A stretch of 38,358 nt of DNA from NCBI GenBank assembly GCA_044225505.1, contig JBGAIN010000074.1, forward strand, positions 1-38,358. The letters run 5' to 3'. Each line of letters opens with the position of its first letter. The stretch's first letter is position 1. The stretch is from Limisphaerales bacterium (GTDB lineage Bacteria > Verrucomicrobiota > Verrucomicrobiia > Limisphaerales > SIBE01). The translations under genes and the position numbers were made by a program. The notes under the pieces are model-generated. The model saw only the letters and a list, made by a program, of their open reading frames with translations, did not search any database and was not told the origin of the DNA. Of this stretch, positions 1 through 38,358 are shown in pieces.

Positions 1-441
1 CAGGAAGCCAGCTTGTGCAAACTGGGCCTTGGCTTTCAAGAGGGTTGCCCGATCGGCTTGGTACCCATCGCGGAATTCCTCAAGATAGACCTTGGTTAAA
101 CCGTTCTCTTTGCACCAACTGATTGCCTTTTGCAGGCCCGCGTCGGTAGAAAGCCGATCTCTCACATCCTGCGCGGTGAACAAAGTCGAGAATCGGTGAA
201 TCGATTGGGCTCGCCTTGCCAACGTCCAGAGAGCGTGATCAGGGCCGCTGTTTGATGGGTTGCCCCCAGGAGCTCCCCACGCGACCACCGCTCCAGCCAC
301 GGCCAGAACGAATCCCCATTGCCAACGGCGACGAGCGCTCGCCTCCAGGCATATTGTGGTATTGCTCCGCCCCGAGGCGGGAAGAACTTCTTTGGAATCA
401 AGTGATGGAGCTTGCCAAGGTTGCTGAGGCGCGACTTGCAT
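1..441 (-). CDS. Probable secreted/membrane-anchored hypothetical protein, truncated by the left window edge (missed by the ORF track)
   Basis: Manual translation gives an open frame from ATG 441 to base 1: ...RRRWQWGFVLAVAGAVVAWGA...IHRFSTLFTAQDVRDRLSTDAGLQKAISWCKENGLTKVYLEEFRDGYQADRATLLKAKAQFAQAGFL. It has a signal-like segment, then a globular alpha/beta pattern, and is co-oriented with the sugar operon. Start uncertain (the frame stays open further upstream). Confidence 0.65.
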   Translation of the reverse strand, partial: MQVAPQQPWQAPSLDSKEVLPASGRSNTTICLEASARRRWQWGFVLAVAGAVVAWGAPGGNPSNSGPDHALWTLARRAQSIHRFSTLFTAQDVRDRLSTDAGLQKAISWCKENGLTKVYLEEFRDGYQADRATLLKAKAQFAQAGFL

Positions 442-527
442 CAATCGGAATCGTGACGGATTTGAGCGACAGTCAGCCTTGACCTGCATCAACGGCAACT
501 CAGCGGGAGATCGGACATAGACGCCCG

Positions 528-1454
528 TCAATCCGTGGCGCGGAAGTCAGCCGACACCTCGATTTCCACCTTGGCATTGACTTCTGCATGCGGCTCCACA
601 TGGAGGCAGGTCCGCGCCGCTGCGGATTCCGCCAGCGACAGAGTCGGGGTCGTGCATGGCTCCAGGATGAGCACTTCCAAATCGCGCCATCCCCCAAACG
701 AAGCGAAGACCCAGACCGAGCGAAAGATCTCTTTCGGAAATTTCATTCGGAAACTCCAGCCTTCGTCGCGATGGCGCAAAGCGCACTCGCCTTCCTTCAA
801 ATCCAAGAGGTAGAGAAACTCCGTCGAACCGTTCATCGGCGGCACAACGTGGAGGTCGGGTGAGTTTCCCCAGTTGAATTCTTCGTCATGCTTTATTCGG
901 CTCCAAGAAGGATCGGCGGCGCGGGCCGTTGTCGCAGGCACGACGATCTCAGCGCCCGGGCTAACCTGCAGTGCCGGGTGTAGTTTCCACAACAGGTCCA
1001 GGGGTCGCCGTCCCACGTTCTGCAGCGAATATTCCAGGACCAACCGATTGCCCTCCAGGCGCAGTGACTTCGCATAGGAGAGCGGCGTAATGGGCAACTG
1101 ACCGGTCAGCGTGACTCCCTGCCCCTCGATCCTGGGCTCAAGCCGGGTCGTCCACAGTTCCCCGTGATCGACCAGCGATTCCCCATGGACACGCTCGGAT
1201 AAATCGTTCGGCAGGAGTTCGTCAAAGCCACCCACAAAGTGATCGTCGTAGTTCGCGCCGACAGGGAGGGAACGCAGTCGCTGCCTGGGATTATGCCAGA
1301 GGAATTCTCGCCCGGAAGGACGATGTTCGATGCTCCAGATCTTCCCCCCGAGCGTTGGCAAAACATCGATGCGCAACAAGTGATTCTCGAGGCGAACGAC
1401 GGGAACCCCTTGAAACGTCCAGTCTGAACTGATTTGAGTGCCGTCTGCGCGCAT
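528..1454 (-). CDS. Galactose mutarotase/aldose 1-epimerase-like protein (DUF5107-like)
   Basis: LEN..LRIDVLPTLGGKIWSI, GGFDELLP, DHGELW, WKLHPAL and LILEPCT motifs. ATG 1454 lies 2 bp after the symporter stop. Confidence 0.75.
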   Translation of the reverse strand: MRADGTQISSDWTFQGVPVVRLENHLLRIDVLPTLGGKIWSIEHRPSGREFLWHNPRQRLRSLPVGANYDDHFVGGFDELLPNDLSERVHGESLVDHGELWTTRLEPRIEGQGVTLTGQLPITPLSYAKSLRLEGNRLVLEYSLQNVGRRPLDLLWKLHPALQVSPGAEIVVPATTARAADPSWSRIKHDEEFNWGNSPDLHVVPPMNGSTEFLYLLDLKEGECALRHRDEGWSFRMKFPKEIFRSVWVFASFGGWRDLEVLILEPCTTPTLSLAESAAARTCLHVEPHAEVNAKVEIEVSADFRATD

Positions 1455-1456
1455 GG

Positions 1457-3079
1457 TCACCAATAGATGAGATAGATCAGTGTGTAGGTCAAAACGGCTA
1501 TGCCAGACCAGAACCCGACCCGTTGGAACCAAGGACGAACGCCTTTGGGACCCAGGTCCCAGGTCAGCGCAGGACTCCAAACGTGCTCTTTCGTTTCAGG
1601 TCGGTCAGTGCCTCGAGTGAGAATGCTCGTCACCACCATGAAGACCAAGGCCACCAACCAGAGGCAGAATGCGAAAGTGAACAGATGCATGCGGTAACCC
1701 ACCAGCGGCAGCGTGAGCCAGGAATTATCTCCCAGGACAAACGGGATCGCGACAAAGGGAAGGACCAGTACGAACGTCGCCGCGGCGGCCCGGCTCGTCG
1801 CCCCGGACCAGAACACTCCCAGCGTGAACGCCAGCATGATCGGGATCGCGAGAATCGACCAGGCGTTCTGAGAATAGACGAAGATATACTTGTAACGCAT
1901 CGCCACGAAGCTCAACGGCACGGACACGATCAGCGTGAGGATTCCAGCCCACCGACCGACTCGGACCATTTGGACCTCCGTCGCCTGCCGTTTTAACCAA
2001 CGTTGGTAAACGTCGATGGTGAAGACGGTCGCGTTGGCGTTCACCACCGAACTGACGGTCGACATAATTGCCGCCAAAACCGCCGCCACGACAAATCCGC
2101 GTAAACCCGGTCCAAGGAAATGGCTCACCAAGTGTGGCAGGGCGGCATTCGCATCGGGACTGCCTTCCGGTCCGTTGGGGAGCGGCGGGAGCAACCCTTG
2201 ACTCAGAAGATCACGCGCGATGTATCCGGGAAACGCACAGCAGAGAGTGAGAACAGGGCCCAAAAACGCAGTCAGCAGCACTCCCATTTGACCGTGCCAT
2301 CGGTCTTTCGCTCCCAGACACGATTGCACGTAAAACTGATTGGTGCAGCAGTACCAAACGTTGGTGGAAAGCGCCAAAAGCACCAGCCCCGGCCAGGGCA
2401 TGCAATTGTCCTGCAGGCCACGAATCAGATGGGGTTCGGGCATGCGGCTTAGGAGCCCGCTCCAGCCACCAGGAACGTGCGCCAGCCCCAAGGCGAAGAC
2501 CGCCAGGCCGCCCGCAAGCAGCAAGACGCATTGGAACGTGTCGGTCCAAGCGACTGATGACATGCCCCCGGCCACGGTGTAGATTCCAGTGAAGACCGCC
2601 AGAAAAAGAACTGCCAAAACAGGGTTTAATCCGAGGAAATGCTTTAGTGCTGTAGCTCCTAAGGCCAGCACCATCACCAAGGTGACGCAGGCATTATTGA
2701 ACAGCGTATACCCGGTAAACAGAACTCGTGTCCTGGGGCTGTAACGCTTCTCTAAGTACTCCGGAATCGTGGTGATGCCGCTGCGCAGGTAAACCGGGAG
2801 AAAGATCAGCACCATCAAGATCAACGACGGAAATACGGCTAAATCCCAATTCGAAACAACCAGCCCAACGTCCATTCCATAGCCAACCTCGCCAAGCATT
2901 TGCTCGGCACTGATTCCAGCCGCTACCATCGTAAATCCGACCACCCACCAAGGCAGCGCTTTCTCCGTGACAAAAAAATCCTTCGACGAATTCTTGGCGC
3001 GCCGCGCCGACCAAAATCCAATTCCGAGCGTTGCCAGGAAATAGCCACCCACGATGACATAGTCGACCAGGGTTAGCAT
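1457..3079 (-). CDS. Sodium:solute symporter (SSS/SLC5 family, SGLT-like)
   Basis: 540 aa polytopic membrane protein; DFF...LPWW, TIPEYLEKRY, YTVAGG..SVAWTD, AAIMSTVSS.VN. Confidence 0.93.
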   Translation of the reverse strand: MLTLVDYVIVGGYFLATLGIGFWSARRAKNSSKDFFVTEKALPWWVVGFTMVAAGISAEQMLGEVGYGMDVGLVVSNWDLAVFPSLILMVLIFLPVYLRSGITTIPEYLEKRYSPRTRVLFTGYTLFNNACVTLVMVLALGATALKHFLGLNPVLAVLFLAVFTGIYTVAGGMSSVAWTDTFQCVLLLAGGLAVFALGLAHVPGGWSGLLSRMPEPHLIRGLQDNCMPWPGLVLLALSTNVWYCCTNQFYVQSCLGAKDRWHGQMGVLLTAFLGPVLTLCCAFPGYIARDLLSQGLLPPLPNGPEGSPDANAALPHLVSHFLGPGLRGFVVAAVLAAIMSTVSSVVNANATVFTIDVYQRWLKRQATEVQMVRVGRWAGILTLIVSVPLSFVAMRYKYIFVYSQNAWSILAIPIMLAFTLGVFWSGATSRAAAATFVLVLPFVAIPFVLGDNSWLTLPLVGYRMHLFTFAFCLWLVALVFMVVTSILTRGTDRPETKEHVWSPALTWDLGPKGVRPWFQRVGFWSGIAVLTYTLIYLIYW

Positions 3080-3090
3080 GGGAAGTAGCT

Positions 3091-3864
3091 CTAGAAAGTA
3101 ATGGAGAGCCCGCCGTCAACGACAATCGATTCGCCCGTGATATAAGAGCTGTCTGGCCCAGCTAAGAACAGGATCACGCGCGCGATTTCCTCGGGCTGCC
3201 CAGCTCGGGCCAGCGGAATACGGCGGCGCTTGACGTAGATTTCCCGGAACGTATCCGATTCCAGTTCGTTGATCCCATTGACCACCGCCATGGATGTATT
3301 CACAAATCCCGGGGAAACCCCGTTCACCAAGATCTGATAGGGCGCGAGTTCCACCGCCAAAGTCCGCGTGAGTTGGTCCATCCCCCCTTTCGCAACATCA
3401 TAATGTGAAGACTGATTCTCAGCGAGAAAGCCATGGACCGACGAGACGTTGATCAGTCGTCCCCCGTTTCCCTGCTTCACCATCTGAGCCGCAGCCGACC
3501 GGGCACACCGCACTGCGCCTAACAAGTTCACTTCTAACACCCGCATCCAATCCGCGAGCGGGTCATTGATGAAGTCGTGTGGGCGGAACAGCGCCGCATT
3601 GTTAACCAGGATATCCAAACGACCGAAAGCGTTGATCGCAGACTCGACCAAATGCTCTGCGGCACCGGGCGCGCCCAGGTCGACAACCGCCGCCGCAGCC
3701 TGCCCCCCCTGGACCTGAATGGAGGACACCACCGATTCGACCTCCGATGCAGTTCTTCCGTTGATGATGACTGAAGCTCCCTCGGCTGCCAGTAGCTCCG
3801 CAGCAGCGCGCCCGATTCCACGCCCGCTGCCGGTAACAATCGCCACTTTGTTTTTGAAGCGCAT
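3091..3864 (-). CDS. Short-chain dehydrogenase/reductase (SDR)
   Basis: TGSGRGIG, NNA, catalytic YDVAK, PGFVNT, YITGESIVVDGG. Start placed at MRFKNK. Confidence 0.93.
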   Translation of the reverse strand: MRFKNKVAIVTGSGRGIGRAAAELLAAEGASVIINGRTASEVESVVSSIQVQGGQAAAAVVDLGAPGAAEHLVESAINAFGRLDILVNNAALFRPHDFINDPLADWMRVLEVNLLGAVRCARSAAAQMVKQGNGGRLINVSSVHGFLAENQSSHYDVAKGGMDQLTRTLAVELAPYQILVNGVSPGFVNTSMAVVNGINELESDTFREIYVKRRRIPLARAGQPEEIARVILFLAGPDSSYITGESIVVDGGLSITF

Positions 3865-3876
3865 GGTGTGTGCCGC

Positions 3877-3906
3877 GATGTAAACAGCCGCAGCCCTCCC
3901 TGTCAA
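3877..3906 (-). promoter_or_regulatory. Putative sigma70-type promoter for the SDR-SSS operon
   Basis: TTGACA-N18-TACATC ending 12 nt before the ATG at 3864. Confidence 0.35.
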
Positions 3907-4052
3907 AAGGCGTTTATCCAAGTGCTGCGGATCTCGACGACCCGTTGTGCTGACAACCACGGTCAAATGTTAACCAATTAATGCGAAGCTTAGGTTCTCT
4001 CGGACTTCTAGGATCAATCGGTTGAACCGGAATTCCCCGGTCCCATGGAATT

Positions 4053-4376
4053 ATGCCGTCCGCACTGTCATCGAAAGCCCCCTCACAGCGCAAACTTCAC
4101 GCAAAGTCTCGCCGCAGTGCCGCACTGCCTCGTACCCGCTACTACGTGGACATCGACATGTGCGGCGGCGAACTGTTCGAGAACTTCAATCTCTACGAAT
4201 TCTGCGAACTGTTGCAGAAGTTGGTTCCAGCCATTGAAGTTGTCCCGGTCCTGAATCAGACATGTCGCCCAGCGGGCGCGAATCAAGAACTCGTATCGCC
4301 ATCGACCTTTGACCAAGCCCTCGTGCACTATTATCGCCAGTCCCCAAAGCGTGAAAGCGCCGCCCGGCGTGCTTGA
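4053..4376 (+). CDS. Hypothetical protein (107 aa)
   Basis: ATG start and protein-like core (YYVDIDMCGGELFENFNLYEFCELLQKLVP). The stop overlaps the first possible TTG of the nitroreductase frame. Confidence 0.55.
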   Translation: MPSALSSKAPSQRKLHAKSRRSAALPRTRYYVDIDMCGGELFENFNLYEFCELLQKLVPAIEVVPVLNQTCRPAGANQELVSPSTFDQALVHYYRQSPKRESAARRA

Positions 4377-4408
4377 TTGAATCCTCGATTTACAAAAGTG
4401 CATCCCTC

Positions 4409-5002
4409 ATGAACTCAAAGCCGTCTGCCAACGCCTCCACGCACCCCGTGGATGACTTGTCTGCCGCACGCCTCGACTTCTTCGAAGTGCTTCGGATGCG
4501 GCGATCCATCCGCGCCTTCAGCCCGCACCTGGTCGAAGAAGAAAAACTTCAGCGTATTCTTGCCGCGGCCAATAGCGCTCCCTCCGCGGGGAATCTGCAG
4601 GGGTACGAAATCGTGGTCATTCGAGAACAGAAACTACGACAAGCGCTGGTTCCTGCCGTCTACAACCAGGCGTTCGTTGCTGAAGCGCCAGTATTTCTGA
4701 TGTTCTGTGCCCACCGCCAAAGGTCCGAAGTCAAATATGGCCTGGAAGGCGGCGAATTCTTCGCTCTGCAGGACGCGACGATCGCCTGCGCCTACGCGGA
4801 ATTGGCGGTGGCCGCACTAGGCCTGGCCACAGTGTGGATTGGGGCACTGAATATCTCTCAGATCCGCGACTTGACTGGAATTCCGCCCGCCTGGAAGCCC
4901 ATCGCTATTCTTCCGATTGGTTACCGGCGCGAGGACCCGCCTGCCACCGAGCGTCGGCGGCTGCAAGATTTAGTTCACGAGTTGCCCCGCCAGAGCGCTT
5001 AA
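4409..5002 (+). CDS. Nitroreductase family protein
   Basis: RRSIRAF, APSAGNLQ, LAVAALGLATVWIG, ILPIGY. Alternative TTG start at 4373. Confidence 0.92.
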   Translation: MNSKPSANASTHPVDDLSAARLDFFEVLRMRRSIRAFSPHLVEEEKLQRILAAANSAPSAGNLQGYEIVVIREQKLRQALVPAVYNQAFVAEAPVFLMFCAHRQRSEVKYGLEGGEFFALQDATIACAYAELAVAALGLATVWIGALNISQIRDLTGIPPAWKPIAILPIGYRREDPPATERRRLQDLVHELPRQSA

Positions 5003-5032
5003 GGAGAGATCGATCTTCGCAAGCCCAAACGC

Positions 5033-5067
5033 AAACGCTAACTGTCCGAGTCGCGGACGAAGCGTTT
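5033..5067. terminator. Hairpin between convergent nitroreductase and hisS
   Basis: AAACGCT/AGCGTTT outer stem with inner GTCCG/CGGAC stem. Confidence 0.45.
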
Positions 5068-5070
5068 ACG

Positions 5071-6351
5071 TCAGGCGCCTCGCATCGCTTTCAGTTTTAG
5101 ACAGAGCGGCGATTCAAGAGCCTCAGTCAAAGTCGGCGCAATCACTTCCTCACGGCTCTGCAAGCTCCGCAAGACAATCTGAGCTTCGCCCGTCGTCGTG
5201 AGTTGGACGCGGGCGGTGAATTTGGCATTAAGCTCCAGAGCTCGCTTCATTTGCTTGTCCGGCTTCATGGAGGTGAACGGGTAATCCACCACGCAAAAGG
5301 CACGTAAGTCCTGCACGAGCTTCAAAGACAAGGGCCGCAAGGATTCATCCTCCACCGTCACAAACAGGTCGATGGCAGGTTTAAAGATCGGCAAGAGCTT
5401 TCGCTCCTTGAGCAACTCGAGCAGGACCACATCTCCCATGCCAAACCCCAAAGCAGGCAAGTGCACCTTCCCTCCGGAGATTAATTGGATCAAATTATCG
5501 TATCGTCCCCCTCCAGCAATCGCTCGAAAAGCACCCTTCCGGTCGAAGGCTTCAAAGACGATCCCCGTATAATAGGCCAACCCCCGAATGACGTTGTAGT
5601 CGACCTTGACGAAATCGCTGAGACCGCGGGCTGCCAGATTGGCGACAACTGCGGAAATCTCGGCAGTGGGCTCGCCCCGTTGGATAAACGCTTCAACCTC
5701 GGCCAGCGAAAATCCTAGCGCCTTGAGCTTTTGATCGCTCACTGACGGATCTTCACGCTCCAGCTTGTCAACAATCTGATAGAACTCGTAGGATTTTTCC
5801 TGATCCGAAGTGCGTTGCAGGAAGAATTGCTGCCACGCATTGCGACTGCTCAAGCGCAACACAAAGTCTTCCGCAGTGAGGCCGAAAGCCCGCAGCGTAT
5901 CGATGAGCAACGCCACTAATTCTGCATCGACGGCGGGATCCGCGTCCCCAACGATATCCGCGTTTAGTTGAAAGTGTTCCCGGAGGCGGCCCTTTTGCTG
6001 GCGTTCGTAGCGAAAGAGTTGCGGAATCGCGAACCACTTGATCGGTTTTTTATAGTTTCTCTCGTGACCGGCGACCAGGCGGGCCAGGGTGGGCGTCATT
6101 TCCGGGCGTAAAGCCACCGCTCGATCCCCTTTATCGACGAAATTGTAGAGCTGCCCAACGATCTCCGCTCCGCTCTTTAGCGTATAAAGTTCAAGGGGCT
6201 CTAACGGCGGGCCGTCATACTCGCTAAAGGCATAACGACGAGCAACATCGCGCCAGCGATCAAAAATAAACTGACGTGCCTCTGCGCTCCAAACGCTGGG
6301 ATGCGGAAGGGGCTCAGGATAAAAATCGCGGAAGCCGGGTAAGCGTTCCAT
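5071..6351 (-). CDS. hisS: Histidine--tRNA ligase
   Basis: LPGFRDFYP, LRPEMTP, FRYERQQKGRLREHFQ, RGLAYYTG, GGGRYD, GFGMG. Confidence 0.97.
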   Translation of the reverse strand: MERLPGFRDFYPEPLPHPSVWSAEARQFIFDRWRDVARRYAFSEYDGPPLEPLELYTLKSGAEIVGQLYNFVDKGDRAVALRPEMTPTLARLVAGHERNYKKPIKWFAIPQLFRYERQQKGRLREHFQLNADIVGDADPAVDAELVALLIDTLRAFGLTAEDFVLRLSSRNAWQQFFLQRTSDQEKSYEFYQIVDKLEREDPSVSDQKLKALGFSLAEVEAFIQRGEPTAEISAVVANLAARGLSDFVKVDYNVIRGLAYYTGIVFEAFDRKGAFRAIAGGGRYDNLIQLISGGKVHLPALGFGMGDVVLLELLKERKLLPIFKPAIDLFVTVEDESLRPLSLKLVQDLRAFCVVDYPFTSMKPDKQMKRALELNAKFTARVQLTTTGEAQIVLRSLQSREEVIAPTLTEALESPLCLKLKAMRGA

Positions 6352-6402
6352 GAACGAAAGGAAATGGCGCTCCGGTTAAATCCGCAACGCAGACAAGCTC
6401 GG

Positions 6403-6774
6403 TTAAGGCTGACTTGGACGTGGAGCAGGCGCTGGCGCACTGGCAGCTACTTGCGGCTGACCGGCAGGCTTGGCAGACGGACCATCGTCCGGCGTCAAAC
6501 GCAACACAGCCTCACGCATCTCTTTGCCAGGCTTAAACTTCACCACCGCACGGGGCGGGATACGGACGTCGGCCGCGGGCGCGTTTGGATTACGGCCCAC
6601 GCGCGCTTTCCGGATCTTCACTTCGAAAACTCCGAAGTTGCGTAGTTCAACCTTGGTCCCTTTTGCTACGGCCTCGCCAATATAGTCCAGGGTTTTCTGA
6701 ACGACATTGAGCACGTCCTGCTGAACCAGCCCGGTTTCCTCGCTGATGCGAACTACCAGGTCACGCTTTGTCAT
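6403..6774 (-). CDS. HU/IHF family DNA-binding protein with Pro/Ala-rich C-tail
   Basis: MTKRDLV, VELRNFGVFEV, RKARVGRNP, VKFKPGK. Alternative start at 6804. Confidence 0.93.
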   Translation of the reverse strand: MTKRDLVVRISEETGLVQQDVLNVVQKTLDYIGEAVAKGTKVELRNFGVFEVKIRKARVGRNPNAPAADVRIPPRAVVKFKPGKEMREAVLRLTPDDGPSAKPAGQPQVAASAPAPAPRPSQP

Positions 6775-6836
6775 AGACTTTTCGTTTGGGTTTGGGTTTG
6801 GCATTGTAAGCACTTGGGTTCAGGCCACAACCACCG

Positions 6837-6865
6837 GGTATAAACTTCACAGCCATACTGGTCAA
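6837..6865 (-). promoter_or_regulatory. Putative promoter for HU-hisS
   Basis: TTGACC-N17-TATACC in the intergenic gap. Confidence 0.45.
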
Positions 6866-6903
6866 GAACGTAAAATCGACACTTGGCAGGCCAAAACTCG
6901 CAT

Positions 6904-7452
6904 CTAAAAGTGGGAGACAACGAATGCGGCATCAAACCAGAGGCCATTAAAGTCAAATTGTAGCAACGGCGGATCAAAGCTTCCCTGGACCCAAAAGACC
7001 TCGTTGCGCCCTCGCAACAAAGCCAGAACTTCATCAAACATCGCGCCATCCAATCCAATTAGGTGATACCGGTTACGGCGTAAACTGGCCTTCGTCATTG
7101 CATAAAACAACGCTTCGGCAGCAGTCAAGGATCGGTGTATCACCCAGATTTCCGCTTCCGGCACCTTGACCGACAGCTTATCTAGCTTGCCAACGGACGG
7201 TTCGCCACATTCGACCCACAATTTTGGACGCAGTTCGTAGTCGAGTTGGACGAGATCCGGTCGAAATGGGATAGCGTCCGCATGGAGTTCAACCCCGATC
7301 TGGAGGCGCTCCCGAAAGAAGAGCAGAAACCCCAGCGCTTTGAGTAATACCGTCTCTAAAGCCTCAGTATCCTGCTGCCCTACAATGATTTTAGGCGGCA
7401 GCTCCTGACGGCCGCTCGCATCGCGCAACCGAAACGAGTATTTGCCACCCAT
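6904..7452 (-). CDS. YaeQ family protein
   Basis: E..ETVLLK.L.F.LF, PDLVQLD, LWVECGEPS..KL.K: YaeQ-like PD-(D/E)xK-type pattern. Confidence 0.75.
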   Translation of the reverse strand: MGGKYSFRLRDASGRQELPPKIIVGQQDTEALETVLLKALGFLLFFRERLQIGVELHADAIPFRPDLVQLDYELRPKLWVECGEPSVGKLDKLSVKVPEAEIWVIHRSLTAAEALFYAMTKASLRRNRYHLIGLDGAMFDEVLALLRGRNEVFWVQGSFDPPLLQFDFNGLWFDAAFVVSHF

Positions 7453-7512
7453 AGGGAATCTCTCCGCTCCGGCGTCGCTCCTTCGTTCCTCTCGTAAGAA
7501 GTCGCCGCAAGT

Positions 7513-8823
7513 TCACCGTTTCATCCGGCGTCCTCTTGAACGGCTCATCCCTTCCTCGATTTCATCGACTTCAATGGGCACATCCGCCATTAAATCTTGA
7601 GCTCCGGATTCTGTCACACGGACGGTGTTCTCCAGCCGAATCCCGAAGCCTTCCTCCGCGATATAAATGGCTGGTTCGCAAGTCAAAACCCAGCCTGGCT
7701 GGAGGGTTGCCGTCAAATCCAACACGTCATGCACGTCCAGACCAATGGGATGCGCCACGCCATGCATGAAGAACTTTCGAACCGCCGGATTGTCCGGATC
7801 CTGTTTCTTGATCTGCGACGGCTTTAACAATCCAAGCTCAAGGCACTCCTTCTCGATCAAGGCCTCGGTGTCTTTTCTCAAATCAAAAATCGTCTTGCCA
7901 GGGATCATCAGGGCCATGACTTTTCGAAACACTCGCAGAACCGCTTGATACACCTGTTTTTGCCGCCGTGTGAAGCGACCACTCACCGGAATGGTCCGGG
8001 TTAGATCGGACATGTAATTGCCGTAGCTCGCAGCGACATCCAGCAGGACAACGTCCCCGTCCTGGCACGCCTGATCGTTCTGGATGTAATGCAAGATGCA
8101 ACTGTTAGCGCCCGCCGCGATGATGGGCAAATAGGCAAAACCAGCTCGGTTCCGGATAAATTCGTGAGCGAACTCCGCTTCGATCTCCGCTTCATTGACT
8201 CCAGGACGAACGAAGTTCATTACGCGTTCAAAGCCCTGGCCCGTAATCCGGCTCGCCCGCTCGATGAGGGCCACTTCCAAGGGTGACTTAGTCATCCGCA
8301 ATTGGTGCATCAATGTCGCCAGCCGGGCATAGGTATGCAGCGGATAGCGGCGTTGGCACTCCTCGACAAAGCGCGCATCCCGACTCTGCACTTCCACGCG
8401 CGCTCGATAATGCTCGTTGCTATTGAGGTAGACCCGCTCGGCTTGGCACATGAGCTGGTGGAACACAGCAGGAAATTCCGACAGCCATTTCACGGTCCTG
8501 ATCCCGGAGACGCGCGCGGCTTCTTCGCGGCTCAGTTTGTGTCCTTCCCAGATCCGCAAGAGCTCGCTGGGTTCACGGAGGAAAAGCACTTCGCGGAGCT
8601 TCGAGTCGAACGCGTCGGGAGCAAGGACCAGGATCGATTCTTCCTGGCGAACCCCCGAGAGATAAAACAAGTCCGCATTCTGGTGGAAAGCGAACGTTCC
8701 ATCCGCATTGGTGGGCAACACGTCGTTAGCGTTCGCCACGGCAACGGAGCCTTTGGGCAATAACGCACGCAATCGCTCGCGATTTTCGATGAAGAGCTGA
8801 GGATCAATCGCAACGGGCTTCAT
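7513..8823 (-). CDS. pepP: Xaa-Pro aminopeptidase (M24B)
   Basis: FHQNADLFYLSG, LHYIQND, LLDVAASY..Y.SDLTRT, HGVAHPIGLDVHD, TCEPAIY, GIRLEN. Confidence 0.93.
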   Translation of the reverse strand: MKPVAIDPQLFIENRERLRALLPKGSVAVANANDVLPTNADGTFAFHQNADLFYLSGVRQEESILVLAPDAFDSKLREVLFLREPSELLRIWEGHKLSREEAARVSGIRTVKWLSEFPAVFHQLMCQAERVYLNSNEHYRARVEVQSRDARFVEECQRRYPLHTYARLATLMHQLRMTKSPLEVALIERASRITGQGFERVMNFVRPGVNEAEIEAEFAHEFIRNRAGFAYLPIIAAGANSCILHYIQNDQACQDGDVVLLDVAASYGNYMSDLTRTIPVSGRFTRRQKQVYQAVLRVFRKVMALMIPGKTIFDLRKDTEALIEKECLELGLLKPSQIKKQDPDNPAVRKFFMHGVAHPIGLDVHDVLDLTATLQPGWVLTCEPAIYIAEEGFGIRLENTVRVTESGAQDLMADVPIEVDEIEEGMSRSRGRRMKR

Positions 8824-8865
8824 GATTAGTCTGGAATGCAGCGGGGACGAGTTGTTGTACAGAGA

Positions 8866-8897
8866 AACGTCCGCCTGCCACTTGGCAGACGGACGTT
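8866..8897 (-). terminator. Intrinsic terminator after the pyrophosphatase gene
   Basis: AACGTCCGTCTGCCA-AG-TGGCAGGCGGACGTT near-perfect 15-bp stem followed by TCTCT on the minus strand, 20 nt after the stop. Confidence 0.7.
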
Positions 8898-8917
8898 AGG
8901 ATTCATGCAGACCGATG

Positions 8918-11476
8918 TCAATGACGTCGGGCGCCAGCACCGGCTGGAGCAACCTGGTCTGTCGGCCGGGCACCGTGCGAATGAGCCGCATGACTCTCGT
9001 CGGAGCCTGATTCTTCGGGAATCCGCATGCCGTAAAACGATCGATAAACGAACACGAGGGCGATCAGGAAAAAGAACGCCCCGATGCCAGTCTTCAAACC
9101 ACGATTGGTCATGGTCACGGCAATTTCCACCGCCAACAACCCAAACAGGGTCGTGAACTTAATCACAGGATTCAACGCGACCGATGAAGTATCCTTGAAC
9201 GGATCGCCAACGGTATCGCCAACCACCGTTGCGGCGTGCAAGTCCGTCCCTTTTTGACGCAAGTCCACTTCGACAATCTTCTTAGCATTGTCCCAAGCCC
9301 CGCCCGCGTTGGCCATGAAGATCGCCTGAAACAGCCCGAAGAACGCGATGGCGATCAGGTAGCCAATGAAGAAGTAAGGATTGAAGAACGGTAACGCCAG
9401 CGCGAAGCAGAAGATCACGATAAAGATATTCCACATCCCTTTCTGCGCATATACCGTGCAGATTCGGACAACCTCTTTACTGTCTTTCTCGGAGGCCGTC
9501 GCCGCGTCCAACTTCATGTGTTCCTTGATGTAGACCACCGCCCGATACGCACCGGTGACGACCGCTTGGGTCGACGCGCCCGTAAACCAATAGATGACGC
9601 TGCCACCCATGATCAGGCCCAGAATCATCTCCGGCTGCACCACGCTCAACGCGTCGATCACTGGCTTAAATAGTCCTGACGTCGGGTCAGCCTCATACAT
9701 CTTCTGCAACAGAATAATAATGCCGAATACCATCGTCGTGGCTCCGACAACCGCCGTTCCGATCAAGACCGGCTTTGCCGTCGCTTTAAACGTATTGCCA
9801 GCGCCGTCCCCCTTCTCTAGCTGGTATTTCGCATTCTCGAAGTCCGGGGTGAATCCGAATTTCTTTTGAATGTCTTCCTTGATGCCTTTGCGAGACTCAA
9901 TCTGACTGAGTTCGTAAACTGATTGGGCGTTATCCGTCACCGGGCCGTAGCTATCCACCGCAATCGTCACCGGACCCATTCCCAGGAACCCGAACGCGAC
10001 TAACCCGAATGCGAAAATCGGCGCCGCAAAAACGAACTCCTTTGGCATGATCGAGAGCAAGGCCGGGTTTTGTGAGAAGTAGTAAGAAACAAACATCAGC
10101 AGCATGATGACCAATCCCATCCAGAATGCGGACATATTCCCCGCCACGAAACCAGAAAGGATGTTCAACGATGCACCGCCGTGTTTCGAACAATTGGTGA
10201 CCTCGCGCACGTGACGTGAGTTCGTGCTCGTGAAGACTTTCGTGAACTCAGGAATGAGCGCGCCTGCGACGGTTCCGCAGCTGATGATCATCGAGAGCAC
10301 CCACCAAAGATCTGGCCGCGCCGTCCCAGCAGCGTCTTTGAAGTCGCCGAGCAACACCTTACTCGCAATAAACGTCACCGCGATCGAAACCGCCGAGGTG
10401 ATCCACACCAGATGGGTCAAAGGGGCCTCGAAGTCGAAATCCTTCTGTCCACCAAACTTGGCTTTGCTGATCGCTTCATTGACGAAGTAAGAGAAAAGCG
10501 ATGTCACGATCATGAGCGCACGCATGACGAACAGCCAGATGATCAGAGTCGCCACGATTCCAGGCGTCGCCGCCAGAGCGAGCGCAAGAAACGCGATCAG
10601 CGCCACTCCAGTCACCCCGTAAGTCTCAAACCCGTCCGCAGTCGGTCCAACCGAGTCACCCGCATTGTCCCCAGTGCAATCCGCGATCACGCCAGGATTC
10701 TTGGGATCATCTTCCGGCAACTTAAAGACGATCTTCATGAGATCGGAACCGATGTCAGCAATCTTGGTGAAAATACCACCGCAAATACGCAGCACGCTCG
10801 CCCCCAGCGACTCCCCAATCGCGAACCCGATAAAGCAGGGCCCGACCAACTCTCGCGGCAAGAACACGAGAATGCAGATCATAAAGAAGAGTTCGACCGC
10901 GACCAGCAGCAAGCCAACGCTCATTCCCGAACGCAGCGGAATGCCCAGCGTGGCGAGCGGATCCCCCTTCAATGCCGAGAATGCCGCACGCGAATTGGCC
11001 ACGGTATTAATCCGAATGCCGAACCAGGCTACTCCGTAGGAACCGAGGATGCCCAACACGGACGCCAGCAGAATCACAAAAACGTGTGGCACGGAATTGT
11101 GCTGCAGGACCATGAAGTAGTACACCATGCAAGCAGCGATCAACGCCCACAAGATCGCCAGGAACTTGCCTTGGGTGAACAGATACGTTTTGCACGTCTC
11201 CCAGATCATATTCGAAACGTTACTCATCGATTCGTGGACTGGGAGTGACTTCGTTTGCTGGTATTGCACCAAACCAAACGCCGCACCGATAGCGCAGATC
11301 AGGATACCCAAATACATCAGGGTCACGCCGCTAATCCCGCCAAGACCATCAAACCTCACTTGATTCAGATCGGGCAGTTTGATGTCCGCCTCCCCCGCCA
11401 GCGCCGTTACGCTAAGACTGCACAGTGCGGCGAGGAAAGCACTGTACCTCCAGAATTTTCGATGTGCCATAATCAT
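8918..11476 (-). CDS. hppA: Membrane-integral ion-pumping pyrophosphatase (divergent, K+-independent signature)
   Basis: GGIFTKIADIGSDLMK, EDDPKNPGVIADCTGDNAGD, DSYGPVTDNA, GNTFKATAK, GGAWDNAKK, GDTVGDPFKDTS. Confidence 0.96.
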   Translation of the reverse strand: MIMAHRKFWRYSAFLAALCSLSVTALAGEADIKLPDLNQVRFDGLGGISGVTLMYLGILICAIGAAFGLVQYQQTKSLPVHESMSNVSNMIWETCKTYLFTQGKFLAILWALIAACMVYYFMVLQHNSVPHVFVILLASVLGILGSYGVAWFGIRINTVANSRAAFSALKGDPLATLGIPLRSGMSVGLLLVAVELFFMICILVFLPRELVGPCFIGFAIGESLGASVLRICGGIFTKIADIGSDLMKIVFKLPEDDPKNPGVIADCTGDNAGDSVGPTADGFETYGVTGVALIAFLALALAATPGIVATLIIWLFVMRALMIVTSLFSYFVNEAISKAKFGGQKDFDFEAPLTHLVWITSAVSIAVTFIASKVLLGDFKDAAGTARPDLWWVLSMIISCGTVAGALIPEFTKVFTSTNSRHVREVTNCSKHGGASLNILSGFVAGNMSAFWMGLVIMLLMFVSYYFSQNPALLSIMPKEFVFAAPIFAFGLVAFGFLGMGPVTIAVDSYGPVTDNAQSVYELSQIESRKGIKEDIQKKFGFTPDFENAKYQLEKGDGAGNTFKATAKPVLIGTAVVGATTMVFGIIILLQKMYEADPTSGLFKPVIDALSVVQPEMILGLIMGGSVIYWFTGASTQAVVTGAYRAVVYIKEHMKLDAATASEKDSKEVVRICTVYAQKGMWNIFIVIFCFALALPFFNPYFFIGYLIAIAFFGLFQAIFMANAGGAWDNAKKIVEVDLRQKGTDLHAATVVGDTVGDPFKDTSSVALNPVIKFTTLFGLLAVEIAVTMTNRGLKTGIGAFFFLIALVFVYRSFYGMRIPEESGSDESHAAHSHGARPTDQVAPAGAGARRH

Positions 11477-11557
11477 GATGGATAAGCTATCTTAAACTGT
11501 ATCATAGCCGCAAAGCTATCGATACTCGCAAAGCCAATCGAGCTTCGCGACGCATTG

Positions 11558-11586
11558 GGCCTATTGAAAGCAGGCAGGGGTGTCAA
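11558..11586 (-). promoter_or_regulatory. Putative promoter for hppA
   Basis: TTGACA-N17-TAGGCC about 80 nt upstream of the start. Confidence 0.4.
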
Positions 11587-12282
11587 GAGCATTCCCGGCG
11601 AAACCCCCGAGATGACAATTTCGGCACAAACAATCGCAAGATTTGAGGGATTTGGAGGTCTCTCCCCCACTTCGCACTCCACCCTCGGACGTCGCGAGGA
11701 ACGTCTCAAAAACTCCTATATTCTTTGACCTTGGTCAGCGATTTCCCGGGCCGCTTCCATCTCTCTTTTCGGCTTGTGGGACGTGTAGTTAGTCTAATCC
11801 AAACCGCTTAACCGCCAGGCGATAACCCGTTCTTCAGTCGCGCCGCGGGATGCAAGAATGGATTCCCAAGAGTGATATGGCGTCGAGAGCGCAATTCGCG
11901 CTTCGGATGCCAGGGCACCTGCGCCGGCATGAGGTTAGCATCAGAAAAACCGTCGCCTTAACCGTTCCGGTCCATCCATTAACTCGTTCCGCTCATACGC
12001 CTTGGGCCGACAAAAAGAAAAGTATTTTCAAATAAACTGCTGAGCGTTATCGTCAGAGCATCTCCGGAACGATGGATGTGCTGAAATCGGTCGAGGAAAG
12101 CAGGTTCTGAATAATGTCGGCAAGCTTTAGACAGTTTTTCCGAGGGATTCACCGCCCGGTCCGTTTGCCTCAATTGCGATTGGGACGGGACTGGGAGATC
12201 GAGGTGCGGGCACTCTCGTTGTCGGCGCAGCCTTCCAAAGGCGTTCACATCAAAATAAAATACCGAACCTCAGACTCCACTT

Positions 12283-13590
12283 ATGGACCCGAACACCCAC
12301 TCCTCCCTGGCGACTTCTAGGCGACAATTCCTCAAACAGTCGACCGCTGCAACACTCGGGACCGTCCTGGCCGCCAATTTTGGCGCGGCTGTTTCCACGC
12401 GAGGTGCGAATGACGACACGATCAAGATTGGATTGGTGGGGTGTGGTGGCCGTGGCACTGGAGCAGCTGACCAGGCCCTCCATGCCGATCCGAATGTGGT
12501 TCTGACCGCCGTTGGCGATGTGTTCTCCGAACAGATCGAACGCAGTTTGGGTGAGTTAAAGCGCAAAACACCCGACCGGGTAAAGGTCGAGGCTGAGCAC
12601 CAATTTGTCGGTTTGGACGCGTATCAGAAGGTCATCAACAGCGGAGTGGATGTGGTTTTGTTGGCAACGCCGCCTGGATTCAGACCTTTTCATTTCCAAG
12701 CGGCCGTCGCAGCGGGCAAGCATGTCTTTTGCGAGAAACCGATGGCAACGGATGCCCCGGGAGTGCGATCCGTGTTAGCAACAGCGGAGGAGGCGAAGAA
12801 AAAGAAGCTCGCGGTCGTTGCCGGGTTCTGCTGGCGCTACGACCTCGCCCGGCGCGAATTTTACAAACGAATCCATGATGGTGCAATTGGTGATATCCGC
12901 TCGATCTACGCGACCTATCTCACAGGGCCCGTCAAACCGATGCCTCCGGCCAATAAACGGCCGCCTGGCATGAGCGATGTCGAATGGCAGCTTCGCAATT
13001 GGTACAATTTTGTTTGGCTCGGTGGGGATGGCTTGGTGGAACAGGCGGTGCATAGCATCGACAAGATAGCGTGGGCTATGAACGGCAAACTTCCTGTGCG
13101 AGCCGTGGCCACGGGCGGGCGCCAAATTCCCAACAACGAAGGCAACATCTACGATCACATCGACGTTTTCTACGAATACGAGAACGGAGTGCGAGCCACG
13201 ATGGCACAGCGGCAGATCAGCGGCTGTTACAATGACAATTCGGATTATCTCACTGGCGCCACCGGGACCGCGAGCATCAAGAGTGGCCGCCCCGTGATCG
13301 CAGGCACCGAACGCTGGCGGTATTCGGGACCGACCCCGGATATGTACCAGGTCGAGCACAACGAACTGTTCGCATCGATTCGCAAAGGGGAACCGATCAA
13401 CGACGGCATCTGGATGTGCCATAGCACCTTGATGGCGATCATGGGCCGGACCGCCGCTTACACGGGCCAGGAAATCACATGGGAACAGATCATGAACTCG
13501 GATGATCGGTTGGTTCCGGAACACGTGACCTGGGACATGAAGTTGGAACCAGCGCCCATGGCCATGCCTGGACGAACCAAACTGGTCTAG
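12283..13590 (+). CDS. Tat-exported Gfo/Idh/MocA family oxidoreductase
   Basis: SRRQFLK Tat motif; IGLVGCGGRGTGA, HVFCEKP, EQAVHSID. Confidence 0.93.
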   Translation: MDPNTHSSLATSRRQFLKQSTAATLGTVLAANFGAAVSTRGANDDTIKIGLVGCGGRGTGAADQALHADPNVVLTAVGDVFSEQIERSLGELKRKTPDRVKVEAEHQFVGLDAYQKVINSGVDVVLLATPPGFRPFHFQAAVAAGKHVFCEKPMATDAPGVRSVLATAEEAKKKKLAVVAGFCWRYDLARREFYKRIHDGAIGDIRSIYATYLTGPVKPMPPANKRPPGMSDVEWQLRNWYNFVWLGGDGLVEQAVHSIDKIAWAMNGKLPVRAVATGGRQIPNNEGNIYDHIDVFYEYENGVRATMAQRQISGCYNDNSDYLTGATGTASIKSGRPVIAGTERWRYSGPTPDMYQVEHNELFASIRKGEPINDGIWMCHSTLMAIMGRTAAYTGQEITWEQIMNSDDRLVPEHVTWDMKLEPAPMAMPGRTKLV

Positions 13591-13682
13591 TTCCTGATCG
13601 GATAACTTTGGCGGCCTGTGGAAGCCTCCCCCAGCCCTGCTTCCCAGGCGCCCTTGTTTGAACCAAGCAAACAATCCTCTCT

Positions 13683-14600
13683 ATGCAATTCAAGCTGAAC
13701 CGACGGGCTTTCTTAACCTTAAGCAGCACTGCCGCTGTAGCGACGCTGGCGACGCCGTTCGTGAGTCGCGCCGCTGATGATCCAACCTCATCGCCTAAAA
13801 AGCGCGCGATCAAAAAAGGGATCATGTTCGGAACGGTTGGGCTGAAGGGCTCGACTCTTGAAAAATTCCAGGCGGTGAAGGACGCTGGATTCGAGGGCGT
13901 TGAACCAAACAGCCACATGGATCAGGAAGAAGTCATCAAAGCGCGTGACGCGACCGGGCTGAAAATTCCCAGTGTTTGCTGTGCCACACATTGGAACCAG
14001 ACCCTGTCCGATCCCGACCCCGCAATTCGGGAAAAGGGCTTGGATGGTTTGAAGCAAGCGCTCAAAGATGCGCATCGCTATGGAGCGAGTTCAGTGCTTT
14101 TGGTGCCGGCTGTCGTCAATAAGCAGGTCTCCTACGCCGAGGCCTACACCCGTTCCCAAGCGGAGATTCGCAAAGCGTTACCGCTGGCTGAGGAGTTCCA
14201 AGTCAAGATTGCGATTGAGAATGTCTGGAACCAGTTCCTGCTCAGCCCGCTCGAAGCGGCCCGATATGTCGATGAATTCAACAGTCCTTGGGTCGGATGG
14301 CATTTCGACGTCGGTAACGTGATCCTCTATGGCTATCCGGAGCAGTGGATTCGAGTCTTGAACAAGCGCATTGCCAAGCTTCACATCAAGGAGTTCAGCC
14401 GGCAGAAAGCGCAACGTGAAGGAATGGGCAAGGGCTTTGATGTGGAGTTTCTCAAAGGCGACAATAATTGGGCGGCCGTCATGAAGGCAGTCGATGAAAT
14501 CGGGTATTCAGGCTGGGGGCTTTCCGAGCAAGGGGGTGCTGGAAGTGTGGAAGGCCTGAACAAACTCTCCCGCGAGATGGATCGGATTTTTGAGAGCTGA
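13683..14600 (+). CDS. Tat-exported sugar phosphate isomerase/epimerase (xylose isomerase-like TIM barrel)
   Basis: NRRAFL Tat motif; AGFEGVE, IAIENVWN, HFDVGN, LHIKEF, GYSGW..SE. Confidence 0.9.
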   Translation: MQFKLNRRAFLTLSSTAAVATLATPFVSRAADDPTSSPKKRAIKKGIMFGTVGLKGSTLEKFQAVKDAGFEGVEPNSHMDQEEVIKARDATGLKIPSVCCATHWNQTLSDPDPAIREKGLDGLKQALKDAHRYGASSVLLVPAVVNKQVSYAEAYTRSQAEIRKALPLAEEFQVKIAIENVWNQFLLSPLEAARYVDEFNSPWVGWHFDVGNVILYGYPEQWIRVLNKRIAKLHIKEFSRQKAQREGMGKGFDVEFLKGDNNWAAVMKAVDEIGYSGWGLSEQGGAGSVEGLNKLSREMDRIFES

Positions 14601-14635
14601 TTCCGCAGCTCTGACGTCTGCCCCTACGGCGTTGA

Positions 14636-14667
14636 TCGACCTCGGAGCAATACGCCGCCGAGGTCGA
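14636..14667. terminator. Hairpin between convergent genes
   Basis: Perfect 10-bp inverted repeat TCGACCTCGG/CCGAGGTCGA; no clear U-tract. Confidence 0.55.
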
Positions 14668-14684
14668 CACTAGATTGTTGCGGA

Positions 14685-15485
14685 CTACGAGTTATCCCCG
14701 TCAAGCATCCGTCCTAAACCGCCTAACAGCGAACCTTCCTCCCGCCCTCCTCGACCGCTCTGTGGAGCGGCGGCATAAATACGGCCGGCCAAACGACTGA
14801 ACGGCAGCGATTGCAGCCAGATTCTTCCGGGCCCTTGGAGTGTCGCAAAGAACAATCCCTCGCCGCCAAACAGCGCTGTTTTAATTCCGCCGACGAGTTT
14901 GATGTCGTATTGTACCGATGGTTGGAACGCCACGATGCACCCCGTATCCACACGCAGCGTTTCGCCTGGGCCTAAATCCCGCTGAAGAATCGTGCCGCCA
15001 GCATGGAGGAACGCCAATCCGTCGCCCTGTAGTCGCTCTAGAATAAAGCCTTCGCCACCGAAAAGCCCGGCGCCGAATCGTTTGGTGAAAGCAATGCCCA
15101 AGCTCACTCCCTTGGCCGCACAGAGAAAGGCATCCTTCTGCGCGAGCAGGTCGCCTCCGATTTCAGAAAGATGAATTGGAATGATCTTGCCTGGATACGG
15201 CGCACCGAACGCCACTCGTTTCTTCCCAGCGCCACGATTCCAAAACACCGTCATGAAAAGCGATTCGCCAGTGAGCAGACGTTTGCCAGCGCCCATCAAT
15301 GCGCCTAAGAAACCACTCTGCTGACGAGAACCATCGCCGAAGACGGTTTCCATTTCGATCCCGTCTTCCATGTACATCATTCCGCCCGCTTCCGCGACCG
15401 TTGCCTCTTGCGGATCAAGCTCCACTTCGACGAACTGCATATCGTCGCCGAAGATCTTGTAGTCGATTTCATGCATCATGCTCAT
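14685..15485 (-). CDS. TIGR00266/AIM24 family protein
   Basis: [60 protein letters not shown]. Confidence 0.92.
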
Positions 15486-15569
15486 AATCGTATCGGGTTT
15501 TATTGATCAGATTTCCAGGGACAGTTCTTCATCTCAAGTCTTTCTCGTGTTTAGCGTCTCCGGATGGGA

Positions 15570-16448
15570 TCATTGCCGCCCTATCGACTTACTGGAAGGA
15601 TGACCTGCACGCAGCGGCGGTGGCATGGGAATGAGGCGTGGCGGCGCTGTTGGTGCAGGGCTCGACACGCCCGCGGACGGCGGCGCGATCGACGATGCGT
15701 GATGCCCAATCGCTTCCGGGACAGGCTGCCTCATCACGTGAAGTTCCGAAAGCCACTTCTGTGGATCCAATGTCATCGCGCCGATTTTGATCTCGGGCAA
15801 TTTCGAGTCACCGGTGGAGAAGCTCTGGATCTGACCGATGATCTCTTGCACTTGCTCGAGTTTCTGCAGAACTGGTGATTCCGCGGCGGGCAGCTTGCCA
15901 AGATCCTGATATCCGTTCACCAGCCATTCCAGGCGCCCGGACTCGATATCGACCATCAACCCATGGACAGGCACTTTCGGGCTGATCAACGGGCTCCTCC
16001 GAATGTGTTCGACGCCGTTGATCACGTTCTGGCGTTCGCTGGCAAACAAGCCGAAAAACTCGACAAGGTTGTCCGGGAGGTTCGATCGCCCGATCCCCAG
16101 GGCGCGGAAGCTCTCGAGCAGTTGATTCACGGAGGTCTGGCGGACTCGGCAATCAGTATGACCAATCACAGCGATTTCCTTCCCGCCTTTGATAGCGCAT
16201 GCCAATGCGAGCGTCCGCATCATGCTGCTCAAGGGATCGAAAATGATATTCCCGGCATTTCGCAACCAGATGAAATCGTCTTCATGCACTCCCAACACTT
16301 CGGGCAGCAATCGATTCAGCCGGGGATCGATACAGGTCAGTGCCACCACCGGAAGGGCATCCGGGAAATCGCTGGGATGGAGCCCAACGCCGCTGTCTCC
16401 AGCCGCGGCGCGGTGGTTCGCGTTGAGAATAGCCTCGAACAGGCGCAT
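15570..16448 (-). CDS. Beta-class carbonic anhydrase-like protein with long C-terminal extension
   Basis: Zn ligands CIDPR and GHTDC; LRNAGN; IRRSPLI...VPVHGLMVDIESGRL. Confidence 0.85.
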   Translation of the reverse strand: MRLFEAILNANHRAAAGDSGVGLHPSDFPDALPVVALTCIDPRLNRLLPEVLGVHEDDFIWLRNAGNIIFDPLSSMMRTLALACAIKGGKEIAVIGHTDCRVRQTSVNQLLESFRALGIGRSNLPDNLVEFFGLFASERQNVINGVEHIRRSPLISPKVPVHGLMVDIESGRLEWLVNGYQDLGKLPAAESPVLQKLEQVQEIIGQIQSFSTGDSKLPEIKIGAMTLDPQKWLSELHVMRQPVPEAIGHHASSIAPPSAGVSSPAPTAPPRLIPMPPPLRAGHPSSKSIGRQ

Positions 16449-16453
16449 TCTGT

Positions 16454-17992
16454 TTACTCCTGAATCGGCTTATCACTCCGCGAGGATTTCAACGACGGGA
16501 CGGCCTTGAGCAAGTCTTCCAGTCTCAGTCCCGTTAAACCTTCGATCACCGGAGGCAACTGGCTGAGGATTTGACTTACCTCGGCCGTGAGCTTGCTCGC
16601 ACCACCCCCATTGCCGTTTCCGGCGTTCACAATCACCATCTTGTCCGTCTTCGACAGAGGCTCGCTAATCTTGCCGGCGAGCTCGGGAAGGATCTGGACG
16701 ATCATCTGGATCACCGCCGCTTCATTATATTGTTTGAATGCATCGGCCTTCACTCGCATCGCCTCGGCCGTCGCGTGTCCTTGCGCTTCGATAATCGTGG
16801 CTTCGGCAAGTCCGCGCGCTTTGTTCGCTTCGGCTTCCGCAACCCCCGTCGCCTTCATTACGTCCGCATTGGCTAACCCTTTCGCTTTCGCTGCGTTCGC
16901 AGTGCCGGTAGCCTCCATTTCCAACTGGAACTTGGTGGCATTCGCGATGGTCTCGACGCGGTAACGTTCGGCGTCGGCCGGCTTTTGCACATTGGCTTCC
17001 AGCTCCCGTTGTTTTCGCAGGATTTCCTGCTGCTGCAATTCGATTTGTTTCTGCTTTTCAATGATGTTGACCTGCACCTCTTCGGCCTTTACCAACTGCC
17101 CCGTTTTGTACTTCTGCAAGTCATAAGCGAGGTCGGACTCAGCCTTGCGTTGATTCACTGCTGCCTGGTACTGCGCGACGTTCATCTGATAATCGCGTTG
17201 CGCCTCGGCAATCTTGCTGTCGGCCGCGAACTTGGCTTCCTGGCCGGATTGTTGTGCCTGCGCCGACCGGATCATCGCATCGCGATCGGCTTCAGCTTGG
17301 GCGATGACCGCGTCCCTCTTGACCTGGGCGATTCGCGGCTTGCCCAAAGCTTCGAGATAACCCTGGCTGTCGCGAATGTCACGGATGGTGAAGCTCACGA
17401 TTTGGAGCCCCATGTTGGCCATATCACCCGCGGCCACTTCTTGCACTTTGGAAGCGAACGCATCGCGATTTTGATAAATTTCTTCAACGGTCAAGGTTCC
17501 GAGAATCGCGCGCAGGTGCCCTTCCATGGTCTGCATCGCGATATTCTTGATGTCCTCCGTCCCTTTGCTGAGGAACTGCTCAGCGGCCGTAGCGATGGAG
17601 ATATCGTCACCTTTGACTTTGATCTGAGCTACTCCGTCGACCTTCACGGGAACGCCCTTGCTCGTATAAACCTCGGGAGTTTGCACGTCGATAGTGAGCA
17701 ACTCGAGGGACAACAAATCCACCTTTTCAAAGACGGGCCACACGAACACGCCGCCACCTTTGGTCACGCGAAACCCAACCTCGCGCACGGCGCCGTCTGG
17801 GTCGACCACTCGCCGCCGCCGTCCTGAAATCACCAGGACCTGGTTTGGACCGGCTTTGGTGTAACGGCTCGCGTAGATCATCGCGAAGCTGAAAAACACG
17901 GCAAGCACCGCACCCACCCCGACAATGATCTTGATCCAAGGAAGTTGAACGCCCGCTTGCGCAAAGATGAACATGTCTGCCATAGGATTCAC
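16454..17992 (-). CDS. Flotillin (SPFH + AEA coiled-coil), FloT-like
   Basis: N-terminal TM, SPFH domain (VYTSKGVPVKVDGVAQIK, EGHLRAILGTLTVEEIY), repeated AEA/EAE motifs. Confidence 0.95.
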   Translation of the reverse strand: MNPMADMFIFAQAGVQLPWIKIIVGVGAVLAVFFSFAMIYASRYTKAGPNQVLVISGRRRRVVDPDGAVREVGFRVTKGGGVFVWPVFEKVDLLSLELLTIDVQTPEVYTSKGVPVKVDGVAQIKVKGDDISIATAAEQFLSKGTEDIKNIAMQTMEGHLRAILGTLTVEEIYQNRDAFASKVQEVAAGDMANMGLQIVSFTIRDIRDSQGYLEALGKPRIAQVKRDAVIAQAEADRDAMIRSAQAQQSGQEAKFAADSKIAEAQRDYQMNVAQYQAAVNQRKAESDLAYDLQKYKTGQLVKAEEVQVNIIEKQKQIELQQQEILRKQRELEANVQKPADAERYRVETIANATKFQLEMEATGTANAAKAKGLANADVMKATGVAEAEANKARGLAEATIIEAQGHATAEAMRVKADAFKQYNEAAVIQMIVQILPELAGKISEPLSKTDKMVIVNAGNGNGGGASKLTAEVSQILSQLPPVIEGLTGLRLEDLLKAVPSLKSSRSDKPIQE

Positions 17993-18008
17993 TGGGTTAA
18001 ATCACGCT

Positions 18009-18563
18009 TTAAACCACGTCCACGTAAAATTGCGTTCCGACGATCCGGGTGATGCGCACCTCCTCGCCACCTCGAATCGCTTTCCCATGTTCGGAGCGGG
18101 CGGGCGCGGTGTAGCGCGTCGTGGCCCGGACGTAAGCGATCTCCCCCACGCCATTCTCCGGGATTGGCGTCACGATCGAAGCGCTCTGCCCCACTAAAGT
18201 CGCTACCTGACATTCGCTCGAACTCTGCGTCTTGCGGAACGCCGACTCGAACAGCGAAAATGCCGCCGCCGCAACTCCCAATCCGCCGATGGCCGCTAAC
18301 GGTGCGCTCAACCATGGACTCTGAGTTGCGGGAATACTTGAGAAAATGAAGCCTAACGCCCCGAACGCCGTGGTGAAGAGTGCGATGAACGTCGGACTGA
18401 ATGGCGAAATGCCTGGCAGTCCGCTATGGTCAAAACCGGCTTCGGCGTGCCCCCCAGTTCCTACGTCGTGATCATGCCCGCCAAAGAAATGCCCGGCAAT
18501 GCCGCTGAAAATCGCGAAACCCACGCCAATGACCAGACAGATTGCGTAGATGAAAACATCCAT
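18009..18563 (-). CDS. NfeD/YuaF/YqiJ-like membrane protein with C-terminal OB fold
   Basis: About three TM segments, His-rich loop (GGHDHDVG), LVGQSASIVTPIP..GVGEI, GEEVRITRI; directly upstream of flotillin. Confidence 0.88.
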   Translation of the reverse strand: MDVFIYAICLVIGVGFAIFSGIAGHFFGGHDHDVGTGGHAEAGFDHSGLPGISPFSPTFIALFTTAFGALGFIFSSIPATQSPWLSAPLAAIGGLGVAAAAFSLFESAFRKTQSSSECQVATLVGQSASIVTPIPENGVGEIAYVRATTRYTAPARSEHGKAIRGGEEVRITRIVGTQFYVDVV

Positions 18564-18742
18564 AGGACCTCGCTCTATAAGACCCATTAAATGTCTACTC
18601 GACAACGCGAGCAAGCCCTAATTGACCACATTGAAGCCGATGATGGCACACCTCATAGCCCATTCACTCGTGTGAACCGCTCGCATGAGCTCACTCGTCC
18701 GTCCGCAGAAAGAGTTAACCTCGTTTCGCCACCGGTAGCACT

Positions 18743-18765
18743 TATAAACCCGTCTGGGTTTTATA
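18743..18765. promoter_or_regulatory. AT-rich inverted repeat upstream of the nfeD-flotillin cluster (operator candidate or hairpin)
   Basis: TATAAACCC-GTCT-GGGTTTTATA, stem with one bulged base. Confidence 0.35.
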
Positions 18766-18983
18766 GGTTGATGGCAGGTCTGGGAAAGGTGACTTGCGGG
18801 ATAGGCGACGCCTGAGGAATTATCCCACCGGAAACGACTGTGTTGGAACGGTCGTGCTTTTGCGCTGGGACGGTTCCAAGAACCGCGCCCGCGTCACCGC
18901 TTGCCCTTGATGCGCCTGGCAATAACCAAGTCGCCCCAGCCGCCGTCAACACAAACCCGAAGGTAAAATTCAATCCGAGGGCA

Positions 18984-20744
18984 TCAGGGAACCATCACAC
19001 CGCGATCCGGAGATCTACCCGCTTCATGAACCAAGTGCAGGCTCTGAACATCGAACCAAGCTTCTCCACGTGGACTGCTAAACTCGCACACCAGCACAAC
19101 CTCGGAAAGATAACCTTCGACGGCAAACACGTGGCTGAGATCTACCCAATCCGTCGTTGTGGTCACTGAACCGCTGGCGCGGGCGCTTCCAGAAACACGC
19201 ACCGCCAAGCGCCCTCCCACCCCTACCTGGTCAACTCGTGCGCGTCCCTGAAGTCGGTAGCGCCCAACTGGCAAATTCACGCGCGTCCGCCAGGAAGCCG
19301 TGCCGCCCCCACCCGTGGCCGCCAGGTGAAGAAGCTTCTGCCCGTTCTCCTCCACCGTTTCCAATTCGAATGAGGATCCCGTGGTTAAGTAACGTTCCTT
19401 CCACTGCAGCAACCGCGCCATCCCATCGTCGTCAAATGGAAGGGGCTCCGTGGGAGATTCCATCTGTTTTGCCACACTGCGGACACGCCGGCTGATGCGA
19501 TCGCGGAGCGAAGCGACCGCGGTGTCATGCCATTCCACCAGGTTGGGACCATACGCCACCAACGTCGGACGAAGCCGAGCGGCGAGTTCCTGCACACGAT
19601 TGAGAAGACGTTCTTCGGTAAAGACGGTTTTTTGCAGGCTTTCAATGCGCTCAAAAAACAACCGAGCGCCTTCGCTGCTGGTCAGCACCTGGGCTGCAAC
19701 CTTGCCTCGCATCGGGCTTCGAAGTGATGGCTCACCTGGAAACCGATGAGGCGGAAATTCAAAGAGCTGATCGAGACCGTGCGGCATAAAGACCAGACGA
19801 TCCGTGTCGAGGTCGTGAAATAAGCGCCAGTTGTTTCGATTGAGGCCATAGCCATCCCAGTGCCACAACATGACTTCCAAGGCGAGCATGGTAATAAACC
19901 GATCCATATCCAAAACATTGGTGAACTGCTGCCAGCGCCGGTCGAGATCAGGCTCGCGGGTCGCGGCTAGCAAACGTTCGATATCGGACCGATCTTCCGG
20001 GTGCTCGCCCGAGTTTACATCGAGGTCCCGGTTCACTTCCTGGCAAAAACCGCCGTCGTAAAGGTTCCCCTTAACGTTCTTGAAGTGCTTGCGCAAAAAA
20101 TCTTTGTTGTATCCTTCGATCATCACGTAAAGTCCTAAATCGCGCCCGTTCAAGACCACCGTCGCAAACTGCGCCTGCGGCACGGGCACTCCTGCTTCCA
20201 AAAATGTCTCGCGTGCGATGGTCTCGCAAAGGTAAGTGGGGTCTTGCACAGAATTGTTGAGCGAGAGTTTTGCCAGACCGTGAAAGCGCTGACCCTGTGC
20301 ATTCTTTCCAAAATTCAACGTCAACGCGGGTTTGTCATCGAACGGTCTAAAGCTGCCCGCAGCTCCCTTGAGGTGCATGGCCACGTTCGTGTAGATCGTG
20401 GCCCCTTCCTGAACAGTCACAGCGACCTCCGGACGGTCGCCCCCTCTCGCGCCCGGCCGACCGTTCCAAAAGTAGCCGCGCAATAGCTCGACGTCATTGG
20501 CCGCCACCTTGATTTCTAACCGCGGAAAATCCTTCGGCACCTCCGCCACTGGGGTTTGGATCAGCGTAGGAGGTCGCCGGAACCGCCGTTCATCTTGAGC
20601 CCATTCCCAGCCTACTGGTGCCCGCGGCCGCGGTTCAGGCTTAAACGCAACAAAGCGAAGAAAAAGGACGCCCGCGAAAGCGACCCAGACGATGACGCGG
20701 AGGGCCTGCCTGGTCGGCGACAGCTTGCTCTTGGACTCGCTCAT
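18984..20744 (-). CDS. CotH kinase family protein
   Basis: HLKGAAGSFR, KLSLNNSVQDPTYLCE, LGLYVMIEG, WHWDGY..NRNNWRLF, FMPHGLD; N-terminal TM. Confidence 0.88.
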   Translation of the reverse strand: MSESKSKLSPTRQALRVIVWVAFAGVLFLRFVAFKPEPRPRAPVGWEWAQDERRFRRPPTLIQTPVAEVPKDFPRLEIKVAANDVELLRGYFWNGRPGARGGDRPEVAVTVQEGATIYTNVAMHLKGAAGSFRPFDDKPALTLNFGKNAQGQRFHGLAKLSLNNSVQDPTYLCETIARETFLEAGVPVPQAQFATVVLNGRDLGLYVMIEGYNKDFLRKHFKNVKGNLYDGGFCQEVNRDLDVNSGEHPEDRSDIERLLAATREPDLDRRWQQFTNVLDMDRFITMLALEVMLWHWDGYGLNRNNWRLFHDLDTDRLVFMPHGLDQLFEFPPHRFPGEPSLRSPMRGKVAAQVLTSSEGARLFFERIESLQKTVFTEERLLNRVQELAARLRPTLVAYGPNLVEWHDTAVASLRDRISRRVRSVAKQMESPTEPLPFDDDGMARLLQWKERYLTTGSSFELETVEENGQKLLHLAATGGGGTASWRTRVNLPVGRYRLQGRARVDQVGVGGRLAVRVSGSARASGSVTTTTDWVDLSHVFAVEGYLSEVVLVCEFSSPRGEAWFDVQSLHLVHEAGRSPDRGVMVP

Positions 20745-20855
20745 GAAATCCGGTGGGGTGGTGTTAAACTGTTCTTGAATCTTGCCTGGAGCGCGCGGGA
20801 ACGCAAATCAAAGTGAACACCGGCCCGCGAATGCGTCGCTGACACTCGAAACCTC

Positions 20856-22382
20856 TCACTGAAGGCGGTTGCCCATTTCCGCTTCGAGTTTCGCAAGGGC
20901 CTCCGGAGATGTGGCTTGCGGAACAGGGCCTCTGAACCGGTTTCGCACGGCCAACATGTAGTAAATCGCCAGCCCGACCAAGGTGCCGCCAAAGATGTAT
21001 CCGGTGAGTTGGTTGGGCGGCAGGACGAACAAAACCGAAATGAACGCAATCCAGGTCAAGGCAACCCAGTTCACCAGGCCACTCCAATTGCCTAGATGCC
21101 ATGGCCCATTGGCAGAGGAGCGCCAAACCCCACGACTCACCGCCAACACTTTTAGCCCCAGCGGAATCCCGTACGATAAATATAGTCCAATCGTACTGAT
21201 CCCTGTCACCGCTGGGTACAACTTCGAAAAATCGAGCTCCCTAGGCCGAGCCGCGACCAACAGGAGGATAAGACAAGGCAAAAGAAATGAGAGCAGGGCG
21301 GCCAGCCAAACGGCCGCTGCGGGCGTTCGATACTTGCGGCTGACCTGTTTCCAAACGCGCGAGACGGGCATTCCCCCGTCGCGAGAAAACGCGAAGATCA
21401 TCCGTGACGTCGATGTCACACAGGACAAGCCACAAAACCACATGGCAACGGTGACCACCCAGAGGACCACCCGCCCGAACGCTGTCCCCAGGGCCTGCTC
21501 GAAAATGAAGATAAACGAATTACCCGCCGCTGCCGTTGCACCTAAGTCCTTGATGGCGAGCGTCACGAAAACCAGCATGAGATACCCAAAGAGCCCCGAG
21601 ATCGCCACGGACAAGTATATTCCCCAGGGCGCACTCACGCGCGCGTTCTTGGTTTCCTCAATCGTATGCGCCGAAGCGTCATACCCCGTGTAGGTCCACT
21701 GGGCCTGGAGGAGTCCGCCCAGAAACGCGAACCAGTATGGCTGATCTGTAACCGTCGTGAATGTTCTCGTGAAAACGAAAGAGAGCGGCTGTTTCTCAGC
21801 AAAAAACGCCAGGGCAAAAACTACCAGCGCGACTCCCCCCACATGATAAATCGCACTGAAATCATTGAGCCGCGCCACCGCGCGAATTCCCACGTGATTC
21901 AGGATCGCGTGCGTGAGCAACAGCAGCCCGAAAACCATCATGTGATATCGGGTCGTGTCGGGCAACCCAAGCAGCGGCACCGCGAACTGGGCGCAGCCAT
22001 AATCAATGCCAGCGATCGCCGCAATCAAGCCGATCAGATTCAGCCACGCCGTGATCCAGCCCCATCCAGGCCCGCCCAAAAGCGAGGCCCAATGATAAAG
22101 CGCGCCGGAAGTCGGCACGGCGGACGCCAATTCCCCCAGCGACGCCGCCACGAGCAGCACAAAAAGCGTAACCAGCGGCCAGCCAATCCCCATGACCACT
22201 GGGCCGCCGGCGTTCAGCCCCACTCCATACAAGGTGACCGCCCCGGTTAAAATCGATATGATCGAAAACGATATGGCGAAGTTGGAAAATCCGCCCATGT
22301 CCCGCAACAGTTGTTGGGCGTAGCCAAATTGGTGGAGGATTTCCTGGTCCGACTGGGGAGATGACGATCCAGGTGGCCTCAT
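20856..22382 (-). CDS. Amino acid permease (APC superfamily)
   Basis: GYAQQLLRDMGGFSNFAISFSIIS, LGELASAVPTSG, YTGYDASAHTIEET, SRMIFAFSRDGG. Confidence 0.93.
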   Translation of the reverse strand: MRPPGSSSPQSDQEILHQFGYAQQLLRDMGGFSNFAISFSIISILTGAVTLYGVGLNAGGPVVMGIGWPLVTLFVLLVAASLGELASAVPTSGALYHWASLLGGPGWGWITAWLNLIGLIAAIAGIDYGCAQFAVPLLGLPDTTRYHMMVFGLLLLTHAILNHVGIRAVARLNDFSAIYHVGGVALVVFALAFFAEKQPLSFVFTRTFTTVTDQPYWFAFLGGLLQAQWTYTGYDASAHTIEETKNARVSAPWGIYLSVAISGLFGYLMLVFVTLAIKDLGATAAAGNSFIFIFEQALGTAFGRVVLWVVTVAMWFCGLSCVTSTSRMIFAFSRDGGMPVSRVWKQVSRKYRTPAAAVWLAALLSFLLPCLILLLVAARPRELDFSKLYPAVTGISTIGLYLSYGIPLGLKVLAVSRGVWRSSANGPWHLGNWSGLVNWVALTWIAFISVLFVLPPNQLTGYIFGGTLVGLAIYYMLAVRNRFRGPVPQATSPEALAKLEAEMGNRLQ

Positions 22383-22606
22383 GAGTCTTTTTGACCGCCA
22401 AAACGCTGATGATGCTCCTCGCGGAACTGAGTGACACTTTTGGCCGCCTTGCGCGCCAGCAGGAACGCACATGCCGAAACAGCCACCAACAGCACCGTTC
22501 CCACCATCATGCCGTATCGTTCAAAAAAATGCACTTGGATGGCTATGGCGGACTACGGGCCGCCTGCCCTCAGGGGTATAACGCGCTGAACGATTGGAGG
22601 CAAAGG

Positions 22607-24805
22607 TTAATTCTTCAATTCGACATCTCGAGCCAAGGGTTCCATTCGCAAGCGGAAAAAGCGTTGTCCCTCCGTCACGGCGACTGGGGCCAACAAACGG
22701 GGCGTTTGGCCTCGGGAACGAAGCGCGAACGGGTTGCCCACATCGTTCCACGGTTCGCGCGGGTTGGACGAACTTTGGAGGACATAGTTGAAGCCCCTCA
22801 TGCCCCCGACCAACCGCAAGGTCCATCCGCTGTAATCCTGCAAGTCGCTCAAGACGATGCTGGGGGCGACCTGCACCGGTAGTATCGTGGGATCCCCAAT
22901 CGCCTTTACCGTCGCCAACAGGGGCACAACCAGAAAGCTCCGGAGCGGAGGGGTCCCGTCATCGACAACGCGGAATGTGACATAATAGCCGGGCGCGTCG
23001 GCCTCGTCGACGGTGGGCGTCCACGAAAACGTCCGAGTCGGAGCGTCGAAACGCGCTGTCGCTGGCGCTGTGTTCGTGTCCATCGAATAGGTGAGGGTTT
23101 GACCCGAGTCCGGGTCCGTCGCCTTAACCACAAATTCGAGCGGCTCAAGCGCGTGCGCAATTTGGGGTGCCACGGGATCAAATGCAGGTCGGGAGTTGCC
23201 AAGGCGCGGCAAAATGCGCACATCATCGATAAACCAGCCGGGCCAGTCGTCGTCGACATACGCCGCAAAGTAAAATCGGAATTGAACCGTCTTTCCGCCA
23301 TATTTGCTCAGCGACAGCAATGCCGTTGTCCAACCGCCCGAATCGCCGTTATAAACAATCGAGAGTGCTTCTTCGACTCCATCCTCGAGACGAATCCACA
23401 CTTGCCCGGAGTGGCTCGGGTGAATCCGAAACCAATGCTGAAAATTCAGTCGCGGATTCGCTGTCGCTTCCGGAAGTCGGAATCGCGGACTGAGCAGCGA
23501 CGAACTCATCGGTGTCACCGGAAACCCCTCGCCGTTTAGGGAAACGGCAGCGCAATTCGTTCCTGTGATGGCCCCACCCGGCCCGATAGTCGGCTTCCCA
23601 ACAGACCAATTCCCGCGATCCACACTCCAGTCGCCCCAACCTCCCTCGAAGCTTTCATCACCGGCCTGAAGATCGAGTGGTGGCAGGGTCTCAATCTGGA
23701 CATCATCGATAAACCACCCGGGCCAATCACTGTCCACATAAGCCGTGAACAGGAATTTGAACTGAACCTTTTGACCTTGATACTTAGCGAGAGAGAGGCT
23801 CACGGGCGACCATCCAGGCGCGCTCCCGCTATACTGAACTGATAATGGCTCCTCCGAACCGTCCGCCAACCGGATCCAAACCTGCCCGTAGTGACTCGGA
23901 TGAATCCGGAACCACTGCCAAAAGCGAAGTCGCGGACCCTCGGTCACTGACGGCAGTTGCATGGGTGGACTCACCAGCGATGAACTAAACGGACTGATGG
24001 GAAAGCCGTCGCCGTTCAGGGCGACCGCGGCACAGTTGGTCCCGCTCCAGGCTGCCATTGGCCCAATGGCAGGGCTTCCAACATACCAGTTGCCTCTCTC
24101 GGCACTCCAATCCCCCCACCCTCCTTCAAAATCGTCGAAGCCGCCGAATAGCTGGCCTCCAGCCACCACCTCGACCTCGTCGATGAACCAGCCAGGCCAA
24201 ACGGGATCGACGTAGTTTGCAAAATGAAACCCGATTTGAACTCGTTGCCCGCCCCACTTGGTCAAGGACACGCTCGCCGGCGTCCATCCGATCCCTACCG
24301 TACTGTATTTTAGCGGGATCGCCTCCTCGACTCCCCCCTGAGTGCGGACCGTGATCTCTCCGTAGTGACTCGGATGAATCTTGAACCAATGCCAAAAGCG
24401 AAGTCTCGGCTCTTCCGACGCTGCGGGTAACCAAATCGGCGGACTTACGAGGGAAGAACTGCCCACGCTCGCCTCATCGTGACGAAGCCCAGTAGCGGCG
24501 CAACGTTTGCCCGCAAACGCGTTCGTCGGACCGACCTCCGGCGTCCCAAACGTCCAAACCGCCTTCGTGATTTCCCAACGCAGGCTGACCATGTCGCTCT
24601 CGAAGCCCTCGTGCCAGCAGGTATACTGATAGGGAGTGCGTGTGCCCTGGCAAATCCCGGGGAAGAGAAGAAGGAAAGCTGGCAATAGCCAGAAAAGGCA
24701 CCGGGGTCGGACGCAAAACCGCCAGCAGCAAACTCGCTGTGGAAATTTCCCAGGTCGGGTCGAACAGGTTCCGCAGAATGAGATCGTCATAAACAAATCC
24801 CGCAC
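22607..24805 (-). CDS. Secreted protein: three tandem ~150-aa jelly-roll-like modules, a cadherin/Ig-like domain and a C-terminal FFRL-type tail
   Basis: Signal-like LFWLLPAFLLLFPGICQG; three repeats ending WPGWFIDxV; ATDPDSGQTLTYS..FSWTP..VTFRVVDDGTP; YVLQSSSN..W..QRFFRLR. Start uncertain. Confidence 0.8.
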   Translation of the reverse strand: MRDLFMTISFCGTCSTRPGKFPQRVCCWRFCVRPRCLFWLLPAFLLLFPGICQGTRTPYQYTCWHEGFESDMVSLRWEITKAVWTFGTPEVGPTNAFAGKRCAATGLRHDEASVGSSSLVSPPIWLPAASEEPRLRFWHWFKIHPSHYGEITVRTQGGVEEAIPLKYSTVGIGWTPASVSLTKWGGQRVQIGFHFANYVDPVWPGWFIDEVEVVAGGQLFGGFDDFEGGWGDWSAERGNWYVGSPAIGPMAAWSGTNCAAVALNGDGFPISPFSSSLVSPPMQLPSVTEGPRLRFWQWFRIHPSHYGQVWIRLADGSEEPLSVQYSGSAPGWSPVSLSLAKYQGQKVQFKFLFTAYVDSDWPGWFIDDVQIETLPPLDLQAGDESFEGGWGDWSVDRGNWSVGKPTIGPGGAITGTNCAAVSLNGEGFPVTPMSSSLLSPRFRLPEATANPRLNFQHWFRIHPSHSGQVWIRLEDGVEEALSIVYNGDSGGWTTALLSLSKYGGKTVQFRFYFAAYVDDDWPGWFIDDVRILPRLGNSRPAFDPVAPQIAHALEPLEFVVKATDPDSGQTLTYSMDTNTAPATARFDAPTRTFSWTPTVDEADAPGYYVTFRVVDDGTPPLRSFLVVPLLATVKAIGDPTILPVQVAPSIVLSDLQDYSGWTLRLVGGMRGFNYVLQSSSNPREPWNDVGNPFALRSRGQTPRLLAPVAVTEGQRFFRLRMEPLARDVELKN
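23213..24617 (-). repeat. Intragenic triple domain repeat
   Basis: Each unit has FE(G/S), G.P..GP..A..G..CAA, SSSL.SP, PRL.F..WF.IHPSH.G, SL.K.GG..V, WPGWFID.V. Units lie at about 24617-24169, 24139-23693 and 23659-23213. Confidence 0.9.
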
Positions 24806-24862
24806 CGTAGCAGTTAGATTGATGATACTGCACCGCCCAATGACTGATCTGTGAATAACCGT

Positions 24863-24891
24863 TGGTTACGAGGCAGAGTCGCTTTTGTCAA
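24863..24891 (-). promoter_or_regulatory. Putative promoter for the triple-repeat gene
   Basis: TTGACA-N17-TAACCA in the intergenic gap. Confidence 0.4.
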
Positions 24892-24906
24892 ACTATTCCA
24901 ACCGTT

Positions 24907-27168
24907 CTACGGCAAGACGAAACACCAAGCGTCATACCGTAATTCGCTCCAGGCCAGTTCTGGAATGGGGTGGCCCGGGAAGAGAGGACGCTGAACCGGA
25001 GTGAATTCCACGCGTACCCGGATGCGAGATCGCTCTTTCGTCAGGTCGCGCGGCAAAAGGAATTCGTCATCGCGAAAGCGGCGATTTGAAGTTTGGACGT
25101 TATGGAGGGTATCCCCCAATTCGCCGCGCGGATCGGAATAAACGCACGTATTCGAACCCGCCAGATACCAAACACCGGCCGGTTTCCAGTCCGTCTCAAC
25201 AGCGGCGGCGCCAGCATCGTCGACGTCAGCCACAAATACTTTCGCCCGCTGATTTGGAAACTGATAGTCGAGTTTGCGTCGGAGCATGACGCCCAGGTTT
25301 TTTGGGTCCAGGCGCAATGTGAACTCTGACCGACCGGTGGTCTTACGTCCCAGATCCGTATGCGCTGGATAGGCCACCACCACTTTTGCTTCACCGTCTC
25401 TCGGGACTTCCGGCTGGGTTAAAGACCGGAATTCATGAGGATAAAAGATTTCCCCCTCTGTTCCTGTCAGGTAAAGGTCCGGTCCCCACTCGTAGCGGGA
25501 GGTGATTTCGTATGGCTTGGAAGCGTCGGGCGAACGGTATTGATGCGCTCGCTCACTGTTGGCATCGCCAATTTTGAGCTCATCCGTCCTGACCAAAGAA
25601 GCTCTGGGCGCGCCGTACCAATAGACTACTGTTCGATAATGCTCAGTCGATTGGTTCAATCCGCCATGCTCCAGCTGAATGCGGGCATTCTTCCCAAACG
25701 GCATCAAGTCCGCCAAAAGAAATCGGTATGCCGAATGAATCTTGTCTTCGTCATTCTTCGCCTCTTTAAGGCTCCTTGCTCCTACCGGATGGCCTGCGAA
25801 AGGCAGGGTCATATTTAGCCCGCCCCAATAATCGCCGCCGCCCCCCCACTCCTCTGTACCCGTGCCGTAGCCCTGGGGAGATTGGCTATCATCAAAGAAA
25901 AATCGAGGGTCGCCCTCGAGTGTTCGCAGGTTGTTTTGGTCCGTAAAGACGAAGGAGGTGCCAACGAAACTTCCGGACCAATCACCACCGCCTTCCGTCT
26001 CCCTGGTATTGAGCAGAACGAGGTCTTGGCCCAACGGCGGCTTCCGGTGATCTCGGTAGGTTGCGTGGAAATAGCCCACATGATTGGGCGGTTCCTGCAA
26101 AGGTTCGTGGCGCACGCTCCAGGTGATGTCGGAGAATTCCGTTTCGCCGTTACCGACCAACTCGATGGTCGCTTCGCGGAAAAACGGCATCGGAAAATAA
26201 CAGGCCATCCGTACCTGATCCCCTTGGTATCTCACATTGACCGGGAACGCCTTCACTAAGTATTCGCGCCCGTTACGATTATAAAATGTACCAGTGCCAA
26301 AGAAGAGCGCGACGGGCGCTTCAATCGAGGGTTGCGCCCGCTGGTCCCACGTGATCCGAAGCATGGCCCGAGAAAAGGCCACCGCCTGGTCAACCGGCAC
26401 TGCGATCTCGAGCGCCCTCAGGCTGGCTGGGCCAGGCAAACTAAGCAGCCGGACTGCGCCTTCCTTGGGAACATTCACGCGGCCTGTAAGCCGCGCCGCC
26501 GTTTCTGGGGCCAGATCCGTCCCAGAGCGGCGCAGCAGATCGAGCACACCGGAGTCAGGCGGAGTTCGCGCATCCCACGCTTGAATCGGCCGGGATAGAT
26601 TTGCTCCGCGAACAAACTGCTGAAAAATGTAGTAACCCGTCCCGTAGCGCGTCCGCGTATAAGCCATGCGGAAAGTCTTTTCGAATGGAATCGGCACCCA
26701 TATCAGGTCGGCTCCCCGGGTGATGGACCATGTCCAAGCGAGCGGTTCCGGAAACAGGTTTTCTGGAATAAAGATCGAGTTTTCAACCGGCCTCATCGGA
26801 TTCGAAGTGCTGCTCTCCGCGACGATGTGGTCCTTTCCGTCGACCTCGTAATGCCAGGGGCTGCCGTGCCAGTGGTTATATCGGGCAAAAGCGAGCACGC
26901 CCTCGCCTTCGACGTCGAGTGACACATTGAATCCGTCCGATTCCTGATAAAGAAAATGGCTGGCGTCGGCCGATTCGTTTCCTCCAGTCCGATCGTGCGT
27001 GCTTCTCATGTAAGCGCGCATCCCGATCCGCTGCGACGGCCAGCGTTCCCATTGTCGGTAAGCATCCAGGCCCACGGGAATGACGGGCCCCTCGTCGGCG
27101 AGCACAGCGACCGCAGTCAACGCCCATAGCCCGCAAACGATCGTTGGGATGAGAGACGTTTTAACCAA
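24907..27168 (-). CDS. Secreted DUF2961-domain protein (GH172-like)
   Basis: Signal peptide; STHDRTGGNE, LRITWD...PSIEAPV..FFG, CYFPMPF, YFHATY, LEGDPRFFFD, GTGTEEW.GGG.YW. Confidence 0.82.
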   Translation of the reverse strand: MVKTSLIPTIVCGLWALTAVAVLADEGPVIPVGLDAYRQWERWPSQRIGMRAYMRSTHDRTGGNESADASHFLYQESDGFNVSLDVEGEGVLAFARYNHWHGSPWHYEVDGKDHIVAESSTSNPMRPVENSIFIPENLFPEPLAWTWSITRGADLIWVPIPFEKTFRMAYTRTRYGTGYYIFQQFVRGANLSRPIQAWDARTPPDSGVLDLLRRSGTDLAPETAARLTGRVNVPKEGAVRLLSLPGPASLRALEIAVPVDQAVAFSRAMLRITWDQRAQPSIEAPVALFFGTGTFYNRNGREYLVKAFPVNVRYQGDQVRMACYFPMPFFREATIELVGNGETEFSDITWSVRHEPLQEPPNHVGYFHATYRDHRKPPLGQDLVLLNTRETEGGGDWSGSFVGTSFVFTDQNNLRTLEGDPRFFFDDSQSPQGYGTGTEEWGGGGDYWGGLNMTLPFAGHPVGARSLKEAKNDEDKIHSAYRFLLADLMPFGKNARIQLEHGGLNQSTEHYRTVVYWYGAPRASLVRTDELKIGDANSERAHQYRSPDASKPYEITSRYEWGPDLYLTGTEGEIFYPHEFRSLTQPEVPRDGEAKVVVAYPAHTDLGRKTTGRSEFTLRLDPKNLGVMLRRKLDYQFPNQRAKVFVADVDDAGAAAVETDWKPAGVWYLAGSNTCVYSDPRGELGDTLHNVQTSNRRFRDDEFLLPRDLTKERSRIRVRVEFTPVQRPLFPGHPIPELAWSELRYDAWCFVLP

Positions 27169-27489
27169 AATGCCTGCATCGTTTGTATCGGATCGCCATC
27201 ACGGATGCAACCTGCCTTTCGATTCGTTACCTCGGGTCGGAGTCTGAGCGATCGAGTGACGTGCCGTCGCAACGCTCCAAGAAAGAAGACTTTTTAAACC
27301 AGGCGCTAACGATCTAAGAACGGCCCTTGTTGTTTCTAATCGATTCAGTCACCGGGATTCCTCACTATTTGCACTTCCGGCGTGGTAAAGACGCTGAGCG
27401 GCACCGGTCCGGGTGCCTATCGCCAAACACGCCGCAAACCACTTCAAGGCCGCCGTGGTCTCGGCTCTCGAGCGTCCAGCCATCCGACG

Positions 27490-27861
27490 ACGCTTCTACT
27501 CTCGGTTAGTCGACTGGCTCTCGCACCCCATAGCTTGTTTCCGTTCGCTTCGAAGGTAACGTCGTTTAAATGGTCCCGCCGCAACGCGCGAACCAAGGCC
27601 TGGAAACTGGAAACCAAGTTGCGCTTTTGGACTAGGTGTTCCGCTTAGTCGCAATTGGGGTGGAGCGCAGTCGACCGCAGCGAAGCCGAGCGTTAATCTG
27701 GTCGACGAAGAATATGCCACGGTCAGCAAAATCATCTGCGATTGCGCGCCCATCCCGATCGACGCCAGCGTGCGTGTCTCCGAGGTGTTGGTCCTATGTG
27801 AAGGGCTGTCGTCAGGCCGGGCGCCATCAGAATATTGGCGAACTTGCCAGGGACGTCGGTG
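27490..27861 (+). pseudogene. Decayed gene remnant, possibly tandem TrkA-C (RCK_C) domains
   Basis: Fragments across frames and stops: STLG*/VDWLSHP/*LVSVRFEGNVV*MVPPQRANQGLETGNQVALLD* and VNLVDEEYATVSKIICDCAPIPIDASVRVSEVLVL. The latter has coding-like GC-ending codons but no start. Confidence 0.3.
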
Positions 27862-27935
27862 ATCGCCGCATTGGTCAGTCGCCGAATTTGGTTTAGATTT
27901 AGGGTGTCACAATCCAAGCACACGCTTGGCATCAA

Positions 27936-27991
27936 GGGTCCGAGAGGTCTGATCTCTTGGAGGTAAACCGGGATGGTCGGGCCGCCATTCC
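27936..27991 (+). ncRNA. nhaA-I-like (Li+-I class) riboswitch candidate, copy A
   Basis: GGGT-CCGAGAG/gtctgat/CTCTTGG-AGGTAAACC-GGGATGG/TCGGGCCG/CCATTCC in the 5' leader of the TPS/TPP gene; second copy at 36897-36951. Confidence 0.8.
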
Positions 27992-28144
27992 ACAGCAGGA
28001 AATCTCAAATCCGGTTTGCCGAAGTTTTGGGCGGACAACACCCGTCCATCCTACGCACAGTCAGGGGTGAAACGCGGCCTCTTCGCGCAGCCATGTTCTG
28101 CGGTCTGTCTAGAAAAGCGGAGCGGCGAAGCCGGTGCGTATCCT

Positions 28145-30484
28145 ATGATGAAAAATGACAACGACACGTTCCAGCCCCAGCTTCAAGGTGATCCGTATTA
28201 TGCGAAGGCGGTTCTGGAACCTTCCGAAATTCCCCCTACGGCGACGCGCTTGGTGGTCGTTTCCAATCGTCTGCCATTCACTGCGTCAGTAAAGTCCGGG
28301 GAACCGATCTATACCATCAGTCCCGGAGGATTGACCACCGGCTTGTGGAGCTATCTCGACCGTCGCGCCCATAATACAGGCCAGGGCGAATATCTGTGGG
28401 TTGGCTGGCCCGGCGCAACGGTCGCTCCTGAATATCAGGCGGCCGTGCAGGAGCATGGGCAGAAGAACTTCCGCGCCGCCCCGGTCTTCTTGTCTGAGGA
28501 AAGCATGGAGCGGTTCTACCTCGGCTTCTGCAACCGGACGATTTGGCCGCTATTTCACTATTTTCCATCCCTCGTCCGCTACGAGGAAGAGGATTGGGAA
28601 GAATACAAACGGACCAACCAGGAGTTTTGCGATGCTCTGGTCAAATTCCTGCGCCCCACAGACATGGTCTGGGTGCACGATTACCAACTGATGCTGCTCC
28701 CCCGACTGCTCCACGAGCGATTTCCGGAGATGCCAATCGGATTCTTCCTTCATATCCCGTTTCCGTCGTTCGAGGTTTTTCGACTGCTTCCGTCCAGTTG
28801 GCGGGCCGAGATTCTGGAAGGCATATTGGGAGCAAGCCTGATCGGTTTTCACACCCACGATTACACGCGTCATTTTCTGGGCTGCGTCCTGAGGACGCTC
28901 GGGCATGAACACCAACTCGGCCGGCTCACCGTCCGAGAACGGGTCATTCAGGTGGATACCTTTCCTATGGGTATCGATTACGAAAAGTTTGACCAAGCAG
29001 CGCGGAGCACGCAAATAGAACAGCGGGTAAGTCTGTTGCGGGAGCAGAGCGCAGTACCGAAAGTCATCTTCTCTTTGGATCGGCTTGATTACACCAAAGG
29101 TCTCCTGAACCGTCTCCGCGGCTATGAGCTCTTCTTGGAACGAAATCCACACTGGCATGGCAAGGTGACTTTCGTGCTGTCGGTGGCACCCTCTCGCACC
29201 GGAGTCGACAGCTATCGAGCGATGCATCAGGAGATCGAGCAGACAGTCGGCCGTATCGGCGGCACTTATGGCAAGGTCAACTGGACGCCTCTGATCTACC
29301 AATACCGGAATCTTTCGTTCGATGAGATCGTAGCGATGTACCGGCTCTGCCACGTCGCCCTGATCACCCCACTCAGAGATGGAATGAATCTGGTCGCCAA
29401 GGAATTTGTCGCCTCGCGGATTGACCAAACCGGAGTGCTCATCCTCAGCGAGATGGCCGGGGCCGCCAAGGAGATGGCGGAGGCGATTATCACTAGTCCC
29501 GTCCATCGGGGCGAACTTGCTCAGGCCCTGGAACAAGCCTTGGCGTTGCCGCTCGATGAACAAATCCGACGAAATCAGCTAATGCAGCAACGGCTTCGCC
29601 GTTACGACGTGAATCGTTGGGCCGACGATTTCCTGCAGGCACTGCTGGCAACGCAAAAGACAGAAGCGGCCCAGCGCGCCCGTTCACTCACCGGCAAGAC
29701 CCACGCTCGATTGCTACAGGAGTATCGAGCAGCGTCCGCTCGGGCCCTGTTGCTCGATTATGATGGGAGCCTGGTTCCGTTCGTTGGCGATCCGAAACAG
29801 GCTCTCCCGGATCCTGAGTTATTGGGATTGCTGTCGGGCCTGTCCTCCGACCCGGCCAACAATGTGATCATTGTCAGCGGAAGATCTCGGGCTGATCTCG
29901 AGAAATGGTTTGGGACTGTTCCGGTCGGACTGGTCGCTGAACACGGCGTTTGGCTGCGTCCCAAACCTGGCGATTGGCGGTTGCTGAAGAGTTTGACAAA
30001 CAAGTGGATGGCCCAGGTCCGTCCGATTCTTCAACTCTACGTGGATCGTCTACCGGGGGCGTTATTGGAGGAAAAGGAGTATTCGCTGGCCTGGCATTAT
30101 CGGCGGGCCGATCCAGAACAGGCTTCGCATCGCGCCAAAGAGCTTCTGGACGACTTGGCTGATTATACCAGGAACATCGACGTACAAGTTCTGGAAGGAG
30201 ACAAGGTCATCGAGATTCGGCATACCGGCGTCACAAAAGGAACAGCCGCTCTCGAATGGCTGGCCAGCAGCTCTGTCGATTTCATCCTGGCGACCGGCGA
30301 CGATTGGACCGATGAAGACCTCTTTCGTGCGCTGCCTTCGACAGCCTTCTCTATCCGTGTGGGTTTGGCGAGGACGGCCGCGCGTTTCCACTTGGGATCC
30401 TATTCAGCCGTCCGCCAACTTCTGCGTGAGCTAAACGACGCTTCTTGCAGCCAAAATTCGGCAAATCCGTCGATACTCCTATGA
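28145..30484 (+). CDS. Bifunctional trehalose-6-phosphate synthase/phosphatase (OtsA-OtsB fusion)
   Basis: [65 protein letters not shown] motifs [23 protein letters not shown]. Confidence 0.96.
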
Positions 30485-30804
30485 ACTTGAAGTCTCGAAC
30501 CAAGAACACCGTGCATTTGGTAGCGTACGACAAAGACAGACAGCAAATTATCGACGAGTTCCTGCCCATTTCTACATTCTACGATGACACGCATCCCGTT
30601 CTCGATGAGCCAAACTACCGGAGGAACCACGGAATCGTCCGACTGACGGGTTCCGTCCATGATACCAAAGGCGTTATCGTTCAGGAGTTCGAAGTCAGCT
30701 TTAATGCGTCGGGATTCTGCGAGTGTGACGCGGCGAAGTTCGCGGATGGCTCGATTCTCGGTGATTGGGAACGCCTCCACACGAGGGCGGCTTCGCCGAA
30801 CTAG
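30481..30804 (+). CDS. Hypothetical protein (107 aa) translationally coupled to TPS/TPP
   Basis: ATGA start/stop overlap at 30481-30484; globular, beta-rich-looking sequence. Confidence 0.7.
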   Translation: MNLKSRTKNTVHLVAYDKDRQQIIDEFLPISTFYDDTHPVLDEPNYRRNHGIVRLTGSVHDTKGVIVQEFEVSFNASGFCECDAAKFADGSILGDWERLHTRAASPN

Positions 30805-30993
30805 CATCAGCGTTGCGGTGGCGCGGCACAAATAGACAACCTCCGAACGCTGGAGATTCAAAGAATAGGGATTGAGTGAGCGGCGTCGGGGGTAACGTGA
30901 CACCTGGGTTAGCTACCTTCTGCAACTCCATCAAGAGAATGTCCTGCTCGGCGGCAAAAGGTCTCAGGTTGAGCGACTTGAGAAATCGGGAGG

Positions 30994-31557
30994 TTACGGA
31001 ATCGACGGCGTTCTCACGGTCCGGGTCGGTATCATGCGGAGACGACTGTTACTTGTTGTCGTGCCCAGAGAACCAGGAAGGGACGCGCTTCTCGCGTTGG
31101 TTTTGAGACTCCCAGGGCCGATCGTGGGCACGGGCTTCACCCCATTCGCCCAGAAGTTCATCACCAACTCTTCGCCAGCGTGACGAACCCGGACTGTTTT
31201 CGCCACGAGATCAATGTCCAAGACTTCCAACGTGTCTTTTCCTTCGCCCACCCCAAGACAGTAGTAGTGGGGCAATCGTCCCGGACTTGGCTTGCTCATA
31301 AAATAGGCCCGTTCCCGTCCAATAGAGGTGATCCCGGTCAGGAGGATTTGATCTTGCGGAGGCTTGGCCACGAAGTTGGTTTTTGGAGGAGGGAGTGGCC
31401 GGAGCCCAAATGGGTTTCTTTCGTAGATTACGGAGTAGTCGCGCGTTTTGGGAACATGCTCACTGCTTCCCGAGCTAACGAAATGTGCTGCGTGGGACAG
31501 CATCAAGGAGCAACTTATCGTTAGTAACGAACAGGACAACTTTGCTTGATCAGTCAT
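30994..31557 (-). CDS. Hypothetical exported protein (GspC/PilP-like pattern), probably with a disrupted 3' end
   Basis: Signal-like N-terminus; Y..I.ERNPFGLRP.PPP, ILLTGITSIG..RAYF, LEVLDID....VRV. A protein-like continuation follows the stop in shifted frames. Confidence 0.6.
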   Translation of the reverse strand: MTDQAKLSCSLLTISCSLMLSHAAHFVSSGSSEHVPKTRDYSVIYERNPFGLRPLPPPKTNFVAKPPQDQILLTGITSIGRERAYFMSKPSPGRLPHYYCLGVGEGKDTLEVLDIDLVAKTVRVRHAGEELVMNFWANGVKPVPTIGPGSLKTNARSASLPGSLGTTTSNSRLRMIPTRTVRTPSIP

Positions 31558-31838
31558 TTTCGGTCTTAGGGCGAGACATCCGAGTGGCGGTTGCTAACCT
31601 TAGCCATTCTCATGTCGGACGGAGAGAGTGCAAGCTGGGACGCCGACGCCCCGTGCCTGCACTCTTGCTGATGCTGCTCTGACCGGTCGAGGTCAGCTCC
31701 AGCCCAAGTTCGCACCCGCTGCAATCTACGGAGAGAGCCGTGCGAAGGTAATTGGATGGGTTGCTATGTTGATCTCAGTGGAAAGACTAGGTGGGATGTG
31801 TTGCTTGCATGCCGTAGCCCTTTGTCCAAAATAAGCTG

Positions 31839-33575
31839 GTGCGTTGGAATTACGTTAGAGAGAGTCTCCGCCAGGCCTCACCCCGTACGCGGCAGATCGC
31901 CCAAACGACGATCATCGGGTTGGCCGCCGGCGGGGCGGCTGTCGCCTTCCAAAGTGGAATTAACGTGCTTTACCGCATCACGTTGGTCCAACTATCCCGA
32001 CAGAGTACGTCGGTCTTTCTTGTCGGAAGCCTCGCGACGATTCTTCTGAGCGCATTGGCCGCGGGATTTCTCCTGAACTCCTTTTGCCGGGAGGCATCGG
32101 GCAGTGGCATACCGCAGTTGAAACTAGCGTTTTGGAAAGACTTTGGCGTCGTTCCATTTCGCGCGGTTTGGGTAAAATTCGTTGGAGGCATTCTCAGCGT
32201 CGGAGGCGGCAGTAGTCTGGGCCGGGAAGGACCCAGCGTGCATATTGCCGGAGGACTCGCCTCGAACCTGGCAGGCCTTTTCGGTCAAGCCAAGCAGAAC
32301 CGTCGTTTGGCTTCGGCGGCGGGAGCAGCGGCTGGCCTGGCCGCCGCATTCAATACGCCCTTGGCAGCTGTGACCTTTGTCCTGGAAGAGATTATTGAGG
32401 ACTTGAACAGCCGGTTTCTGGGAAGCGTACTGCTCGCGGCCGTTATCGGTGCGCTGGTGGCCCATGGCCTTCTGGGTCCGCAACCCGCCTTCAGCCTCGA
32501 GCCGATAGAAACACCTTCGTGGCGCGCGTATCTGCTCGTCCCGATCGTTGCTGGCTTATCCGCGTTGGCGGGCGGCGTGTTCCAACGTTGGACGTTGCGC
32601 TTGAGGGCTGCGCGGGGTCGAGTGGAGATCGTCCCTGTTTGGGGCCGCCCAGCGCTGGGCGCTATCCTGACCTGGATTCTGGGTGCCGCGATTTTCCTAT
32701 GGTGTGGGCGCCTTGGGGTATTTAGCCTGGGCTATGATGATCTATCCGATGCGCTCAACAACCGGATGCTTTGGTCCACCGCGGCCGTCCTACTGATGGC
32801 AAAGTTGATGGCGACTGTGTTGTGCTATGGCTTTGGTAGCGCGGGCGGGATTTTCTCGCCGACACTTTTCTTTGGAGGAATGTGCGGTGTCGTTGTCAGC
32901 GGGGTGGCCCAATTCTCTCTCGCTCTTAATCAAGCCGATCACATGACCCTGGCGGTCGTGGGTATGAGCGCGTGTCTCGGAGCGGTGGTCAGGGCGCCCG
33001 TTACCGGAATACTGATCGTCTTTGAAATGACTCATGAGTTCGCATTAGTTCCCGCTTTGATGCTTGGAGCTATCGTCAGCCAGGCTATTGCTCACCGTTT
33101 GACTGGACACAATTTTTATGAGGCCGTGCTCCGCCAGGACGGACATATCCTGGAGCATGTGATCCCACCACGGGACTTGTATGGTTGGCAACAGCTCCCG
33201 GTCTCGGCGGTCGCGAACTTCCACCCCGTCGTGGCGACGGACCTAAGCCATTCGGGACTGATGGAGCTTCTCAACAATCATCCCTTTCAACGCTTTCCCG
33301 TCTCGTTGAACGATCGCGTCAGCGGCGTCCTAACTCGCGCCGAAGCGCAAGACGCTTTGAACCAACGGCGTTTGCCACGTCTCGAGGCAGCGAGCACCTG
33401 CCCGCCGACGCGGAGAGTCCGCGAGTTGCAGGCTACCTTGGTGGAATCTACGACCCTATTTGTGATTGTGACCGCTGAGCAGAACGGTCGCGTCCTCGGC
33501 GTCTTAACCCTTCACGATCTGCTTCGTGCCGAATTGGCTCTTGGTCGAACGGCGGATAGTTCCTTGGACGGATAG
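31839..33575 (+). CDS. ClC family Cl-/H+ antiporter with C-terminal CBS pair
   Basis: GSGIP, GREGP (gating Glu), AAAFNTPL..V.FVLEE (proton Glu), GGIFSP, NFYE; CBS motifs FQRFPV and GVLTLHDLL. Confidence 0.93.
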   Translation: MRWNYVRESLRQASPRTRQIAQTTIIGLAAGGAAVAFQSGINVLYRITLVQLSRQSTSVFLVGSLATILLSALAAGFLLNSFCREASGSGIPQLKLAFWKDFGVVPFRAVWVKFVGGILSVGGGSSLGREGPSVHIAGGLASNLAGLFGQAKQNRRLASAAGAAAGLAAAFNTPLAAVTFVLEEIIEDLNSRFLGSVLLAAVIGALVAHGLLGPQPAFSLEPIETPSWRAYLLVPIVAGLSALAGGVFQRWTLRLRAARGRVEIVPVWGRPALGAILTWILGAAIFLWCGRLGVFSLGYDDLSDALNNRMLWSTAAVLLMAKLMATVLCYGFGSAGGIFSPTLFFGGMCGVVVSGVAQFSLALNQADHMTLAVVGMSACLGAVVRAPVTGILIVFEMTHEFALVPALMLGAIVSQAIAHRLTGHNFYEAVLRQDGHILEHVIPPRDLYGWQQLPVSAVANFHPVVATDLSHSGLMELLNNHPFQRFPVSLNDRVSGVLTRAEAQDALNQRRLPRLEAASTCPPTRRVRELQATLVESTTLFVIVTAEQNGRVLGVLTLHDLLRAELALGRTADSSLDG

Positions 33576-33629
33576 ACCATAGAATTGCCGCCGCCGATCC
33601 CAATCGCAGGTGGCCGGAACTCGGTTCGT

Positions 33630-34631
33630 CTACTCTCCTAGAGGGCGTATGAGGGTTGTCTCCTCTACGCTCCAAAGCTTCACGGTATGGTCTGTGCTGC
33701 CCGAGACGAGCATTCTGCCGTCAGGTGAGAACGCGACAGAATTCACGAGGTTCTTATGAGCCTTCCACCAAGTGCGGAGCGCACCGTTTGATGGATTCCA
33801 AAGCTTGATACAATTGTCCCAGCCGCCGGAGGCGAGAAGCGAGCCATCGGGTGAAAAGGTCGCGCAATAAACCAGCCGTGAATGAGTGTCGATAGCCCGA
33901 ATTGGGCTCAGGTGTGGCGCTTGCCAAAGTCGAATATATCCATCATAGCCGGCGGAAACCAGAGTTCGGCCGTCTGGCGAGAACTTCACGGAACTGACGT
34001 CGCTGCGGTGCGCTCGGAGCGCCCGCACGACGCTGCCATCGTCGATGCGCCAAATCTTTACAAAACCGTCCTGGCCTGCCGATGCCAAATAGGTTCCATC
34101 GGGCGAAAAAGCGATGCTTAGAATTCCGCCTTCATGGGCCAACCATCTTCTCAACGGTACCCCCTTTGAATCGTCCCAGATCGTGATGACATTGTCCGAA
34201 GTGCCCCAGGCCAGAAGCTGGTCCTTGGGTGAAAATGCTACGGTGTTGACCCTTTTCTCCCGGGCGTCCAACACTGCGATCGGAGAGCTCTCGTTCGGTT
34301 GCCAGATTCTCACCGTCCCATCGTATCCTCCGGAAACGAGTCGATCTCCGTACGGCGAGAAGGCGATAGCAATCACGGCGCCCTTGTGCCCATGCAGCGT
34401 CTGGATAAGTCTTCCGCTTGCGACCTCCCATATCTTAACTGTCTTGTCGCGGCTCGCTGAGGCAGCCAGCTTCCCGTCCGCAGAGAACGCTACCGCCCGC
34501 ACACCGGATTTATGAGCAGAGGTGGTTCGTCTCCCGCCATCGGCGCCTTGCGCGACTCCCTGGAGGAGCACGCAGCACACCAAAACCATAGAATACCAGT
34601 GCCAACGAACTTGTCTTTGATGGTTAAACAT
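33630..34631 (-). CDS. WD40-repeat beta-propeller protein with signal-like N-terminus
   Basis: Seven H..V..VAFSPDG..L.S.S.D.TVKIW-type repeats; MVLVCCVLLQGVAQG. Start uncertain (34685/34631/34589). Confidence 0.9.
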   Translation of the reverse strand: MFNHQRQVRWHWYSMVLVCCVLLQGVAQGADGGRRTTSAHKSGVRAVAFSADGKLAASASRDKTVKIWEVASGRLIQTLHGHKGAVIAIAFSPYGDRLVSGGYDGTVRIWQPNESSPIAVLDAREKRVNTVAFSPKDQLLAWGTSDNVITIWDDSKGVPLRRWLAHEGGILSIAFSPDGTYLASAGQDGFVKIWRIDDGSVVRALRAHRSDVSSVKFSPDGRTLVSAGYDGYIRLWQAPHLSPIRAIDTHSRLVYCATFSPDGSLLASGGWDNCIKLWNPSNGALRTWWKAHKNLVNSVAFSPDGRMLVSGSTDHTVKLWSVEETTLIRPLGE

Positions 34632-34668
34632 AAAGCGAAATGGGTCGTTCACATCGGATGGTCGACTC

Positions 34669-35391
34669 CTACCTCTCTCCTCCATAAGCTTCGACCCACA
34701 AAACGGCGTGCCGTGTTAGTTCAGGTCCTGTTCTTAGTCTGAGTTTCCGTTTGATACCAGCCCGGTGCGCCTCGACGGTTTTCACGCTCATGCTTAAAGC
34801 TCGGGAAATCTCGGCCGTTTCCCGAGCCTGACCAATGAGAGTGAACACTTCCAACTCGCGGTCGGTCAACTGTTCAACGGGCGAAACAATTCGCGGTTGC
34901 CGCGGGCTCGCCAAACTGTTTAGAAGCCGCGTTGATGCATCCTCGCTTAGGTAGATTTGTCCGCGAAGCACACAACGAAGCGCATCGATGAGTTGCCGGC
35001 CCTCCGCGTGTTTCGAAATGTAACCTCGGCCACCGGCTCTGAGAACTCGTTCCGCAAATACAGACTCATCGTGCATGGAAAGCACGAGCACCGGCAAGTT
35101 TGGCCGGAGCGCACGAATATCTTTAATTAGCTCCAGCCCATTCCGGCCCGGAAGATTGATGTCTGCCAGGACTAGGTGCGGGTCCAGTCGTTCTATCGCC
35201 GCAAGTGCTTGACGTGCATCAGCCGCTTCACCGCACACCGCGATGTCCGCCTGGGCGTTGATCTGAGCCGCTAAGCCTTCTCGCAGAACCGTGTGGTCGT
35301 CGACGATGAGAATTCTCCTTCGCCCGGATTCGGCGGTTATGCACTTCGGGTCTGGGCTGACGGTTTGTCTAGCGAAGGGTTTCAGTTTCAT
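34669..35391 (-). CDS. NarL/FixJ-family response regulator (REC + LuxR HTH)
   Basis: ILIVDDH..LREGL, LADINLPG.NGLEL, VLSMHD, GYISK, LTDRELEVF, SVKTVEAHR. Confidence 0.95.
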   Translation of the reverse strand: MKLKPFARQTVSPDPKCITAESGRRRILIVDDHTVLREGLAAQINAQADIAVCGEAADARQALAAIERLDPHLVLADINLPGRNGLELIKDIRALRPNLPVLVLSMHDESVFAERVLRAGGRGYISKHAEGRQLIDALRCVLRGQIYLSEDASTRLLNSLASPRQPRIVSPVEQLTDRELEVFTLIGQARETAEISRALSMSVKTVEAHRAGIKRKLRLRTGPELTRHAVLWVEAYGGER

Positions 35392-36862
35392 GGCAGGTTT
35401 CGCTCGAACAGGGCGCCACGCATGTGACTTTTGTGCCTTTGCCCTTTGGCCGCGGCCCGACAGCCAGTCGACCCCGGACGAGGTCTGCCCTGTATTGCAT
35501 AATCCTCAGTCCCAATCCACTCCGGCTTGGGGAAGGAGTTACAAAACCCTTGCCATCATCCTCAACCGCGAGAGAAAGCAGCCCCTTCTCAAACTTCAAT
35601 CGAATAACGATCTTCTTCGCGCGGGCGTGCTTGAGCGCATTATTCACCGCTTCCTGCGCAATGCGATAAAAGTGACCAGCGAGAACGGAATCTTCCACCC
35701 GGATGGGCCTTTCGCTTTGAAAATTGCAGCAAACACCGAAGACGTCGCTCGTTTGTGCGGCCAACTCACCGAGCGCATCCGTCAGCCCCTCGGGTTCTAA
35801 GCGAATTGGCGAGAGTCCCCTCGCAAGTCGGCGCGTCTGCTCAATGGCGTTGCGCACCAGGACAAAGATGCGTTCGACTTCACCAGCTTCGGGCGAAGCA
35901 CGCGCTGTAAGCCTTTCGTGTACGACATTGGTGAGGTAAGCAATCCCTCCAAGCTGTTGACCAAGGCCATCGTGCAATTCCTGTGCGAAGCTCCGGCGCT
36001 CTCGGTCACTCAGCTCAAGAACTTCACGCTCCAGTCGCTTTCGTTGGGAGAGGTCTCGCACAAACCAACGGGAGTGAACCAACCGGCCTTTCTCCCAGAA
36101 TGCATTGGCGTCGATCATGACGGGCCGAATCTCCTGACGAGTCGTCACGAGCTCCAGACTCAAGTTCCGTAAGCTCTGCCGCCCCGCCAAACGCGTGAGA
36201 AGCTCATGGATAAAAGCTGCCTCCGCATGAAATCTCCTGAGCGGCCAGCCCAGACATTGCTTTGGCCGGCATTGCAGGAGGCTCAGCAACGCGCGATTAG
36301 CGCGGAGTATCGTCCCCTCTGGAGAAATCCACATCAACCCCAGCGATGCTTCTTCGAAAAGATCGGTCAACTCTCGTTCACTGCGCTGCAACGCCTCGCG
36401 CATTTGCCGTTGCTCAGTCATGTCCCGGGCAATTGTCGAGACTCCAACCAGCCTCCCGGTGGCGTCTTTGATTGGGGAGAGGGCGAGGGAAACAGGGAAA
36501 ACAGTTCGATCTCTTCGCACGCGCTCCGTCTCGAAATGCTGGACAGTCTCTCCAGAGCGAATGCGTTCGGCCAAGTGACGGTATTCCTCTCGCCGACCTG
36601 GAGGGAGGAGCACGCGGCAGGAGCGGCCAACGATTTCATCGGCCGAATAGCCGAACATCCGCCTCGCAGCCTGATTCCACGTGGTTACGGTGCCGTCGAA
36701 GGTCCGACTGAAAATCGCGTCGCTGGAGAACTCGACGATCGCGGCCAATTGGCTTGTTCGATCCGGGACGGCGGTCCTATTGTTAATGGGACTGGGTGAA
36801 AGGCGTGGCCGGTCGCTCGTGACTGTTGTGCCCTGACGTTGTTGGAGCTGAAGCGAGCGCAT
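35369..36862 (-). CDS. Cytoplasmic PAS-PAS sensor histidine kinase (HisKA_3 type)
   Basis: AIVEFSSDAI..WNQAA.RMFGYSADEIVG (PAS1), LFEEASLG (PAS2), AQELHDGLGQQL, YRIAQEAVNNALKHA, DDGKGF, GLGLRIM. No TM helix; overlaps the regulator start by 23 bp. Confidence 0.93.
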   Translation of the reverse strand: MRSLQLQQRQGTTVTSDRPRLSPSPINNRTAVPDRTSQLAAIVEFSSDAIFSRTFDGTVTTWNQAARRMFGYSADEIVGRSCRVLLPPGRREEYRHLAERIRSGETVQHFETERVRRDRTVFPVSLALSPIKDATGRLVGVSTIARDMTEQRQMREALQRSERELTDLFEEASLGLMWISPEGTILRANRALLSLLQCRPKQCLGWPLRRFHAEAAFIHELLTRLAGRQSLRNLSLELVTTRQEIRPVMIDANAFWEKGRLVHSRWFVRDLSQRKRLEREVLELSDRERRSFAQELHDGLGQQLGGIAYLTNVVHERLTARASPEAGEVERIFVLVRNAIEQTRRLARGLSPIRLEPEGLTDALGELAAQTSDVFGVCCNFQSERPIRVEDSVLAGHFYRIAQEAVNNALKHARAKKIVIRLKFEKGLLSLAVEDDGKGFVTPSPSRSGLGLRIMQYRADLVRGRLAVGPRPKGKGTKVTCVAPCSSETCHETETLR

Positions 36863-36896
36863 GCTATCGGACAAATGTATTCTCAAAATCCATTCT

Positions 36897-36951
36897 CGTG
36901 GAATGGCGGCCCGACCATTCACGTTACCTCCGAGAGACATCTCTCGGACCC
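36897..36951 (-). ncRNA. nhaA-I-like (Li+-I class) riboswitch candidate, copy B
   Basis: GGGT-CCGAGAG/atgt/CTCTCGG-AGGTAA-CGTGAATGG/TCGGGCCG/CCATTCCACG, ending about 35 nt before the kinase ATG at 36862. Confidence 0.8.
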
Positions 36952-37178
36952 TTCCGCTTCCAGCGCTCTCAGAGGATGGAAAGCACTTGGCGAGGGCCCC
37001 CACGAACGCCAAGTGGTCGACTGGCCCGCGCCTCCCCTTTCGAGCAAAGCCACACGAAGCCTAGTTTGGACGTATTTCACTCGGCTCGTATTGAAAGGTT
37101 TACCATTTTTTCTCCTTGGCCCGTGCTGGGATTGGCCGAGCATCCGGCCACCCTGATCGAGATCTGGGCTTTGAGGCC

Positions 37179-38357
37179 TCAGATGGATGCGCTCTCGTCG
37201 AGTCGTGACTCTGGTGTGATCGGGTGATTCAACACGGATCCCTGTCTTCCGCCGAGTTTGCGTCCTCCGACGGTAATGTTCGTTGCCAACGGCAATGAGA
37301 TCACAGGTTCAACCAGATCGTTGTCTTTCCTCACCGCTTCGCGGAGGTCGTCCAGAAGACTTGGGATCGCTGATTCGACCCGATTCCAGTTTGGGATCAG
37401 CGGTGACCAGAGCGGATCTTTCTGGAAAGCGTCTGTGGCAGATCGGATCGCGCGTACAAAAGTAGCCACGGCATTTTCCTCCTCATGGCTGGCGTAGTTC
37501 AGCCCGTTCAATGCAGCATCAGCGGCGTAGAACCGCAACGTGTCTTCGGCCTGTCGGCTATAAGCGCTGAGCAGCGTATCAAACAAACCCGCATCAAGTT
37601 TAATTCCTTCGGCAGCCATCCTGCGAAAGAACGATTTTACGATGTCGCAGGCCATCTTGTTCAAACCTTTGTCCGGATCGCGGGGTGAGAGTTCCTGGTG
37701 CTTATGGTCGTAGTTTCCGCACAACTCCGATTGACAGATCGCACGTGGCGCCGCGTTTCGAACGATTTCGGCCAGCATACCCACTTCAAGAGCCCAGTCG
37801 TAAGGAATCCGGATCCGTCGCACCAGGTCGGTATCCAATGCCATTTCGCCTGCCAGAGGGTAACGGAACGTGTCCATGTAAACCAGGAACGGGTGCAAAC
37901 CGAGGATGCTCTTGAGCGCGCGAATAAGAGGAGTGATGAAAAGGCGCATCACCCGTCCGTTGAGCCGGTCAGTCACCCGCGCGTAATAGCCCTTGCAAAA
38001 ATCAAATCCGAGCGACGGGTGTGCGACCGGGTAGCAAAGTCGAGCCAGCAATTCACGGTCGTACGTGATAATATCGCAATCGTGCAGAGCAACCATCCGG
38101 GCCTTCTCGCTCGCCAGCACGTAGCCAAGGCATGTCCACACGTTTCGTCCTTTGCCGCCTGGGCCGGCGGAAAGTTCCGCTTCCTCGAGCCGCTTGAAGA
38201 CGGCCTGCATGCGAGGCCCGTCATTCCACAGGAGAATGGGTTTCTGGGGTAACTGAGCAAAAAAATGCCGTGCCTTGCGCCATTGCCGAACGCCGGTCGC
38301 GCCGTCGATTCCGACCACAATTTGGCTCAAATAGGGGATGTGTCGAAGTTCACGCAG
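37179..38357 (-). CDS. Glucosyl-3-phosphoglycerate synthase-like glycosyltransferase (GpgS type), 5' end beyond the window
   Basis: Frame open to the right edge (LRELRHIPYLSQIVVGID); GKGRNVW, ALHDCDI, FCKGYYAR, GRV.RL..TPL, FRYPLAGE, DWALEVG, YDHKHQ. Confidence 0.85.
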   Translation of the reverse strand: MRELRHIPYLSQIVVGIDGATGVRQWRKARHFFAQLPQKPILLWNDGPRMQAVFKRLEEAELSAGPGGKGRNVWTCLGYVLASEKARMVALHDCDIITYDRELLARLCYPVAHPSLGFDFCKGYYARVTDRLNGRVMRLFITPLIRALKSILGLHPFLVYMDTFRYPLAGEMALDTDLVRRIRIPYDWALEVGMLAEIVRNAAPRAICQSELCGNYDHKHQELSPRDPDKGLNKMACDIVKSFFRRMAAEGIKLDAGLFDTLLSAYSRQAEDTLRFYAADAALNGLNYASHEEENAVATFVRAIRSATDAFQKDPLWSPLIPNWNRVESAIPSLLDDLREAVRKDNDLVEPVISLPLATNITVGGRKLGGRQGSVLNHPITPESRLDESASI

Positions 38358-38358
38358 G

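Follow-up and report, generated by a model that had tools for sequence, protein, structure and literature searches.

The nhaA-I motif (Rfam RF03057) corresponds to the Li+-I riboswitch (Weinberg 2017, PMC5737381; White 2022, PMC9646797), and all tested members of the family are ON switches. The Li+-I hosts named in White 2022 (PMC9646797) are Proteobacteria only, and the 944 associations published there include otsA (16), glycosyl transferase (5), citrate transporter (5) and mscS (3) genes; that such targets might answer to Na+ was already raised by White et al. 2022 (PMC9646797). In the account given there, Na+-II, a Desulfobulbus propionicus variant, is reported only in Deltaproteobacteria, ahead of genes of unknown function, and carries GGGUCC...GGAGGU at the base of P1, while M4, its C54U mutant, combines this P1 base with U54 and responds to Li+, Na+ and NH4+ (PMC9646797). 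A second class of similar architecture, the ON switch Na+-I (DUF1646 motif, RF03071; PMC9337991), has Na+ transport and some osmoprotectant genes under its control, with several copies per genome forming a regulon. A literature search, conducted mostly without subscription journals, found no paper on the structure of the class or on its use in the lineage considered here.

Two copies of the motif, A and B, occur in a Limisphaerales bacterium (Verrucomicrobiota), within a window (the whole stretch of DNA analysed) of 38,358 nt. Like Li+-I, they show the two-hairpin consensus above the cut-off, U54 and no strong terminator, but P1 opens with C-G, whereas it opens with G-C in the three tested Li+-I RNAs; they differ further in the continuous helix of P2, in an extra 5' hairpin present in this lineage, and in their targets, which are dominated by osmolyte genes and include no NhaA. 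They resemble Na+-II at the P1 base and M4 at both P1 base and loop, and an alternative hairpin at copy B has the same topology as the Na+-II terminator; natural Na+-II, in contrast, has C54 and a strong terminator. At the P1 base and in the P2 loop, Na+-I conserves other bases, and the DUF1646 model, proposed as a check in a sequence-only reading of this DNA, found no RF03071 match in the genome, the control match being found in Lactococcus lactis, nor any at the four loci even with E allowed to reach 10. The finding in itself is unsurprising, as the class and its trehalose link are already published: it is a modest extension of a known family.

Two aptamers in one window

Judged by the Rfam model, both elements are nhaA-I-class riboswitch aptamers (Li+-I/Na+-II class), as had been proposed from the sequence alone: each lies at the position and on the strand first read, spans positions 1-55 of the 55 in the model and exceeds the gathering score (Table 1), above which the window has no further RF03057 match. 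The model aligns to 27936-27990 (+) at copy A and to 36901-36951 (-) at copy B. Two occurrences of the 14-base core TGGTCGGGCCGCCA are present in the window; 100 shuffles gave 0.03 on average and never as many as two. The copies are 82% alike, the 98th percentile among 1596 aptamer pairs, and are therefore probably recent paralogues.

Table 1. Features of the two leaders and their genes in the window
Feature	Position	Strand	Remarks
Possible weak sigma-70 promoter	27871..27899	+	TTGGTC-17 nt-TAGATT, 7/12, read from sequence
Extra 5' hairpin P0	27914..27929	+	6 nt ahead of copy A, outside Rfam model; z = -2.65
nhaA-I aptamer copy A	27936..27991	+	RF03057, 45.6 bits (gathering score 37)
Parts of copy A	27936..27991	+	GGGU, P1, AGG linker, P2 with loop UCGGGCCG
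Candidate anti-aptamer strand	28011..28020	+	predicted to pair with linker 27962-27971, covering conserved AGG
otsAB, bifunctional trehalose-6-phosphate synthase/phosphatase	28145..30484	+	probable start ATG 28145 or 28148
NarL/LuxR-type response regulator	34669..35391	-	Pfam Response_reg and GerE; overlaps kinase end
Cytoplasmic PAS-PAS-HisKA_3 histidine kinase	35369..36862	-	Pfam; probable start ATG 36862, from homologues
Alternative 6-bp hairpin taking P2 3' strand, then AUUUU	36885..36906	-	weak terminator-like platform
nhaA-I aptamer copy B	36898..36951	-	RF03057, 55.0 bits (gathering score 37)
GpgS-like glucosyl-3-phosphoglycerate synthase	37179..38357	-	5' end cut by contig end

Both copies stand in sense ahead of a gene, as first read, but their description as two 5' leaders is only partly borne out: copy B lies between the GpgS-like gene and the pair formed by the PAS kinase and the response regulator, that is, inside a probable operon. 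The product of otsAB matches NCBIfam PRK14501 with 979 bits (cut-off 634) as well as Pfam GT20 and Trehalose_PPase. The GpgS-like protein matches NCBIfam GpgS_Meth at E = 8e-88 (295 bits, below the cut-off of 700) and has 69-83% identity to the products of genes that follow 16 aptamers in relatives; homologues of the kinase, of 502-548 aa, share 59-63% identity. Contigs from an RNA library join copy A to otsAB and copy B to the start of the kinase gene, at a depth of 2-5 for which DNA carry-over is possible.

Copies across the genome and the order

An Rfam search of the genome recovered four whole RF03057 copies, all in sense just 5' of a gene: otsAB twice, a CitMHS_2 putative cation antiporter, and the PAS kinase. 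What had been taken for a local regulon is thus genome-wide, and although the window has no antiporter target, a putative one exists on another contig in the form of the CitMHS_2 gene, whose neighbours in the atlas are named sodium:proton antiporter. On contig C42, a third otsAB is preceded by the last 11 positions of the model, with which the contig opens; this incomplete aptamer reaches only 10.2 bits (E = 9.1), and its leader aligns to that of contig C18 with a score of 47, compared with a shuffle maximum of 28. A near-identical assembly extends 500 nt past the end of the window and has an aptamer-like sequence there, in sense to gpgS, which is probably a sixth copy in the genome. No other contig of the genome yielded the 5' end of gpgS or the missing 5' half of the aptamer on C42. 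Li+-I RNAs tend to be linked to nhaA, although this is no fixed rule; PF06965 NhaA had no match in this 95% complete genome (its control matched in 3 of 14), and neither had PF07399, whose control also matched nowhere. A loose pattern scan of a wider collection of genome contigs gave 120 loci, of which the one passing a structural filter then failed Rfam; these were rejected as chance hits.

RF03057 is carried by 35 of 151 genomes of the same order, about a quarter, whereas elsewhere in the phylum 5 of 150 genomes have it; of the 151 genomes searched in the class surrounding a Devosia record, none scored above the cut-off. Pairing-preserving variation between A and B had been read as a sign of selection, but the pair alone shows little, since the differences come down to two changes on one side of a pair (G.U/G-C in P1 and G.U/A-U in P2), with no two-sided one. 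It is the 57 aptamers of the order that show covariation: 98.1% of cells are paired (82.8% when shuffled), with 133 two-sided pair changes against 34, a value as high being reached in none of 500 shuffles, and 10 of 13 base pairs show two-sided changes among these related sequences, which are not independent by kinship. Conservation of GGGU, of the P2 loop and of AGG was upheld, but not that of the longer AGGTAA, as AGG alone is invariant in the order and is followed by T in 20, A in 19 and C in 17 of 56 linkers. The proposed GGU/GCC pseudoknot is compatible with 56 of 57 sequences and neither of its sides varies, so that the comparison neither supports nor refutes it. Position 54, the first base of the P2 loop as fixed from the M4 template, is the Li+-I-type U in the four whole genome copies and in 55 of 56 aptamers of the order, the remaining one having C54, and the first P1 pair is pyrimidine-purine in all 56 distinct aptamers. 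The extra 5' hairpin is found at z < -1.64 in 37 of 55 relatives (5 of 55 control windows), and TTGAC lies 61-75 nt upstream of the aptamer in 22 of 55, with at most four in any other 15-nt bin.

By hand tally, the commonest target in the order is the GpgS-like gene (17 of 57), followed by putative antiporters (12), MscS (7), OtsAB (4), PAS kinase (2), USP (2) and sugar ABC (1), with 12 other or unknown. Osmolyte synthesis or MscS thus makes up 28 of 57 targets, compared with 24 of 944 in the published table. PF06965 NhaA was found behind none of the 57, while PF07399, included under NhaA by White et al., makes up seven. More widely, the aptamer is followed by PF06965 NhaA in 6 of 25 cases of the G type and in 0 of 82 of the pyrimidine type, a comparison confounded by lineage and including some metagenome loci with less than 300 nt downstream; a G-C-type aptamer (L215) also precedes a GpgS-like gene. 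The first P1 pair was rejected as a general determinant of Na+ or Li+ specificity, because two tested Na+-I RNAs have G-C there.

Leaders and a possible route of control

Scans found no promoter in sense at copy A or B and no intrinsic terminator behind either, clearer terminators occurring behind a few relatives (for example L006, L154 and L012). The promoter candidate of copy A is below the scan threshold, and stands at the distance where relatives have TTGAC. The overlap of a terminator with the P2 3' strand, as in Na+-II, was not found, copy B having just a 6-bp hairpin and four U; this hairpin was missed by the terminator scan and is part of the lowest-energy fold from 110 nt on. A strand similar to the anti-aptamer candidate of copy A is present in the leaders of contigs C253 and C18. 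In a general anti-aptamer test, 8 of 57 sequences reached z < -1.64 (mean z = -0.42), copy A giving -1.42, which is not significant against shuffles, and copy B -0.94. Folding did not show the start region opening in the aptamer state (copy B moved from 0.47 to 0.37, in the opposite direction), so that translational ON control is unsupported by start-region accessibility, in a calculation where the copy A window was placed two bases off. The 16S 3' end was not found in the genome with the motif used.

Position statistics suggest that a promoter about 30 nt upstream would start a leader made of a short hairpin and then the aptamer. In the absence of ligand, a downstream strand would pair with the AGG linker in copy A, or take the P2 3' strand in copy B, keeping expression low; more cytoplasmic alkali cation, most likely Na+ in the cell although Li+ may also be accepted, would stabilise the aptamer and let expression through, and the fold change could reach the gene through ribosome access, Rho or weak termination.

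What the copies do and what they sense

Do these elements act as switches at all? That they are a dispersed DNA repeat or a terminator with no riboswitch function is suggested by the several similar copies per genome, but is extremely improbable and already largely refuted: both helices covary while the unpaired bases are invariant, the four whole copies precede functionally related genes in sense, which disposes of an orientation-independent repeat, and TTGAC recurs at a set distance upstream. A duplicated or stranded copy B with no control over the kinase is also unlikely, if far less so. The unusual likeness of A and B, the missing 5' hairpin (z = -0.76) and clear promoter, one of two close kinase orthologues (G008) with no aptamer within the 11.7 kb examined, and a kinase paralogue on C42 with no aptamer directly ahead would all fit this; copy B is nevertheless the best-scoring copy, keeps all conserved bases, has an alternative hairpin competing with it and ends 39 nt ahead of the probable kinase start codon; the other kinase orthologue (G011) comes second in line behind an aptamer, and otsAB precedes the paralogue on C42.

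As for the ligand, predicted to be an ion, the aptamers probably report salt stress, because they mostly precede genes for protective sugars and pressure valves and not lithium pumps. The reading given slightly better than an even chance is that the copies are ON switches of a salt-stress regulon answering mainly to Na+ in vivo, a regulon that would comprise up to three otsAB, the GpgS-like gene, the putative cation antiporter and the two-component pair. The pyrimidine-purine opening of P1, as in the Na+-II RNA and not the three tested Li+-I RNAs, supports Na+, as does the response of M4, where that base stands together with U54 as it does in these copies. The P1 argument is weak, two tested Na+-I RNAs having G-C and the split following lineage. 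U54 is the Li+-I-type base, whereas the published Na+-II determinant is C54, and Na+-II is defined with an intrinsic terminator, which neither copy has; both observations speak against Na+. They would suit ordinary Li+-I riboswitches, most of which have no terminator, raising trehalose, glucosylglycerate and the antiporter as a defence against toxic Li+; White et al. (PMC9646797) mention regulation of trehalose by Li+ as a possibility, and putative antiporters are well represented in the order. This is nonetheless rather unlikely in view of the excess of osmolyte and MscS targets, of PF06965 NhaA being found neither in the genome nor behind the 57 aptamers, and of the KD of tested Li+-I RNAs (20-30 mM), compared with about 25 uM Li+ in seawater. 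Less likely still, another signal would act in vivo (NH4+ or K+, alkaline pH acting via cation entry, or total ionic strength), in keeping with the broad specificity of M4, the closest tested analogue (PMC9646797), with targets that are general osmotic-stress genes, and with the extra 5' hairpin, which could alter behaviour; a tested Li+-I RNA, however, does not accept K+, Rb+ or Cs+ and is a poor binder of NH4+, and glucosylglycerate is linked to nitrogen shortage (PMC5381378), a poor fit to an NH4+ ON switch.

Beyond the Na+ reading, a bolder and more doubtful proposal is that of an order-specific nhaA-I subtype, a Na+-sensing master switch of the osmotic response with up to six copies per genome. 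Its features would be the 5' accessory hairpin, the pyrimidine-purine P1 base, U54 and, mostly, no terminator. If true, one operon in the window would be under riboswitch control at two successive points, before gpgS and before the two-component system, a layer of protein signalling would come under an RNA that senses ions, C54 would not be the sole route from Li+ to Na+ specificity, and many 'lithium' riboswitches would be sodium sensors. The value of these loci is as a test set for the question posed by White et al. 2022, whether Li+ or Na+ is sensed by nhaA-I RNAs before osmotic-stress genes, since they provide natural U54 aptamers resembling the broad-specificity M4, several per genome and ahead of osmolyte genes. 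Should they prove to sense Na+, less biology could be ascribed to lithium sensing, and the aptamers could mark salt-stress genes in a lineage that has been little studied.

Two nhaA-I aptamers and their relatives

The two elements described by the sequence-only reading were found in the window exactly as given, and both belong to a known riboswitch family that it had named correctly: against Rfam 15, the window yields exactly two matches, both full-length and both to nhaA-I (RF03057, cut-off 37 bits), while the Na+-I model (RF03071, DUF1646 motif) has no match across the genome. Their shared 14-base core occurs twice in the window, versus 0.03 occurrences expected. The differences between the copies had also been taken as a sign of selection on RNA structure; they do preserve pairing, but there are just two such changes, both one-sided, between unusually similar copies (82% identity, 98th percentile among 1596 aptamer pairs), so that this pair alone is weak evidence of structural selection.

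Covariation was considered at the level of the order, where 57 of 60 matches were analysed (excluding two under the cut-off and one apparent duplicate). In this alignment of kin, which are not independent, the Rfam structure leaves 98.1% of cells paired versus 82.8% after shuffling, and two-sided changes number 133 versus 34, with far lower values in slid controls; no positions are invariant other than those of GGU, AGG and the P2 loop. Among 61 relatives, 23 have RF03057 matches; at the order level the count is 35 out of 151 genomes, compared with 5 out of 150 elsewhere in the phylum. In the order around a Xenophilus record 5 out of 151 genomes match, and in the class around a Devosia record none of 151 passes the cut-off. 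Among 120 metagenome loci, 44 passed a structural filter, all confirmed by Rfam. Tandem pairs occur at L161, spaced by about 290 nt and followed by an MscS-like gene, and at L224, spaced by 86 nt, an arrangement already known for Li+-I (PMC9481103), and L315-L317, from another family of the class, have A-U instead of the second G-C pair in P2.

Features in the window and in related sequences
Feature	Location	Strand	Remark
nhaA-I copy A	27936-27990	+	RF03057, 45.6 bits
nhaA-I copy B	36901-36951	-	RF03057, 55.0 bits
Predicted competitor of the copy A AGG linker	28011-28020
RNA-library contigs over copy A	27732-28235; 27911-28076		depth 2-5
RNA-library contig over copy B	36805-36964		depth 2-5
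CLC-family chloride channel/antiporter with CBS domain	31839-33575	+	between the two riboswitch units
9-bp inverted repeat, then CTTTCC	37032-37001	-	between gpgS and copy B
Large secreted-looking protein, repeated MAM-like domains	22607-24805	-	near otsAB
Large secreted-looking protein, repeated MAM-like domains	G000:C18:2831-9380		near second otsAB
X12 contig, mismatch-free part	36917-38358
X12 contig, joined part	27957-27988		opposite strand
Second module, truncated aptamer (L334)	G000:C42:1-8620
Repeat at contig start	G000:C18:1-65
Tandem pair (L161)	G135:C197
C54 aptamer (L171)	G002:C5:1915-1969
Small membrane-like protein	L016:1712-2116

Gene context and further copies in the genome

In the window, otsAB (NCBIfam PRK14501, over cut-off) starts about 155 nt 3' of copy A. 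The 3' end of copy B is 39 nt from the probable start of a PAS-PAS-HisKA_3 kinase, which it may control, and a NarL-type regulator comes next. About 230 nt 5' of copy B lies a GpgS-like gene, cut by the contig end, whose product matches GpgS_Meth (E = 8e-88) under the equivalog cut-off. The inverted repeat (CACTTGGCG / CGCCAAGTG) about 30 nt 5' of copy B is a possible weak terminator or processing site, and the region upstream of the CLC gene has no Rfam match.

The source genome (9.04 Mb, 95% complete, 4.7% contamination) carries four whole copies by RF03057, the two outside the window standing before a second otsAB and before a CitMHS_2 transporter, whose atlas neighbours bear the name sodium:proton antiporter; PF06965 NhaA was not found in this 95% complete genome. 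One window protein has atlas neighbours whose taxa (phylum recorded for 2 and 37 members) make Verrucomicrobiota the probable phylum. The start of contig C42 corresponds to the last 11 positions of the model (10.2 bits, E = 9.1). Since the chance expectation for a 9-base match at the start of any contig is 0.008, and since the leader aligned to that of C18, the contig with the second otsAB, scores over all 300 shuffles, C42 is counted as a probable fifth copy. Behind this truncated aptamer come a third otsAB, a kinase paralogue (63% identical), a regulator gene and two products resembling a universal stress protein (USP) and a TreZ-type hydrolase, a duplicate of the module in the window; given the contamination, a second strain may be its source. 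The start of C18 is a repeat present at more than 20 places in the genome, many of them contig ends; it is probably either a REP-like element or the end of a mobile element. In sequencing run X12, with a near-identical assembly, a single 1942-nt contig extends 500 nt past the window end; at its junction with 27957-27988, on the opposite strand, a loose end resembles the 5' half of another aptamer, which would make a sixth copy upstream of gpgS and in sense to it.

Leader anatomy and expression platforms

TTGAC starts 61-75 nt 5' of the aptamer in 22 of 55 leaders of the order, and no other 15-nt bin holds more than four. The 35 nt 5' of GGGU, where the RF03057 model begins, outfold their shuffles in 37 of 55; among control windows the figure is 5 of 55, and among G-type aptamers (G as first P1 base) it is 3 of 24. 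Together, these statistics suggest that leaders in Limisphaerales run from a promoter through a short 5' hairpin, outside the model, to the aptamer. Upstream of copy A, both the hairpin and, at the typical distance, a weak promoter-like match are present; copy B has neither a 5' hairpin nor a promoter-like match at that distance, and transcription probably runs into it from gpgS.

No terminator passes a scan behind either copy. In predicted folds, the competitor of copy A would pair with the AGG linker, and in copy B a 6-bp hairpin with AUUUU would capture the 3' strand of P2; neither structure is significant against shuffles, and start-region accessibility, judged by folding, lends no support to simple translational control. 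The shallow RNA-library contigs covering both copies possibly derive from DNA. A small hairpin between GAA...TTCGGA-like flanks recurs immediately downstream of P2 at L015-L018, L020, L027, L030, L031, L155, L173 and L178; this element can pair with the P2 3' end and may be a conserved expression platform. The transcript starts, ON logic and expression platforms of these leaders are proposals.

Targets across the order and the likely ligand

Trehalose and glucosylglycerate are compatible solutes, and MscS is an osmotic release valve. Taking as target the first recognisable same-strand gene in the fetched stretch, a hand tally of the 57 aptamers gives 28 for osmolyte synthesis or release (GpgS-like 17, MscS 7, OtsAB 4), versus 24 of 944 in a published table (PMC9646797); the others are PF07399 (7), CitMHS_2 (5), PAS kinase (2), USP (2), sugar ABC (1) and other or unknown (12). 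One MscS target has sucrose-synthesis-like genes next in line, and rare signalling targets of nhaA-I were remarked on by Weinberg 2017 (PMC5737381). By its targets, the element works like a salt-stress switch. With metagenome and Xenophilus-order matches included, PF06965 NhaA lies downstream of 6 of 25 aptamers with a G-opened P1 versus none of 82 pyrimidine-opened ones. A cluster of 14 small membrane-like proteins (the L016 product and 13 related ORFs), without Pfam or NCBIfam match, is often encoded first behind the aptamer in the order, ahead of gpgS or CitMHS_2, with no member found in the source genome; a second unannotated family (about 110-120 aa) follows G-type and pyrimidine-type aptamers alike at L211, L221, L236, L256, L262, L282, L301, L307, L313 and L314.

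Which ion would these aptamers sense? White et al. 2022 (PMC9646797) report Li+ responses for three nhaA-linked RNAs and a Na+ response for Na+-II, a terminator-bearing variant with C54; M4, the C54U mutant of Na+-II, reacts to Li+, Na+ and NH4+ alike. By the templates published there, base 54 is the first of the P2 loop. The present copies share U54 and the sequence features of the Li+-I type, in line with Li+-specific control, which we nevertheless hold to be unlikely. With Na+-II they share the C-G P1 base, whereas its C54 and terminator are both missing; as they combine U54 with this base, M4 is by sequence their closest tested analogue. The C-G base as a general ion determinant was ruled out, two tested Na+-I RNAs being G-C (PMC9337991). 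Control by another signal appears more doubtful still. White et al. themselves suggested for RNAs linked to otsA that they may belong to an osmotic response as Na+ variants (PMC9646797), and the targets, the missing NhaA and M4, taken together, incline us somewhat towards Na+-driven control of salt-stress genes in this genome, with Na+ as the presumed ligand. L171, from the same genus and with gpgS directly 3', is the sole aptamer with C54, the Na+-II-type loop, among 56 in the order, and offers a natural control for ligand specificity. If Na+-driven control holds, these aptamers might, as a tentative proposal, represent an order-wide Na+ subtype of nhaA-I.
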